A DNA stretch of 64,000 nucleotides. Origin: Desulfosudaceae bacterium (GTDB lineage Bacteria; Desulfobacterota; Desulfobacteria; Desulfobacterales; Desulfosudaceae). Below the pieces are notes generated by a model that was not told the origin of the DNA, ran no database searches, and saw nothing but the letters and a program-made list of their open reading frames with translations. Shown here piece after piece: positions 1 through 64,000 of this stretch. Made by a program: the position numbers and the translations under genes. Location: NCBI GenBank assembly GCA_963674745.2, contig CAXXDV010000001.1:1792001-1856000 (forward strand), read 5' to 3'. Position 1 is the stretch's first letter. The number at the start of each line of letters is the position of its first letter.

Positions 1-2
1 CT

Positions 3-347
3 GCGGATCCGTCGGTGTTATCGAAAAATATTGTCAATGCCCTGATCGACGGACCGACCAAAAAGAACCTGGTGCGGACCCTGCCGGAGGGGGTTGTCTG
101 CCGGGCTTTTTACCTGGCGGACAAGGGTACGGCCTTTGTGGATTTTTCCGCTGATATCAGGGAGAATCATCCCGGTGGATCGGAAGCGGAATTGCTGGCG
201 ATTTATTCCATCGTCAATTCACTGGTGTTGAACGTGGATGAAGTGAAAAAAGTAAAAATACTGATTGAAGGGAGCGAGGCCGATACGCTCGGCGGCCATA
301 TTGATTTACGTTTTCCCTTTGATGCCAATATGCGGATGGTGAGATGA
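3..347 (+). CDS. GerMN-domain protein (5'-truncated by window edge)
   Basis: Frame is open from the window start; AFVDFS...[17 protein letters not shown]...VKILIEG pattern typical of GerMN domains; stop overlaps the fusA ATG (ATGA). Confidence 0.8.
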
Positions 348-2380
348 CACAACCGACAAAAATTGAAAATTTGCGTAATATCGGGATTATCGCGCATATA
401 GACGCCGGAAAAACCACGGTGACGGAACGGATTCTGTATTATACCGGCCGGTCTCACAAGATCGGTGAGGTTCATGACGGTGAGGCCGTTATGGATTGGA
501 TGCCGGATGAGCAGCAGCGCGGCATCACGATCACCTCGGCCGTAACGACCTGCCAATGGAAACATACGGAGATTCAACTGATTGATACCCCCGGCCACGT
601 GGATTTTACTATTGAGGTGGAGCGTTCTTTAAGAGTGCTTGACGGGGCGGTGGGGGTGTTCTGCGCTGTGGGGGGTGTGGAACCCCAGTCCGAGAAGGTC
701 TGGCGCCAGGCGGATAAATATCATGTGCCCAAGATGGCTTTTGTAAACAAGATGGACCGGGCCGGCGCCGATTTTTTCGGGGCCGTTGATATGATGAGGG
801 AAAAGCTGAATGCAACGCCGTTGATATTACAGTTTCCCATGGGCACGGAGGACGCTTTTGCGGGCATCATCGATCTGATCAACATGCAGGCCGTTGTCTG
901 GGATGATGACAGCCTCGGTGCCAATTTTAATACGACGGATATCCCGGAAGAACTTCTGGAAGAAGCTGAAAGCTGGCGGGAAAAAATGATCGAGGCCCTG
1001 GCCGATACGGACGAAACTATCATGGATGCTTATGTGTCCGAAAAGCCGGTGGCGGTTCCCCTGATCATCGAGGCCGTTCGCAAGGCCACGATTTCGTTGA
1101 ACCTGGTGCCGGTTCTTTGCGGCAGTGCCTTGAGAAATAAAGGGATCCAGCCATTGCTGGACGCGATTGCCATGTTCCTGCCCGGTCCGGCCGATGTCCC
1201 GCCCATCGAGGGGATAAATCCGAAGACCGAAGAGCGGGTTAAATGTTTACCCAAAGCATCAGCACACCTGGCGGCGCTGATTTTCAAGGTGGCCATGATC
1301 GAAGGCAGACGGCTTTCGTATGTCCGGATTTACAGCGGCCGCCTTAAAAGCGGCGAGGATGTCTATAATCCCCTGCGGGAAAAAAAAGAAAAGATATCCC
1401 GCATTTTGAAGATGCACGCCAACAAGCGGGAGCGGATCGAAGAGGCCGGTCCGGGTGCTATTGTGGCCGTCGTTGGCCTTAAGGAATCTTCTACCGGTGA
1501 AACCCTTTGCCGGGTTGAACGCCCCATTCTTCTGGAAAAGATGGAGTTTGACGAGCCGGTCATGTCAATTGCCGTTGAGCCTAAAACCCATGCCGACCAG
1601 GAAAAGCTGGACGAGGTGCTGGAAAAATACGCGGCCGAAGATCCTACCTTACAGGTGAAAACCGACCAGGATACGGGACAGAAAATTTTGTCCGGCATGG
1701 GAGAACTGCATCTGGATATTATTATCAGCAGGATGCGCCGGGAGTTCAATACCAATGTAAATGTAGGTAAACCTCAGGTGGTTTACCGGGAAACCATCGC
1801 CAAAAAAGCAACCGTGACGTCTGTGTTTGATCGCGAGATCGCGGGGCAGCGTCATTTTGGTGAGGTCACGTTAAAGCTTTTACCGGTGGCCCGGGGGGAG
1901 GGCAACAGTTTTGCCGTCGAGATTCCGCCGGATACCCTGCTGCCGGAATTCGTCGCTGCGGTTGAGCAGGGTGTCATGGAGTCTTTTGCCAGCGGTCCTT
2001 TTATGGGGTACCCGGTGCTGGATGTGAAAGTCGTTTTGGTGGGTGGTGCGGTTCGGGAAGGGGTGAGCGCGCCGCTGGCCTTTACCGTTGCCGGTTCCAT
2101 GGGCTGCAAGGAAGGCCTGGCCAAAGGTTCACCGTTCCTTCTGGGGCCTGTAATGGCGGTGGATGTGCAGGTGCCGGATGGTTTTTTAGGCGATGTGATC
2201 GGAGATATTAATTCCCGGGGCGGCAAGGTCGAGGCGATTGTCGCCAAATCTGATGTTCAGGAATTAAAAGTTACCGCCCCCCTGGCCGGCATGTTCGGTT
2301 TTTCCACTTCTCTTCGGTCTGCAACCCAGGGCCGGGGGACGTTTTCCATGCGGTTTTCTCATTTTGACAGCAGCGAATAG
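344..2380 (+). CDS. fusA: Elongation factor G paralogue (outside str operon)
   Basis: [19 protein letters not shown] and NKMD GTPase motifs; GMGELHL; C-terminal LRSATQGRG. Confidence 0.93.
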
Positions 2381-2467
2381 GGGGGGTGGCTGTGTCCCTC
2401 CGTTGTCTTTTTGAAAGGGGAGGGAGGGGGAGGGGAGGAACACAGCCGGGGGAGGTTCTGGTGCTAT

Positions 2468-2983
2468 TTATTCAAAACGGAAACCTGAAAAAACCGGTCC
2501 GCAATTATTCTTTCTCATGCCGCCAAATCCATCGTTATCCAACCCGGAGAGCCGGAACCTTTTTCTCTGTGCCAGCTCAGGCGCAATTTTCCGGGCTTCA
2601 AGCTGATGGTTGATCTGTTTTTCCATCAGGGTGGCTTTTAATTCCGTTATCTCTTTAATTAATGCTTTAATTTCTTTTTTTCCGGGATCCGATGTCTCCA
2701 GGATAATATTCAGGTTCTTCTTGGCTGCAATCAGTGCGATACGTGTCTCAGCCGTCTCATCAATGAGTTTCTGTCGAAGGGCGTCTAACTGCTCTTTTTG
2801 TTCGTCGGTAAGTGCGGTCCGGTCGTTCTTAAAGCACTTACCCGGGCATTGAACCTGTTGCCCTTCCACATTTCCTTTTCCGGGGCATTTACCTTCAGGG
2901 CCCCAGGCATATGCTGAAGAAACGAGCGCCACGGAAACGACTAACGCAAGCAGGGTGGTTTTTTTGATTCGAATGGATTGCAT
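2468..2983 (-). CDS. Periplasmic Spy/CpxP/ZraP-like protein
   Basis: Signal peptide ending AYA-W; LTDEQKEQL (LTxxQ) motif and helical core; SD-like AAAAGGAA upstream; divergent from a ZraS/ZraR-like pair. Confidence 0.75.
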   Translation of the reverse strand: MQSIRIKKTTLLALVVSVALVSSAYAWGPEGKCPGKGNVEGQQVQCPGKCFKNDRTALTDEQKEQLDALRQKLIDETAETRIALIAAKKNLNIILETSDPGKKEIKALIKEITELKATLMEKQINHQLEARKIAPELAQRKRFRLSGLDNDGFGGMRKNNCGPVFSGFRFE

Positions 2984-3045
2984 CAAGAATTTCCTTTTTT
3001 CAGTTATTATTCGGTTATTATTTTTTTTGTTTCGCTTAATGTAAA

Positions 3046-3061
3046 AGCAAGCAGCGTGCCA
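3046..3061 (-). promoter_or_regulatory. sigma54 (-24/-12) promoter of the zraP-like gene
   Basis: Minus strand reads TGGCACGCTGCTTGCT, matching TGGCAC-N5-TTGCW exactly. Confidence 0.88.
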
Positions 3062-3145
3062 TACCCCTATTTTTTTTCTAACACCTTGTTTTGATCAAGT
3101 TTTATGTTGTTTAACCGCTTTGAATGAATTATCGTTGGAATGGCT

Positions 3146-3196
3146 ATGGGTATTTTTTATGCACATCAGGTATCCATGTGGATAAAAAGTATCCAT
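3146..3196. promoter_or_regulatory. Pair of 19-bp palindromic upstream activator sites (candidate binding sites of the 5209 regulator)
   Basis: ATGGGTA-TTTTT-TATGCAC (3146-3164) and GTGGATA-AAAAG-TATCCAT (3178-3196) are near reverse complements, 32 bp apart. Confidence 0.65.
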
Positions 3197-3346
3197 ATTC
3201 ATCCATTTGTTTTGAGCCCTTGCGTTTTGAGAGAACCCAGGCGCTTTAAGGGGGACAGGGTGGTTTTTAACTTTATTGTAATGCAGGGCATTTTTTTTGC
3301 ATTATTCTTGAAATGCTAAATTCGCTGAAGAAACATTGACGCGCAT

Positions 3347-5152
3347 ATGAAAAGAAAAATTACACTGTTTAATGCCCTGCTGGGAATTTCCCCTTTTTTG
3401 ATTCTGGGTATGGTGCTGATCCTGGTGCCCATATTCATTTTTATCACCATGGACAATATTAATACGCTCAACCAGCGGGTGATCGAACATTTTACCGGCA
3501 GGGGGGAAGCCCTGCTTCGTTCGCTGGAAGCCGGGACCCGCACCGGCTTGATGGTTACCCGCTGGGAAGCGGAAAAAATTCAGCGCCTGCTCACCGAAAC
3601 AGCACTCCAATCCGACATTGAATATATAATGATCACCGATGCCAAGGGTAAAATTCTTGCCCACAGCGATCCGGGAAAGGTCGGTCAGACGTGCCGACAA
3701 ATGCCGCCGCTGCCGGACCAAAAAGCGTTATCGCAGGTGCATTACCGGGAAGTACAGGATGAAGCCGATAAACGCATTTTTGAAGTGTACAAGCGGTTTA
3801 CCCCGGCTCGTCCGCATAAACCCAGGGAGCATTTAAAAAAAATGATTGAGCGGCTGCCGGAACTGGAGCCGAAGAATCTTCCCAATAACTGGTTCTGTAT
3901 GCATTTTTATGTCGGCACGGGACCGAAACATCCCGTCATTGATCAGTTTATTTTTGCGGGTTTCAGTATGGAGCGGGTCGATACCGCCAGAAAAGCCCAT
4001 GTGGGGCGGTCTGTTCTGACCGGCGTCATTTTATTTTTGATCGGGTGTGCCGGTATGGTCAGCCTGTTTACGGTTCAGGCCTACCGTTCCGCCCGGACCT
4101 CCCTGGTCCGTGTGAAAGCCTTTTCCGACGAAGTAACGGCCAATATGCCGGCCGGCTTGGCCACGGCTGAGCCCGATGGAACGATCACATCCTGTAACCC
4201 GCGGGCGGTTGAAATATTCGATGCCGTGCCTGAAAACGTCATTGGTAAAAAAGTGGGCGTCCTGCTTCCGGCTTTGGGCGACCTGATAGACCGGGTTGGC
4301 GCCGCCCAGGAAAACGTCACCATTGAAATTGAACGTGTCGGGGCGGATGGAAAAAAGCGGGTGTTCGATGTCGGCGTGTCCTCTATTAAGGATGACGGCG
4401 GAATTGTTTCCGGTTATCTGATGCTTTTTAAAGAAATGACAGAGATGCGGCGCCTTGAAAAAGAGATCGAACGCAGCAAACGCCTGGCCGCCATTGGCAA
4501 ACTGGCTGCCGGTGTGGCGCATGAAATCCGGAACCCGTTGAGTTCCATCAAAGGGTTTGCCACTTATTTCAAAGATAAGTTCAAGGACAGTGATGAAGAT
4601 ATGCAGACAGCTGAAACCATGATCTATGAAGTGGAACGGCTCAACCGGGCCGTCACTCAGTTGCTTGAATTCGCCCGTCCCATTGCCATTGATTTGACGG
4701 ATGTGTCTCCGGAAAACCTGATCGCCCATTCCTTGCGGCTGGTGGAAAATGATCTGAAACAGAAAAACATTGAATCCAGGGCCGAAATCAGGACCGGCAA
4801 GAATACCATTCGAACCGATCAGGACCGGATGAACCAGGTCCTGCTCAACCTTTACTTGAACGCCATCGAGGCCATGGACAAGGGTGGGCTGCTGAAAGTA
4901 ACCGTTTCCGAAGCCGAAGATGACGACTTTATCGCTGTTGATGTGGCGGATAACGGCAGGGGGATTGCCGAGGCGGATATGGAACAGATTTTCGACCCTT
5001 ATTTTACAACCCGTAATACCGGAACCGGCCTGGGCCTGGCCATTGTTTACAAGCTGATTGAAACCCTCGGTGGTACAATATCGGTTTCAAGCCATCCCGG
5101 AAAGGGGACGACAGTGCATTTGCGGATACCAGCAAACCCTGGTATTTCATGA
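3347..5152 (+). CDS. ZraS/HydH-like sensor histidine kinase (2 TM, periplasmic domain, PAS, HisKA, HATPase)
   Basis: H-box VAHEIRNPL, N-box NLYLNAIEA, DNGRG, GTGLGL. Confidence 0.92.
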   Translation: MKRKITLFNALLGISPFLILGMVLILVPIFIFITMDNINTLNQRVIEHFTGRGEALLRSLEAGTRTGLMVTRWEAEKIQRLLTETALQSDIEYIMITDAKGKILAHSDPGKVGQTCRQMPPLPDQKALSQVHYREVQDEADKRIFEVYKRFTPARPHKPREHLKKMIERLPELEPKNLPNNWFCMHFYVGTGPKHPVIDQFIFAGFSMERVDTARKAHVGRSVLTGVILFLIGCAGMVSLFTVQAYRSARTSLVRVKAFSDEVTANMPAGLATAEPDGTITSCNPRAVEIFDAVPENVIGKKVGVLLPALGDLIDRVGAAQENVTIEIERVGADGKKRVFDVGVSSIKDDGGIVSGYLMLFKEMTEMRRLEKEIERSKRLAAIGKLAAGVAHEIRNPLSSIKGFATYFKDKFKDSDEDMQTAETMIYEVERLNRAVTQLLEFARPIAIDLTDVSPENLIAHSLRLVENDLKQKNIESRAEIRTGKNTIRTDQDRMNQVLLNLYLNAIEAMDKGGLLKVTVSEAEDDDFIAVDVADNGRGIAEADMEQIFDPYFTTRNTGTGLGLAIVYKLIETLGGTISVSSHPGKGTTVHLRIPANPGIS

Positions 5153-5208
5153 AATTTTCCGACATACCTGAAAAATTCACAAAATATTTGAACTGAAGGC
5201 GGAAGATA

Positions 5209-6576
5209 ATGAAAACAAAGAACACCATTCTGATTGTGGACGATGACGCCGGTCATCGCGCCATGCTGCGTACCCTCATGAAAGGCTGGGGATATGAACT
5301 GGAAGAAGCCGATGACGGCAGCACGGCGGTAGCCATGATTATTGAACGGAGCTTTGACGTGGTTTTGATGGATCTGAAGATGGTCAACATGTCCGGTGTC
5401 GAGGCTCTTGAAAAAATCAAAGAATACAATCCGTCCATACCGGTCATTATCATGACGGCCTACTCATCCGTGGATACAGCGGTGAGAACTCTGAAAAAGG
5501 GGGCCTACGACTATCTGACCAAGCCGTTGGATTTTGAAAAATTAAAACGGACCGTGGCCCGCATTATCGAAAGCATGTACCTGAAGGAGGAGAACAGGGA
5601 CCTGAAGGAAAAGCTGGGCAGCCGGTTTTCCCGGGAAAATATTGTCGGTAACAGCCCGGCCATGACACGGCTGCTGGAAACGGTGGAGCAGGCCGCCCCG
5701 TCCGACGCCAATATCCTGCTGACCGGTGAATCCGGTACCGGTAAAGAGCTGATCGCCGGTGCCATTCATTACAACAGCCGCCGCCGGGAGTTCCCCTTTG
5801 TCAAGATCAACTGCGCCGCGATCACCGAGACCCTGCTGGAATCCGAATTGTTCGGACATGAAAAGGGCGCTTTTACCGGTGCCGATAAAAAGAAAAAAGG
5901 TCAGTTTGTTCAGGCCCACAACGGCAGCATCCTGCTTGATGAAATCAGTGAAATGCCTTTGCCTATGCAGGCCAAGCTGTTACGCGTTCTGCAGGAGAGA
6001 GAAGTCACCCCGGTCGGTGGTGAAAAAACAATTACCGTGGATGTACGCATTATCGCGTCAACCAATAAAGACCTTTCCCGGCTGGCAGATTCCGGTGACT
6101 TCAGGCAGGACCTCTTTTTCCGGCTGAATGTTGTTAATCTGGAAATCCCTCCTTTAAGAGTACGAAAAGAAGATATACCGGAACTGGCCCATTATTTTTT
6201 GAAGATGTTTGCCGCCAAAAACAAAAAAAATATCAGCGGTTTTACCCCGGATGCCATGGATGCGCTGTTGAAATACGCCTGGCCGGGTAACGTCCGTGAA
6301 CTGATGAACACCATTGAGCGGGCAGCCGTGCTTTCCCGGTCTGAATATCTGTCCCTTGAGGATTTTCCTTTGATATCCGGGACTGATGATGACGTACAGG
6401 ACGGTGATGCCGGAGGTCCGGCGGCGGATTTTTTGCAGCCCCTGTCCGAGGTGGAAAAAGAGGCCATCTTAAAAACCCTGGCAGCGACGGACGGCAACCG
6501 CAGCGAAGCCGCCCGCCGGCTGGGGATTACCCGCAAAACCCTGTTGAAAAAGCTCAAGGAATACGGTGTGGCCTGA
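5209..6576 (+). CDS. sigma54-dependent response regulator (ZraR/NtrC family)
   Basis: Receiver VDDD/MDLKM; GESGTGKE; GAFTGA; WPGNVREL; Fis-type HTH. Confidence 0.95.
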   Translation: MKTKNTILIVDDDAGHRAMLRTLMKGWGYELEEADDGSTAVAMIIERSFDVVLMDLKMVNMSGVEALEKIKEYNPSIPVIIMTAYSSVDTAVRTLKKGAYDYLTKPLDFEKLKRTVARIIESMYLKEENRDLKEKLGSRFSRENIVGNSPAMTRLLETVEQAAPSDANILLTGESGTGKELIAGAIHYNSRRREFPFVKINCAAITETLLESELFGHEKGAFTGADKKKKGQFVQAHNGSILLDEISEMPLPMQAKLLRVLQEREVTPVGGEKTITVDVRIIASTNKDLSRLADSGDFRQDLFFRLNVVNLEIPPLRVRKEDIPELAHYFLKMFAAKNKKNISGFTPDAMDALLKYAWPGNVRELMNTIERAAVLSRSEYLSLEDFPLISGTDDDVQDGDAGGPAADFLQPLSEVEKEAILKTLAATDGNRSEAARRLGITRKTLLKKLKEYGVA

Positions 6577-6661
6577 TTTTATCTTTTCGATATTTCAATG
6601 TCCGGCAGGTTTTCGTGAACCTGTTCCACCGTCCTGTACCCGGTCAGTAATTTGATAATCA

Positions 6662-7786
6662 TTATTTTTCCCCATGGATCGTGAGCATCGTGTTATCGCC
6701 ATCCTTGAAACGGACGTAGCCGTTTATCGTGACCATTAAGTCTTTGAATTTATTTGTATAGTTGTTATTTTTTCCTGTGTAGGACCATGTAAGGGGGCCT
6801 CCCACGTGCTCATGGGTATTTTGGACTTCTGCCGTCAGGTCCATTCGCCAGCGGCCCTTTCGACGGACAAAAAAATGGGGCGACACAAACGGTGTATCCG
6901 TAAAATAAAGCAAGGCCAAATTGTCTCTTTCTACGATGGTGAAGCGTTTCCCGTACTCCCCCATGAGGATAAAGGATGCATACGCAGGGCTTGCCTGGAA
7001 CCACTTCAAGTAACTCCGGGATGACTTGGTTAAGAAATCGATGTCGGGGCTCACCGGCCAGTTTGATAGCCAGTTTATATACGATTTGTAGGCTTCTTCA
7101 GGTGATGTGCCCGAAGGGAAAGCCATCGGATCCACGGTCCTGGCTTCCGGCATATGGCTTGCGGCATCACCGATACCGGCGATTGTGTTTACACCTGCCC
7201 CGCCTGAAAGATGTGTCAGCAACTGGACTTTTTCCAAAACTCTTGGATCAAAATCATTTCCAATCACCGCCTCGCGTATGCGATGTTGCAAAAGTCGAAG
7301 CATCAACCGCAACCCCCACGAGAGGTCCCCCGAAGAAAAAAACATTCGGGCATGGTCTTCAACCAGATAGCTGACAAACGCATCTGTAAACCATCCTTCT
7401 AGCCCATACCCCACCTCTATTTTCAGGCGTTGGCCTTTCATATCGTATAGCAGCAGTAGTCCCCGTTCCTGTCCTGTGTCGCGCCCGATGTGAAGTTGGT
7501 CCATCATGTCGGCAGCCAACATCTCAATAGATTCACCGCCGGTATCAGGCAAGAACACAAACCGCATGTCAACACCTGACTCCATCATGATCCATTTCAT
7601 GTATTGTTCAAAACGCGGCACATCGTCGGAGGGGATAACGCCGGCCTTATCCACAATGTGTTTGTCCATCCCAACCGTAGCCAATACGTTGCGCAACTTG
7701 TTGGTTACATCCGGTTGAAATATATAAACGCCGACCGCCGCAACAAGAACAATTATCAACATTCGAAGAGAGCGACTGGTTTTCAT
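6662..7786 (-). CDS. TPM-domain protein with additional C-terminal domain
   Basis: N-terminal TM; GLLLLY...KIEVGYGLEG TPM signature; SGGAG linker. Confidence 0.75.
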   Translation of the reverse strand: MKTSRSLRMLIIVLVAAVGVYIFQPDVTNKLRNVLATVGMDKHIVDKAGVIPSDDVPRFEQYMKWIMMESGVDMRFVFLPDTGGESIEMLAADMMDQLHIGRDTGQERGLLLLYDMKGQRLKIEVGYGLEGWFTDAFVSYLVEDHARMFFSSGDLSWGLRLMLRLLQHRIREAVIGNDFDPRVLEKVQLLTHLSGGAGVNTIAGIGDAASHMPEARTVDPMAFPSGTSPEEAYKSYINWLSNWPVSPDIDFLTKSSRSYLKWFQASPAYASFILMGEYGKRFTIVERDNLALLYFTDTPFVSPHFFVRRKGRWRMDLTAEVQNTHEHVGGPLTWSYTGKNNNYTNKFKDLMVTINGYVRFKDGDNTMLTIHGEK

Positions 7787-7834
7787 ATGATTTGCTCCAG
7801 TTTCATTCCGCTTTGGTAAATGAGGAAAAGGCGT

Positions 7835-8626
7835 CTATGCACATGTTGCGATTTTTATTCTGCCTTTCAGGTAACTTACAGCTTTCCCGGATATAAAAAC
7901 CCTTTCATTGATATACTCACAGGTCAGCTCGCCACCGCGTGATGATAATTGTTTAACAGAAAATCTTTGCGTACCTGTTTTCGAGGCCCAATACGGTGCG
8001 AGTTGAGTATATGCGGACCCGGTTACCGGGTCTTCGAGAATGCCATACTTAGGCGCAAAAAATCTTGCCACAAAATCATAGCGCGTGGATTTTGCAGTAA
8101 TAATAACGCCACGCAAATCAAGCTTTTTAAGCTGCTCAAAATCCGGTTCGGCCGATTCAACATCCATCTCGTTTTCAAAAACCACAATATAATCTTCCGA
8201 CATCAGGCATTCTGCAGGGAAGGCCTTAAAGCCCTTAATGATTTCTTCCGGGATATTACAAGGGACAGGGGGTTGTGCCGGAAAATCCATAATCAGGTTA
8301 TCGTTGTCTTTTGAAACGACCAATAAGCCGGATTTCGAATCGAACTCGATCTTGTTTTGTTCACAGCCAAGAATATTAAACAAAACGTAACCGGCTGCCA
8401 GAGTGGCGTGACCACATAAATTCACTTCCCGGACAGGTGTAAACCATCGAATATGAAAGCCGTTGCCCTTTGGCACAAAAAAAGCGGTTTCTGATAAATT
8501 GTTTTCTGCCGCAATATGTTGCATTACTTCATCAGGAAGCCAGGCATCCAAAGGACAAACCGCTGCCGGGTTACCTTCAAATAATTTAGATGCAAAGGCA
8601 TCAATCTGGTATATGTTTATCTCCAT
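7835..8626 (-). CDS. PhzF family isomerase/epimerase
   Basis: DAF...GNPAAV, NLSETAF, LCGHATLA, EDPVTGSA. Confidence 0.92.
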   Translation of the reverse strand: MEINIYQIDAFASKLFEGNPAAVCPLDAWLPDEVMQHIAAENNLSETAFFVPKGNGFHIRWFTPVREVNLCGHATLAAGYVLFNILGCEQNKIEFDSKSGLLVVSKDNDNLIMDFPAQPPVPCNIPEEIIKGFKAFPAECLMSEDYIVVFENEMDVESAEPDFEQLKKLDLRGVIITAKSTRYDFVARFFAPKYGILEDPVTGSAYTQLAPYWASKTGTQRFSVKQLSSRGGELTCEYINERVFISGKAVSYLKGRIKIATCA

Positions 8627-8640
8627 TTGCCGGTTCCCAT

Positions 8641-9996
8641 TTAAAGCAGGTCGGAGGCAATCTCGGCTAAAAGGGACCGTTCACCTTTTTCCATGGTTAT
8701 ATGGGCATAGATTTCCTGCCCCTTCATTTTGTCTATCAGGTAGGTCAGGCCGTTACTGCGCGAATCCAGGTAGGGCGTGTCGATCTGGTAAGGATCACCG
8801 GTGAAGACAACCTTGGTGCCTTGACCGGCGCGGGTGATAATGGTTTTGACTTCATGGGGCGTCAGGTTCTGGGCTTCGTCGACAATAAAGTATACCCAGG
8901 GCAGGCTGCGACCCCTGATGTAGGCCAGGGCTGTTATGAGCAGCTTGCGTTTGCTGATCATGTCGTTGATTCGCTGATATTCCGAGGAAGTTTCGGAAAA
9001 CTGATTTTGAATGACGGACAGATTGTCGAACAACGGCTGCATATAGGGGTCCAGTTTGTCTTCAATATCACCCGGCAGGTAGCCGATGTCGCGATTCGAC
9101 AGCGGGATGACCGGGCGAGCCAGAAATATCTGCTTGTAATCCTTTCGCACCTGGAGCGCCCCTGCCAACGCCATCAACGTTTTGCCGGTGCCGGCCTTTC
9201 CGGAAAGGGTGACCAGTAAAATGCGGGGATCCATCAGTGCCTGCAGGGCGAAAATCTGTTCGGCATTGCGGGGTGTAATCCCATAGGCCCGTTTTTTTTC
9301 CACCAGATTCAGGGTCGCCTCTTCTTTGATGCAGGTGGTCAGTATGCTCTGGCTGTCATTCCGGAGAATAAAATTTTCATTGGGGAACGGGTCGAGTTCC
9401 AGGCCGGTTTCGCTGATCGGTACAAAACCGTTTTTAAATATCCGGTCGATGGCATCATGATTAACACCTTCGATCAGGTTTTTGCCGCTGTATAGATCGT
9501 CAATGTTTTTTATTTTACCGGTTTCATAATCCTCGGCCTGGATGGCAATGCTTTTGGCCTTCATGCGAAGGTTGATATCTTTTGATACCAGGACAACCCG
9601 CTCATAGCCGTGATCGTATGCCAGTTTATAGGTAATGGATAAAATGCGATGGTCCGGTTTGTCCTCCCAAAAGTACTCTTTGAAATGCTCGTCCTTTTTC
9701 TGGCTTGTTTTGACGACGACACATCCGCCGGATTCCAATTCGACACCTTCATTCAGCAGGCGTTCACCGATGAGTGTATCCAGCTCCCGTGTAAATTCCC
9801 GGGCATTGAAGTTAATGGTTTCGTGTCCCCGTTTGAAATGATCGATTTCCTCCAGCAGGGTTATGGGCAGAACCACATTCTGGTCTTTAAAAGAGTAAAT
9901 CGCGAGGAAGTCATAAAGAACCACGCTGGTATCAAGGACAAAAATTTTTTTCTGGTTAGAGCTGAGTAATGATTGATTTGGCAATCCTTTAGTCAT
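8641..9996 (-). CDS. PIN + PhoH ATPase protein (PhoH2/YlaK type)
   Basis: VLDTSV PIN start, SKDINLR, Walker A GKAGTGKT, IRGRS, DEAQN. Confidence 0.92.
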   Translation of the reverse strand: MTKGLPNQSLLSSNQKKIFVLDTSVVLYDFLAIYSFKDQNVVLPITLLEEIDHFKRGHETINFNAREFTRELDTLIGERLLNEGVELESGGCVVVKTSQKKDEHFKEYFWEDKPDHRILSITYKLAYDHGYERVVLVSKDINLRMKAKSIAIQAEDYETGKIKNIDDLYSGKNLIEGVNHDAIDRIFKNGFVPISETGLELDPFPNENFILRNDSQSILTTCIKEEATLNLVEKKRAYGITPRNAEQIFALQALMDPRILLVTLSGKAGTGKTLMALAGALQVRKDYKQIFLARPVIPLSNRDIGYLPGDIEDKLDPYMQPLFDNLSVIQNQFSETSSEYQRINDMISKRKLLITALAYIRGRSLPWVYFIVDEAQNLTPHEVKTIITRAGQGTKVVFTGDPYQIDTPYLDSRSNGLTYLIDKMKGQEIYAHITMEKGERSLLAEIASDLL

Positions 9997-10340
9997 CTCC
10001 TGTGTTTTTGAGGATTTGGAGAAAACGGGGGCACCTGAAATTTATATGGCGTCAAGGCTTGATCGGTTCCTGGTTTCCCCCTTTTGATACCTCTTTTATA
10101 CAACAATTGAGCCGATTTTTCCAGTATTTCTTTGTTAGTAAATCGTTCAAACGGGTAATTGAACCGGGAACCGGCCGTTACTGAAAATTTTCCTTGCATT
10201 TTCAAAGTGCTTATCATAAAAATAATTCAGCTTCGTTTGGATTGACGGGCCGGTTTCGTTCTGAAGGTAGCATCCATTTGTTTAAAGTGGGACCCTTAAG
10301 TTCTGGAACCAAAAACATTAACGAAAGGAGGGTGTCACTT

Positions 10341-10541
10341 ATGAACAAGGGTGTTGTAAAATGGTTTAACGATAGTAAAGGCTTTGGGTTTATCGAGCAG
10401 GAAGACGGACCGGATGTGTTCGTTCATCACACCTCAATTAACTCAAGCGGCTTCCGTTCTCTTAACGAAGGCGACCATGTTACGTTTGAAATTGAGCAGG
10501 GTGAAAAAGGTCCTGCGGCTGTTAACGTAACGGTTGTGTAA
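10341..10541 (+). CDS. Cold-shock protein
   Basis: [12 protein letters not shown] and DVFVHH RNP motifs; SD AAGGAGG upstream of ATG 10341. Confidence 0.96.
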
Positions 10542-10567
10542 GCCGAAAAACCGAACTACCCGAAAAC

Positions 10568-10599
10568 AAAAAGGCGCCTTAATTTAAGGCGCCTTTTTT
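10568..10599. terminator. Intrinsic (probably bidirectional) terminator
   Basis: AAAAAGGCGCCTT-AATTT-AAGGCGCCTTTTTT between convergent genes. Confidence 0.88.
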
Positions 10600-10653
10600 A
10601 TGTCTTTAAAACGGCATTCTCCTTAAATGTTGCGTCCTGCGCCTTTCCGGCCG

Positions 10654-11058
10654 TCAGGGCCGGGACAGAAATTTAAGTGTCAGGCCGAGCACCATCACCA
10701 TCAGGCCGATATAGAACCACTTGATGTCTTCCAGGCCGGCAAACATCAGCCCGAGGCCGATAAGGCCGACAATCCAGGCATTGACCGCCAGAACACCCGA
10801 TATGCCCTCCGTGCCGGATGCCGGGGCTGCCGGTTGTTGAGAAGATGACGGGGGCCCGATGATCCTGGCGGCCCGTTCCAGTTCCGAGGCCAGTACTTTC
10901 AATATTACGCCCTGGGTCAGTCTTAACTGGGGATACATGCCGCCGCAATCATCCTTGACGATAAGCGCCTCGATGCCTTCTGACAGCAGCCGTCCCCTGA
11001 CGATTTCGGCTTCGATCTCGGTCGTAAAGGATTGAAACGTTACAAATCGGTCTTCCAT
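10654..11058 (-). CDS. DUF2007-like signal-transducing protein with C-terminal TM helices
   Basis: EAEIVRGRLLSEGIEA...GVILKV...ERAARII pattern followed by two hydrophobic segments. Confidence 0.7.
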   Translation of the reverse strand: MEDRFVTFQSFTTEIEAEIVRGRLLSEGIEALIVKDDCGGMYPQLRLTQGVILKVLASELERAARIIGPPSSSQQPAAPASGTEGISGVLAVNAWIVGLIGLGLMFAGLEDIKWFYIGLMVMVLGLTLKFLSRP

Positions 11059-11189
11059 GAATCACCTTTGTGAAAAGTAGACTTTAACAAGGCATAATAA
11101 AAAATTTTAGCACAGATGCTCAGGGGTGTCGACAGGTTCGGTGCAAAACCGTCTTTCCAAAAAAGGTTCAGGCTTTCTGACCGGATATG

Positions 11190-11227
11190 GAAAAAGTAAA
11201 GCCCGCTTTAGTAAAAGCGGGCTTTAC
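11190..11227 (-). terminator. Intrinsic terminator ending the unannotated RNA
   Basis: Minus strand GTAAAGCCCGCTTT-TACT-AAAGCGGGCTTTAC followed by TTTTT. Confidence 0.8.
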
Positions 11228-11547
11228 GCGTCGGGTCTTCCATGACCCTTATACATTCCCATCGTGGAAACGCCGCACATGAGAATAGCGGTTAAATAAA
11301 GATGGCCGTGTAACCCCTTTGCGGGTGATGTCCGGCGGAACCGCTTAAGAAGGACAGCCCTTTCGGGGTAATATTGAACCGTTACCAATTCAGGGCGGAT
11401 CAGGGAAAATCCGCCCCGGTTTACATAAGGGGTGGAAGGAGCGATTGCCTGCCGCCATCACCTTGATCGGGATTACACGCCATCGATAATAAAAACAGCG
11501 ATAGAAATTTTTCTTGACTGACGTATTTTTATTTTACCGCCATTTTT
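11190..11547 (-). ncRNA. Unidentified structured non-coding RNA (~360 nt)
   Basis: Sits in a ~650-bp gap with no credible CDS; nested long-range stems with minus-strand G-U pairs; TTGACA upstream; terminator downstream. Confidence 0.6.
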
Positions 11548-11551
11548 AATG

Positions 11552-11580
11552 AGATAATCACTGATAAAACATAATGTCAA
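11552..11580 (-). promoter_or_regulatory. Candidate sigma70 promoter for the ncRNA
   Basis: Perfect TTGACA (11580-11575); only an imperfect -10 (TTATCT/TATCTC) at 17-18 bp. Confidence 0.4.
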
Positions 11581-11716
11581 GCGAAATGATGTCTAAAAAA
11601 GATTAATATTTATACCTGTTTCGAAAGGGCGCAAGGGGGGTATTCGGCGGTGAATGCTGACAGATCCGTGCTTTTGTGTACTTTTGTGTCGGATGAGGGC
11701 GTCTGTGCAGACTGTC

Positions 11717-12475
11717 TTACTTCTTTTTCAGGCCGGCCAGTAGATCCTTGACCCGCTGGCGGTTATCCGGTGCGCCGATATATGAGCGGAACAGCCATTC
11801 CTGGGTCTTCATGGCGCCATCTAAGTCTTTGTCCACCAGCAGATGGGTCAGTTGCTTGGTCTCGGCCAGGCATTGAGGATCATATCCGGCCATGGTTCTG
11901 GCAATCGGCAGGACAGATTGCAGCAGTTCGCCTTTGGGAAACACCCGGCTGACATATCCCATCCGTTCGGCTTCTGCGGCATCGTAAATGCGGCCGGTGA
12001 AAGCAACTTCTTTGGCGCGTCCCAGGCCGATGATCCGCCACAGGGGATCCATGATGGGGGGCAGGGACAGTGGCATTTCACGTTGCCCGAATTTGGCGTT
12101 TTCGGATGCGTACCGGATATCACACATCATGGTCAGATCGAATCCGCCGGCAATGGCCGGGCCGCCGACAGCCGCAATCACGGGCCTTCGGCAAAACAGA
12201 ATGGATCGATAAGCGCCATGAAAAAGAGCAATAAAGTCTTCGTTGGCGTTTTTTTCCATCTGTCCAACGACATCAAGATCAAACCCGGCGGAAAACATTT
12301 TTTCTCCACCGGTCAGTATCACCACATTCACGTCGGGTGTGTTGTTCAATTTTGTAAACAGCGCTTCTATTTCTGCCAGCACGTCAGGGGACAGAGCGTT
12401 TCCCTTTTCCGGGCGACTGATGGTGACCACCGCCACTTTTTCGTTCGTCTGTATTTTCAGGTACGTAAATTCCAT
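11717..12475 (-). CDS. Enoyl-CoA hydratase/isomerase family protein
   Basis: FSAGFDL, AIAGGFDL, CDIRYASENAKFG; SD AGGTGA precedes ATG 12475 (the ORF-track start is over-extended). Confidence 0.9.
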   Translation of the reverse strand: MEFTYLKIQTNEKVAVVTISRPEKGNALSPDVLAEIEALFTKLNNTPDVNVVILTGGEKMFSAGFDLDVVGQMEKNANEDFIALFHGAYRSILFCRRPVIAAVGGPAIAGGFDLTMMCDIRYASENAKFGQREMPLSLPPIMDPLWRIIGLGRAKEVAFTGRIYDAAEAERMGYVSRVFPKGELLQSVLPIARTMAGYDPQCLAETKQLTHLLVDKDLDGAMKTQEWLFRSYIGAPDNRQRVKDLLAGLKKK

Positions 12476-12525
12476 CGTCCTCACCTGTTTTTTAAAGTCG
12501 TTTACAAAAGAGCTGCTGCCGCCTG

Positions 12526-12960
12526 TCAGGAATGCAACTTTGTGCTTCGCACCAGGGTCGGCGCTAACAGCAGCATTGCCACCGAGGTGGGCGGACCATT
12601 GATGAAAAAAACCGTCAGGGAAAATGCGTATGCCACCGAAGAGGTCCTGTTTATCGACAGAGACGCTTTTGCCATCGGGTTGATGATGTAAAAAAGCAGA
12701 TCCGCGATTGTCAGCAGGATCAGTCCCCAGGCTGCCCATTTTTTCATATCCCAGGCGCCGATGCCGCAGATCACAAGGGGCAACATGAATAGCAGGTACT
12801 TGTACCCCATCAGTGCCAGTTGATGCTCGGGCAGGCTGGTCGGTTCCGATCCCAGCCAGACAAAGGCCTTTAATACAGCCAGCCAGCCAATGGCCCAGAC
12901 CGGCCATGGATAATCCGTGTGCAGGCGCTGAGACATTATCCGTTGTGATTTATTTTTCAT
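12526..12960 (-). CDS. Hypothetical multi-pass membrane protein
   Basis: SD CAGGAG before ATG 12960; about four hydrophobic segments. Confidence 0.65.
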   Translation of the reverse strand: MKNKSQRIMSQRLHTDYPWPVWAIGWLAVLKAFVWLGSEPTSLPEHQLALMGYKYLLFMLPLVICGIGAWDMKKWAAWGLILLTIADLLFYIINPMAKASLSINRTSSVAYAFSLTVFFINGPPTSVAMLLLAPTLVRSTKLHS

Positions 12961-13074
12961 AGAATCGTTTGCTCCTGTAGCCGTATGAACGATTTTAACA
13001 AAATTCAGAGGTAAGCCGTTTATATCAAAAACCAAAAGCATTGGCAATGCGACCGAAATTTTTTCAGCTGACCC

Positions 13075-13101
13075 GTAGGGGCACGGCGTGCCGTGCCCTA
13101 C
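13075..13101 (+). repeat. GTAG-type REP element
   Basis: GTAGGGGCACGGCGTGCCGTGCCCTAC; the same core recurs at 42564 and 43122. Confidence 0.85.
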
Positions 13102-13108
13102 ATATTCG

Positions 13109-14038
13109 TTATCCGGACCATGGTTGTCCCAGTGCCGCCGGCATACCCTCGATGTTGTGGTCACGCCCGGCGGACAAATTTAAAATCAGCAAGGTCAGAA
13201 TCATCAGCGGAAAGGGCGCCGCCTGAAAAACCTGACCGGGTATCGACGGTAAAAGCTGTTGCAGATATATGCCGCCAACCTGGAGAAATGCGAAAAAGTA
13301 AGCCCCCAGCGTCGCGCGAACAATGCCCCAGCGGCCGAATATGACCAGTGCCAGGACAATCCAGCCCACGCCTTCGGCACCCTGCGGATGTCCCCAGCCG
13401 GCTTTAATGCTTAATGAATAAGCCCCCCCGGCCAGGCCTGTCAAAAGACCGCCGCATATAGCGCATATCAGTCGGGTTGCAGCCGGATTAACGCCCCTTG
13501 CAAATGCGGCTTCCGGACGTTCACCCGATGCCCGAATATTCAATCCGAGCGGGGTTTTATTGATGAGCCACCAGGCAACCGGGATCAGCAAAAAAATTAA
13601 ATAGACAAGCATGTTATGGTCGAACAGAATATGGCCGATCAGGGGAATCTCGGACAACCAGGGAATCGGTTGATGGGGTACCCGGGGGCCGCCCAGCCCG
13701 GAAAAGGATGAACCGAGAAAATAGGCGATATCTCTCGTCATCAAAGCCAGTACAAACCCGGCCGCTATTTGAGATACCCGCAGGTAAAGCGAAAAGACCG
13801 CCACTATACCGGAAATTATGGCACCAATGATCGCGCCGATGATAAAGCCGGCCAACAGGGATTCGGTATTTACGGCGACGGCAAAAGCACCCATGGCGCT
13901 GAGCAGGATGGCCCCGTCCAGGGACAGGTTAATTACCCCTGATTTTTCTGACAGTGTTTCACCGATAACGGCCAGAACAACGGGTGTGGCGGTAAAAACA
14001 ACGGTGGAAAGCAGTATGGAAATGGTCAGGTCGTCCAT
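13109..14038 (-). CDS. Nucleoside/simple-sugar ABC transporter permease
   Basis: SEKSGVINLSLDG, GLNIRASGERP, GWIVLALVIFGRW. Confidence 0.9.
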   Translation of the reverse strand: MDDLTISILLSTVVFTATPVVLAVIGETLSEKSGVINLSLDGAILLSAMGAFAVAVNTESLLAGFIIGAIIGAIISGIVAVFSLYLRVSQIAAGFVLALMTRDIAYFLGSSFSGLGGPRVPHQPIPWLSEIPLIGHILFDHNMLVYLIFLLIPVAWWLINKTPLGLNIRASGERPEAAFARGVNPAATRLICAICGGLLTGLAGGAYSLSIKAGWGHPQGAEGVGWIVLALVIFGRWGIVRATLGAYFFAFLQVGGIYLQQLLPSIPGQVFQAAPFPLMILTLLILNLSAGRDHNIEGMPAALGQPWSG

Positions 14039-15078
14039 CAGGCGCTCCCGTCCGGGCGGCTTTGTCCCCGGCTGTAAATCGCCAGAGCAGAAAGCACCAG
14101 TGCGCCCTGAAGCACACCGCTCAAAGATGAGTCCAGATGCAGCATAAGTGGAAGCTGAATGCTGCCGACATTCAGTGCCGCAAAGAAAAAAGCGATCAGC
14201 GCCGCCGCACCGATATGTCTGTTGGCCAGCATCACTACCAGCAGCGCAAGATATCCGTAATTTCCGGAAATAGACGGGATAAGGCAGTGATAGACACCGG
14301 TCACCTGGACGGCACCTGCCAGTCCGGCACAGCCGCCCGAAACAGCCATGGCCAGAAGTATCTGGCGGGCCGGTCTCAAGCCCATCAGGAAGGCGGCCCG
14401 GGGGTTACTGCTGACAGTTTTCAGGTACAGCCCCATGTTGGTCCGGGCTAAAAGTAAGGCGGTTACGGTAAAAAGGGCGACCGTAAGACCAATGCCCACC
14501 GGTGATATCCGGCCGTTTATTAGGGTCGGCAGCCAGAGATCGGCGGGAAACAAGGCCGTCCCGCTCATGGAAGCAATACCGGGGCGTTTCCAGGGACCGA
14601 AGATCAACCACAGAACAGTTCCCTGGGCGACGAAATTAAGCCCCAGGCCGCCGAAGATTTCATTGACACCGCCTTTTGTTTTCAAAATCCCGGCCAGCAG
14701 CGCCCACAACCCCCCACCGAAAGCCGCGGCCAAAAAAGCCAGCGTGAGGAGTGTGGCCGGCATTTCCATAACCGACCCCCAACGAATGATCGCCGTGCAG
14801 CAAAGGGCCCCCCAGATCATCTGCCCTTCTACACCGATATTGAGCAGGCCGCACCGAAACGAATAAATCAATCCGCAGGCGCAAATTGCCAGCGGTATCC
14901 AGGCCTGGACAACATAAGCGATCTTGCTGGCCGATCCCAGGGCGCCTTTGAGCATGTATCCGAATGCCACCAGGGGTGATACCCCGGCAATCAAGAGCAG
15001 TATCGCTCCGACCAGAAAAGCCGTACCGCCGATCAGCCCCATTCGGCCGATTGTTTTACGCGTTGATTTTAAGTTCAT
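14038..15078 (-). CDS. Nucleoside/simple-sugar ABC transporter permease
   Basis: LLNIGVEGQ, GGVNEI; start uncertain (15078 vs 15117; see finding). Confidence 0.88.
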   Translation of the reverse strand: MNLKSTRKTIGRMGLIGGTAFLVGAILLLIAGVSPLVAFGYMLKGALGSASKIAYVVQAWIPLAICACGLIYSFRCGLLNIGVEGQMIWGALCCTAIIRWGSVMEMPATLLTLAFLAAAFGGGLWALLAGILKTKGGVNEIFGGLGLNFVAQGTVLWLIFGPWKRPGIASMSGTALFPADLWLPTLINGRISPVGIGLTVALFTVTALLLARTNMGLYLKTVSSNPRAAFLMGLRPARQILLAMAVSGGCAGLAGAVQVTGVYHCLIPSISGNYGYLALLVVMLANRHIGAAALIAFFFAALNVGSIQLPLMLHLDSSLSGVLQGALVLSALAIYSRGQSRPDGSA

Positions 15079-15097
15079 GGTATGATGAAAAAAATGT

Positions 15098-16579
15098 TCA
15101 TAATCCCCCGCCGGCATGCTGCTTGCCCGTGATGGCTTTTTCCAGGGCCGCTATGGTGGCTTTGCTGACGGATAAATCCGTAACCAGACGGCCGTTATAG
15201 AACACGGCCACCCGGTCGGACATGGACAGCAGTTCATCCAGGTCGGAAGACGAAAACACCACCGCGCCGCCTTTATCACAGAAGGCCTGCAAGCGTGACC
15301 AGAGAAGTGCGGCGGATTCCGGGTCAAGCCCCCTGGTCGGTTTGTCCAGAAAGAGAAGATCGGCTGTTTCCGGTATCAGCGCCAGAAGAAGGCGTTGTTG
15401 ATTGCCTCCTGAAAGGGACCGAACCGGCGTGTCCGGCCGGCATTTTATTTGAAAGCGCGAAATAGCCGCATCTGCCCGTGCCCGTGCCTTATGCGATCGC
15501 ATTTCCCATACGGCCGCGTTTTCTGCTACCAGGAAATGGTCGGCCACCGTCAGGTCCGGCGCCAGGCCTTCGTTGAGGCGGTCAGCGGGAATGTAGCCGA
15601 TGCCTTTTTGTTTTAAAGCGTGATATCCGGCACCGGTGATATCTTCTCCACGCAGTGTCAGTTTTCCTGACACAAGCGGGGTCAGGCCGACGGCGGTTCT
15701 AAGGAAAAGTTCCTGCCCGCTGCCTTCCATCCCGGCCAGACCGACGGTTTCGCCCCGGCGGACAGAAAAATTGCAGCCATGAAGGCCGGCCCTTCCCCCC
15801 GCGGCCGTGATGCCGGTCGATGTGAAAACAACCTCACCGGTTTCTGTCGATAGACGCTCATGATGGGTAAAACGCGGGCCGAACATTAACGTCAGGATCT
15901 GATCGACATCAAAAGGCGGGGTCAGCGAACCGCTGATATGTCCTTTGCGCAATATCGTCATATGGTCGCACAACTGTTGAATGTCGGAAATTTTGTGGGA
16001 TACCAGGACAACGCTGTTGCCCTCTCGGGCGGCAAACCGGCGAAGAGACTTAAAAAGGACGGATTTCTGCTTTTCGGAAAGACCGGTGGTGGGTTCGTCC
16101 AATATCAGCAGGCGTGTCCCGGCCGACAACAGGCGGATAATATCCAGCTGCTGTCTTGCCCCGGGGGGCATGGCGGCGGCAGGCTCCTCCGGGTGTATGA
16201 AGAACCCCATGTCATCGGCCAGTTGCCGGAACTTTTGCGTAAAAGCCGCCCTGCTAGACCGCAATCCGCGGGCCTGTCCCAGCATGAAGTTCTCAAGCGC
16301 GGAAAAAATCGGGACATCCATGGTGTCCTGCTGCAGCATGCCGATCCCCCGGGCAGACGCCTCACGGGGGGATGAAAAGGCGATGGCTTCATCATTGATA
16401 AAAATGTCGCCCCCGTCTTTTTTAAGATACCCGGACAGGATGCGCATCAGGGTTGTCTTGCCGGCCCCGTTCTCACCCACCAGACCGTGGATGCTGTTGG
16501 GCTCAATGGCCAGAGAAATGCCGCTGTTGGCCTGGATATGCCCGAAATATTTACTGATGTCTCGAAGTTCAACTCTCAT
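15098..16579 (-). CDS. ABC transporter ATP-binding protein (tandem CUT2-type)
   Basis: GENGAGKT, ILDEPT, LSGGNQQ. Confidence 0.92.
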   Translation of the reverse strand: MRVELRDISKYFGHIQANSGISLAIEPNSIHGLVGENGAGKTTLMRILSGYLKKDGGDIFINDEAIAFSSPREASARGIGMLQQDTMDVPIFSALENFMLGQARGLRSSRAAFTQKFRQLADDMGFFIHPEEPAAAMPPGARQQLDIIRLLSAGTRLLILDEPTTGLSEKQKSVLFKSLRRFAAREGNSVVLVSHKISDIQQLCDHMTILRKGHISGSLTPPFDVDQILTLMFGPRFTHHERLSTETGEVVFTSTGITAAGGRAGLHGCNFSVRRGETVGLAGMEGSGQELFLRTAVGLTPLVSGKLTLRGEDITGAGYHALKQKGIGYIPADRLNEGLAPDLTVADHFLVAENAAVWEMRSHKARARADAAISRFQIKCRPDTPVRSLSGGNQQRLLLALIPETADLLFLDKPTRGLDPESAALLWSRLQAFCDKGGAVVFSSSDLDELLSMSDRVAVFYNGRLVTDLSVSKATIAALEKAITGKQHAGGGL

Positions 16580-16639
16580 CAAATTTTCGGCGGTTGTTGT
16601 CGGACTGGCAATCCGTCCAGGCCGGAAGATTATGGATGA

Positions 16640-17830
16640 TTATTCTCCTCCGGCACCCGACATGCCTTTGAGCAGTTTTTTGACGTACCACATCTGGCGG
16701 TCAGTAGCGACTTGCCCGTCCTTGAGGAAGACGGATCCATCCTGGTAAGACAGCGGCCCTTTGAACAGCACGATCTGATGATTCGCCAGCCCGGTGATAA
16801 ACTTATCAAGGGCGGTTTTGACGTCAGGCGACATGGCCGGTCCGGGCCTGAAACCAATGGCGCCGCTGTCCGGATTGTTCATATCTTTCCAGTCCGGCAG
16901 AGACCAGATAAAACGGCTCTCCCACTGTCCGGCCATGGACTGTTTGACGAGTTTCAGGTAGTCCGGTCCCCAGTTGAAATAAGGCACGCCCAGACAGACA
17001 TCAGGACCGGTCTGGCAGGCGTTGACATATTCATACGGCATGGCCCATACGGTTTTACCCTGGTCCTTTTTCTGTCTGGCCACGGTTACCGCCTCTGTGG
17101 TATCCAGCCCTGAAACAATAACATCAGATCCGGTATCATAAAAATTTCCGGCCACCGCCGTCGGGTCGGCCGTGACGCCGGGGATATGAAACCAGAAACC
17201 GATCCAGGAGACACGAAAATGAAGTTGATCAAGCGGCTTTTTTAATACCGTGCGCCAGGCGTATCTTGCTCCCAGGTAACAGGCCACCGCCAGGCGTCTG
17301 GTCTCCTCGTTTTCCAGCGGCCCCAGGTAACCGATTTTGCCCGTTTGTGTCGTCAAGGCGGCTGAAAATCCGGCCATCATCTTGCCATATATCATTTTCC
17401 CCATCAGATTGGTCAGGTTGGGCGGGGCTTTCCCGGTCCAGACGTCATCACCGGAAACATGGATGAAATGAACCTTCGGATGGGCCAGGGCCGCCTGCCT
17501 GACACCGTCTTTCATGTCATCGGAAGTCGCCATAACCAGCCCGGCGCCCTTTTCCACCAGGTCATCCACCAGCTGGGGCACGGTCATCCCGGGTCGATCA
17601 GCCGGATTGACCTTGTCGATATAAATCATTCTGGTGCCGGGCATTTTTTCTTCCACGTATTTACCGGCTTCGTAATGGGACTGACTCCAACCATGATCAT
17701 TGTAGGGGCCGACCAAAAGCATGCCGAAAACAAACGGATTGTCCGCGGCAGAAGCCATGGCCGGAAAGAAAAAAGCGGCCAGGAACAATAAGGCGGAAAG
17801 AAGGGTTGCCCATGCGCGAGGTTTCACCAT
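16640..17830 (-). CDS. BMP family ABC substrate-binding protein
   Basis: Signal peptide; GPYNDHGWSQSH; GKIGYLG; SD AAGGAGGT before ATG 17830. Confidence 0.9.
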   Translation of the reverse strand: MVKPRAWATLLSALLFLAAFFFPAMASAADNPFVFGMLLVGPYNDHGWSQSHYEAGKYVEEKMPGTRMIYIDKVNPADRPGMTVPQLVDDLVEKGAGLVMATSDDMKDGVRQAALAHPKVHFIHVSGDDVWTGKAPPNLTNLMGKMIYGKMMAGFSAALTTQTGKIGYLGPLENEETRRLAVACYLGARYAWRTVLKKPLDQLHFRVSWIGFWFHIPGVTADPTAVAGNFYDTGSDVIVSGLDTTEAVTVARQKKDQGKTVWAMPYEYVNACQTGPDVCLGVPYFNWGPDYLKLVKQSMAGQWESRFIWSLPDWKDMNNPDSGAIGFRPGPAMSPDVKTALDKFITGLANHQIVLFKGPLSYQDGSVFLKDGQVATDRQMWYVKKLLKGMSGAGGE

Positions 17831-17840
17831 CGACCTCCTT

Positions 17841-18548
17841 TTATGCGTTTGAATCCAATTGCAGTTTTCTGGGTTCATGCCCCGAAGCGGCGATATAGTA
17901 TTCTTGTTTGTCTTTATAGATTATCATGCCGTCAAGATAGTCCACGTTTTCGCGTTTTTCCGAGGGCACTTTCAAAAAATACCATTGTAATACGTACACG
18001 TTCCAGTCGTGGGTGACGCAGATATCCAGGTGGTTCGAACAATCGTTTTCCGCAAAACGTTTTTCCCAGAACGCCTTCATGGTGGTAGCGACTTTTTCAG
18101 GCGGGTCGATGACGTCTGCGGGTACAGAACCATTGAACCAGGCGGGCAGAAAATCCGATCCCTTGAGATGCTCCTCAAACAAGCGCAGGGCATCTTTGAC
18201 ATAAAAAGGAGACAGGGTCAACTCGATGGCGTTGTGGCTGGTTGTGCCACTTGAAGCCACATAGCCTTTGTCCATCAGGTAGGCGGTCTCGATGCACCGG
18301 CCGATAAAGCTTGAAAAAAAATTGAGGTGCCGGCCCGGCGGCAGGCTTTTTCCCCATTCAAAAGACAACTCTTTGCCTTCTTCGGTCAACCCCATGAAGG
18401 GTTCGTTGATGGGGTTGTCCGTGTCATAATGCCGGGCGGAGTGGCGCAACACAATCACCCCCCGCCTTGTATCGCCATGTAAAAAGGTTTCTACCAGTTG
18501 CCGTGTTTTGGTGCCATAATCTGTCGATGGGGGTTGTGCTTTTTTCAT
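17841..18548 (-). CDS. Histidine phosphatase family protein
   Basis: LRHS (RHG-like), SS..RCIETA, VTHD. Confidence 0.8.
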   Translation of the reverse strand: MKKAQPPSTDYGTKTRQLVETFLHGDTRRGVIVLRHSARHYDTDNPINEPFMGLTEEGKELSFEWGKSLPPGRHLNFFSSFIGRCIETAYLMDKGYVASSGTTSHNAIELTLSPFYVKDALRLFEEHLKGSDFLPAWFNGSVPADVIDPPEKVATTMKAFWEKRFAENDCSNHLDICVTHDWNVYVLQWYFLKVPSEKRENVDYLDGMIIYKDKQEYYIAASGHEPRKLQLDSNA

Positions 18549-18672
18549 GTTTTCAGAGTTGCCCTTAAATCGGCATGATAAATCGCAATGGCCTTGACTA
18601 AAAAGTTAATTTTCCGCAATATGAACATAACAGTATGCTATTTTAATCCAGAAAAGTTAAATACACCAGACA

Positions 18673-19833
18673 ATGACGTCAAACATCAATCAGATACCAC
18701 TGTTTGTAGAAAAAATCAAATCCCTAAAAGATACAATCATTACCAATATTATCCTGACCGGGCAGATACCGGCACCCACCTTCGAGGAAGAGCAGCGGGC
18801 GGAAATGCTGCTGGAAAGACTTTCCAACGCCGGTCTTGAACGTTGCACGCATGATACGATCGGTAATCCGGTGGCAGTGATTCCGGGGATCGCAGACGAT
18901 AAACCCCCTATTTTTGTTGTGGCCCATCTGGATACGGTTGTCGATCGGGATGTCGAGCATAATTATACCGTCACCAAGGGGTCTATCCTGGGGCCGGGTA
19001 TTACGGACAATTCAACCGGGGTTGGGGTGCTGGCCTCTCTTCCGGATATATTCACGACCCTGGGCCTTTCCTTTGAGTCGGATATTGTGCTGGCCGGGGT
19101 TGTCCGATCCATCGGTGATGGGAATCTGGAAGGAATAAAGACACTTGTTAAGAACTGGGGGACGCCGATCCGAGGCGCGATTTCAATGGAAGGGTGCGAA
19201 CTGGGTCGTCTGAGTTATTTTTCAGAAGGATTGAAGCGCTGTGAAATCGAATGTTCCATTTCCCCGGGATTGGGCGTTAAGCCCCGATTTATGCCCAATG
19301 CCATCCTGGTGCTCAATGAAGTGATCAACCAGATTCTGGAATTGCGCCTGCCCCAGAGACCCCGGGCAAGAATTATTGTGGGCAGAATCAGCGGCGGATT
19401 CAAGCACGGCACGATTCCTTTTGACGCCAGTCTCGGCCTGGAAATTCAGAGTGATTCCGTAGAGATGGTCAGGTCGATCTATGCCGATATCAAGGACATT
19501 GTCAATGGCGTGGCCCACGAGCAGCAGGCCGCCTTGAAACTGAAAAGCATCAGCGAACAGGCCCCTTCAAGACTTAAATTCAGCCATCCTCTGGTCAAGT
19601 CCGCCATAGCGGTAATGAAAAAACTGAAATTGGATCCGGTAACCGTGCCCAGTGAGTCGGAATTGTCCGTGTTTTTATCCCACAACATTCCCGCCATTAC
19701 CCTCGGCCTTACCTACGGAACCGAGGCTTTTCTGCCGGAACAGTCCAAGGTAAAAATCAATCCGCTTTTCAAGGGGATTGCGCAGGTTGTCGGTGTAATA
19801 AAGGCGATTGACAGTGGGGCCTGCGATGAATAA
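18673..19833 (+). CDS. M20/M28 family metallopeptidase-like protein
   Basis: VAHLDTV, GPGITDNSTG. Confidence 0.8.
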   Translation: MTSNINQIPLFVEKIKSLKDTIITNIILTGQIPAPTFEEEQRAEMLLERLSNAGLERCTHDTIGNPVAVIPGIADDKPPIFVVAHLDTVVDRDVEHNYTVTKGSILGPGITDNSTGVGVLASLPDIFTTLGLSFESDIVLAGVVRSIGDGNLEGIKTLVKNWGTPIRGAISMEGCELGRLSYFSEGLKRCEIECSISPGLGVKPRFMPNAILVLNEVINQILELRLPQRPRARIIVGRISGGFKHGTIPFDASLGLEIQSDSVEMVRSIYADIKDIVNGVAHEQQAALKLKSISEQAPSRLKFSHPLVKSAIAVMKKLKLDPVTVPSESELSVFLSHNIPAITLGLTYGTEAFLPEQSKVKINPLFKGIAQVVGVIKAIDSGACDE

Positions 19834-20812
19834 ACCCTGGATAGAAACCAATACCTTTCACCACTCCGGGTTTTCAGACCTGGAGCAGCTGACAGAAGCA
19901 AAAAATAATCGCAATCTCTCAGTTTCCCTGTGTTTTCCCACTTTGAATGAAGAGAAAACCATTGCCAAGGAAATCGTTATCATGAAGTCCGAGTTGATGA
20001 CGCGTCATCAACTGCTTGATGAAATTGTCGTGATTGATTCCGGGTCAACAGACAACACCCTGGAAATTGCTGCCGAATACGGCGTGAATACGTATCGCGC
20101 GGATGATATCCTGCCGTCTCTGGAAAAGTTCACGGGCAAAGGCGAAAATTTATGGAAGGCGCTTTATGTCACCCATGGCGATATTCTGGTTTATCTTGAC
20201 GCGGATATTAAGAATATCCATCCCCGGTTTGTGTATGCGCTTTTGGGGCCGTTGATCCTGAACGAAAACATTAAATATACCAAGGCATTTTATGACAGGC
20301 CCATCGCTCTGGATAAAAACAAAACGCTTCCCAGCGGCGGCGGGCGGGTAACCGAACTGGTGATCCGTCCCTTGTTCTCGCTGTTTTTCCCGGAACTGGC
20401 GCAGATCCTTCAACCGCTTTCCGGTGAGTACGCCGGGTTCAGAGAAATTTTTGAGAACATACCGTTTCCCATCGGGTATGGCGTTGAGACCAGTATTATT
20501 CTGGATATTTATAAAAAATGGGGTTTGAACGTCATCGCCCAGGTGGATCTTGACAAACGGGTTCATACCAACCAGAGCACCAAGGCCCTGGGCAAAATGG
20601 CTTTTGTGATCATGAAAACGTTTTTTGACCGCATTGAAAAACTGGGCAGAATAGAGTTAACCCGGGAGTTGTTTAATGAAATGATCCAGTTTGACCTGGT
20701 TCAAGGTGAATATGTCGCGGATTTATTTTCCATAAAAATGTCCGAGCGGCCCCCCATGATCGAAATTGAAGAATACAAAAACCGATTTACGAAGCCATCA
20801 AAGGAGTTTTGA
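19826..20812 (+). CDS. gpgS: Glucosyl-3-phosphoglycerate synthase
   Basis: PTLNEE, DSGSTD, GKGENLW, DAD, GGRVTEL, QPLSGEYA, GYGVE. Confidence 0.85.
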   Translation: MNKPWIETNTFHHSGFSDLEQLTEAKNNRNLSVSLCFPTLNEEKTIAKEIVIMKSELMTRHQLLDEIVVIDSGSTDNTLEIAAEYGVNTYRADDILPSLEKFTGKGENLWKALYVTHGDILVYLDADIKNIHPRFVYALLGPLILNENIKYTKAFYDRPIALDKNKTLPSGGGRVTELVIRPLFSLFFPELAQILQPLSGEYAGFREIFENIPFPIGYGVETSIILDIYKKWGLNVIAQVDLDKRVHTNQSTKALGKMAFVIMKTFFDRIEKLGRIELTRELFNEMIQFDLVQGEYVADLFSIKMSERPPMIEIEEYKNRFTKPSKEF

Positions 20813-21804
20813 TGCAGTCCCCGAAGTTGACGGATACATATAAACGGCAGTTAAACTATTTGAGGGTTTCAATTACGGACAGGTGTAATTTAAAATGCAT
20901 TTACTGCCGTCCGTCCGGATCTTTCAACCTGCTTTCCCATAACGATATTCTTACATATGAAGAAACTCTTCGTGTCATCAGGATCGGTGCTGAACTGGGT
21001 ATTACCAAGATCAGAATAACCGGTGGAGAACCGTTGGTCCGCAAGGGGGTTTGCGATTTTCTTCAAAAGGCCGCCGACATTCCGGGTATTGGCGATATTT
21101 CGATTACCTCAAACGGGGTCTTCTTAAAGGAGAACCTGCCGGCCATTAAATCAGCGGGCATCAACCGTTTGAATATCAGCCTGGATAGCCTGGACCGGCG
21201 TAAATTTAAAGCCATTACGGGAGGGGACGCCTTTTTCGAGGTCTGGGACAGCATTATGACGGCTCTGGAATTGGGGTTTTCGCCGGTCAAAATCAATGCT
21301 GTGGCCATGAACGGCATTAATGATGATGAACTGGCCGACCTGGCGGCGCTCTCCGTGGACTATCCCCTGCACGTTCGTTTTATTGAATTTATGCCTTCTG
21401 AAAAGAACCCCTTGAAGGATGATGTGCAGTTGTTCACGCCCGATATCAAGCAGCGGGTAACCGCGGTCGGTGAGTTGATCCCGGTTGAAGATACAATGAA
21501 AGGCACCACGGCCGAGCGATTCAGGTTCCCTGATGCTAAAGGCGAGGTCGGTTTTATCAGTCCGGTCAGCAAGCATTTCTGCAAGACATGTAACCGGTTG
21601 CGGTTGACTGCGGACGGCAAGCTTAAACCCTGTCTGTTTTCCAACATTATGCTGGATATGAAAACACCGTTGCGGATGGGTGCGACCGATACCATGCTGG
21701 CCGATGTTTTCCGGCAGGCGGTTTTGAAAAAGCCGGGATATTCCCGGGAGGAAGCCGATAAGACAACAAGTTTGACGCAGATCATGTCCGCTATCGGCGG
21801 ATGA
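20812..21804 (+). CDS. moaA: GTP 3',8-cyclase
   Basis: CNLKCIYC, TGGEP, FCKTCNRLRLT...C, C-terminal IGG. Confidence 0.95.
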   Translation: MQSPKLTDTYKRQLNYLRVSITDRCNLKCIYCRPSGSFNLLSHNDILTYEETLRVIRIGAELGITKIRITGGEPLVRKGVCDFLQKAADIPGIGDISITSNGVFLKENLPAIKSAGINRLNISLDSLDRRKFKAITGGDAFFEVWDSIMTALELGFSPVKINAVAMNGINDDELADLAALSVDYPLHVRFIEFMPSEKNPLKDDVQLFTPDIKQRVTAVGELIPVEDTMKGTTAERFRFPDAKGEVGFISPVSKHFCKTCNRLRLTADGKLKPCLFSNIMLDMKTPLRMGATDTMLADVFRQAVLKKPGYSREEADKTTSLTQIMSAIGG

Positions 21805-21808
21805 CAAT

Positions 21809-22582
21809 ATGCAACAGCTTTACTTACTTTTTCGACAGGCGGCCCGGGAAATTGCCGCTGCCTATCCCGAGCCGGATTTCTATAAAGATTTTTCGTTGTC
21901 CGTGACGCGATCCCGAAAGATGTTCCGGGACAGTTCCATGGTGCGTCAACTAACCGTTTATGTCCGCGAAGAAACCCGCAGCAACCTCGGGCACGGTCTG
22001 GGGCACGCCGAAACAGTCGCTCTGGACGCGGGCGCCATCGCCGGAATCGAAGCATCCCGTGCGAATTTTTCAGAACCGGATGTGGCGCATTTCGTGATGC
22101 TGGCTCATTGCGCGGGCCTGCTGCATGACATCAGGCGCAGACATCGTCAGCATGCCGTCAAGGGCGCCGAGGCGGCCCGGGAAAAATTGATCCGGGATGA
22201 CCTGCTGGATGAGGCGAGCATCAATAATATCGCTTTTGCGATTCGAAACCATGAAGCGTTCAAGGATGCGCAGCGGCCGGAATCACTGGAACATGATATT
22301 CTTGCCGGCAGCCTGTATGACGCGGACAAGTTCCGCTGGGGGCCGGATAATTTTACCCACACGGTCTGGAAGATGATAGAAGCCGCGCCGCCTTCTATAA
22401 CCAAATTTATTCGTCTTTACCCGCAGGCGCTGGAATATATTGCGGCCATCAAAACCACCTTCCGCACAATCGTCGGCAAACAATACGGTCCCCAGTTCAT
22501 CGACATCGGACTGGACATCGGCCGCGAGCTGATGGAAAAAATAGAAACGGAATATAAGGATTACCTGCCCCGCGAACGCTAG
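21809..22582 (+). CDS. HD-domain protein
   Basis: GH...H, LLHDI, RNHE, DADK. Confidence 0.8.
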   Translation: MQQLYLLFRQAAREIAAAYPEPDFYKDFSLSVTRSRKMFRDSSMVRQLTVYVREETRSNLGHGLGHAETVALDAGAIAGIEASRANFSEPDVAHFVMLAHCAGLLHDIRRRHRQHAVKGAEAAREKLIRDDLLDEASINNIAFAIRNHEAFKDAQRPESLEHDILAGSLYDADKFRWGPDNFTHTVWKMIEAAPPSITKFIRLYPQALEYIAAIKTTFRTIVGKQYGPQFIDIGLDIGRELMEKIETEYKDYLPRER

Positions 22583-22612
22583 CCCGGATATTTCATGAAA
22601 TATCCGGGCTAG
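22579..22612. repeat. Perfect 34-bp palindrome (MITE-like end pair)
   Basis: CTAGCCCGGATATTTCA-TGAAATATCCGGGCTAG; includes the HD gene stop codon. Confidence 0.85.
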
Positions 22613-22641
22613 TTTTTACAACCGGTGGAGTCGCAAGCGCG

Positions 22642-24231
22642 ATGCAGACAAAGTCAGGACAGGAAAGACAATTGACCCGGCAAATTCTGTTCCGGGAGCT
22701 GCCGCCCGCTCCGCCGGCGGTCGTTGAACGGTATTTCGGTCCGTCCCGTTTCCCGGGTACAACGGCTATTGGTTATCGCCGGACGCATCCGGAAATTTTT
22801 CAGGATACCCTCGATTCACGTCTGGAATCCTATGAAGAATGGCTGACAGCGCAGGTCGCCCGTATGGTCGAATCCATCCGGGCTGCCGGGATCGGAGGCG
22901 CAATTGGTCAGGCCATCAAGGATTGGCCTGACCACAGGCTTGCAGAAAGATTTGATTTTTGGCTGGACTACCGGACCGACAGTGGTGACCTGCTGGCCGA
23001 TGCCATACCCCAGCAGATGTATGAAGATGTTTTTATTAGAATGATTCTGTCCATTACACGGGTGAAAACCGGAACCGGGGAGCCGCACCTCTATCGGAAT
23101 TTTAACGCCCTGTGTCATCGTATCGGCATGGCCCTGCTGACCGTCATCGACAAAAAATACGGCACAGGCCGGGCCGACGCCGACAACCGGATCGATGGCA
23201 TTATCAGGGTGTCGGTTTTGTCCGGTCATATCGGCATCAACCTTAAAAGTTCGGCTTCGGCTGCTTCGGCCTTGCTCAATCGTAACCGGATTCCGCTTCC
23301 CGACCACTGGGTTTCGACCCCGGATGCGGTACACGGGATCTCCGATGCCGACCTGATCGCCCTGGCCTGCCGGGTCCTTGAAATGGCCGATGGCCCGGAG
23401 GGCCGGTTCGGATTGACCGCAATGGCCAAATATCACCTTGAGGTGATAAATACCGCAAATCCGACCCTGCTGATATTTTTCTGTGATGATTACCTGGAAT
23501 CGATTATTGATCTGAAGCGGTTCGAAATCATGCTGGCCGACAACCCCTCGCTAAGCGTTCTTTTCGTGCCCCGGGCCGGTCGATACGGAAATGATCTGGC
23601 CTTTTCGGATATGGGACCGATTTTAAGGGAACCCCATTTCGTAAAACTCCGCACCCTTGAGACGGAAGGGCGTTTTTACATCAGCCCTCATGGACCAAGG
23701 GCCGGGTGCATCGATATTCGCGACATGAGCCCTGATTTTATTGATGAGATCGACCGGCTGGGGTGTGGCCGTCAGGTGATCATTGAGACCAAAGGGTGCC
23801 GCAATTTTGAAATGCTTCGGGGAAGTTTGCCGATACCCTGGTATACCTCTTTTAATTGTAACCGTGCCTTGAGTATCAGAACCGTGGGCGTTGACGGTCC
23901 ACCGGTGTTTCTCAGGATTCCCCCCGGACTTGATGCCTACGATGGCTTTACCCGCCCGGTTATTGCGCCCAGCGACTCCTTTCCGGATACCGGTGTCCGG
24001 TTTGCCCGGATGACAACGCGGGATCTTTATGACGCTATGGGATCTTCGGCATACCTGGCTTTCCGGCGGCAGGCAGGAGACGAATACCAGGCGAACAGTG
24101 TGCTGATGGGGTATTGCCGGCAACAGGGCCTGACGTTTTCAGAACTTGTTCAAATCCTGAACGGTTATCAGGACGGATATGCAGAGAAGGCGAAAAAACA
24201 GTTTCCCCGTTTTGACTTGACCTCAAGGTGA
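22642..24231 (+). CDS. Hypothetical protein with divergent DUF89/ARMT1-like phosphatase domain
   Basis: FFCDDYLESIIDL, VPRAGRYGND, IETKGCRNFE resemble the DUF89 motifs. Confidence 0.6.
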   Translation: MQTKSGQERQLTRQILFRELPPAPPAVVERYFGPSRFPGTTAIGYRRTHPEIFQDTLDSRLESYEEWLTAQVARMVESIRAAGIGGAIGQAIKDWPDHRLAERFDFWLDYRTDSGDLLADAIPQQMYEDVFIRMILSITRVKTGTGEPHLYRNFNALCHRIGMALLTVIDKKYGTGRADADNRIDGIIRVSVLSGHIGINLKSSASAASALLNRNRIPLPDHWVSTPDAVHGISDADLIALACRVLEMADGPEGRFGLTAMAKYHLEVINTANPTLLIFFCDDYLESIIDLKRFEIMLADNPSLSVLFVPRAGRYGNDLAFSDMGPILREPHFVKLRTLETEGRFYISPHGPRAGCIDIRDMSPDFIDEIDRLGCGRQVIIETKGCRNFEMLRGSLPIPWYTSFNCNRALSIRTVGVDGPPVFLRIPPGLDAYDGFTRPVIAPSDSFPDTGVRFARMTTRDLYDAMGSSAYLAFRRQAGDEYQANSVLMGYCRQQGLTFSELVQILNGYQDGYAEKAKKQFPRFDLTSR

Positions 24232-24234
24232 ATT

Positions 24235-25068
24235 ATGCCCCGTATTTATTATCATCGAAATATTACTTTCCAGCGGCTGATGCTGGATTTTATTCAGTTT
24301 ATCCTTGCCCAGAAAGCCCTGACGCGGTTTGTCGGCCCGCAGTTTTCCAGAAGCCAAACCCGGGTGGAAATAGACCTGACGTATCGTTGCAATCTGCGGT
24401 GTGAAAACTGTAACCGCTCCTGCACACAGGCGCCCAGCCGGCTGGACATACCTCTTGAACGGGTGGCCGGTTTTATCGATCAGAGTGTTTCGATGGGACT
24501 GCCATGGGAGCGGATAAGACTGCTGGGCGGTGAGCCAACCCTTTATCCTCAAATCGATGAGGTGGTGGCCCTGCTTCTGGACTATAAGCGGAACCACCGT
24601 CCCGGCCTGCGTATTGTCATTTGCACCAACGGTGACGGCAGAAAAGTGAATGATGTTTTAAATCGTCTTCCCGGGGTGGTCGAGATTAAAAAAACGCCCA
24701 AGGGCTCACCACAGCCCCTTTTTCGGCCATTTAACATGGCGCCGGTGGACAACATCATGTTCCGCTGGTCCGACTTCAGCGCCGGGTGCCGGATTATCAG
24801 GGACTGTGGCCTTGGCCTGACACCAATGGGGTACTATCCCTGTGCGGTTGCCGGCGGTATTGACAGGGTTTTCGGTTGGGGGCTGGGACGACCTGATCTA
24901 CCATCGAAAAAAGATGATATGAGGGATCTGATGCGCATTTTCTGCAGATACTGCGGTCATTTCGGTTTCCTGTGGCCGTCGAAAAGACAAAAAATGTCAA
25001 ATGCCTGGAGAAAAGCCTACCTTAAATACCGGCCGCCCGGAGAGACGGCCGGTAATGGATTTCATTAA
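24235..25068 (+). CDS. Radical SAM protein
   Basis: CNLRCENC, LGGEP, TNG; extra C-terminal Cys (C...C...C...CRYC). Confidence 0.85.
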   Translation: MPRIYYHRNITFQRLMLDFIQFILAQKALTRFVGPQFSRSQTRVEIDLTYRCNLRCENCNRSCTQAPSRLDIPLERVAGFIDQSVSMGLPWERIRLLGGEPTLYPQIDEVVALLLDYKRNHRPGLRIVICTNGDGRKVNDVLNRLPGVVEIKKTPKGSPQPLFRPFNMAPVDNIMFRWSDFSAGCRIIRDCGLGLTPMGYYPCAVAGGIDRVFGWGLGRPDLPSKKDDMRDLMRIFCRYCGHFGFLWPSKRQKMSNAWRKAYLKYRPPGETAGNGFH

Positions 25069-25736
25069 GCGCCGTTCTCTATAACAATCCTGGCATAAAT
25101 GGAATTCGGGTATTCAGCAGTGATCCGGCTGTACATTTCCCGGCTGCTGTCCCTGTCTCCCAGGCTTTCATAGAGTCGACCGGCGTTGAACAGGGCTTTG
25201 TCTTTTATCGGCGCATGGGGCGTATCAATGATCTGTTTGAACGCCTCGATGGCCCGGTCGTTATCGCCGACGGCTTCATAAGCGTAACCCAGACCATTTA
25301 CAGCCAGTATCTTCAGGAAGTTATTGTGTTTAAAGTCAGATAAGGCTTGCTGGTAAGCGGTGATGGCGTTTTCGAAATCTCTGGCCGCATAACAGGCGTC
25401 GGCGTATTTCAACCCGGCAATCTCTCCGGCGACCGTGTTGCCCCGTTTCTTGTTGAGCAGGTGATAATCTTCCAATATTTCAGCCTGGTCGCTCCCGGTT
25501 TCGGCTTTTTGATTTATTTCCGTCAACCGGGTAAAGGCGATTTTTTCGGATCTGGCTGAAAAATAGGTGATCCCGATAAAAAGCGCAATGATTCCTAAAA
25601 AAGCACCGACTGCGATTATTGCTTGCCTTTGGTGGCTGCTGACCCATATGGATGCCTGCTGCAGAAATTCCAGAATCGCATCCGGTTTTTCAAGTTCTTT
25701 CTTCCGCGCCAGCGACACCCTGCTGATTTTTGCCAT
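25065..25736 (-). CDS. YfgM-like membrane-anchored TPR protein
   Basis: N-terminal TM followed by TPR-like helices (LGYAYE, ALFNAGRLYE). Confidence 0.8.
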   Translation of the reverse strand: MAKISRVSLARKKELEKPDAILEFLQQASIWVSSHQRQAIIAVGAFLGIIALFIGITYFSARSEKIAFTRLTEINQKAETGSDQAEILEDYHLLNKKRGNTVAGEIAGLKYADACYAARDFENAITAYQQALSDFKHNNFLKILAVNGLGYAYEAVGDNDRAIEAFKQIIDTPHAPIKDKALFNAGRLYESLGDRDSSREMYSRITAEYPNSIYARIVIENGA

Positions 25737-25742
25737 ACGCCC

Positions 25743-26738
25743 TTACTCCCTGTCAAAAGACGATATTAATGTTTTGATCCGATGCCAACCAGCGTCGGGG
25801 ATTTTGGCCCCTATGACCCGGCATACTTCGTAACCGCAGGCCGACCCCATGGCGCCGCAGGCCTCAATCGGATAACCGTTCACCAGGCCGTAAAGAAAAC
25901 CGGCCGCCCATAAATCGCCGGCACCGGTAGTGTCAACCGGTGGGGCATCGGTTTGGGCTTTTATTCTGTATATCTGGTCTTTAAAACTGATGTAACTTCC
26001 CCGCTCCCCGACCTTCAAAACCGCCAGTGGCGCGAGTTCCAGCAGATGCGCCATAACTTTTGTCTCATCACGGTGACCGCAATACGCTTCGGCCTCGTCC
26101 TCGTTGGCGATCAGGATGTCCACGTAATCAATGATAAGGTCATCGAGCAAAGACCGGGCGGTGTTGACCACTTCAAAGCTGGCCAGGTCAAGCGAAATCA
26201 GCGCACCGGCCGCTTTGGCCGCCTTGACGGTGGCCATCATTAAATCCGGATTAAAAAGCAGGTAGCCTTCTACCACGACCACGGCGGTATCCGCAAACAA
26301 TTCCGGGGTGATGGCGGCCGGGTCCAGTTCGGTTGAGGCCCCCAGGTGGGTAAACATGGTCCGCTGGGCATCAGGGGTAATGACCGATAACACCGTACCG
26401 GTCGGCGAGGAAGAGGAAAACAGTACCGGCTCGACGGCACTTTTTTTCAGGTCATCCGTAAACACCTGCCCGAATTCATCATCGCCGAGTTTGCCGATAA
26501 AGGCGGCTGTTCCACCCAGCATGCCCGCACCAACAATGGTATTGCAGGCCGAACCGCCGGAGACGACCTGGGGTGATTGTCCTGTGGACGCCAGCGCCTT
26601 TTCGATAAACGGGTGATCAACCAGCGTCATGCCGCCTTTTTCCGCGCCCAGTTCAGCCACAAAGGCGTCATTTTCTTTTAACAGCAGATCAACCAGCGCC
26701 GATCCAATGCCGGTAATTTTTTTTCGACCCTTGAACAT
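25743..26738 (-). CDS. Adenosine kinase-like PfkB carbohydrate kinase
   Basis: GSALVD, GGSACNT, ANEDEA, DTTGAGD. Confidence 0.88.
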   Translation of the reverse strand: MFKGRKKITGIGSALVDLLLKENDAFVAELGAEKGGMTLVDHPFIEKALASTGQSPQVVSGGSACNTIVGAGMLGGTAAFIGKLGDDEFGQVFTDDLKKSAVEPVLFSSSSPTGTVLSVITPDAQRTMFTHLGASTELDPAAITPELFADTAVVVVEGYLLFNPDLMMATVKAAKAAGALISLDLASFEVVNTARSLLDDLIIDYVDILIANEDEAEAYCGHRDETKVMAHLLELAPLAVLKVGERGSYISFKDQIYRIKAQTDAPPVDTTGAGDLWAAGFLYGLVNGYPIEACGAMGSACGYEVCRVIGAKIPDAGWHRIKTLISSFDRE

Positions 26739-26748
26739 AAGTTTTTCC

Positions 26749-27546
26749 CTATAATTTGAGTTTTTCAGCACGAAAGGCGTCGATATAATTCATGCAGTAT
26801 TCGTCTTTTCCGGCCAGGGCTTCTGCGGCCAGGATCATGGCCATCATGCGTCGGTCCAGAGGGTTGATAATGGCGCCGTCCAGCCCCTTTAATATGGCCA
26901 TCACCATAAAGGTTTGATTCAGCAGTTTTCTCTCCGGGAGCCCATAAGAGATATTGGAAAGGCCGCAGGCGGTGTGAACGCCGGGAAAACTGGTCATGAT
27001 CTGTTCAATGGCATCCAGAAAGGCAGCACCGAATATACCGTTGGTTGAAATCGGTTGAACCAGCGGATCCACATAAATATTTTCCAGCGGAACGTTTTTG
27101 GCTACCAGACCGTTGACCAGCTTGTCCGCAATGCTCACCCGTTGTTCCACGGTTTCCGGCATGCCGTCGTCACTCATGCACAGGGCAATGACTTTCAAGT
27201 CGCTGCCCGCGATGATCGGCAGCAGGGCATCATAGCGCTGTTTTTCAAGAGAAATGGAGTTTACCATGGCCGTGCCTTTGTGGACAGACAGGGCCCCTTC
27301 CAGGGCTTTGGGATCGGGGGTGTCAATACAGCAGGCAATGTCGGTGGCTTCCTGGACGGTGGTGACCAGCCACTTTAAGTAGCCTTCTTCCTTGCCGACA
27401 AAAATACCGGCATTCACATCAATAATGTCGGCGCCGTTTTCCTTTTGGGAAACAGCCAGATCCGCTATGGCCCGGGCGTCCTGGGCCTTGATGGCTTCTC
27501 CTACGGCTTTCCGGCTGGCATTAATTAATTCTCCGATAATAAACAT
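26749..27546 (-). CDS. Methyltetrahydrofolate:corrinoid methyltransferase (AcsE/MtgA-role pterin-binding protein)
   Basis: IIGELIN, DVNAG, NSIS, VDP, GLSNISYGLPER. Confidence 0.9.
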   Translation of the reverse strand: MFIIGELINASRKAVGEAIKAQDARAIADLAVSQKENGADIIDVNAGIFVGKEEGYLKWLVTTVQEATDIACCIDTPDPKALEGALSVHKGTAMVNSISLEKQRYDALLPIIAGSDLKVIALCMSDDGMPETVEQRVSIADKLVNGLVAKNVPLENIYVDPLVQPISTNGIFGAAFLDAIEQIMTSFPGVHTACGLSNISYGLPERKLLNQTFMVMAILKGLDGAIINPLDRRMMAMILAAEALAGKDEYCMNYIDAFRAEKLKL

Positions 27547-27582
27547 AAGTTCTCCTTAAAACTGAAAAACGTTTAGCTCAGT

Positions 27583-27662
27583 TTACCGGGCATTTCAGGC
27601 GTTTTTCCGTCAAAGCATTTTAACCATATTCTGTCGAAAAAACACATGAAATATCCGGTTTA
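27583..27662. repeat. Degenerate MITE-like element related to the 22579 palindrome
   Basis: Right end CATGAAATATCCGGTTTA; degenerate left end TTACCGGGCATTTCAGGCGTTTTTCCG; inner arms pair imperfectly. Confidence 0.55.
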
Positions 27663-27685
27663 GAGCGTTTTACCCGAAGATCGAC

Positions 27686-28390
27686 TCACATGTCAAGAAA
27701 CGGTTTTTGAGCGACCGTCTCTCCGGGCGGGACAATAACAAAATCCTGTTCGTCGTAAGGGCCGAACAATAATTTACGGAAAAAAGCACCGGTGCCGGTT
27801 TTCTCTACAAAGGTTTTTTCAAAAAACCGGGCGTTGTCGATGGCCCTTTGTTTTAAGGCCGCCTGGTCCCGGCTGTTTCCCGTATGAATCAATACAATCT
27901 GGGTGTAGTGCTTCAGCTCCTCTTTGGCCGCCCATTCGGCTTCTTCCCGGCCGACCCGGGGAACATAATCATTTTCCATAAAACCCAGGGGGTCTTTTTG
28001 TTCGGCGACCCACCCGGGGGTGAGATAGTATGCGCCGGGATTTTTTTTGAATGCGTCCAGGTAGGCATTACGGTTGCCGAGGAACAGGGCAATACAGTCA
28101 TGCACCCGGGGGATGATCAGCCCCTGGGCCGGTGCCCTGACGCCGACAATGCCGTTGGCGCACAGGCCGTAACCCAGCACGATGGTTGAAACATCGTTGC
28201 TGACATCGTCGATGGCCGCCTGAATGACAAGCGGCAGCTGATCAGGCGTTCGGTGTAAGGCCTGCTTCAGGTAAGTAGCCCTTATGTCATAATTCCATGC
28301 ATCGGCCAGCAGATGGTCGATCTCCGGCTGCAGTGAGCGGCAGGCGATGATTTGTTTTTTTTCGGTTTCGGTCATTTGTATGTCCTGCAT
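27686..28390 (-). CDS. DUF1638-domain protein
   Basis: IIAC, LH..P..L, LGYGLC, DCIALFLG, YYLTPGW. Confidence 0.85.
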   Translation of the reverse strand: MQDIQMTETEKKQIIACRSLQPEIDHLLADAWNYDIRATYLKQALHRTPDQLPLVIQAAIDDVSNDVSTIVLGYGLCANGIVGVRAPAQGLIIPRVHDCIALFLGNRNAYLDAFKKNPGAYYLTPGWVAEQKDPLGFMENDYVPRVGREEAEWAAKEELKHYTQIVLIHTGNSRDQAALKQRAIDNARFFEKTFVEKTGTGAFFRKLLFGPYDEQDFVIVPPGETVAQKPFLDM

Positions 28391-28410
28391 TAATTTAATC
28401 TGCTCTTCAT

Positions 28411-28490
28411 CTGTTTATTGAGCAAACAGGATCCAAGGATTCAAGGGGTCGAGGGTTCAAGTGGGTGTTGTTCCCTCGAACCCTTCAAAC
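28411..28490. repeat. Inverted octamer tandem-repeat element (GGRTYCRA-like units)
   Basis: GGATCCAA-GGATTCAA-GGGGTCGA-GGGTTCAA-GTG...TCGAACCC, preceded by a CTGTTT-loop-AAACAG hairpin. Confidence 0.75.
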
Positions 28491-30182
28491 AAACTCCATG
28501 TTTTCCACAAAGGCCATCATAAAGTCAGGTCGTTCCGCCAGAGACAGGTGCTCGGCTTCCGCCAGCCGGGCTTCGATAAACCGGCGCGCGTTTGTGTCGG
28601 TCAACATCCGCTGACAGCCCAGCAGACTGGAATTCCCGGCAAAGCTGAGTTTTCCCGTCAGTTCCGGCGGCAACAGGCCGATGGCCGCCAGGCTGTCGGG
28701 ATTCAGGGTAAAACCGAAACCGCCGGCCACGACCACCTCATCAATCTCCTGGCCAATTTCCTTGATAAAAATATCAACCGCCGTTCTGATAGCGCTTTTG
28801 GCCAGCTGAACCTGGCGGATATCTTTTTGCGTGAAAAAAACGTTGTCTCCGTAAGCAAAAGCCGTTACGTCGTCGACATGCTGTATGCAGGCCGTAATGT
28901 CTGTTGAAAACCGGCCGTCGTTGTCGGGGACATCCATGCGGCCGCTGGGGTCGATTACGCCCAGCTTGAGCAGGCCGGCGGTCAGGTCGATAATGCCGCT
29001 GCCGCAGATGCCTCTGGCCGGCGCCCCGCCGATGGTGGAGATGCCCAAGCCGTCGCCGACCACTTCGACGGTTTCAACCGCCCCGATGCCGGCCCGCATG
29101 CCGCTGGACATGCCCATGCCCTCAAAAGCAGGGCCGGCGGCGGTTGAGGTGATCAGAATCCGGTCATCCGTCTGCAGGCCGATTTCACCGTTGGTACCGA
29201 TGTCGATAAACAAAACCGTTTTGTTCCGGTTAAAAAAGCCGTCACAAATCAGCATGCCGGCGCTGATGTCGGAACCCACAAAGGCATGGGCGACCGGCGG
29301 AACGTAAACCTGCGCGGCAGGGTTAATCGTGTCAGGCAAAAATGTTCGGGCCGGGTAGCAACGGCCGCCTTCGATATCCACGTCAAACGGAGACCTGCCC
29401 AGTGGTTCGGGGTTGATTCCGGCCGCGATCTGCAGCATGGCCGTATTGCCGCCAACGACCACATCCAGGATTTCCATCGGATCGGCCCGGGTATGAACGC
29501 AGACTTCCCGGATAATTTTCCGGAGTCCCTTGTTCACCTCGCCGGTCAAATCCCGCAGGCCGTCCGGTGTGGAGCCTGTTTGAATACGGGTCATAACGTC
29601 ATGCCCCATGGCAATCTGCGGGTTTAGTGTGGAAACCGTGGAAAGCACCCGGCCGGTCTCAAGGCAGACCAGGCTGCCGACCAATGTCGTGGTGCCGATG
29701 TCAATGGCGAGGCCCTTGGGAGAAAACCGCTGTTCCCAGTTGGACAGTGAAAAACATTCGTTTTCATAGTACATGGCAACACAATCGTTCCGGGGTTCGG
29801 TTTCCAGCCGGACGGCAAAAGCGGTTTTATTCGGGGCAATCTCCTCTTCCGTTGATTCTCCCGAGAAAACGGTGCCTTCCAGGATAGGCACTTCATCATC
29901 ATCCGGCGTGATCGACAAAACCGTTACCGCCATGTCACGATCCGCTTCCAGGCGGCAGGCCAGTCGAACGCCCCGGGCGGCGTCTTCACTGCTGATGGTT
30001 TCATGCGGCGTTTCCGGGACGACCAACGGATTATTAACCCGGACCAGGCACTGGCCGCATACCCCCTGACCGTTGCAGGGGGTTTCCAGGGGCACTCCGG
30101 CACGTAAAAGAACATCCCGGATGGTTTCGCCGGTAAATGCGGTGATGCTTTTTTTCTCTGGCAAAATGATGATGTCAGCCAT
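28485..30182 (-). CDS. ASKHA-family corrinoid reductive activator (RACE) with N-terminal 2Fe-2S domain
   Basis: CNGQGVCGQC...RLAC; DIGTTT; DIGTNGE; AGPAFEG; GICGSG. Confidence 0.92.
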   Translation of the reverse strand: MADIIILPEKKSITAFTGETIRDVLLRAGVPLETPCNGQGVCGQCLVRVNNPLVVPETPHETISSEDAARGVRLACRLEADRDMAVTVLSITPDDDEVPILEGTVFSGESTEEEIAPNKTAFAVRLETEPRNDCVAMYYENECFSLSNWEQRFSPKGLAIDIGTTTLVGSLVCLETGRVLSTVSTLNPQIAMGHDVMTRIQTGSTPDGLRDLTGEVNKGLRKIIREVCVHTRADPMEILDVVVGGNTAMLQIAAGINPEPLGRSPFDVDIEGGRCYPARTFLPDTINPAAQVYVPPVAHAFVGSDISAGMLICDGFFNRNKTVLFIDIGTNGEIGLQTDDRILITSTAAGPAFEGMGMSSGMRAGIGAVETVEVVGDGLGISTIGGAPARGICGSGIIDLTAGLLKLGVIDPSGRMDVPDNDGRFSTDITACIQHVDDVTAFAYGDNVFFTQKDIRQVQLAKSAIRTAVDIFIKEIGQEIDEVVVAGGFGFTLNPDSLAAIGLLPPELTGKLSFAGNSSLLGCQRMLTDTNARRFIEARLAEAEHLSLAERPDFMMAFVENMEFV

Positions 30183-30196
30183 AATTGTGTCCAGTG

Positions 30197-30742
30197 TCAG
30201 TCATGACGCAAGGGAGAAAAGGAAACGGATTCTGTGAAATCTTCCGTCAGGGCATCCAGCTTGCGCCGGAGCGTTTCATTTTCCAGTTCCGGTGGAACAG
30301 CGACCAGGATGCGCATGCTGAATTCGGCGCTGTCGCTGTCTGTTTCCAGCGTGTCCAGGCTGGTCTCCATTTCAATGATATTAATGCCCAGCGCGGACAA
30401 AAGCTGTGACGTCCGGTAGACAATGCCCATACGATCCTGGCCTTTGACGCGGATTTCATAATTCGGCTGTCTTGGCGCACCGGTTTCTTCTTCAGCGTCG
30501 CGTTTAAAAACGGTCACGCTCAGGTCATGTTCTTCCCTCAACCGGTAGCAGGCATCACGTAGTTTTTCATACGTGTCCGCCTGTTCACCGGTAACCAGGA
30601 TCATCAGGGAAAAATGGGTCCCCAGAAAGGTCATCCGGGAATCTTCAAAATTAAAGCCGCAGTCGTAAATCGCTCTGGAAATCCGGGCGACGATACCGGT
30701 AATATTGGCGCCCACGGCCGAAATGATAAAATGCTGTGTCAT
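30197..30742 (-). CDS. GcvR-like tandem ACT-domain protein
   Basis: ISAVGANITGIV...NFEDSRMT; second ACT GQDRMGIV. Confidence 0.8.
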   Translation of the reverse strand: MTQHFIISAVGANITGIVARISRAIYDCGFNFEDSRMTFLGTHFSLMILVTGEQADTYEKLRDACYRLREEHDLSVTVFKRDAEEETGAPRQPNYEIRVKGQDRMGIVYRTSQLLSALGINIIEMETSLDTLETDSDSAEFSMRILVAVPPELENETLRRKLDALTEDFTESVSFSPLRHD

Positions 30743-30761
30743 GGTTTTCTCAAATTTTTTT

Positions 30762-31075
30762 GACACAGATGGCAGGGATGGGCACGGATTTTTTTAAGAA
30801 TATTTTATCCATAAAATCCGTGTAATCCGTGTAATCCATGTCTTATTATATAATTGAATATTTCCTAAACAACTAAATTTTGGAGAGAACACGGGCAAGC
30901 TGTCGCTTCGCCCGTGGCACCCATTTTTGTTTTTTCCCAAATAACGAATTACGACACAATCTGCGGTCCCGAACTTAAAACTCTAACACTTTAAAACCCT
31001 AAAACACTTAAAGCCCCGGTATTTCAAAACCCTCCGCCCCCCTAACCACCTAATCACATAACCACTTAACCACTC
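30762..31075. repeat. Intergenic patchwork of several short repeat families
   Basis: 9-mer CACGGAT/AATCCGTGT inverted repeats, a CACGGGC...GCCCGTGGCACCC hairpin, and TAAAACYC/TAACCACY tandem tracts. Confidence 0.7.
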
Positions 31076-33073
31076 TTATATTCCCGGGCTGCCTAGAGCC
31101 CTGGCCAGAATCCGATTCAGCGGCCCCTCGACAGTTTCCGACAGGGTCACCCGGGGGGCTTTAGCCCCGGCGGTGCAACATTTCTCCTGCGCTGTCCGGG
31201 AGACCGTCTCCCGGGCAAATTCCATGGCCGTCTTTTCTTCCTTGAAAACACGCCGGGATTCCCCGGATTGCATGATAAACTGTCTGGTTTCTCCGGATTC
31301 GTGAACATAGACCAGTGCCTCGGCTTCGGTCATAATCAGGCCGACAACAGCCCCGGCGGCATTGGCCACCGATGCGTATTCCGGCAGGACAAATTGAGCG
31401 TTCAAGATGTCGGCCACCCGCTTGACAAAATAACCGGCCGGCGCGCCGATTCCGATAACCGGAAACCTGCTGGAAATTGATATGGATACGGCCGCCTTTT
31501 TTTCGCCCAGGGATTGATCAAACAGCCACCGTCCCCACTTGCCGTCTATGCGTTCAGGAAGCGGGTGCCTTTCCCTGGCCAGAAACACGATGGCCTCTTC
31601 AGCGATCATGGCGGTAATGCGATCCAGTACCGGTTGAATAAAATCCGCCGGCGTTTTCCGGCACAACTGGCAGATCCCGGAAACAGCCAGTTCGGACGTC
31701 CGGGCGCACCAGTTATCCATTTCATTGCCGGCATGCAGCAGGTCTGTAGGTGTCAGCGTGGCTACACCGATATTACCATTCCGGATCAGTGTCTCGGCGT
31801 CGAGTTGAACCTCATGGTGTACCCCGGTTGTTTTCAGAACGGCCGAAAGGCTCTGGGGCTTTTCGGTCAACAGGGAAAAAAGGTGCCGCACGGGCGAAGA
31901 ACAGGCCGCCAGGACTTCCGGTTCCGGCTGTTTCTGCAGCAGCCAGTAGGTCAGGTCTGTTGAATTCCATATGTAACCCCGGCGCTTATCAAGTCTTTCC
32001 AGGTCTTCTTTAACCGTGGGAAAGGACGCCGCCAGCCGGGAAAGGGGGATGACCCGGTCCGGTCCGATGCCGATCTGGCCCTCATGATCGATATAGATTT
32101 TGCTGTCACAGCCGACAACGGCGGTCCTGATTCTGGCGGCACGAACCGCGGTGTTAATGTCACCCACCCGGGCGCCGTCTTCCGATACCGCTACGGCACC
32201 GTCTCTCATCAGGGCCATATCCGTGGTCGTTCCACCGATGTCGATCACCAGGGCCGAATCAAGTTGCGAAAAAAATTTCCCGCCGATGGCGCTGGCCGCG
32301 GGCCCGGATAATACGGTTTCCACCGGTCGCAAAACAGCTTCGTTCTGGGGCATTAAATACCCGTTACCTTTGACCACCATAAGGGGGGCGGTTATCCGCC
32401 GGTCTCTCAAGGCCCGTTGAACGGCGGTGGTGAACTCGTGCATCACCGCCACCAGGGAGGCGTTTAAACAGGCGGTGGAGGCCCTTTTTATGGAATCCAG
32501 CCGGGTGGAAAGCTGATGACCCAGGACAATCGGCAGGTCGCATAATTGCGAAATCGTTTCCAGAGCGGCAAGTTCATGAGCCGTGTTCAGCGGACTGAAA
32601 TAACTCGATACCGCCAGTGCTTCCAGGTGATCCTTGTTTTCTTTTACCCAGGTAATGATGCCGTCAATGTCAAGCGGCGCCTGCTCTTCCCCCTGGGAGG
32701 TGTGACCGCCGTGAAAATAAGCGATTTGTGCTGCCGAAAAGCCGCTGTCAAATTGATAATCGCTGATCAGGTCAGGGTCATAGCCGATAAGGATCAAACC
32801 GGTTTTCCGGATTTTCCCTTCAGCCACCGAATTGGTGGCCAGGGTGGATGACATGCCCACCAGCATGATTTTTTCCGGATCATCGATCTTCAGTTTTTCG
32901 ATGGCCCTGATAATGCCTCTGGCCAGGTCGCCATGGTCCGTCAGGGTTTTGGCTGAAGAAACAATATTGTGCCCGGCATAATCAAGAAGAACACTGTCCG
33001 TGAACGTTCCGCCCGTGTCGATGCCGAGCAGGTACCCTCCATTGGCCTGGCTATGATTGATACTTGCCATCAT
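31076..33073 (-). CDS. Hydantoinase/oxoprolinase A-like protein
   Basis: GIDTGGTFTD, STLATN, LSGPAAS, DIGGTTTD, TPTD. Confidence 0.88.
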   Translation of the reverse strand: MMASINHSQANGGYLLGIDTGGTFTDSVLLDYAGHNIVSSAKTLTDHGDLARGIIRAIEKLKIDDPEKIMLVGMSSTLATNSVAEGKIRKTGLILIGYDPDLISDYQFDSGFSAAQIAYFHGGHTSQGEEQAPLDIDGIITWVKENKDHLEALAVSSYFSPLNTAHELAALETISQLCDLPIVLGHQLSTRLDSIKRASTACLNASLVAVMHEFTTAVQRALRDRRITAPLMVVKGNGYLMPQNEAVLRPVETVLSGPAASAIGGKFFSQLDSALVIDIGGTTTDMALMRDGAVAVSEDGARVGDINTAVRAARIRTAVVGCDSKIYIDHEGQIGIGPDRVIPLSRLAASFPTVKEDLERLDKRRGYIWNSTDLTYWLLQKQPEPEVLAACSSPVRHLFSLLTEKPQSLSAVLKTTGVHHEVQLDAETLIRNGNIGVATLTPTDLLHAGNEMDNWCARTSELAVSGICQLCRKTPADFIQPVLDRITAMIAEEAIVFLARERHPLPERIDGKWGRWLFDQSLGEKKAAVSISISSRFPVIGIGAPAGYFVKRVADILNAQFVLPEYASVANAAGAVVGLIMTEAEALVYVHESGETRQFIMQSGESRRVFKEEKTAMEFARETVSRTAQEKCCTAGAKAPRVTLSETVEGPLNRILARALGSPGI

Positions 33074-33089
33074 TCATGTGTCTGTTTGT

Positions 33090-33174
33090 CTGTTTACCGG
33101 AAACAGGGGTCAAGGATCCAAGGGTTCGAGGATTCAAGTGCTTATTTCCCTTGACCCCTTGACCCCTTGAATCC
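33090..33174. repeat. Inverted octamer tandem-repeat element
   Basis: GGGGTCAA-GGATCCAA-GGGTTCGA-GGATTCAA-GTG ... TTGACCCC-TTGACCCC-TTGAATCC; same CTGTTT/AAACAG hairpin as at 28411. Confidence 0.8.
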
Positions 33175-33181
33175 TATGTTT

Positions 33182-34669
33182 TTATTCCCTTGTAATGCCG
33201 GTCTTGGAGAAATATTCATCTCCTTCGGCCAGGACTTTATTGATGTCTTTTTTGACATCTTCGGGCACCTTGACGATGGGGCCTTCATAGTTGTCAATAA
33301 TGTCTCTGGTCTTTTCAATGATCCGGTCTTTCATGGTCGTACGGCCCTTGGCGTCCCAGTCTTCGTAACTGTTGCGATCCATCAGGGTCGGCCGCCAGTG
33401 ATCCCGGAAATATTTCATGGTGTGGTCTTCATACAGGTAATGACCACCCGGTCCCACGTTGTTGATGACGTCAACGGCCAGGGTCTCTTCGGTAATTTCA
33501 ACACCCTGTTGAATGCACCGGGCCATACCGATGATTTCATCGTCCATGACGGTCTGAAATATATCGCCGGTAATGCCGGATTCGGTGTAGCCGTTATCGT
33601 GAACGAATTCCGCGCCGCTCAACATGGCGGCATGAATGGAAAAGGCGGCTTCAATGGCCGACTGGGTGTCCATGGACTTGGTGTCCGTGCATCCCGAGGT
33701 GGAAAACATGGGCAGTCCCATAAAGTGGGCCACTTCGGTCATGGCGGCGGAAAGAATGCTCAGCTCGGGCGCACCGTATGAGTATACGGATCGGCGCATG
33801 TCCAGAATGGACTGGACGCCGCCCACGATGACGCAGGTGCCGGGGTTGATCAGCTGGGCCACCACCACGCCGACCATAGCTTCGGACAGGCCGACGATAA
33901 TCTGTCCGGCGTGAGAGGCCGGGACCGTGGCGCCGCCGATGCAGCAGGGGGTGTAAACCTGTGGAATCCGGTTCTCGGCGCAGTATACGCATTTATCCAT
34001 GGCGTGAAAATCACTGGTCAGCGGTGAAATCGGTTCGCCGTAATGGATGAAGTTGGGTTTTATGCGAAAGGCGTCTTCGCCGCCGGCCATGATGATTCCG
34101 ATCTTGTGCTCCATGGCACAGGATTCACGGGTAAAGGCCCAGTTCATGATGGGGGTGGTAGTATTTAATATCATGTCGGCGAATTCATAGACCGCCTCCA
34201 TGCCTACCTGGACGTCACTGATGGAACCCAGCGACTGTACGTAACCGATATTGGGCAGGGCGTCGCATACCCGGGCCACCAGGGAGGCGTCTTTTCTGAT
34301 GTAAGGGCGCCGTTCCAGTGTGTCGGTATCAATAAAATTCGGCGGCGTCGGTCCGGGGCCGAAATAGCTGCGGCCGTGTTCGATCCAGATTTTTTTGCTC
34401 TCATCATCGTCCCAGGCGAAAACTTCGGTAAAGGGCGGTGCTGTTGAGAGTGCTTCGGTTATCAGGTGCTGTGGAATCCGCACCCGGTTACCATCTACCA
34501 GGGCCCCGGCCTTTTTTAACAGGTCCCGGGCATATTCATGGTTTACATTGACCCCGGTTGTCAGCAGGGTCCGAAGAACACCATGATAAATCGCCGCTTT
34601 CTGGTCCTCGGACAGGATTGAAAACTGAGGCGTTAAATGAACGGTCATATTGGTTTGCGTGCTTCCCAT
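33182..34669 (-). CDS. MttB-superfamily corrinoid methyltransferase (non-pyrrolysine)
   Basis: ISPL, GATVP, YGAPE, SGCTDTK..D.QSAIE, VGPGGHYL; no in-frame TAG. Confidence 0.92.
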   Translation of the reverse strand: MGSTQTNMTVHLTPQFSILSEDQKAAIYHGVLRTLLTTGVNVNHEYARDLLKKAGALVDGNRVRIPQHLITEALSTAPPFTEVFAWDDDESKKIWIEHGRSYFGPGPTPPNFIDTDTLERRPYIRKDASLVARVCDALPNIGYVQSLGSISDVQVGMEAVYEFADMILNTTTPIMNWAFTRESCAMEHKIGIIMAGGEDAFRIKPNFIHYGEPISPLTSDFHAMDKCVYCAENRIPQVYTPCCIGGATVPASHAGQIIVGLSEAMVGVVVAQLINPGTCVIVGGVQSILDMRRSVYSYGAPELSILSAAMTEVAHFMGLPMFSTSGCTDTKSMDTQSAIEAAFSIHAAMLSGAEFVHDNGYTESGITGDIFQTVMDDEIIGMARCIQQGVEITEETLAVDVINNVGPGGHYLYEDHTMKYFRDHWRPTLMDRNSYEDWDAKGRTTMKDRIIEKTRDIIDNYEGPIVKVPEDVKKDINKVLAEGDEYFSKTGITRE

Positions 34670-34743
34670 ATTATCTCCTTATATTGAACTGTTTTTCATA
34701 ACGGCCGGGTTATGCTCGTGTTGACGGCCGTTATCAGACAGGT

Positions 34744-36222
34744 CTATGCGTGGCGTTTTTCAGCCGCGTCGATAATCGCTTTTAATTCCTGTTTGACTTT
34801 GTCGTCCAGGGGCTCGGGTTGGTACTCGGCGATAATCTTGTCGGTTTTTTCATTGATGCGGTCGTTCATGGACTTTGAGCCTTCTTCCGTCCAGGAATCA
34901 AAATCGGCCCGGTCCTGGAGCTGGGGACGGAACCATTCGCCCCAATGGTCGAAGGTATGATCGTGGGTGACAAACTCGCCGCCCGGCCCGACCTCATCGA
35001 TGACCTCCAGCGCCATGTGTTTCTCGTCGGTGCAGATACCTTTACCCATCTGCCGGACCATGCCCATGATTTCTTCGTTCATGACCAGGGCTTCCAGAGA
35101 GGCGTTGGTGCCGCTGTCGATATAGCCGACGTCATGGATCAGGCTGGCGCCGGACAGGTAGGCATAGAACAGGCTGGTGGTAAATTCGATGGCCGCCTGT
35201 TCGTCCACGACCTTGGAATCCGTGCACCCGCCGGTGGAGAACATCAGCAGGCCCAGCCATTTGGAGATATCGGTGTTGGCCGCGGAAGCCAGTGACAGCT
35301 CCGGCGCGCCATAGGAGTAGGTGGTGGTCATCATATCCATGACAGTGGTTACACCGCCCATGATCAGCGGCATGCCCGGTTTTTTGAGGTAGCAAAGGGC
35401 GACGGCCATCAACGTCTCCGCCAGGGACTGAACCAGCATGCCGGCGATGGTGGCCGGTGCGGTGGCGCCTGAACTGGGGCAGGGCGTATACATGGCGGGA
35501 ATCCCTTTTTCCGCCGCAAACAGCAGTTTCTCGATGGCTGTGCGGTCATTTCTCAAGGGAGAGATCGGTTCGATATAGGCCACGAACATGGGGTTGAGCC
35601 GGAATTCTTCTTCTCCCCCGCGAATCACGCAGGCCATTTTCCAGATGTCTTCCAGGCCTTCCCCGTCCACGCTGGTCACAACGTATGGCTTGGTGCAGCC
35701 TTCCAGCAGGGCCATAAACTGATGGCGGTCATAGGTCAGGGGGTTGGGCGCGTCACTGACGATGCCGTGGGACATGAAAAAATCATAGTTGGGCAGGCAG
35801 TCCACAAACTTGCCGGCCATCACGATGTCATCGAAAGTGGTCCGCCGTCGTTGACCGGTTTTGCGGTCATAGGTAAACGGCAGGTCGGAACCGGTGCCGA
35901 ATCCCGCGGAATTTTTCTGCAGCTTAAGGGATCGTTGGCCGTTTCTGCCCATGAGCGTGATTTTTCTGGGATAGGCCTGCAATGCCCGCTCCACCAGGGA
36001 GGTGGGAATGCGCACCCGGTTGCCCCTCACGACCGCGTCGCTGTCTTTGAACAATGCCAGGGCATCATCCTGAAAAATATCAACACCGGTTGACTCCAGC
36101 ACATCCAGGGCCGAAAAATAGATCTGTTCGATCTGATCATCGGACAGCACCCGGAATTGCGGCGTTAACTGTACGGTTTCATTTTGTTTTCTAACAACAT
36201 TAATAGATCGGTATGTGGTCAT
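34744..36222 (-). CDS. MttB-superfamily corrinoid methyltransferase (non-pyrrolysine)
   Basis: ISPL, GATAPATIAG, YGAPE, GGCTDSKVVDEQAAIE, VGPGGEF. Confidence 0.92.
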   Translation of the reverse strand: MTTYRSINVVRKQNETVQLTPQFRVLSDDQIEQIYFSALDVLESTGVDIFQDDALALFKDSDAVVRGNRVRIPTSLVERALQAYPRKITLMGRNGQRSLKLQKNSAGFGTGSDLPFTYDRKTGQRRRTTFDDIVMAGKFVDCLPNYDFFMSHGIVSDAPNPLTYDRHQFMALLEGCTKPYVVTSVDGEGLEDIWKMACVIRGGEEEFRLNPMFVAYIEPISPLRNDRTAIEKLLFAAEKGIPAMYTPCPSSGATAPATIAGMLVQSLAETLMAVALCYLKKPGMPLIMGGVTTVMDMMTTTYSYGAPELSLASAANTDISKWLGLLMFSTGGCTDSKVVDEQAAIEFTTSLFYAYLSGASLIHDVGYIDSGTNASLEALVMNEEIMGMVRQMGKGICTDEKHMALEVIDEVGPGGEFVTHDHTFDHWGEWFRPQLQDRADFDSWTEEGSKSMNDRINEKTDKIIAEYQPEPLDDKVKQELKAIIDAAEKRHA

Positions 36223-36436
36223 AAGAACCTCTTTTCTCTATATCATTAAACCATGATAATGGTGTGTCAGTTGAAGTAATCAGAAAAAAGCAACCAACAA
36301 CGGGGGTATTGAACTAACACAAGTCCATTTATGGTCCGACGTCAAAGTAGAAGTGAACCCCGGCAGGGTTGTACTGCGCTATAAAATAACCTGAACGGTT
36401 AAAAAATCGGACACATGAGAATGTAATGGACGGAAG

Positions 36437-37069
36437 CTAACCCAAAACGGCTCTGGCTTTGTCAACAGAGCTGGCTGCGTTGGCGGCGTACGCGTCGGCG
36501 CCGATTTCTTCAGCGAATTCGGCCGTTACGGGCGCGCCGCCGACCAGGACCTTTACGGTGTCCCGCAGGCCCGCTTCTTTTAAGGCATTAATGGTTTCAC
36601 CCATTTTGGGCATGGTGGTGGTCAGCAGGGCCGACATGCCCAGAAGTTCCGGTTTGTGCTCTTTTACGGCATCAACAAAAGCCTGGGGTTTTAAGTCAAT
36701 ACCAAGATTGACGACCTTGAAACCGGCGCCTTCGAACATCATGCCGACCAGGTTTTTACCGATATCATGAAGATCACCTTCCACGGTTCCAAGTACCAGC
36801 GTACCGGCGCCTTTGGTTTCCGCTTCCGACATAAGCGGCCGCAGAATTTCCATGCCCGCGTGCATGGCCTTGGCGGATCGTAATACTTCCGGAATAAACA
36901 TTTCACCGGATTTGAAACGCTGACCGACAACATTCATGCCCGCCAGCAGGCCTTTTTCCAGTGTGTCCTGGGCGGATGTGCCGCCATCGATCGATTCCTG
37001 AACCAGAGCTGATACGTCATCAATTTTTCCTGCGATTAAAGTTTCGGCTATTTTTCCCAAATCAGCCAT
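36437..37069 (-). CDS. Corrinoid (B12-binding) methyl-carrier protein
   Basis: GDLHDIGKNLV DxHxxG motif, SALLTTT; SD GGAGG before ATG 37069. Confidence 0.95.
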   Translation of the reverse strand: MADLGKIAETLIAGKIDDVSALVQESIDGGTSAQDTLEKGLLAGMNVVGQRFKSGEMFIPEVLRSAKAMHAGMEILRPLMSEAETKGAGTLVLGTVEGDLHDIGKNLVGMMFEGAGFKVVNLGIDLKPQAFVDAVKEHKPELLGMSALLTTTMPKMGETINALKEAGLRDTVKVLVGGAPVTAEFAEEIGADAYAANAASSVDKARAVLG

Positions 37070-37230
37070 GAAAATCCTCCTTTTGATTTCAATTAATAAT
37101 ATTATTTTGTTGACGGTATAAAAGGCCGCCACCTGGCTCCTCCCGTACTTTAACGGAAAAAGCGGTTAATAAAGTTATCGGTTAATGTTTAATGATAAAA
37201 TTCGGCCGGACGAATCCGGAGACATTCGGG

Positions 37231-38829
37231 CTAAAAAACAACTTGTGTGACCGACAGGACCAGTTCCTGGCTTTTTAATTTTTCGACGACGGCGTCGGGT
37301 ACCGGCTCTTCGGTCCGGACCAGGATTAAATTTGTGTCCCCGGGCTCTTCTTCCTGCCCCATCATCATTCTGAAAATATTAATTTTTTCATCCCCCAGAA
37401 CAGCACCGATGGTGCCGATATCACCGGGCTTGTTGGCGGTCAGGATAAGCAGGACGGCGTCATAGGGGCTCATGTCCAGCCGAAAGGAGTTGATCCGGAC
37501 AATCCGGGGATAGATTTTGCCCAGGATGGTCCCGCCTACGACTTGCGTTCCCTCGGTAGTGGTTACCCGTACCGTCATTAAATTCACGAAGTCAAAGGGT
37601 TCGGCGCTGGCGGTCTCAGACACCCGTATACCCATTTCCTGGGCAATGGCCGGCGCGTTAACGGCGTTGACCGTGTCGGTAACCAGGGGGTCCAGCAGGC
37701 CGTTGAGCAGGGCCGTGGTGACCGGTTGTAGTTCCAGGCCGTAATAATCGCCGTTGTATTCCACGGAAACCTCTTTTAATTGGCCATCGATAATCTGGGC
37801 CTGGAGCCGGCCGATACGCTCGGCCAGTTCGAGGAAAGGCTTGAGCTTGGTAAGCTTTTCGCCGGTGACCGAAGGCGCGTTGACCGCGTTGATGACGGTG
37901 CCGTCTTTTAACAAGGCGACGATCTGGTTGGCCACGTCCACCGCCACATTGGTCTGGGCCTCTTTGGTGGAAGCACCCAGGTGGGGGGTGCAGATCAGGT
38001 TGTCGAATTCAAGCAGCTGGCATTCACAGGGTGGTTCATTGGCAAATACGTCCAGCGCGGCGCCGCCGACTTTTCCGGATTTAAGGGCGTCACACAAGTC
38101 CGCCTCTTCAATAATGCCGCCCCTGGCACAATTGATAATCATGACGCCGTCCTTCATTTGCGCAAAAGCATCTTTGTTCAGCATGCCGATGGTCTTTTTG
38201 ATTTTGGGGACATGCACCGTGATGTAGTCCGCTTGTTTGTAAAGGTCTTCCGGCGTGTTTACACTTTCAAAGCCGTCCTTTTCAATCCGCTCGGGATTGA
38301 CGGCGGGGTCGTAAACGATTACCCGCATCTTCAGGCCGCGGGCCCGGTCGGCCACGATGGATCCGATTTTGCCGAAACCCAGGAGCCCCAGGGTTTTACC
38401 CATTAGTTCCCGGCCCTGGAGTTTTTTCTTGTCCCAGCGGCCGGCTCTTAATGATGCCGTCCCTTGGGGGATATTGCGTGACAGGGCCATCATCATGGCA
38501 ATGGCGTGCTCGGCAGTGGTAACGGTGTTGCCTGTGGGCGTGTTCATGACCACCACCCCTTTTTGGGTAGCGGCCGGGATGTCCACGTTGTCCAGGCCGA
38601 TACCGGCCCGGCCTACCACCATCAGGTTTTCGGCGGCTTCCAGCAATTCGGCCGTTACTTTAGTGGCGCTCCTGATTACCAGGGCATGATACGGCTGGAT
38701 CTCTTCCAGCAGTTCTTCAGGTGTTAAATCGGTATGCACATCAACTTCAATTCCCGGTTCATCTTCAAATATTTTGATCCCGGCTTCTCCCAGCTTATCG
38801 CTGACCAACACTTTGAATGTTTCTCCCAT
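37231..38829 (-). CDS. serA: D-3-phosphoglycerate dehydrogenase (long form with ASB/ACT)
   Basis: RAGIGLDNVD, GFGKIG, NCARGG, TPHLGASTKEAQ. Confidence 0.95.
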   Translation of the reverse strand: MGETFKVLVSDKLGEAGIKIFEDEPGIEVDVHTDLTPEELLEEIQPYHALVIRSATKVTAELLEAAENLMVVGRAGIGLDNVDIPAATQKGVVVMNTPTGNTVTTAEHAIAMMMALSRNIPQGTASLRAGRWDKKKLQGRELMGKTLGLLGFGKIGSIVADRARGLKMRVIVYDPAVNPERIEKDGFESVNTPEDLYKQADYITVHVPKIKKTIGMLNKDAFAQMKDGVMIINCARGGIIEEADLCDALKSGKVGGAALDVFANEPPCECQLLEFDNLICTPHLGASTKEAQTNVAVDVANQIVALLKDGTVINAVNAPSVTGEKLTKLKPFLELAERIGRLQAQIIDGQLKEVSVEYNGDYYGLELQPVTTALLNGLLDPLVTDTVNAVNAPAIAQEMGIRVSETASAEPFDFVNLMTVRVTTTEGTQVVGGTILGKIYPRIVRINSFRLDMSPYDAVLLILTANKPGDIGTIGAVLGDEKINIFRMMMGQEEEPGDTNLILVRTEEPVPDAVVEKLKSQELVLSVTQVVF

Positions 38830-38855
38830 CGGTCTGTCCTCTCCTTCTCCACAAG

Positions 38856-39686
38856 CTATTTTTGAAAATGCATCAACGCCCAGTTCAAATATCCTTTATT
38901 GCCGCCATCTACCCAGCGACGGAGACCGGTCATCATATTGTCCAGGTATTCTTTGCTGACGATTTTTTGCATTTCGTCGTACCGGCTTTCCAGTTCCCTG
39001 TAGACGCGGTCATAATGCATGGGCAGGTATTCGGCCAGGTCAATAACATTAATTTCTGTCAGGTTGTTTTCTTTCGCCAGTTGGCGGTAAAGTTTGACTG
39101 ATCCCAGAGAGTCAAGATTGATTCTTGTCAGAATGGCGTCTAAAACACCGTCCGGGCAATCGTCTGCCTGCATGGGGTCGGTGAAAACAAAATGCCCGTC
39201 TTTTTTTAACACCCGGGCAACTTCACGGATAACCGTTTCTTTTTCTCCGCTGTGCAGGATGGCGTCTTCGGACCAGACCACCTCAAAAGATTCATCTTCA
39301 AACGGCAGGTTTTCAAAATTACCGTCAATCACCTCGATCAGGTTCGCCACGCCCTGTTCGGCGTTCATCTTACGGTTGCGTTCATTCTCTTTTTCACTGA
39401 GGTTCAAACAGGTTATCGGGCAGCCATAGGTCTTGGCCAGAAAACGGGCCGACCCCCCGAAGCCTGCTCCGACATCCAGCACGTGGGTTTTTTCGTTCAA
39501 TTGCACCTGTTCGGACATTGTCTGAACGGTTCGTCGGCTGGCGTCAAAAATGGGCTCATCCGGGTTCTCGTATATTCCCAGGTGCAGATCCTCTCCACCC
39601 CAGACGTGGAAATAAAAGGCATCGGCATCCTGACTGTCGTAATAATTTTTTGCCTGTTGAACTACTTCCGAGTACTGATCATTCAT
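38856..39686 (-). CDS. Sarcosine/dimethylglycine N-methyltransferase-like SAM enzyme
   Basis: YYDSQDADAFYFHVWGGEDLHLGIY, LDVGAGFGG, DAILHS, FTDPM, W..GG..GYL.W; ATG 39686 (ORF-track start is over-extended). Confidence 0.82.
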   Translation of the reverse strand: MNDQYSEVVQQAKNYYDSQDADAFYFHVWGGEDLHLGIYENPDEPIFDASRRTVQTMSEQVQLNEKTHVLDVGAGFGGSARFLAKTYGCPITCLNLSEKENERNRKMNAEQGVANLIEVIDGNFENLPFEDESFEVVWSEDAILHSGEKETVIREVARVLKKDGHFVFTDPMQADDCPDGVLDAILTRINLDSLGSVKLYRQLAKENNLTEINVIDLAEYLPMHYDRVYRELESRYDEMQKIVSKEYLDNMMTGLRRWVDGGNKGYLNWALMHFQK

Positions 39687-39736
39687 CGTATTAATTTCCT
39701 TTCTTCCGGTTTTTTGTCCATTAGAAAGCGCAAGAG

Positions 39737-41083
39737 CTATCTGCCGGATGTTTTTTTGTCGCTGAAAACAAGTCCGGTCAGCAATTTGGGGTAATAAAAC
39801 GTGGTTTTTCTGGGCATGATTTCGCCCTGAGCGGCTACCGCCTGAACCTGTTCGTTGCGGGTCGGATTCAAGAAAAACGCAATCCGGCATTTTCCGGAAA
39901 CGGCGGCATCAACGGCTTCGTGGAAATTGCTGGTATAGTCGATGACTTCTTCTTCATCCAGCTCTGTCTGGCTGTAACCGAAGATCTTTTTCAAGATCAA
40001 TTGTGATAAAATGGTGACATCAAGAGGGCGTAACGCTTTAGGGGTGCTCTGGTCAAACGCGGTTTCCATGGCCTGCGGGCGCAAGGTCAACAGATAGAAT
40101 ACCGGCCGGTCGTGGGCGACAGCGCCAAAAGCGTTTTTAAGCAAATTGTTTTGCAGGTCGTTTTTGAGCTGATTTTCCGCTTTTTCCCGGTCGGCCGGGT
40201 CAAAAGGGATTTCTTTAATGTCAAAATATTCGGCGGCCTGTTTGACCCATGCGGACCCTGAAAGCAACGACTCATTGACCTTCAAGAGCAAACGATGCGT
40301 GGGCAGAATCAGCAGGCCCGGGTCCGAAGTGCTGCTCAGGCTCATCATGATATAATTGGCAGGATGGTCTTCTGAAAAATCAGGGTCGTTTTGCGCTACC
40401 CAGGCACGGTAGTTGAGCCCGGTTTCATAGCGATGGTGACCGTCCGCGATATAAAGCTGTTTATCTTTTAAAAACGCTGTCACACGCTCGATCGCCCGGC
40501 TGTCGGTCACGCGCCACAACCGGTGATGCTCGCCGGCATCATCGATCAGGTCGATATCGGGCCGGTTTTCCCCGACCGCGTCAACCAGTGTGTTGATGAC
40601 CTGTTGTTCCGGATCCGTGTACAGTGAAAATATCTGGCAGAAATTGGCACCAGCGGCTTTGAGCAGGTTGAGACGGTCGTTTTTCACTTTGGAGGATGTC
40701 CGTTCGTGAGGGAGAACAACTTTTTTTTCAAACGGTTCCAGCCGGACATAAGCGATGAATCCGTAACGTGTGAACTTGTTCTCCTCGATTGTGAAATCCA
40801 ACGATGTCAGGTAGATGGCAGGTTCACTGTCTGCTACCAGTGTCCCGTTTGTCAGCCAGTCGCGGAATTGTTCGGCGGAAGATTGATAAAATTTTGAATT
40901 GTCTTTGGATTCGTCTCCAGGTGGGCATAAAATCAGCCGTACCACATTCTGGGGGTGTCGGTCGCGCAGGGTTGCATTCTCCTCATGGCAAATAACGTCA
41001 TAAGGAGGTGCCACGACTTGTGAAAAGTCGGTAATTTTGCTTTTATTATACAATATACCCTTAAACGGTATAACCAGTGCCAT
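39737..41083 (-). CDS. DUF1015 family protein
   Basis: PFKG, APPYDVI, LPHERT, IADGHHRYET, MPRKTTFYYPK. Confidence 0.92.
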   Translation of the reverse strand: MALVIPFKGILYNKSKITDFSQVVAPPYDVICHEENATLRDRHPQNVVRLILCPPGDESKDNSKFYQSSAEQFRDWLTNGTLVADSEPAIYLTSLDFTIEENKFTRYGFIAYVRLEPFEKKVVLPHERTSSKVKNDRLNLLKAAGANFCQIFSLYTDPEQQVINTLVDAVGENRPDIDLIDDAGEHHRLWRVTDSRAIERVTAFLKDKQLYIADGHHRYETGLNYRAWVAQNDPDFSEDHPANYIMMSLSSTSDPGLLILPTHRLLLKVNESLLSGSAWVKQAAEYFDIKEIPFDPADREKAENQLKNDLQNNLLKNAFGAVAHDRPVFYLLTLRPQAMETAFDQSTPKALRPLDVTILSQLILKKIFGYSQTELDEEEVIDYTSNFHEAVDAAVSGKCRIAFFLNPTRNEQVQAVAAQGEIMPRKTTFYYPKLLTGLVFSDKKTSGR

Positions 41084-41466
41084 ACAACAACCTTTATCCT
41101 TTTCGGATTTTGTTTTAGATATTTTTTAAAAACGTCATTTCCATTCAAAATGCCGTGCATTTACTCTAAGATCCGGCTTGATCCGCTGTTAAAATATATT
41201 TTATTTACTGAATCCAGGTTTTTACCAGAAAATGATGAGCGATTTTCGTTTTTCTCGAACCCACTAGATAAAGATATCTAGCATAATTGATTTACTATTG
41301 CAAGAGCAAGATGGAAAAAATTGAATAGTGTTTAAAAACAAATAGTTATTGTTTTCTACCGGCCGTAGCGGAAATTATTTTTCAAATTGACGGCCCGTAA
41401 AATCTTGTGCTTTTTTGCGGGATACGGTCCTGAGCAGCTATCAGTAGATTGATTAGTAATTCGGCT

Positions 41467-41495
41467 TTGACAAAACAGGTCACCGGGAATATACT
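41467..41495 (+). promoter_or_regulatory. sigma70 promoter of panC
   Basis: TTGACA-17 bp-TATACT. Confidence 0.75.
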
Positions 41496-41612
41496 TTATA
41501 TTAAATCATGATATTTAACAGTTGTTTAAACCCGACCGCATGGCCGGGCAAATGCGTTTTCGTAAAAAATAGCCATTCAGCCTGCGGAATGAATGAGAAC
41601 AAGGAGGCGGCC

Positions 41613-42455
41613 ATCAAAATTATTAACACACCCGAGCAAATGCAGCAACATGCCGATGCGCTTCGGTGTTCAGGCAAAAGCATTGCTTTTGTCCCCACCA
41701 TGGGGTGCCTTCATGAGGGACATCTGTCTTTAATCCGGATCGCGAAAATCCACGGCGATTACACGGTGCTGAGCATTTTTGTCAACCCTGCCCAGTTCGG
41801 GGCAAACGAGGATTTTGACAGCTACCCCAAGCAGTTTGAAAAAGACGCCCGGGCAGCCGAAGCCGAAGGGGTTGACACTATTTTCGCGCCGGAAAAGGAA
41901 AGCCTGTATGGAAACGGTTATGAAACCTACGTCACCCTGGAAAATCTGCCCCATCACCTGTGCGGTCTTTTCCGGCCGGGGCATTTCAGGGGGGTGGCAA
42001 CAGTTGTGACCAAGCTGTTTAATATTGTCAAACCCCATGCGGCCGTTTTCGGAGAAAAGGATTTCCAGCAACTCGCCGTTATTCGGCGCATGACCAGTGA
42101 CCTGAATCTGGATGTCAAAATTATCGGCGCCCCCATTGTCAGGGAACCGGATGGGCTGGCCATGAGCTCCAGAAACATCTACCTGTCAGATGATCAGCGG
42201 CCTTCTGCCCTGTCTTTGTACCAGTCCCTGTTGATGGCCAAAGAGATGATCGGCAAAGGGGAAACCCGCGCCGCCCGGATTATTGAAAAAGTGTCCCGGC
42301 ATATTGAATCATTGCCGGAAACCGAAATCGATTACGTGACCCTGTCTGACCCGGATACGCTTGACGAGGTGGAAACGATTGACGGAACGGTCCTGCTGGC
42401 GTTGGCCGTGCGCGTGGGGGGAAAGTGCCGGTTGATAGATAATATGGTGATTTAG
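41613..42455 (+). CDS. panC: Pantoate--beta-alanine ligase (start ATC 41613 or ATG 41589)
   Basis: VPTMGCLHEGHLSL, SIFVNPAQF, RPGHF.GV, FGEKDFQQ, SSRN, RLIDN. Confidence 0.95.
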   Translation: MKIINTPEQMQQHADALRCSGKSIAFVPTMGCLHEGHLSLIRIAKIHGDYTVLSIFVNPAQFGANEDFDSYPKQFEKDARAAEAEGVDTIFAPEKESLYGNGYETYVTLENLPHHLCGLFRPGHFRGVATVVTKLFNIVKPHAAVFGEKDFQQLAVIRRMTSDLNLDVKIIGAPIVREPDGLAMSSRNIYLSDDQRPSALSLYQSLLMAKEMIGKGETRAARIIEKVSRHIESLPETEIDYVTLSDPDTLDEVETIDGTVLLALAVRVGGKCRLIDNMVI

Positions 42456-42600
42456 GTTCGGGGTTTGAGGTTCAGGGTTCAAGGGGCCGGGGGGTAAGGT
42501 GGTTAAAGGCTTTAAGGGGTTTAGGTTTTAAAGTGTTAGAGTTTTAGGTGGTTAAGTGATTATGTAGGGGCACGGCGTGCCGTGCCCGATTGTGGTTAGG
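42453..42600 (+). repeat. GT-rich tandem-repeat arm ending in a GTAG REP (42564-42587)
   Basis: GGTTCGG/GGTTTGA/GGTTCAG units, GTTTTAAA/GTGGTTAA units, then GTAGGGGCACGGCGTGCCGTGCCCGATTGTG. Confidence 0.8.
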
Positions 42601-42715
42601 TTCGAGGCCCGGGATTTGAGGGCGCAGGATCGTTGTTGAGGCGTTGAGGGGCTTGCGTTTTGTCCTGCTGGCTGGCCAATATTTTTTGAATAATTTCAAA
42701 GCAGTTTAACCGCCT

Positions 42716-43045
42716 TTGGAACAGTGTATAATTAAATATTTTCTCCTTTTTTGTTGGATTACAGGACTCGTTGCCTGGTCTGTTGCCGTTTATTCAAGCA
42801 TTGCATTATGTTGGCAGATTAAAAAAGGTGAAAAATGGCGAATATTTCTGGATCCCTTTTATATTTTGAAGCCGGAATTATATACGGAGAAAGGGAATAA
42901 ACTCAGAAACAGAGTATTTGCTTCAATTTGTATTTTTCTTTTAGCAGTACTTCTTTTTATTTCAGTTAGCTCTAAATTTTGTAAAGAACCCAAAAAGTCA
43001 GTCGAGGCAGTCAAGATTAAGCAACTGAGCGCTGTTGAAAATTAA
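42716..43045 (+). CDS. Small AT-rich two-TM hypothetical protein
   Basis: 109-aa ORF, visibly AT-richer than its neighbours, two hydrophobic segments; TTG start uncertain. Confidence 0.5.
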   Translation: MEQCIIKYFLLFCWITGLVAWSVAVYSSIALCWQIKKGEKWRIFLDPFYILKPELYTEKGNKLRNRVFASICIFLLAVLLFISVSSKFCKEPKKSVEAVKIKQLSAVEN

Positions 43046-43080
43046 ATTACGCGAACTAAATTCTGGGCCGGCTTTCCCCC

Positions 43081-43208
43081 CCGCCCCCTAACACTTTAAA
43101 ACGTAAAATCTGAACACAATCGGGCACGGCACGCCGTGCCCCTACCTGACCACCTAAACACATAATCACCTAACCACCTAAAACTTTAAAACCCTAAAAC
43201 TTTAAAAC
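43081..43208 (-). repeat. Inverted copy of the repeat arm with GTAG REP (43122-43145)
   Basis: Minus strand GTTTTAAA/GTGGTTAG units, then GTAGGGGCACGGCGTGCCGTGCCCGATTGTG. Confidence 0.8.
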
Positions 43209-44837
43209 CTATCTGTATTTCGCGATTTTGAATTCGTCATCCGTCTCGCCGCTGCCGGCCGTTTCGATCTTGGCCACCTTTGTTCCGGTATAGTATTTCT
43301 GAAGGATACGTTTATAGTTATAGCCCTGAATGGCCATCTGGCGGGCGCCCCACTGGCTCATGCCCACGCCGTGACCAAAACCGTTTCCTTTGAACAGGAT
43401 GCCGTCTTTGTTCATGACCGTTTTAAAAAAGGTGCTTTTCAAGTGCCTGGCGCCGATGGCCAGCCGGAAATTATTGCTGCTGATTTTTTGCCGGCCCTTG
43501 TCCGATACTACCGTTATTTCTTTGACCCTACCGGACCGTGTTTTGCGGCCGATCTGGACCGTTTTAATATTTCCGGAGTTGATGCCGAAACTTTTTAACC
43601 GCTTGACCGCTTCCGAATAGGAAAGAAAATATTCCCAGGTGCTGCCCGGTGAATTCTTGCTGTAAGCGTCCGGCTGGTCAATTAAGTACGGCACCCTGGC
43701 ACCCCAGACATTTTCCGGCCGTTCCGTATAACCGCCGCTGTTGGAGTGAAAATAAGCCACAATCAGTCTGCCGTTGTAAGTCAATACCTGTCCGCGGGTC
43801 TGGTCAACGGCAAAGCGGGTGGCCAGTTCTTCCCGGTCAAAACCGCCGTAAACCTGAGATGCTGTTGTGGCATGAACATCATAAATTTTTGCCAGGCTTT
43901 TATGTTTTATATAGAGGGCATAGGTGCGGGCGGCTACCGCCTGCGCCATGAGCGCGTGGGTGGGCCAGGTGTGGGGGACTTCGCAGGGGACGACGCCGTA
44001 TAAATATTCTTCTATGTCGACATGGTTGATCGCGGTCAGCCGGTCATCATCGACCAGGACGACAAGTTCGCCTCGATAGCGTTTATTGTTCAGGCTGAAG
44101 GTGGCATTGTTTGATTTTATCTTCAACGGCTCAAACTGATTCCAGGTTTTGCCGGCCACCTGAATTTTTCCATTTGAGACCGACAAGACCGCGCTTTTTG
44201 TTCCAGACGTGAAAACATTCCCCGAAAACGCGCCGCACAGGGTCAGCAGTTTATCCGAGGCAATCGTCAGGCGGTTTGCGTCAACAGCCAGCAGGACCCT
44301 TATGGTTGTGTCTTCCGGAAACGGCCAGCCATCGTGCCCGGTAGCTCCCGAAGCCGCTGAAGTAGCTAAATTCATGGCGCTTTCAGCCCAGGACCGGGCG
44401 GATTGACGCCACCTGGCATCCGGGTATTTGTCCAGGTATTTGGAAAACGCGGCAATGGCGGCCTGATACTGCTTAAGCTGGTAAAGGACCATACCTTTTT
44501 TAAACAGCGCTTCACCGGCTGTGCGTGCCGTAGAATAGGTGTTTGTCACATCGTCAAAATATTTTATGCCCATGTCCGGTTGATCCAGGTACTGGGCATA
44601 AATATAGCCGATCATGATCAGGGCGCTGGCCTTTTGCTCGTCGTCCGGCGCACTGTTGGCAACAGACTGATATAATCCCAGGGCCTCGAGATATTTGCCG
44701 GAGGCGAGAAATATCTGGGCTTTGTGAAAGAAAATGCCGCTATCGGTTGAGGCCCGCGTGCCGGTGACGCCGACCAGGAAAAAAACCGGCAGCATCAGCA
44801 GACAATAAAATGAAAAGGAAAAACAGATTTTTTTCAT
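43209..44837 (-). CDS. SpoIID/LytB domain protein with N-terminal TPR
   Basis: EEYLYGVVPCE, AQAVAARTYA, SQVYGG, GFGHGVGMSQWGA. Confidence 0.92.
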   Translation of the reverse strand: MKKICFSFSFYCLLMLPVFFLVGVTGTRASTDSGIFFHKAQIFLASGKYLEALGLYQSVANSAPDDEQKASALIMIGYIYAQYLDQPDMGIKYFDDVTNTYSTARTAGEALFKKGMVLYQLKQYQAAIAAFSKYLDKYPDARWRQSARSWAESAMNLATSAASGATGHDGWPFPEDTTIRVLLAVDANRLTIASDKLLTLCGAFSGNVFTSGTKSAVLSVSNGKIQVAGKTWNQFEPLKIKSNNATFSLNNKRYRGELVVLVDDDRLTAINHVDIEEYLYGVVPCEVPHTWPTHALMAQAVAARTYALYIKHKSLAKIYDVHATTASQVYGGFDREELATRFAVDQTRGQVLTYNGRLIVAYFHSNSGGYTERPENVWGARVPYLIDQPDAYSKNSPGSTWEYFLSYSEAVKRLKSFGINSGNIKTVQIGRKTRSGRVKEITVVSDKGRQKISSNNFRLAIGARHLKSTFFKTVMNKDGILFKGNGFGHGVGMSQWGARQMAIQGYNYKRILQKYYTGTKVAKIETAGSGETDDEFKIAKYR

Positions 44838-44859
44838 TGTTCTTCAATCAGGACAAACT

Positions 44860-47115
44860 CTATTTGGTATCCATTGTAAACGACCCGTCCCAGTTGTCGG
44901 GAGGCGGATTTTCCATATATTGTTTGCAACGGTTTATCATGGCCTTGCTGGGACCGTCATCCGGTGTCAGATCCAGCGCCATCTGGAAAAACGCGATGGC
45001 CTTGGACCAGTTCCGTTGCTTGTATTCGTTAAACCCTTTGGCATAACAGTCCACCGTATCAGCCAGGGACTTGGGGATTTCACCGGCTTTACCCAGCACT
45101 TCATATATAATAAGGGGCTGGTCTTTGCCGATAACCTTTACGGCATCAAGTTGCCGGACAGCAATACTTTCCGCCGCGGCCCGGTAAGTGGTGTCGCCGA
45201 TCATGGTGTAAGTGCCGTATTGCTTGTTCACGCCTTCCAGGCGGGCTGCGGTGTTGACCGTATCACCCATCATGGTGTAGTCCATACGGTTTCTGGAACC
45301 CATGTTGCCGACGACCGCCGGGCCGGAAAAAAGACCGATACGTACTTTCAGTTCCGGTTTTCCCTGCTCGCGCCATTGCCGGCGGAGTTCCTTCATGCGT
45401 TCCTGGATGTCAACGCAGGCCAGGCAGGCGGCGGCCGCGTGATTTTCGAGCTCAAGGGGGGCGCCGAAAAAGGAGATGACGGCATCGCCTTCAAATTTAT
45501 CCACGCCGCCCTGGTATTTCATAATAATGTCGGTTATTTCGGTTAAAAACTCATTCAACAGTTCAACCAGTTCTTCGGGGGCCAGTTTCTCTGAAATACT
45601 GGTAAATCCCTGAACATCAGAAAAGAAGGCGGTGATTTCCCGGCGCTCACCGCCCAGCACCAGTTTGTTCGGGGATGAAATGAGCTGGTCGACAACTTCC
45701 GGTGCCAGGTATTTTGAAAACGCTTCACGGATGAATCTTTTCTGCCCTTCTTCGGTAAAATATTTATAGGACGTAACCGTTACGTAGATGGCCAAAAAAA
45801 CGGTCAGCGGGTAGACCATGTTGAGTAGCCACCCCATGTGTGAAAAGAAATAGTGGCACAGCCAGATATATCCGCCTAAAAGAAAGGCCGCGGACAACCC
45901 GCCGGTAAGCGCGCCGGCTCTGGACAGGGCCAGGGATAGAAACAAACCGCCACAGATAATAATCATCAGGTCAAACACGATTGCCCAGAACGGGTGATAG
46001 ATGAAATCATGGGCCAGTATGCTGTCCATGATATTAAGGTGCACTTCCGGGCCGGGGAAAACTTCTGCCGTTGGCGTAACACACTCGTCATGCAGGCCGA
46101 TGGCGGTCGCTCCGACCAGGACAATTTTGTTTCTGATGTCTTCATCCGGCACCCGATCATGCAGGACATCGGTGGCAGAAATATGGGGAAAGGTATGTGC
46201 CCCTCCTCTGTAATTAATGATAAGCTCGCCCCTGCTGTTCACCGGAATAGACATATCTCCGGCCATTATGCTGGTTACCCCCGTTTCATTGACCGTGATC
46301 GAAAGTTGCGCGTCCAGAAAAGCGCCGATCGCTTTCAGCGACAAAGGCGCATAGAGGTTTTGCTTGAAACGGATGACCATGGGGATTTTTCTGACGACGC
46401 CGTCCGGGTCGGTCAGTTTATTAAAAAAACCGGCCAGGGGAGTGCTTTCCGTAATGATCGAAATGTTGGACTGCGGCGCGGCGGCATCCGTCATGTCCAC
46501 ATTCTCCGCGCTTTTTGATGTTTTTGCTCTGGAGAATGAAGCATTTAAGATGTTTGTCTCGTGTCGTCGGCGCTCTTCTTCGTTGATATGAGACGCTTCT
46601 TCTTCGGAGATCTGAAAAAAGAAGCCCAACACCACTTTGCTTTTTGCGTTTTTGATGGCTTCAGCCAGGATCCGGTCGTTGTCCTGTTTATACTGCAGTT
46701 CTTTCAGATAGCTGATGAACGGTTCGTTGTTACTGGTTAATTGTCGCGCGTTTTTTTTGATTTCTTCAATGGTGTCATTAATGATATCGCTTTCCGGTTC
46801 GAGAAAACCGATATCAAAAGCAATGACCCGGGCGCCTTTGTCTGACAGCCGGTTGACAATATCTGCGATTTTTGACCTCGGCCAGGCCCAGCGTCCCTCC
46901 TCCTTCAGGCTCTTTTCATCAACGGCGACCAGAACCACTTTGTCCCCGATCGGTTTGTCTCCTCTTAATTTAAACCGCAGGTCAATGGTTTTGAGTTCCA
47001 TGGTGCTTAAAAAAGAGGGCCACGAATTGGAGAACATAATGATGCCGATCAGTATAATGGCAACAGACAGGGTCACAGGGCCCCGGAAAAGGGTTCTTTT
47101 CAGTAATGACAGCAT
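44860..47115 (-). CDS. CHASE2-domain class III adenylate cyclase
   Basis: WAWPRS CHASE2 motif; three TM; FSDVQGFT, DKFEGD, GDTVNTAARLE. Confidence 0.92.
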   Translation of the reverse strand: MLSLLKRTLFRGPVTLSVAIILIGIIMFSNSWPSFLSTMELKTIDLRFKLRGDKPIGDKVVLVAVDEKSLKEEGRWAWPRSKIADIVNRLSDKGARVIAFDIGFLEPESDIINDTIEEIKKNARQLTSNNEPFISYLKELQYKQDNDRILAEAIKNAKSKVVLGFFFQISEEEASHINEEERRRHETNILNASFSRAKTSKSAENVDMTDAAAPQSNISIITESTPLAGFFNKLTDPDGVVRKIPMVIRFKQNLYAPLSLKAIGAFLDAQLSITVNETGVTSIMAGDMSIPVNSRGELIINYRGGAHTFPHISATDVLHDRVPDEDIRNKIVLVGATAIGLHDECVTPTAEVFPGPEVHLNIMDSILAHDFIYHPFWAIVFDLMIIICGGLFLSLALSRAGALTGGLSAAFLLGGYIWLCHYFFSHMGWLLNMVYPLTVFLAIYVTVTSYKYFTEEGQKRFIREAFSKYLAPEVVDQLISSPNKLVLGGERREITAFFSDVQGFTSISEKLAPEELVELLNEFLTEITDIIMKYQGGVDKFEGDAVISFFGAPLELENHAAAACLACVDIQERMKELRRQWREQGKPELKVRIGLFSGPAVVGNMGSRNRMDYTMMGDTVNTAARLEGVNKQYGTYTMIGDTTYRAAAESIAVRQLDAVKVIGKDQPLIIYEVLGKAGEIPKSLADTVDCYAKGFNEYKQRNWSKAIAFFQMALDLTPDDGPSKAMINRCKQYMENPPPDNWDGSFTMDTK

Positions 47116-47267
47116 GGCTACCCGGAAAAAGGTTGTTGGTTCACGGCGTATTTTTACATTTTAAAAATATTAGAGAAATAAGTCAACGCAACTTTTCCCT
47201 TGAATTAGACGCCATCGTTTGGCCCTGATATCTCGTGGGTTGACTCAGACACTGGCGCCTTCTGCGA

Positions 47268-47294
47268 GGGCAGAGCGTGCCGTGACCGATTGCG
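47268..47294 (+). repeat. Degenerate copy of the 42564-type REP
   Basis: GGGCAGAGCGTGCCGTGACCGATTGCG vs GGGCACGGCGTGCCGTGCCCGATTGTG. Confidence 0.5.
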
Positions 47295-47405
47295 AATCTG
47301 GTCCGATATGGCCTGGTCAGGCGGCTGTGAAGTTCCGGGGGAAGTGGGTGGCGCACCGGCAGGTTTATGGCTAGTCGTCAGGGTTTTTTTAAGGCAACTT
47401 TCAGA

Positions 47406-47891
47406 TCAGATTTTGTCTTTGATTTGTTCCCAGAACTCGCTGATGCCTTCCTTCCATCCTTCCAGGTAGGTTTTAACAAACACATTGACACAGACCGGGT
47501 CACTGCCCACGGCATAGTCCATAATGTCATCCTGTTTGATTTTTTCCTGAAAATAATGTCCCAGCACTTTATCATGAGTGGGTTTATCGTCGGGTGACCA
47601 GAGCAGGGCATATTGCAGGTCATCATAGTGGGCGCTTTTTGCCCATTGCAGGCCCTCTTTTTTGCCGACGTCAAAATAATTGTTTTCAGACTCGGCTTTT
47701 TCTTTTTTCAACCGTTCAATTACCGCGGTCTGGTCCAGTTCCTGCTGAATCCTGGAATGAAAATCTTCTTTTTTCTGAATCAGGGTTGATATGGCGCGCT
47801 GAAAGACTTTTGAAAAGTTTAAAGAATCTTTCCATTGCAGCATTTTTTCATAAAGATCATCCGGTACGCTGAGGGTCATTTTTTTGGCCAT
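47406..47891 (-). CDS. Hypothetical protein with N-terminal ribbon-helix-helix-like segment
   Basis: KKMTLSVPDDLYEKM...NFSKVFQRAI; SD GGAGG. Confidence 0.7.
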   Translation of the reverse strand: MAKKMTLSVPDDLYEKMLQWKDSLNFSKVFQRAISTLIQKKEDFHSRIQQELDQTAVIERLKKEKAESENNYFDVGKKEGLQWAKSAHYDDLQYALLWSPDDKPTHDKVLGHYFQEKIKQDDIMDYAVGSDPVCVNVFVKTYLEGWKEGISEFWEQIKDKI

Positions 47892-47932
47892 GACACACCT
47901 CCATTTTTTTTGTTAAGGGAGAATTAATTGAT

Positions 47933-47961
47933 AGCCTAACAAAAACAGCATTATGTGTCAA
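47933..47961 (-). promoter_or_regulatory. sigma70 promoter of the 47891 gene
   Basis: TTGACA-17 bp-TAGGCT with extended -10 TG. Confidence 0.6.
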
Positions 47962-48037
47962 ATTAATTGTACGTGCTGAATGAACTTATACTTCCTGTTT
48001 GTGGGTGCCGACGTTTTGTGCTTTTTGGGTTATATAG

Positions 48038-48106
48038 GGTTCAAGGATTCAAGGGTTCGAGGGGCCCCTTGCCCCATAAAACCCTGAACCCCGAACCTCA
48101 AACCTA
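48038..48106. repeat. Inverted octamer/heptamer tandem-repeat element
   Basis: GGGTTCAA-GGATTCAA-GGGTTCGA ... CCCTGAA-CCCCGAA-CCTCAAA. Confidence 0.7.
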
Positions 48107-50563
48107 AGCTATAAACGCCATATATTCCTCAACCGTGGGAATCCGGCCCAGCATGGCACAGGTGGCGGCCATTTCAGCAGACCCCAGAAAAACGCTGGTG
48201 TTGTCTCCCATGCGATGGGGAAAATTCCGGGTGGAAGTCGACATGACCGTCGTATCCGGTGCCACCCGTGCCTGGTTACCCATGCACAGGGAGCATCCGG
48301 GGATTTCAATCCTGGCGCCCAGCTGCTCGAAGAAATCCAGCAATTTTTCGGATGCCAGGGCGTCCCGGTCCATCCGCGTCGGCGGTGCCAGCCACAGGCG
48401 GGTTTTTAGTGCGGTTGCACGACGCAAAACGCGGGCCGCCTGCCGGAAATGGTCGATATTCGTCATGCAGGAGCCGATAAACACGTCATGTATTTCCGTT
48501 CCACACACAGCGGACAGCGGGCGGACATCATCGGGATCATTGGGACAGGCCAGTACGGGTTCCCTGAACCCGGAAAGGTCAACCTCGATTACGGCGGCAT
48601 AAGCGGCGTCTTCATCAGCCGTCAGCAGTTCCGGGGCCGCCAGCCAGGCGTCAATAGCCGCCACCCGGCGCCCAAGCGCGTCGGGATCCCGATATCCCGC
48701 CTCAATCAGCTGATTCAGGTCTTTTCTGTTGGCCTGCACGCAGTCGACGACCTGTTCCAGGTCAAGCTTGAAGGTCGCAGCTGCGGCGGATCGTTCCGCC
48801 GAAGCATCTGTCAGTTCAAAGGCCTGGGACACGGTCAGGTTTTCGCTGCTTTGGATTTCCATAATCCGGCCGGAAAATACGTTTTTCCTGTTTTCTTTGG
48901 CCACGGTCAGCAGTCCCTGCTGAATCGCGGCCAGGGGGATGATGTTGACCACGTCCCGCAGGGTGATGCCGGTCTGCCGTTGGCCGGATATTTTGACCAG
49001 TACGGATTCCGGCATGTCAAGGGGCATTTTGCCCATGGCCGCCGCGAATGCCACCAGCCCGGAACCGGCCGGAAAGCTGATACCCATGGGAAAACGTGTG
49101 TGGGAGTCGCCGCCTGTGCCCACGCTATTGGGCAGAAGCATACGGTTGATCCAGGAGTGAATGACACCGTCCCCCGGTTTTAAGGCGATCCCGCCCCGTT
49201 CGACAATAAACTGTGTCAGATCCCGGTGCATGATCCTGTCTTTGTCTGTGGGGTAAGCGGCTGTATGACAAAACGACTGCATGACCAGGTCGGCCTTGAA
49301 CGAGAGACAGGCCAACTCCTTTAATTCATCCCGCGTCATGCTGCCGGTTGTATCCTGAGATCCCACCGTTGTCAGTATCGGTTCACAATATTCCCCCGGA
49401 ACGATCCCTTTTTTCCCACAGGCCCGGCCGACAATCTTCTGGGCCAGCGTAAAACCGGTTGCCGGCGCTTCCGGCCGGGCCGGCCGTGCGAACACCTCTG
49501 ACGGCTCAAGCCCCAGGTCTTTGCGGGCCGTTTCGGTCAGGGTCCGGCCGACAATAAGGCGGATCCGTCCGCCGGCCCGGACTTCATCAAGCAATACGGG
49601 TGAAGGAAACGAAAAAACAGTTTTCCGGTCACCCCGGCTTTTGTTGATGATTTTACCCTGATAGGGGAAAAGGGTGATTTCGTCACCTGTCTGAAAGCCG
49701 GAGACATCACATGCGATGGGCAGGGCACCGGCGTCTTCTAAGGTATTGTAAAAAATCGGGGCGATTTTCCCTCCCAGCACCACGCCACCGCGACGTTTAT
49801 TGGGAACGCCGGGAATATCTTCTCCAATATACCAGACCAGAGAATTAACGGCTGACTTGCGTGACGATCCGGTGCCGACCACATCACCGACAAATACCAG
49901 CGGCAGCCCCTGCTTTTTCAGATCGGCGATCGTTGCCAGTGGGTCTGTTATCCGGCTTCGCAGCATGGATAAGGCATGCAATGGAATATCCGAGCGGGTG
50001 CCGGCTTCACCGGCCGGAGAAAAATCATCGGTCGTAATTTCACCGGCTACCCTGAAAATTATTAGATCGATGCTGTCCGCCAGGCCGGGTTTGTTTAAAA
50101 ACCATTCCGCATCAGCCCAGGACACCAGCACCTGCCGGGCGTAGGGATTGGCATCCGCCCGGGCTTTTACATCCTGATAGTCGTCGGCAATAAAAATGGC
50201 GTCTCTTAGTTGAGTCGCGGCCGGAGGCCCCAGGCGGTCATCATCCAGAAAGGCGATCAGGTGTTTGATGTTATAACCACCCAGCATCGTTCCCAGCAGC
50301 TTGATCGCCCGTTCATCATTGATCAACGGAGATTGTGACATTTGTTGCGCCAGAGCGGCCAGAAAATCGGCTTTTACCTTTGCGGCCGGGTCGACTCCCG
50401 GCGGCACCCGGTTTTCAATCAGATTCAGCAAAAGGCCTTCGGTGCCGGCGGGCGGTTGCTGCAGCAACCGGCAAACCGCCGCTGTCTGTTCTTCATCAAG
50501 GGGCAAAGGCGGCAGACCCTTTATATTTCGGGTTTCGGCATCTTTTTTATATTCCTCAATCAT
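48104..50563 (-). CDS. acnB: Aconitate hydratase B / 2-methylisocitrate dehydratase
   Basis: RVPPGVDPAA, GTGSSRKSA, QDTTG, QSFCH, GSCMTN, PGCSLCMGNQAR. Confidence 0.95.
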   Translation of the reverse strand: MIEEYKKDAETRNIKGLPPLPLDEEQTAAVCRLLQQPPAGTEGLLLNLIENRVPPGVDPAAKVKADFLAALAQQMSQSPLINDERAIKLLGTMLGGYNIKHLIAFLDDDRLGPPAATQLRDAIFIADDYQDVKARADANPYARQVLVSWADAEWFLNKPGLADSIDLIIFRVAGEITTDDFSPAGEAGTRSDIPLHALSMLRSRITDPLATIADLKKQGLPLVFVGDVVGTGSSRKSAVNSLVWYIGEDIPGVPNKRRGGVVLGGKIAPIFYNTLEDAGALPIACDVSGFQTGDEITLFPYQGKIINKSRGDRKTVFSFPSPVLLDEVRAGGRIRLIVGRTLTETARKDLGLEPSEVFARPARPEAPATGFTLAQKIVGRACGKKGIVPGEYCEPILTTVGSQDTTGSMTRDELKELACLSFKADLVMQSFCHTAAYPTDKDRIMHRDLTQFIVERGGIALKPGDGVIHSWINRMLLPNSVGTGGDSHTRFPMGISFPAGSGLVAFAAAMGKMPLDMPESVLVKISGQRQTGITLRDVVNIIPLAAIQQGLLTVAKENRKNVFSGRIMEIQSSENLTVSQAFELTDASAERSAAAATFKLDLEQVVDCVQANRKDLNQLIEAGYRDPDALGRRVAAIDAWLAAPELLTADEDAAYAAVIEVDLSGFREPVLACPNDPDDVRPLSAVCGTEIHDVFIGSCMTNIDHFRQAARVLRRATALKTRLWLAPPTRMDRDALASEKLLDFFEQLGARIEIPGCSLCMGNQARVAPDTTVMSTSTRNFPHRMGDNTSVFLGSAEMAATCAMLGRIPTVEEYMAFIA

Positions 50564-50799
50564 AACAATCTCCCTGAAATTTTATATCTGTCAGTGGTTT
50601 TGTCCATGGTAACTGCCTGTTTCCGGCATCCCGGCAATTATCCCAAAAACGACATCAGCCAACAAGAGCTAATATGAAGATTTATATTGACAAAAAAAAT
50701 AACAAAACCTATTTTAATAATTTTTACCGGCTGAGATATACCGGCATCGACTAATGCCTTTTTCATAACCAGCACGAATATCGAAAGGAGATTTAAAAA

Positions 50800-52080
50800 A
50801 TGAGTAACTTGATTGCGCCGCATGGCGGCAAAGGCCTGACCGTCTGCCTTCTGGAAGGCAGCGAACTGGAAGCGGAAAAGAAAAAAGCCGAAGGGCTGAA
50901 AAAAATTCCCTTAAGCCCCCGGGCCAAAGGTGACCTGATCATGATCGGTATCGGCGGTTTCAGCCCCCTGACCGGTTTTATGACCAAAGCCGACTGGAAG
51001 AGTGTTTGTGACAACTACCTTCTGGCCGATGGCACCTTCTGGCCGGTCCCTGTCTGCCTTGATGCCACCAAAGAAGATGCTGACGGCATTAAAGAGGGTG
51101 ACGAAGTCGCCCTGGTGGATCCGGAAACCGATGAGATCATGGCGACCATGAAGGTCACGGAAAAAGCCGAAATGACCGAAGCAGATAAAAAGTATGAGTG
51201 TGAAAAGGTCTTCATGGGCGAAGGCACCCCGACAGCGGAAGAGTTCTGGAAAATCGCCCAGGATGATCATCCCGGCGTCCAGATGGTCATGAGCCAGAAT
51301 CCGGTCAACCTGGCCGGTCCGGTAAAAGTCCTGTCCGAAGGTGAATATCCGGTGAAATACAAGGAAGTTTATCACCGACCGGCTGAATCCAGAGAAATAT
51401 TTGAGAAAAACGGCTGGAAAGAAGTTGCGGCGCTTCAGCTGAGAAATCCCATGCACCGCTCCCATGAGCATCTGTGCAAAATCGCGGTAGACGTCTGTGA
51501 CGGCGTTTATATTCACTCCCTGGTGGGAAACCTCAAAGCCGGCGATATTCCCGCGGAAGTTCGCGTAAGATGCATCGACGCGCTGGTGAAAAACTACTTT
51601 GTGGAAAAGAATGTTGTCCAGGGCGGCTATCCGCTGGATATGCGCTATGCCGGTCCCCGGGAAGCGCTGCTTCACGCCACCTTCCGCCAGAACTACGGCT
51701 GCTCCAGAATGATCATCGGCCGCGACCACGCCGGCGTTGGTGACTTCTATGGCATGTTCGAAGCCCAGACGATTTTCGACAAGATCCCGACCCCGTCGGA
51801 ACCCGGCAAAGCCCTGCTTTGTACGCCGCTGAAAATTGACTGGACATTTTATTGCCACAAATGCGACGGCATGGCCTCCCTGAGAACCTGTCCGCATTCC
51901 AAGGAAGACCGTGTTATGCTGTCCGGCACCATGCTGCGTAAGGGCCTGTCCGAAGGTACCCCGCTTCCCGATCATTTCGGTCGTGAAGAAGTCCTGGATA
52001 TCCTTCGCGAATATTACAGCGGCCTGACCGAAAAAGTGGAAATCAAAACCCACAAAGCGGCTACCGGTCAAGGTCAATAA
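50800..52080 (+). CDS. sat: Sulfate adenylyltransferase
   Basis: [35 protein letters not shown]. Confidence 0.96.
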
Positions 52081-52107
52081 ACCGCAAGTAAGAAGTAACA
52101 CACAAAT

Positions 52108-52142
52108 AGCGCTGGAGGATTATTTCCTCCAGCGCTTTTTTT
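52108..52142 (+). terminator. Intrinsic terminator of sat
   Basis: AGCGCTGGAGGA-TTATT-TCCTCCAGCGCT followed by a T run. Confidence 0.9.
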
Positions 52143-52256
52143 ATGGCTTGTTAAACACAAAATTTTTTAACAGTCAAAATTTTTACGGTAATTTGAATTT
52201 TCAGAAGGCTCATATTGTGCTAAAGTTTTGTTTCGCAATATGGGGAGCAGCAGATT

Positions 52257-52796
52257 ATGTCGGCGTGGTTGAGACGATGGCGTAGAAAACAGGAAAGCAT
52301 GAGGCATTCTCTGCGGAATACCTTTGTCCATCGTCTTCTGGGAGAACGAATTTTTCAGAAGCATTTCTGGGGGTTTGACGTTAATTCCCTGGCCGGTGGA
52401 TTTTCTCTGGGCCTTTTTGTGGCCTTTACGCCGACCATCCCGTTTCAAATGCTTTTTGCCGCGTTTGCCGCCGTCGCGTTACGCGTAAATCTCCCAATAT
52501 CTTTGATCGCCTGCTGGGTCACCAACCCTTTTACCGCCCTGCCGATTTTTCTGGCCGCCCGTCAGCTCGGCCGGTTTTTGCTGAAAGATTCCTGGCTGAC
52601 CGGATTCATCCTGGAAATATTCGGATTCGGCAGTAAAACAGGGCTGTTTATGGAAAACAGCCTGTATCTCTGGGCCGGATCCCTTATTTTCGCCATTATT
52701 GCGGCTGTGTCGGGGAATATTGCCGTTCGCATTATGTGGCGCCTGACCTACGAGGTTAAAGAAAAAATTGTCCAGCATGAAAGCAAAACCAAATGA
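52257..52796 (+). CDS. DUF2062 membrane protein
   Basis: SLAGGFSLGLFVAFTP..PFQM, RVNLP, WVTNPFT. Confidence 0.85.
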   Translation: MSAWLRRWRRKQESMRHSLRNTFVHRLLGERIFQKHFWGFDVNSLAGGFSLGLFVAFTPTIPFQMLFAAFAAVALRVNLPISLIACWVTNPFTALPIFLAARQLGRFLLKDSWLTGFILEIFGFGSKTGLFMENSLYLWAGSLIFAIIAAVSGNIAVRIMWRLTYEVKEKIVQHESKTK

Positions 52797-52824
52797 TGAA
52801 GTGACCCACCCCTGATCTTAATTT

Positions 52825-53445
52825 ATGGATAAATTCCAGAGTTATGATGTGCTGCGAAAGCATTATCGCCTGGGCCAGGATTTTGTCATCCTGACGCGCC
52901 AAGCGGATAGCCGGCTGGCTTTAATGGCCCCGCACGGAGGCGGTATTGAGCCGGGAACAGTCGATATTGCCGACGCCATAGCCGGAAGCGACTTTACCTT
53001 TTATGCCTTTAAAGGCATCCGGAAAAGCGGCAACCGCGTCCTGCATCTTAAGAGTAACCGGTTTGACGAGCCCATGGGCGTGGCGGTTGCGGCCAGAGCC
53101 GAGATCGTCATGACGATTCACGGTTGCCAGGGGCGGGAGCAGGCCATACTGGTCGGCGGACGCCGGAGCCCTTTAAAGGAAAACATCTGCCGGTATTTGG
53201 GGCAGGCCGGATTCCAGGCACGAATTTGCACCACAAAAGGCCTTCGTGGGGTTGATCCGGAAAATATCTGTAACCGGTTCTCTACTCAGGGCGGTATCCA
53301 GCTGGAGCTGACCCGCGGCTTGCGGGAGGCCATGTTTCATCACCTGGAAAGACGCTCGTTAAGAGGAAAAACGTTGTTTTTTTTCAGTTTTATAAAAGCT
53401 GTCAGGCAACCATTGCTGGAACATATGGAGGCGTTAGAACCATAA
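52825..53445 (+). CDS. Poly-gamma-glutamate hydrolase family protein (DUF867)
   Basis: APHGGGIEPGT, LH..S.RFDEP, IHG, NICNR, GIQLEL. Confidence 0.85.
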   Translation: MDKFQSYDVLRKHYRLGQDFVILTRQADSRLALMAPHGGGIEPGTVDIADAIAGSDFTFYAFKGIRKSGNRVLHLKSNRFDEPMGVAVAARAEIVMTIHGCQGREQAILVGGRRSPLKENICRYLGQAGFQARICTTKGLRGVDPENICNRFSTQGGIQLELTRGLREAMFHHLERRSLRGKTLFFFSFIKAVRQPLLEHMEALEP

Positions 53446-53459
53446 CGGGAGCCACGGGC

Positions 53460-53515
53460 GTAGGGGCGACCGGCGGGTCGCCCTTTCACACGGGCGACCC
53501 GCCGGTCGCCCCTAC
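53460..53515. repeat. Inverted REP doublet (REPIN-like)
   Basis: GTAGGGGCGACCGGCGGGTCGCCC-8 nt-GGGCGACCCGCCGGTCGCCCCTAC, a perfect 24-bp inverted pair. Confidence 0.9.
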
Positions 53516-53548
53516 TGGATCCGGGCTCACGTGGGAGAAGAACCCAAA

Positions 53549-54274
53549 ATGAAAACAGTTAAAGAGGAGAGAACGGGCCTGGCCTGGCCGCCGCTGCTGG
53601 CCGGTACGCTGGTTAAGCGCTATAAACGGTTTCTGGCCGATGTGAGGTTGAAAAACAATCATGTGGTCACCGCCCACTGCCCCAATTCCGGGGCCATGCT
53701 GACCTGTTCGGAACCCGGTCGGCCGGTCTATATTTCCCGCCAGGACAAGCCAGGCCGAAAACTGAAGTATACCTGGGAATTGATTGAAATGCCCGGATCT
53801 TTGGTGGGGGTAAATACCCAGGTCCCCAACCGGCTGGTGAAGCAGTCCATTGAAGCCGGACTGGTAGGGCCCCTGTCCGGGTATGAGATCGTTAAACCGG
53901 AAATCAAGGTCGGAGATCATTCCCGGCTGGATCTGATGTTAAGCGCAAAAAACCGGCCGCCCTGCTATGTGGAGATTAAAAACTGTACCCTGGTGACCGA
54001 TGGCGAGGCCTGTTTCCCGGATGCCGTTACCACCCGGGGGAGAAAACATCTCGAAGAGTTGATTGCCCTGGTTGCCGGGGGGAACCGTTGTGCCATGTTT
54101 TTTCTGATTCAGCGCATGGATGCGGCTTTTTTCAGGCCGGCCGACCATATTGACCCGGAATATGGCAAGGCCCTGAGAAAAGCGGCCAAAAAAGGTGTGG
54201 AAATACTGGCCTGGGATGTAAGCATCGACTTAGAAGTGATCGCCCTTAACCGCCCGGTTCCTTGTCAATTATAA
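53549..54274 (+). CDS. sfsA: DNA/RNA nuclease SfsA
   Basis: KRYKRFLADV, AHCPNSG, SRLD, VEIKNCTL, FPDAVTTRGRKHL. Confidence 0.93.
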   Translation: MKTVKEERTGLAWPPLLAGTLVKRYKRFLADVRLKNNHVVTAHCPNSGAMLTCSEPGRPVYISRQDKPGRKLKYTWELIEMPGSLVGVNTQVPNRLVKQSIEAGLVGPLSGYEIVKPEIKVGDHSRLDLMLSAKNRPPCYVEIKNCTLVTDGEACFPDAVTTRGRKHLEELIALVAGGNRCAMFFLIQRMDAAFFRPADHIDPEYGKALRKAAKKGVEILAWDVSIDLEVIALNRPVPCQL

Positions 54275-54351
54275 TATCAGGTTTTCCTCATTAAAAAGCC
54301 CCGCCCCTTACTTCGTCGAGTCCTGCCCCCGCAAAGCGGGCCACCCCCACT

Positions 54352-54408
54352 TCTCAAACCCCGACCACCTAAACACTTAAACACATAACCACATAATCAC
54401 CTAAAACC
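54352..54408 (-). repeat. CA-rich (plus strand) octamer tandem tract
   Basis: ACCACCTA-AACACTTA-AACACATA-ACCACATA-ATCACCTA, same family as the tracts at 31040 and 43150. Confidence 0.7.
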
Positions 54409-54476
54409 TTTCAGGTAAAAAAACGGCTGCGGTTACTAACATGGCTGATTTCGAATGGCCGGACGCGTAACAAATG

Positions 54477-56243
54477 CTATTCGCCGGTGTTCAGTTCCGG
54501 ATGAATTTCCAGGAACCGGTATAAGGTTGCCCGGCCCACGCCCAGCAGGCGGGCGGCTTTGGATTTGTTGTCTCCGGTTTTTTTCAGGGCGGCTTTAACG
54601 GCGGCTAAGTCCAGTTTCCGGGACGGGCCCCGCTGACCGTTGTAATTTTCCTGCTTCATCAGTTCAAGGGGCAGGTCGGCCGGCGTGATGAGATTGTCCC
54701 GACACTTGATGACCGCAAATTGAATGGCGTTCTCCAGCTCCCGGACATTGCCCGGCCACTGGTAATCCATGATTGCGGCCAGTGCTTCGTCGGACATTTC
54801 CGGTCGTTTGCCGCCGTTGCGGTTATACTCGGCGTTTAGAAAGTGGCGGACCAGCAGGGGAATATCGTTCTTACGGTTACGCAAAGGCGGCAGCATGATG
54901 GGAATGACATTAATACGGTAAAACAGGTCATCCCGGAAGTTGCCGTTTTCCACTTCCTTTTTCAAATCCTTGTTGGAGGCGCTGACAATCCGTACATCAG
55001 CGCTGAAGATTTTTTCACTGCCCACTTTTTCCAGGACGCCTTCCTGTAAAAACCGCAGCAGTTTGACCTGAACCGTTTTGGGCAGCTCCGCGATTTCATC
55101 CAGGAAGATCGTTCCCTTGTCGGCCAGCTCAAAACGTCCTTTTTTATCCCGCACGGCTCCTGAAAAAGAGCCTTTCATGTGCCCGAACAGTTCGCTTTCC
55201 ACCAACCCTTCCGGCAGGGCGCCGCAATTTATCGGGACAAACAGGTTGTCCCGGCGTGTGCTTTCGGTGTGGATGGCCCGGGCCACCAGCTCCTTGCCGG
55301 TGCCGGTCTCTCCGAAAATATGAACCGGCGCGTCATACGCGGCCAGATCCCGGATCTGCTGGAAGACCTGCTTCATGGCCGGGGTTTGCCCGATAATACC
55401 GGCAAAGCGGTGCGGACCGTTATCTTTGTTGAAACCATCACGATTCAGGTCGGTTTTATCAAACAGGGAGGCCACCACGCCCCGCATTTTACCGTCCGGC
55501 CCCCGCATCGGTACGACGGTAACGTCCAGCTCTTTTCTTTCGCCTTTAACTTCGGGCACCACGGTCGAATAACATTTCTTCTGGAACCCGGTAATTTGAT
55601 TTGTGTCGCAAAAAGAACAGTTTTCCCCGCACAACCGGGGCTGAAACACCTCATAGCAGTCTTTACCGATGGCCTCGGTAGCCGATACGCCGGTCAGCCG
55701 CTCGGCGCCGCGGGAAAAGAAGAAAATGGTTCTGTTCAGGTCATGGGCCATGACCCCTTCGGCCAGGTTGTCGATAATCCGGTCCGTGTTCTGTTTGTGC
55801 AGGAGGAAGGCGTCAAAATACCCCCGGTTGAACAGATTAAAAACCAGTTGTTGAATTTCCTTGGCTGTTTTTTGAAAGGCTTCCAGTGCGCGCGGACTTT
55901 TTTCATCGTGAACGGCCGGATCGTCCAGTCCCCAGTGAACATTGGCCGGAGAGCCGGCCACAGCCGGGCAGTCTTTTTCATATGTTATGGGTGAGCAGAG
56001 TGAGATGGCCAGGTCAAACTCGAGTGGATGAAGATCCTGGAGGTTTTTGGGGGACTGGTCAGAAAGGTCGATACCGTATTCCTTCATCACGGTAACAGCC
56101 AGGGGATGGATCTTCGTTGCCGGTTCTGTCCCGGCGCTGTATACGGCCACACCCTCAGGGGCCATTTGCCTGGCAAACCCTTCGGCTATCTGGCTTCGGG
56201 CGGAATTCCGTCTGCAGATAAATAGAACCGCACCCTTTTTCAT
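54477..56243 (-). CDS. sigma54 activator with N-terminal ArsC/LMW-PTP domain and PAS domain
   Basis: CRRNSARSQ, HWGLDDP; PAS; GETGTGKE, GSFSGA, WPGNVREL; Fis HTH. Confidence 0.9.
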   Translation of the reverse strand: MKKGAVLFICRRNSARSQIAEGFARQMAPEGVAVYSAGTEPATKIHPLAVTVMKEYGIDLSDQSPKNLQDLHPLEFDLAISLCSPITYEKDCPAVAGSPANVHWGLDDPAVHDEKSPRALEAFQKTAKEIQQLVFNLFNRGYFDAFLLHKQNTDRIIDNLAEGVMAHDLNRTIFFFSRGAERLTGVSATEAIGKDCYEVFQPRLCGENCSFCDTNQITGFQKKCYSTVVPEVKGERKELDVTVVPMRGPDGKMRGVVASLFDKTDLNRDGFNKDNGPHRFAGIIGQTPAMKQVFQQIRDLAAYDAPVHIFGETGTGKELVARAIHTESTRRDNLFVPINCGALPEGLVESELFGHMKGSFSGAVRDKKGRFELADKGTIFLDEIAELPKTVQVKLLRFLQEGVLEKVGSEKIFSADVRIVSASNKDLKKEVENGNFRDDLFYRINVIPIMLPPLRNRKNDIPLLVRHFLNAEYNRNGGKRPEMSDEALAAIMDYQWPGNVRELENAIQFAVIKCRDNLITPADLPLELMKQENYNGQRGPSRKLDLAAVKAALKKTGDNKSKAARLLGVGRATLYRFLEIHPELNTGE

Positions 56244-56349
56244 GCCCCTGTTTTCCTTGTGATAAACCGTTTAAAACTACCTGACGAATTCGTAACAAGC
56301 TAACATTTTGAGTTTTTTAATAAGCTTTCAAAGCCCTGCTGAATTTATA

Positions 56350-56378
56350 AAAATATATCATTCCCGGCTTTATGTCAA
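56350..56378 (-). promoter_or_regulatory. Candidate sigma70 promoter of the ArsC-activator gene
   Basis: TTGACA-17 bp-TATTTT. Confidence 0.45.
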
Positions 56379-56419
56379 TAGGTTGCGGGCCCTGTCCGAA
56401 TTCGTCTTTTTTTCAAAAA

Positions 56420-56448
56420 TTGACTCAATACCCTTGACACGATATTCT
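56420..56448 (+). promoter_or_regulatory. Candidate sigma70 promoter upstream of the gltA leader
   Basis: TTGACT-17 bp-TATTCT. Confidence 0.5.
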
Positions 56449-56929
56449 TTTGAATTATTTTTTTTTAAAATACATATCATCAGAGTATTAACCACACATC
56501 GGTTGCATCCCTTATTTTATTGAAAGGAGGCAAACAATGTCTGGAAACAAATTCACATAAAAGATGAAAATCTGTTTGCTCTGGGAACGGGTGGCGATCC
56601 TGACACGTTAAGCACGAAAGTTTTTCCCGGAATTGACAGGACTTTGCCCGCCCACGCTTCCCCGAATAAAGAATTGAGTTAAGCATACTGGAGGATGTTT
56701 TCAGGAATACATCCTCCATATCAAGCGTATTGTCATGCCTTTCCTTGTATGACGGAACAGGTGAAAGGCGGTCGCTATGACAATAAACACAAAATACAAA
56801 AAATGGCTTTGATTGTTGCTAACGGCCTGTGCGTTGCCGGTGTGGCCCCCGGTACCGCCCTTTTCCCGGCACGCCCATGAACCCTTCAAAAAAATGGAGA
56901 AAATGCGTTTTTGAGGAGAAATTGCACCC

Positions 56930-58330
56930 GTGATGAATGAAAAGACACCAGAGATAACCCGTTTAATTCAACAGGCAGGTGAAAAAGCCAGAAAAGACTC
57001 TGCCGGAGAGCCCTCCCCGGAAACCCCTGAAAAATTAAACTGGCCCATTCAATGCACGCTTGGCCCGGGTCTGGAAGGCGCCATCGCCTGCGAAACAAAG
57101 GTGGGATATGTGAACGGCGCAAAGGGATGGCTTGTTTACAGGGGATATGACATTTTTGATCTATGTGCCAATTGCACCTTTGAAGAAGTGGCCTTTCTTC
57201 TGCTTCATGGAGACCTGCCCGGTTCCGTTGAATTGAAACAGTTCAAAAAGAAACTTCTGGATTATAAAAATATCCAGGAAACCCAGCGTCTTTTGATGAG
57301 CTTTCCGATTGAAGAAATGCACCCCATGGCCGCCTTGCGTTTCGGCGCAGGCTTGTTAAGGCAGAAACAGACCTACCGTGACAAGGATGGGGATTATTCC
57401 ATTATTCCCCAGGCAGTCACTTCTGATGATGACTCCATTGCCATGGAAACGACACCAGAAGGTTCCGCGGATGCCACTTATGTCTTTGCCCGGGAGTCCT
57501 ACAAAAAAAGAAAAGGCTTGAAAACGAACCTTTTGGGCTCGGAAGACATTGAATCCTGTTATCATTTGATCGCGGGGATAGCTGCCATAGCCGCTACTGT
57601 AGTCCGGATTCGGACCGGGAATTTGCCCCTGGAGCCGAATCCCGAACTCAGTCATGCCGGCAATCTTCTGTATATGATGACAGGCCGTAAACCCACGCCG
57701 GTTGAAGAACGGATAATGGATGTCTGTCTTATTTTGCATGCGGACCACGGCATGAATGCCAGTACGTTTGCTTCTCTGGTGGTCGCTTCCACCTTATCGG
57801 ACATTTACTTTGCGGTTGACGCCGGCATTGCCGCCTTGAGCGGACCGCTTCATGGGGGCGCCAATGAACAGGCCCTGCTCATGCTCCAGGAGATCAAAAA
57901 ACCATCGAATGTCGACAAATGGTACAAAAAAGCCATTGAGGAAAAAAGAAAGATAATGGGTATCGGGCATCGGGTTTACAAGACTTACGACCCCCGGGCC
58001 AGAATCCTCGGCCCTTTAGCAGAATATTTAGCCGACAGGAACCCGGACGTAAAACCACTGATGGCAACGGCCAAAACGCTTGAGCGAAAAATAAGCCAGG
58101 ACCTGGGGGAGCGCAAGAAACTGTTTCCCAATGTGGATTTCTATTCCGGTCTTGTCTATCATGCCATGAACATACCCCCCAACATGTTTACACCGCTTTT
58201 TGCGGTAAGCCGCGTTGCCGGCTGGACTTCAAGAATTTTGGAATACCTGGAAAAGAACCGCATATTCAGGCCGCGGGCTTACTATGTCGGCCCTTTCGAA
58301 AAAAAAGTCGCCGACAAAAAACGGGCTTGA
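56930..58330 (+). CDS. gltA: Citrate synthase (Si-type fold)
   Basis: GLEG, LVYRGYDI, HADHGMNAST, PLHGGAN, MGIGHRVYK.YDPRA, PNVDFYSG. Confidence 0.92.
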   Translation: MMNEKTPEITRLIQQAGEKARKDSAGEPSPETPEKLNWPIQCTLGPGLEGAIACETKVGYVNGAKGWLVYRGYDIFDLCANCTFEEVAFLLLHGDLPGSVELKQFKKKLLDYKNIQETQRLLMSFPIEEMHPMAALRFGAGLLRQKQTYRDKDGDYSIIPQAVTSDDDSIAMETTPEGSADATYVFARESYKKRKGLKTNLLGSEDIESCYHLIAGIAAIAATVVRIRTGNLPLEPNPELSHAGNLLYMMTGRKPTPVEERIMDVCLILHADHGMNASTFASLVVASTLSDIYFAVDAGIAALSGPLHGGANEQALLMLQEIKKPSNVDKWYKKAIEEKRKIMGIGHRVYKTYDPRARILGPLAEYLADRNPDVKPLMATAKTLERKISQDLGERKKLFPNVDFYSGLVYHAMNIPPNMFTPLFAVSRVAGWTSRILEYLEKNRIFRPRAYYVGPFEKKVADKKRA

Positions 58331-58354
58331 TTTAAACTTCAGGAGGATATCTGT

Positions 58355-59056
58355 ATGGCTAAAAGCTATTACGCTGTTCTCGGCATTTCGTCAAAATCCT
58401 CGGCTGATGAAATAAAATCGGCCTATCGCCGGCTTTCCAAGGAGTTTCATCCAGATCATTACCCGGGTAATCATGATGCTTTTCTGGAAATCCAGGAAGC
58501 CTACGCCGTGCTGAGCGATGCGCAAAAAAGAAGTCAATATGAACAGCATCTAAAAAGAAGGGCTTCACCAATACCAGGGACACGACCCGTTCGTTCTGTA
58601 CCTTCTGCACCGGAACCCCTGATTCCTGAAGATCGTCCGGTTGATTTAGGCCGAATTTCACCGGTTCGGTCTTTTGAGACGTTTAAGCCGTCATTTGATG
58701 AAGTTTTTGACTGGTTGTGGCGTAACTTTTCCAGCCTGGGACAGCCGAAATCAGGACGGATACAAAACCTTACGGTTGAAGTCCCCCTGACACCGGAGCA
58801 GGCAAGAAGAGGAGGCAATACCAGGGTCATGGTGCCCGTAATGGCTGTTTGCCCGACATGCGGCGGAAGAGGCGGCGTCGGCCCTTATGATTGCTTTCGG
58901 TGCGCGGGCGAGGGGTCGATCTCCGGAGAAATGCCGGTTTCCATATCGTTCCCGGCGGGCCTGACCGGAACACATTCCGTGGCCGTTCCTTTGGGCCGTT
59001 TCGGTATAAAAAATGTTCATCTTACGGTAATGTTCAAGCCCGCAGATGCCCGGTAA
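58355..59056 (+). CDS. J-domain protein with partial DnaJ zinc finger
   Basis: [17 protein letters not shown]...CFRCAGEG. Confidence 0.85.
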
Positions 59057-59447
59057 TTCGTAACCGCCACTCTTTTTCTATAGGCATGTTTTTTATCCGG
59101 TTGGCATCAATCCCCCAGTAAGTTGTTAAAAAATAATTGATCAGGCTTTTATATTATTGATGATACTGAAAACAGGAAAAAATTGCTGGCGCCTTGACCA
59201 CGCCGACAATCTGCGTTTTATCGTTGATGGGGCTGATTTAATGAGTTAGATGACCTTGAAAAATTTGCCGTAAAGCTTATTCAAAGATACCATCAGTTTC
59301 CCCCCTGGTACCTTCCTGCATTGAAGCAGTCGTGAGAAAATTTATGGACATTCTCGAAAAAATTTGCGAAAAGACACACTGAGCATAGCAATAATGTGCC
59401 AAAAGGAGCGGGCTTTCCCGCATAACTTTCAGCTTTTATGTGTATTT

Positions 59448-59523
59448 GCCCCCGTAGCTCAGTGGATAGAGCAATGGATTCCTAATCCATGTGCCGCAAG
59501 TTCGATTCTTGCCGGGGGCACCA
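59448..59523 (+). tRNA. tRNA-Arg (anticodon CCT)
   Basis: Acceptor GCCCCCG/CGGGGGC + ACCA; anticodon arm ATGGA-TTCCTAA-TCCAT; T arm GCAAG-TTCGATT-CTTGC. Confidence 0.96.
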
Positions 59524-59870
59524 ATAAAATCAGTGCGTTGTCCGGAAAAAATAAAACGCTATCTTCAGTTGTGTGTGAATCCATGTGTGAAAAACAAAGA
59601 TTGGTCGCGCAAAGTGACAAGAAATCAATCCACCCACGATTTTATCTTTTCTTATAAATTCATTTGTTTATAAAGTTTTAGGGTCTGAAAAAGTAGGGCT
59701 TGTGGATTTTTAATCCATTTGCCGCAAAGACGATTATTGTTGCTATATCCATCGAATTGTCTTTCCATTTGGGCAAGCAGATAGGAATCAACGCCTTTCT
59801 CATGAGATGTCTTCAGGTAATTCTGGGAAAAAGTGGTATCGGTATATTATATTAATTATTGTCGTCACAA

Positions 59871-61703
59871 TTACAAGGCTCTAGCGTCCTTGGATTCACG
59901 AATCATTTTTGTTCCGGCAGTCGGAATAATAATGGAAAAGACGCTGCCCTCACCAAGCTTGCTTTTGACATCAATTTTCCAGCCATGAATCTGAACGATA
60001 TGCTTGACGATGGCCAGTCCCAAACCGGTTCCTCCCATTTTCCTGCTCCTGTTTTTGTCCACCCGGTAAAAACGTTCAAACAGACGTGGAATATGAATGG
60101 CCGGTATACCTGCCCCGTTGTCAGAAATGCTGATCGTTATTTTGCCATTGTCAGCAGCCGCTTTGATGTTCACTTCGCTGTTATCCGGGCTGTATTTGAC
60201 GGCATTTTCCAGCAGGTTGATAACGGCCTGTTGGGCCAGGGAAAAATCCATTAATGCGGTCAGCCCGGGTTCGCAATCGGACACGATCCGGACACCTTTC
60301 TGATCGGCTTCCATCCGACAAATGTTAACAGCAGAATCAATGACCGCTGATATCTTTTTTTCTTCAAAATGAAAATCTTTCTGCCGGTCGGCATGCTCGA
60401 TGTTGGACAGCCGAAGTATATCTTCGATAATATTAGACAATCGCCGAGCGTTTTTGACAATGATTTTCATGTGGCGTCTGCTCTCTTCGTTGCCGGAAAT
60501 GGCGGGTTCAGCCAGAAGCGCTTCTGCAAAGCCCTGGATTGACGTCAGCGGCGTTTTGATTTCATGGGACACGTTGGCCGCGAATTCTTTGCGCATATTT
60601 TCCAGTTGGCGCATGCGGGTGACATCGTTCAACACCAGCAGGGTACCGATTCGCTGTCCGGTTTCATCAATCAGGGCAGCGCTTTTCACATTGATCACCC
60701 GGGCATCTTCTTCATTTAATTCAAAAACAAGATCTCCCTCCGTTTTTTCTGAAACAGCGGCAGTTGCGGTAAACTGGGTAAAATCATGATTCCGGATGAC
60801 TTCATACAGATATTTCCCCTGAAGCTGACTCTCAGTGCTGTCCAGAAAAATCTCCGCCGTATGGTTGCTCCGCAATATTCTGTCTTTTTTGTCAACAGCG
60901 ATTACCGCCTCGGTCATACTTCCGAAAACGGTTTCCAATTCGTTTTTCTGCCGCTTGATTGTTTTGATGCGCTCGTCGAGTTGTATCGACATTTTGTTCA
61001 TGGCCTCGGCAAGGCTGGCCAGTTCTTCAGAATTCGGCAACAGCAGTTTACGCCCAAGATGCCCGGCGGCAAACCGCCGGGCCCCGGTTTCCATTTCCCG
61101 AATCGGGCGTGTAATTTTTTTTGATACCACGAAACTGATCAGAGCGACCAACAGGATGATAAGGAAAAATATTTTAGCAATCTGCCCTTTTATTTCACCC
61201 AGGGCCTGATAAACGGATTTTAAAGGGACCGATGCGCGGACAATCAAAATCCCCGTTCCGTTTTCCGGGACCCTGACAGCCACATACATCATTTTTTTTT
61301 GGAGCGTACGGCTGAAGCGGATGGCATTTCCTTTGCCGGTTTTCAGAGCAGCGGCGATTTCCGGCCGGTCTCTGTGATTTTCCATGGTAAGCGGATCTTC
61401 ATCCGAATCCCCCAGCACCTGTCCTTTCGGAAGAACAACCGTAATCCGCGTTTGAGATATCTCTCTTGCCTGTTTGCACAAACGGTCTATCTGGTGCGGG
61501 GGCTTAGTTCCCTGGGAAATATGGTTCTCACGTATAATCTGGCTGAACAGATGTGCCCGGGCCGTAAGATTTTCATGTGTCTGGCCGATGATAAACGTGT
61601 TAAGTGAGTTGAAAATGAACCATATGCCAACCAGGAGAGAAACGACCGCAATGAGGAAATAGGTGGGGAAAATCAGGGTAAAGAGCTTTTTGCGATTTGT
61701 CAT
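59871..61703 (-). CDS. phoR: Phosphate regulon sensor kinase
   Basis: HAMP, PAS, ANVSHEIKTPLTSI, NAVKY, FYRVDK.RSR, GTGLGL; in the pst operon. Confidence 0.9.
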   Translation of the reverse strand: MTNRKKLFTLIFPTYFLIAVVSLLVGIWFIFNSLNTFIIGQTHENLTARAHLFSQIIRENHISQGTKPPHQIDRLCKQAREISQTRITVVLPKGQVLGDSDEDPLTMENHRDRPEIAAALKTGKGNAIRFSRTLQKKMMYVAVRVPENGTGILIVRASVPLKSVYQALGEIKGQIAKIFFLIILLVALISFVVSKKITRPIREMETGARRFAAGHLGRKLLLPNSEELASLAEAMNKMSIQLDERIKTIKRQKNELETVFGSMTEAVIAVDKKDRILRSNHTAEIFLDSTESQLQGKYLYEVIRNHDFTQFTATAAVSEKTEGDLVFELNEEDARVINVKSAALIDETGQRIGTLLVLNDVTRMRQLENMRKEFAANVSHEIKTPLTSIQGFAEALLAEPAISGNEESRRHMKIIVKNARRLSNIIEDILRLSNIEHADRQKDFHFEEKKISAVIDSAVNICRMEADQKGVRIVSDCEPGLTALMDFSLAQQAVINLLENAVKYSPDNSEVNIKAAADNGKITISISDNGAGIPAIHIPRLFERFYRVDKNRSRKMGGTGLGLAIVKHIVQIHGWKIDVKSKLGEGSVFSIIIPTAGTKMIRESKDARAL

Positions 61704-61713
61704 GACGTACAGT

Positions 61714-62409
61714 CTATTCTTCCCTGAAACGATAACCTACACCGCGTACCGTCTCCACGCAACTTCCAAAGGGGCCCAGTTTTTTGCGCAAACCCACAAT
61801 CTGAACATCAACGCTCCTGTCGGTTACGGCGTAATTTTCTCCTTTGATCTTATCCACGATCTGCCAGCGGGTAAAAACCCAGCCGGGATGTTTGGCCAGC
61901 AAATGGAGTACATCAAATTCCGTGGGCGTCAAAGCAACTTTTCCCTGGGGGGTTTTGACCAGATGTTTATGCGGAATAATGGTAATCCCCTGGACATGGA
62001 TCGCACCGGTTTCATCGGAAGGAATAGATGGGCGCGATTTTCTTCTCAATACCGACCGGATTCTGGCGATCAGTATCCTGGGACTGAAGGGCTTGGTCAC
62101 ATAGTCATCCGCCCCCAGTTCCAGACCGGTGATGATATCCGCCTCTTCACCTTTGGCGGTCAGCATGACAATAAAAATGTTTTTTAAAACCGGATCGGAC
62201 TTGATGCTTCTGGTCACTTCCAGGCCGTCAATCCCCGGCATCATCAGATCAAGTACGATCAGGTCCGGCAGTTCGGCCCGGGCAATGGCCAGGCCTTTTT
62301 CTCCGGAGGCGGCACACATGGTCGGGTAGCCCTCTTTTTCCAGGCTGACCCGGACCAACTCCAGAATATCTTCTTCATCATCAACAATCAGTATGCGCTC
62401 TTTGCTCAT
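61714..62409 (-). CDS. phoB: Phosphate regulon response regulator (OmpR family)
   Basis: VDDEE, LDLMMP, GADDY, RSVDV, TVRGVGY. Confidence 0.88.
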   Translation of the reverse strand: MSKERILIVDDEEDILELVRVSLEKEGYPTMCAASGEKGLAIARAELPDLIVLDLMMPGIDGLEVTRSIKSDPVLKNIFIVMLTAKGEEADIITGLELGADDYVTKPFSPRILIARIRSVLRRKSRPSIPSDETGAIHVQGITIIPHKHLVKTPQGKVALTPTEFDVLHLLAKHPGWVFTRWQIVDKIKGENYAVTDRSVDVQIVGLRKKLGPFGSCVETVRGVGYRFREE

Positions 62410-62424
62410 GGCTTTCTTCCTTAT

Positions 62425-63108
62425 TTATTCTGAAACTCTACGGTCAATATCATTTTTATCGGCATGGCGGACGATTTCACCCTCCACCATATAAATAACT
62501 TCTTCGGCAATATTTGTGGAATGATCCGCCACACGCTCCAGGTGGCGGGATATCAAAAAGAAATTGAGCAGATAGGATGTGTTGATCTGCCTGTTATCGC
62601 CCAGGGTTTTCAACTCATGGTAAATATCATTCCGCATCATGTCGATTTCGTCATCCGCAAACAGCACTTCCTTTGCGGCCAGGGAATCTTTTTCCACAAA
62701 GGCGTTAAGGCTTTTGCGGAGCATGCTTTTTACTTTTTTGCCCATTGGGAAATAATCATAATATTTCTCCTGATTATCTTTTCCGTCCAGTGCTTTGACC
62801 CGATGGGCGATGTTGACCGCCTCATCCGCGATCCTTTCAAGATCGTTATTGATTTTTATCGTAACCCCCAGAAAACGCAGATCTATGGCAACCGGCTGAT
62901 AAAGGGCGATCACCTTCAGGCATTCTTCCTCAATTTCTACTTCCAATTCATCGATCTGATAATCGGTATCAATAATCTCTTTGGCCATGGCCTGATCCAT
63001 ATCCCGTATGGCGAAGACGGCTTTATGCAAACGGTCTTCTGCCATAGCGCCGAGTTCCAATAATCGTTTTTTCAGATATTCCAGTTCGTTTTCAAAATGC
63101 CGTGTCAT
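62425..63108 (-). CDS. phoU: Phosphate signalling protein PhoU
   Basis: YQPVAIDLR, DLERIAD...NIA, LERVADH.TNIAE. Confidence 0.95.
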   Translation of the reverse strand: MTRHFENELEYLKKRLLELGAMAEDRLHKAVFAIRDMDQAMAKEIIDTDYQIDELEVEIEEECLKVIALYQPVAIDLRFLGVTIKINNDLERIADEAVNIAHRVKALDGKDNQEKYYDYFPMGKKVKSMLRKSLNAFVEKDSLAAKEVLFADDEIDMMRNDIYHELKTLGDNRQINTSYLLNFFLISRHLERVADHSTNIAEEVIYMVEGEIVRHADKNDIDRRVSE

Positions 63109-63125
63109 CTCTTCCCCTCATCGGC

Positions 63126-63878
63126 TTATCCGAAGCGGCCGGTAATATAATCTTCCGTCTGCTGTTTTTCCGGCCGGGTAAACAGCGTGTCGGTTTCACC
63201 GGTCTCAATCAGTTCGCCCAGGTAAAAAAAGGCCGTGGTATCGGATACCCGGGCCGCCTGCTGCATGTTGTGGGTAACAATAATAATCGTGTAGGCCTGC
63301 TTGAGCTCGTGGATCAGATCTTCAATTTTTTGCGTGGCAATGGGGTCCAAAGCCGAGCAGGGTTCATCCATGAGCAGGACTTCCGGCTCCACGGCCAGTG
63401 CCCGGGCAATACACAAACGCTGCTGCTGACCGCCGGACAGGCCCAGGGCTGATTCGAAAAGCCGGTCTTTGACCTCCTCCCACAAGGCCGCCTGTTTCAG
63501 GCTGGTCTCGACCTTGGCCGTTATTTGGGTTTTATCCTTAACGCCGTTGATGCGTAATCCATAGGCGATGTTTTCAAAAATCGTTTTGGGAAACGGATTG
63601 GGCTTTTGAAAAACCATGCCGACCCGTCGCCGCAGCGTCACATAGTCAACCCCGCTCCCGTAAATGGGTTCACCGTCCATGAGGATTTCTCCAGTCACCC
63701 GGGAGTCATGAATCAAGTCATTCATCCGGTTCAGGCATCGGATAAAAGTACTTTTGCCGCATCCTGAAGGACCGATCAGGGCGGTTACCCGGTTCTGATA
63801 AAAATCAAGGGTAATCTCTTTTAAAGCCTGAACGTCACCGTAGTAAAAACCAAGTTCTCTGGTTGCGATTTTAATCAT
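63126..63878 (-). CDS. pstB: Phosphate ABC transporter ATP-binding protein
   Basis: [37 protein letters not shown]. Confidence 0.96.
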
Positions 63879-63946
63879 AATGTTTAATTTTAAGTGCTTA
63901 ATGCATTCTGTGTTTAAGTCGTTCTAGCGGTTTCCCTTCTTCCTGG

Positions 63947-64000
63947 CCCCTTCAAAACTGAAGCCCTGAAACCTCAATCCTTGCACCTTGAACCCTGAAC
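63947..64000 (-). repeat. CA-rich (plus strand) heptamer tandem tract (runs off window)
   Basis: CCCTGAA-ACCTCAA-TCCTTGC-ACCTTGA-ACCCTGA. Confidence 0.6.

Follow-up and report, generated by a model that had tools for sequence, protein, structure and literature searches.

A stand-alone structured RNA gene in two Desulfobacterales genera founds a new small RNA family and is a candidate partner of CsrA

Very little, to our knowledge, has been mapped of how small RNAs regulate genes in sulfate-reducing Desulfobacterota. The window analysed here (the whole stretch of 64,000 nt, from the 5.5-Mb, three-contig, 99.96% complete genome of a Desulfosudaceae bacterium, G000) contains on its minus strand a 658-nt gap that holds an RNA gene. 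Upstream of it lies an enoyl-CoA hydratase gene (ECH, minus strand, ORF 11717-12907, with a start probably near 12478, going by its orthologs), and downstream a small DUF2007 gene (minus strand, 10654-11058) preceded by a promoter-like site of its own (11132-11104), apart from the promoter of the RNA gene. The original prediction had placed here an unannotated structured RNA of ~360 nt with a terminator, and the analysis supports it, as a non-coding RNA gene of ~355 nt (11545-11191). The features of the locus are:

11552..11586, minus strand: promoter, with TTTCGC context, -35 TTGACA, 14-nt spacer, extended -10 and -10 hexamer
11580-11575, minus strand: -35 element TTGACA (perfect), read from the sequence
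11560-11559, minus strand: extended -10 TG, read from the sequence
11557-11552, minus strand: -10 hexamer TTATCT, read from the sequence
11191..11545, minus strand: predicted sRNA transcript of ~355 nt, both ends inferred
11491..11547, minus strand: 5' stem-loop, AAAAAUGGCGGUA (11547-11535) with UAUCGCUGUUUUU (11503-11491), apex variable
11301..11484, minus strand: central rod domain, branched inside, from the minimum free energy (MFE) fold; closed by helix P1 and then GGUGAUG/CAUCACC
11427..11441, minus strand: C-rich tract 1, CUCCUUCCACCCCUU, with ACCCC invariant in 6/6 members
11391..11418, minus strand: hairpin CGGGGCGGAU / AUCCGCCCUG with loop UUUCCCUG, from the MFE fold
11344..11354, minus strand: C/U-rich tract 2, UCCUUCUUAAG, from the alignment; UCC..CUUA kept in genus g1
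11256..11270, minus strand: hairpin H1, UUUCC-ACGAU-GGGAA; a GGA loop in 5/6 members
11233..11248, minus strand: hairpin H2, GGGUC-AUGGAA-GACCC; six-base loop with GGA in 6/6
11191..11227, minus strand: intrinsic terminator, 14-bp stem (11227-11196) followed by UUUUU, conserved in 6/6

Both signals that had been noted at the borders of the gene, a TTGACA just upstream and a terminator, are present at these positions, and the U tract follows the terminator stem on the minus strand only. The arrangement TTGACA-N14-TG-N-TnnnnT recurs at the same spacing in all six family members, with a weak -10 hexamer (TnnnnT), and transcription probably starts near 11545. The 14-mer surrounding the -35, TTTCGCTTGACATT, occurs once per genome in 26 of 401 genomes of the order, against six matches for a reversed control. 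Elsewhere in the Desulfobacterales this 14-mer stands ahead of tRNA and protein genes, for which reason it was rejected as a marker of the family; since tRNA genes are among those it precedes, it is a generic strong sigma-70-type context, and we take it to be the version of a strong housekeeping promoter used in this group.

Within G000 the RNA gene is a single full-length copy, and other matches in the genome cover at most 44 nt of the query with E-values of at least 0.3, except for the terminator palindrome. When 61 related genomes were searched with BLAST, the only real matches came from the remaining two members of its genus (g1, comprising G000, G001 and G002); the G002 copy straddles two contig ends with a 127-nt overlap. 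A covariance model of the central domain built from g1 (R1) scored 190-217 bits on the three g1 genomes and, run on 13 genomes of the family and 151 of the order, found nothing outside g1; two pattern scans of metagenome contigs returned 0 loci each, and a scan of genome contigs returned G001's own contig alone. Because ECH lies upstream in all three g1 genomes, the DNA behind ECH orthologs was compared across the family, and a diverged version of 297-305 nt was found behind ECH in all three genomes of a second genus (g4, comprising G005, G008 and G011). This version shares the promoter context exactly and also has a long rod with C-rich motifs, two hairpins with GGA in the loop, and a comparable terminator. 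The RNA adjoins ECH in all six carriers, its members measuring 297-380 nt; in genera g2, g3, g5 and g6 (seven family genomes), other genes stand behind ECH and the RNA was not found. Genome completeness is 71-87% for G001 and the three g4 genomes and 99% for G002. No ORF of at least 15 aa on either strand is common to both genera (g1 vs g4 comparison).

Homology between the two genera was also examined with models of the 3' domain. The model built from all six members (R2) scored 78-95 bits on these and 37.7 bits on the next best in the family; over 151 order genomes, 65 came in at E <=0.05, with G000 and G002 at 78-89 bits and the others at <=38.4 bits, and the best 12 of these order-level matches, on inspection, were plain terminators behind genes or tRNAs and were rejected. 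A model of the same type built from g1 alone (R3) ranked the three g4 elements first at 35-37 bits, with deliberately hard decoys reaching 33.5 bits, and because this margin is small, cross-genus homology rests jointly on synteny, promoter, module order and ranking. The H2 motif GGUCANGGANGAC gave 25 matches in five non-carrier genomes, compared with 40 for a reversed control; the family terminator followed none of the 20 inspected, and these matches were set aside.

Structurally, the minus strand is favored. The RNAfold MFE of the 358-nt minus strand was −147.7 kcal/mol, compared with −101.3 ± 5.5 for 100 dinucleotide shuffles (z −8.41; 0/100 shuffles equally good), and that of the plus strand −135.0 (z −5.34), while single folds of four of the five homologues gave z of −4.9, −3.6, −6.0 and −6.3. 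Consensus energies likewise differed between the annotated strand and its reverse complement (−97.0 vs −79.2 kcal/mol in g1, −87.5 vs −71.4 kcal/mol in g4), so the claim of a strand-specific structured RNA stands, the minus strand folding better than its reverse complement. The g1 consensus fold has 94 pairs, with 92.1% of 277 cells paired. Thirteen of its pairs are changed on both sides, compared with 6.9 ± 1.9 in shuffles (0/500 reach 13) and 2–4 in a control with slid partners, a test that is flattered by the structure having come from the same sequences. The g4 trio gave 95 pairs, nine of them changed on both sides, in a MAFFT alignment that is not structure-aware. The covarying homologues on which the original prediction had staked its case thus exist, six in number and with compensatory changes present.

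The plan common to all six members is a 5' stem-loop, a long rod, a C-rich tract, two GGA hairpins and the terminator. The 5' stem comprises 13 pairs, including three G-U pairs (U11542-G11496, G11541-U11497 and G11537-U11501), and corresponds to alifold helix 1 (11 pairs, 96.6% of cells paired), which is weak in G002. The closing helix P1 pairs GAUGGC-GUGUAAUCCC (11484-11469) with GGGGUUACAC-G-GCCAUC (11317-11301) over 18 pairs, with 92.6% of cells paired and two both-side-changed pairs in g1, and g4 has an analogous long closing helix and rod. The hairpin at 11391..11418 is alifold helix 5 (nine pairs, two changed on both sides). The closing helix, GGUGAUG/CAUCACC, the 10-bp hairpin (11418-11391) and the small 3' hairpins, all drawn by eye beforehand, are in the sequence, and RNAfold recovers nearly all of them. 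Other details fared less well. The partner originally proposed for UGGCGGUA is kept in relatives, but the G000 MFE pairs this 5' strand with AACCGCUAU (about 11293-11285) instead; the inner helices CGGC/GCCG and AAUCGCU/AGCGGUU are in the sequence but only partly conserved; GGUAA/UUACC is absent from the MFE as drawn, its pairing not conserved in homologues; and a proposed CCC-GAAA-GGG mini-hairpin is absent from the MFE as drawn, lost in homologues and broken by a variant in the RNA libraries.

Transcription in nature was examined with contigs of four sediment RNA libraries (three studies), chosen among runs sharing words with 11100-11700 and aligned to 10900-11900; these contigs are assemblies that carry neither strand nor end information. 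Five contigs of 151-201 nt, 93-99% identical and at a depth of 2-4.4, all fall within 11252-11579, so that sediment relatives do yield RNA-library sequence over the proposed transcript. None covers 10900-11251 or 11580-11900 (parts of both flanking genes and the terminator), a pattern in which contigs cannot prove absence. One contig, 93% identical and from an oligo-dT library, extends to 11579, upstream of the inferred start; this points to transcripts running on from the hydratase gene, to DNA carry-over or to a wrongly placed start. The variants in these contigs agree with the fold. In the 5' stem, pairing survives each of U11542>C, C11539>U and G11537>A, and A11483>G leaves a G-U pair in P1. 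With U11444>A, a U-G pair is lost from an inner helix that is imperfect in G001 too, and G11358>A breaks the GAAA mini-hairpin, which homologues have not conserved.

Comparison with known families returned no identity for the RNA. Rfam 15 at gathering scores found only a tRNA in the whole window, and in E-value mode there were only terminator-like matches in the RNA region (<=26.7 bits) and at most such matches at the G001 and G002 loci (<=31 bits), in agreement with the original prediction, which could match the RNA to none of tmRNA, RNase P, SRP or the common riboswitches. Its further suggestion of a divergent 6S-like rod fails: no 6S (RF00013) match was found in 10900-11900 even at E <=10, and the genome has a canonical 6S elsewhere (C1:1982781-1982963; 89.7 bits, gathering score 46.4). 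Like 6S RNA, the RNA at this locus is an abundant rod with a housekeeping-type promoter; unlike it, it is twice as long, fails the model and is missing the central bubble, its rod tip being a branched core or C-rich apical loop with nothing like an open promoter. Nor does it resemble what has been described in related organisms, as far as excerpts of the literature on small and structured non-coding RNAs in Desulfobacterales, Desulfobacteraceae and sulfate reducers go; the nearest match there, in part of a survey of 50 genomes (PMC11109978), is a different motif, upstream of gcsH.

These results also bear on a composite alternative, in which the element would be a divergent 6S, a leader or 3' UTR element of a neighbor, a mobile repeat or a chance fold. 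Its rod-like shape, its constant position behind the hydratase gene (6/6) and the RNA contig reaching 11579, which could mean co-transcription with the hydratase, would all suit such an origin. We nevertheless regard it as very improbable, as RNase P (303 bits), tmRNA (195 bits) and SRP (57.9 bits) are, like canonical 6S, at other loci of G000, the conserved promoter and terminator belong to the element itself, and its conservation comes with compensatory changes. A riboswitch or 5' leader was rejected as well, since the downstream gene varies (DUF2007 in G000 and G001, another gene in g4) or is convergent (an ORF in G002), so that the RNA is not the leader of the next gene. The single copy in G000 means that it is not a MITE or dispersed repeat, and plasmid and phage collections gave no match to it.

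The locus is therefore a stand-alone gene for an abundant non-coding RNA of ~355 nt, bounded by a strong housekeeping-type promoter and an intrinsic terminator, as seen from its promoter, terminator, non-coding nature, six homologues and RNA-library contigs. With it begins a new RNA family, present in two genera that belong to a single family of the Desulfobacterales. Among stand-alone bacterial regulatory sRNAs it is a new family, a member neither of 6S nor of Csr/Rsm. Even if the CsrA link considered below fails, a well-delimited new RNA family remains, with conserved promoter, architecture and motifs.

Two kinds of conserved motif offer clues to function. The first is the pair of hairpins just 5' of the terminator, of which H2 is the best conserved element besides the terminator: 11 of the 13 positions of its core GGUCAKGGANGAC are invariant across the six-member alignment, its loops (AUGGAA, AGGGAU, AGGGAG, AGGGAG, AGGGAA and AGGGAA) follow the pattern A-(G/U)-G-G-A-N, and the loop has an unpaired probability of 1.0 in G000, G001 and G002. 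H1 shows paired changes between members (stems UUUCC/GGAAA, UCUCC/GGAGA and UUCCC/GGGAA), and its loop in G000, ACGAU vs AGGAU, is one base off, with the GGA lost. The distance from GGA to GGA between H1 and H2 is 18, 22, 24, 20, 19 and 19 nt in the six members, and G001 has a third GGA-loop hairpin. By a strict rule, members carry 1-3 GGA-loop hairpins and 4-8 GGA in total, and dinucleotide shuffles form as many such hairpins (P 0.02 to 0.68 per sequence). This GGA-loop pair had been overlooked in the original prediction.

The second kind of motif is the C-rich tract. Tract 1 takes the forms CCACCCCUU, CAACCCCCU or UCACCCC(A/G)(U/A), with YCACCCC nearly invariant, and lies in a 13-23-nt apical hairpin loop in g4 and G002 and in a multiloop in G000 and G001; its unpaired probability is ~0.3-1.0 in G000, G001 and G002, mostly 0.4-1.0. 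For tract 2 the corresponding values are 0.85 in G000, 0.44-0.65 in G001 and 0.42-0.49 in G002, and the second tract of g4 is CUCCCCCU. The unpaired CU tracts that had been pointed out at this locus are thus conserved and, by prediction, mostly unpaired, so that pairing with Shine-Dalgarno (SD) sequences is possible. The tracts also bear a likeness to the anti-SD tail of 16S rRNA, but G002 has not kept it, and it was dropped.

Functionally, the RNA might then be an Hfq-independent base-pairing sRNA, whose rod displays the C-rich tract or tracts for pairing with G-rich SD regions in several mRNAs to block translation, with the GGA hairpins serving as structural or stabilizing elements. In keeping with this, ACCCC is invariant in all six members and exposed in an apical loop or multiloop, the second C/U tract is conserved within each genus, and G000 is without Hfq. 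RsaE/RoxS of Firmicutes and RepG of Helicobacter are C-rich-loop sRNAs that act independently of Hfq, of about 90-115 nt and with several C-rich repeats. The RNA shares with them C-rich motifs exposed in loops, an Hfq-free organism and the expectation of G-rich ribosome-binding targets, but has only one or two such tracts, which a rod of 180-200 nt carries at its tip, and Rfam gave no match to either family. A scan of both C/U tracts against 67,136 crude start regions of G000 (mean −10.1, sd 4.0) gave as its best duplex, at −30.2 kcal/mol, the G-rich 5' UTR of a sigma-54 activator; an ortholog of this gene occurs in only one of the five other carriers (G011, and not G002), so no conserved target was found, and C-rich tracts fit any SD, which leaves such a scan with little power. 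The invariant core, moreover, is 5 nt, and the better conserved GGA hairpins are left unexplained. We consider mRNA pairing as the main function the leading alternative, tentative and on the doubtful side.

Taken together, the two motifs could instead contact each other, in the RNA part of another ribonucleoprotein or in a structural or catalytic RNA, with GGA and C-rich motifs in an internal loop-loop contact. Simple sRNAs are not usually so large (297-380 nt) or so stably folded, which would fit this explanation, as would the complementarity of GGGA loops to UCCC tracts in every member and, in g4, the alifold pairing of UCYCUGCC with GGUCAGGGA. It is nonetheless unlikely in our view: a search for tertiary pairing between GGA loops and C-rich tracts found many short complementarities and no consistent covariation in the six sequences, the RNA consists largely of a rod and shows nothing of the kind of a complex conserved core, and its narrow distribution speaks against a housekeeping role.

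A different light is shed on the GGA hairpins by the regulator protein CsrA. As set out in passages of PMC7652899, its SELEX consensus is RUACARGGAUGU, the GGA lies in hairpin loops that mostly have six bases and a short stem, and a CsrA dimer can bridge sites 10-63 nt apart; the H1 and H2 sites fit this description, with short-stemmed GGA loops at a spacing of 18-24 nt. The same passages describe how FliW antagonizes CsrA via an extended CsrA C-terminus, and that sRNA antagonists of CsrA are known mainly from Gammaproteobacteria, with fliW anti-correlated with them (PMC7652899). Genomically, CsrA is found in all six carriers (g1 and g4), and FliW and flagellin in none of the six. G000 has two intact csrA genes in non-flagellar neighborhoods, and Hfq, FliW and flagellin were not found in this 99.96% complete genome. 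In genus g5 (2/2 genomes), flagellin, FliW and CsrA stand in one cluster and the RNA is absent, and in g2, g3 and g6 (five genomes) none of RNA, CsrA, FliW and flagellin was found. CsrA itself measures 61-70 aa in carriers and ~84 aa in g5, where it has a long C-terminus, the part to which FliW binds (PMC7652899). Evolutionarily, g1, g4 and g5 form one clade in the ECH tree (89/88 support) with its inner order unresolved, so that the co-occurrence of RNA and CsrA may be a single event; any trait of this clade would correlate with the pattern of the RNA.

This sorting of CsrA, FliW, flagellin and RNA, together with CsrA-type GGA sites, makes a CsrA partnership the best explanation, and we propose, with a probability of roughly 40%, that the RNA is an sRNA of the CsrA network, predicted from its sequence to bind CsrA. 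H1 and H2 would present GGA in five- and six-base loops, 18-24 nt apart, a geometry that could engage both faces of a CsrA dimer, and the RNA would then keep CsrA off mRNAs, or CsrA would control the RNA. The setting would be that of organisms in which CsrA was retained, FliW and the flagellum were lost and there is no Hfq. The long rod with its exposed C-rich tract may lend the molecule stability, cover the GGA loops or base-pair with ribosome-binding sites rich in G. CsrA binding leaves most of the RNA (rod and C-rich tract) unexplained. More speculatively, and in our estimate less probably, the RNA may have taken over as CsrA antagonist or partner in non-flagellated, Hfq-less Desulfobacterales, and would then represent, outside the Gammaproteobacteria, a class of CsrA-binding sRNAs that is new and unrelated in structure. 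In it a two-hairpin CsrA clamp would be joined to a C-rich arm on the rod, and this arm would either mask the GGA loops or pair with the G-rich sites usual for CsrA. The locus bears on CsrA control in bacteria lacking FliW as well as Csr/Rsm sRNAs, and is a concrete, readily testable candidate, in a near-complete genome and with RNA contigs of sediment relatives over the RNA.

Among known CsrA-binding sRNAs, the closest in kind are CsrB, CsrC, RsmX, RsmY and RsmZ (clan CL00106), which are likewise stand-alone sRNA genes with an intrinsic terminator and GGA in short-stemmed five- or six-base hairpin loops. The Csr/Rsm models gave no match in the window, their best being CsrB in G001 (15 bits, E 0.66, gathering score 71), and in a crude screen of G000 for CsrB-like clusters of GGA hairpins the seven top 300-nt windows were all in long open frames, with no other sponge candidate. 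At the level of single sites, H2 of G001, CAGGGAUG, and its extra hairpin, CAAGGAUG, fit the SELEX motif CARGGAUG given in passages of PMC7652899. The same source counts 22 GGA in E. coli CsrB (PMC7652899), unlike the 2-3 GGA loops here, which are not enriched over shuffles; known sponges hold far more. Csr/Rsm sRNAs are also without the long C-rich-tract rod that makes up two thirds of this RNA, and belong to Gammaproteobacteria rather than Desulfobacterales; the promoter here is a generic strong one.

CsrA binding and mRNA pairing by the C-rich tract could coexist in one molecule. McaS of E. coli both pairs with mRNAs and binds CsrA. SR1 of B. subtilis, too, pairs with mRNAs; its link to CsrA is named in PMC7652899 and PMC6546359. 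The RNA described here has no sequence or model similarity to McaS or SR1 and is much longer and more structured, and both of its functions are predicted, but it resembles them in having few GGA sites and a separate single-stranded region able to pair with mRNA, and a two-function layout of this type would explain both conserved motifs.

Immediately around the −35 of the sRNA gene lies an exact 14-mer that recurs elsewhere in the order:

11573–11586, TTTCGCTTGACATT, with further loci elsewhere (L066–L091)

Exact matches were found in 26 of 401 Desulfobacterales genomes, one in each, as compared with six hits for the reversed control, and the 14-mer precedes tRNA genes at four of these loci (L069, L071, L082 and L083) as well as several protein genes. 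TTTCGCTTGACATT looks like a conserved strong-promoter context, comprising an upstream element and the −35, across Desulfobacterales. Within the genus, the assembly of G002 breaks inside the sRNA element, at the start of contig C8 and the end of contig C9; because these ends overlap by 127 identical bases, the locus is contiguous in that genome.

Genes near the sRNA element, and the tRNA gene of the window, are as follows:

11717–12907 (−), hydratase ORF, listed as 396 aa
10194–10541 (+), neighborhood with a cold-shock-domain gene
8641–9996 (−), PIN-domain and PhoH-like ATPase fusion protein (PhoH2 type), two genes downstream of the sRNA element
59448–59520 (+), tRNA gene (Rfam, 72.2 bits)

Hydratase orthologs align to only the last 253 aa of the listed ORF, and an AUG near 12478 is preceded by AGGUGAGGA; the listed ORF is probably over-extended, or else its product carries a lineage-specific N-terminal part. 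The tRNA gene was the only Rfam match at gathering level across the whole window, with none for the neighborhood of the cold-shock-domain gene; the corresponding neighborhood in the congeneric genome G001 holds a cspA-thermoregulator-like 5′ UTR adjoining the locus (L040:189–536), whose 55.9 bits fall short of the gathering score, 78.

Within its own genome, the top predicted pairing partner of C-rich tract 1 of the sRNA rod was the 5′ UTR of a sigma-54-dependent activator gene:

G000:C3:2030549–2032015 (−), sigma-54-dependent activator

This leader is G-rich, with two G runs immediately ahead of the start, and remains so in the ortholog (L134) from G011, a carrier in the second genus. Hfq, FliW and flagellin were not found in the own genome, which encodes two intact csrA genes and a third csrA-like frame interrupted by two TAA codons:

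G000:C2:55832–55987, csrA or csrA-like frame
G000:C3:11135–11284, csrA or csrA-like frame
G000:C1:1211468–1211593, csrA or csrA-like frame

Both intact genes have non-flagellar surroundings; one of them, on the 131-kb contig, has a gene for a molybdopterin oxidoreductase on one side and one for a radical-SAM protein on the other.
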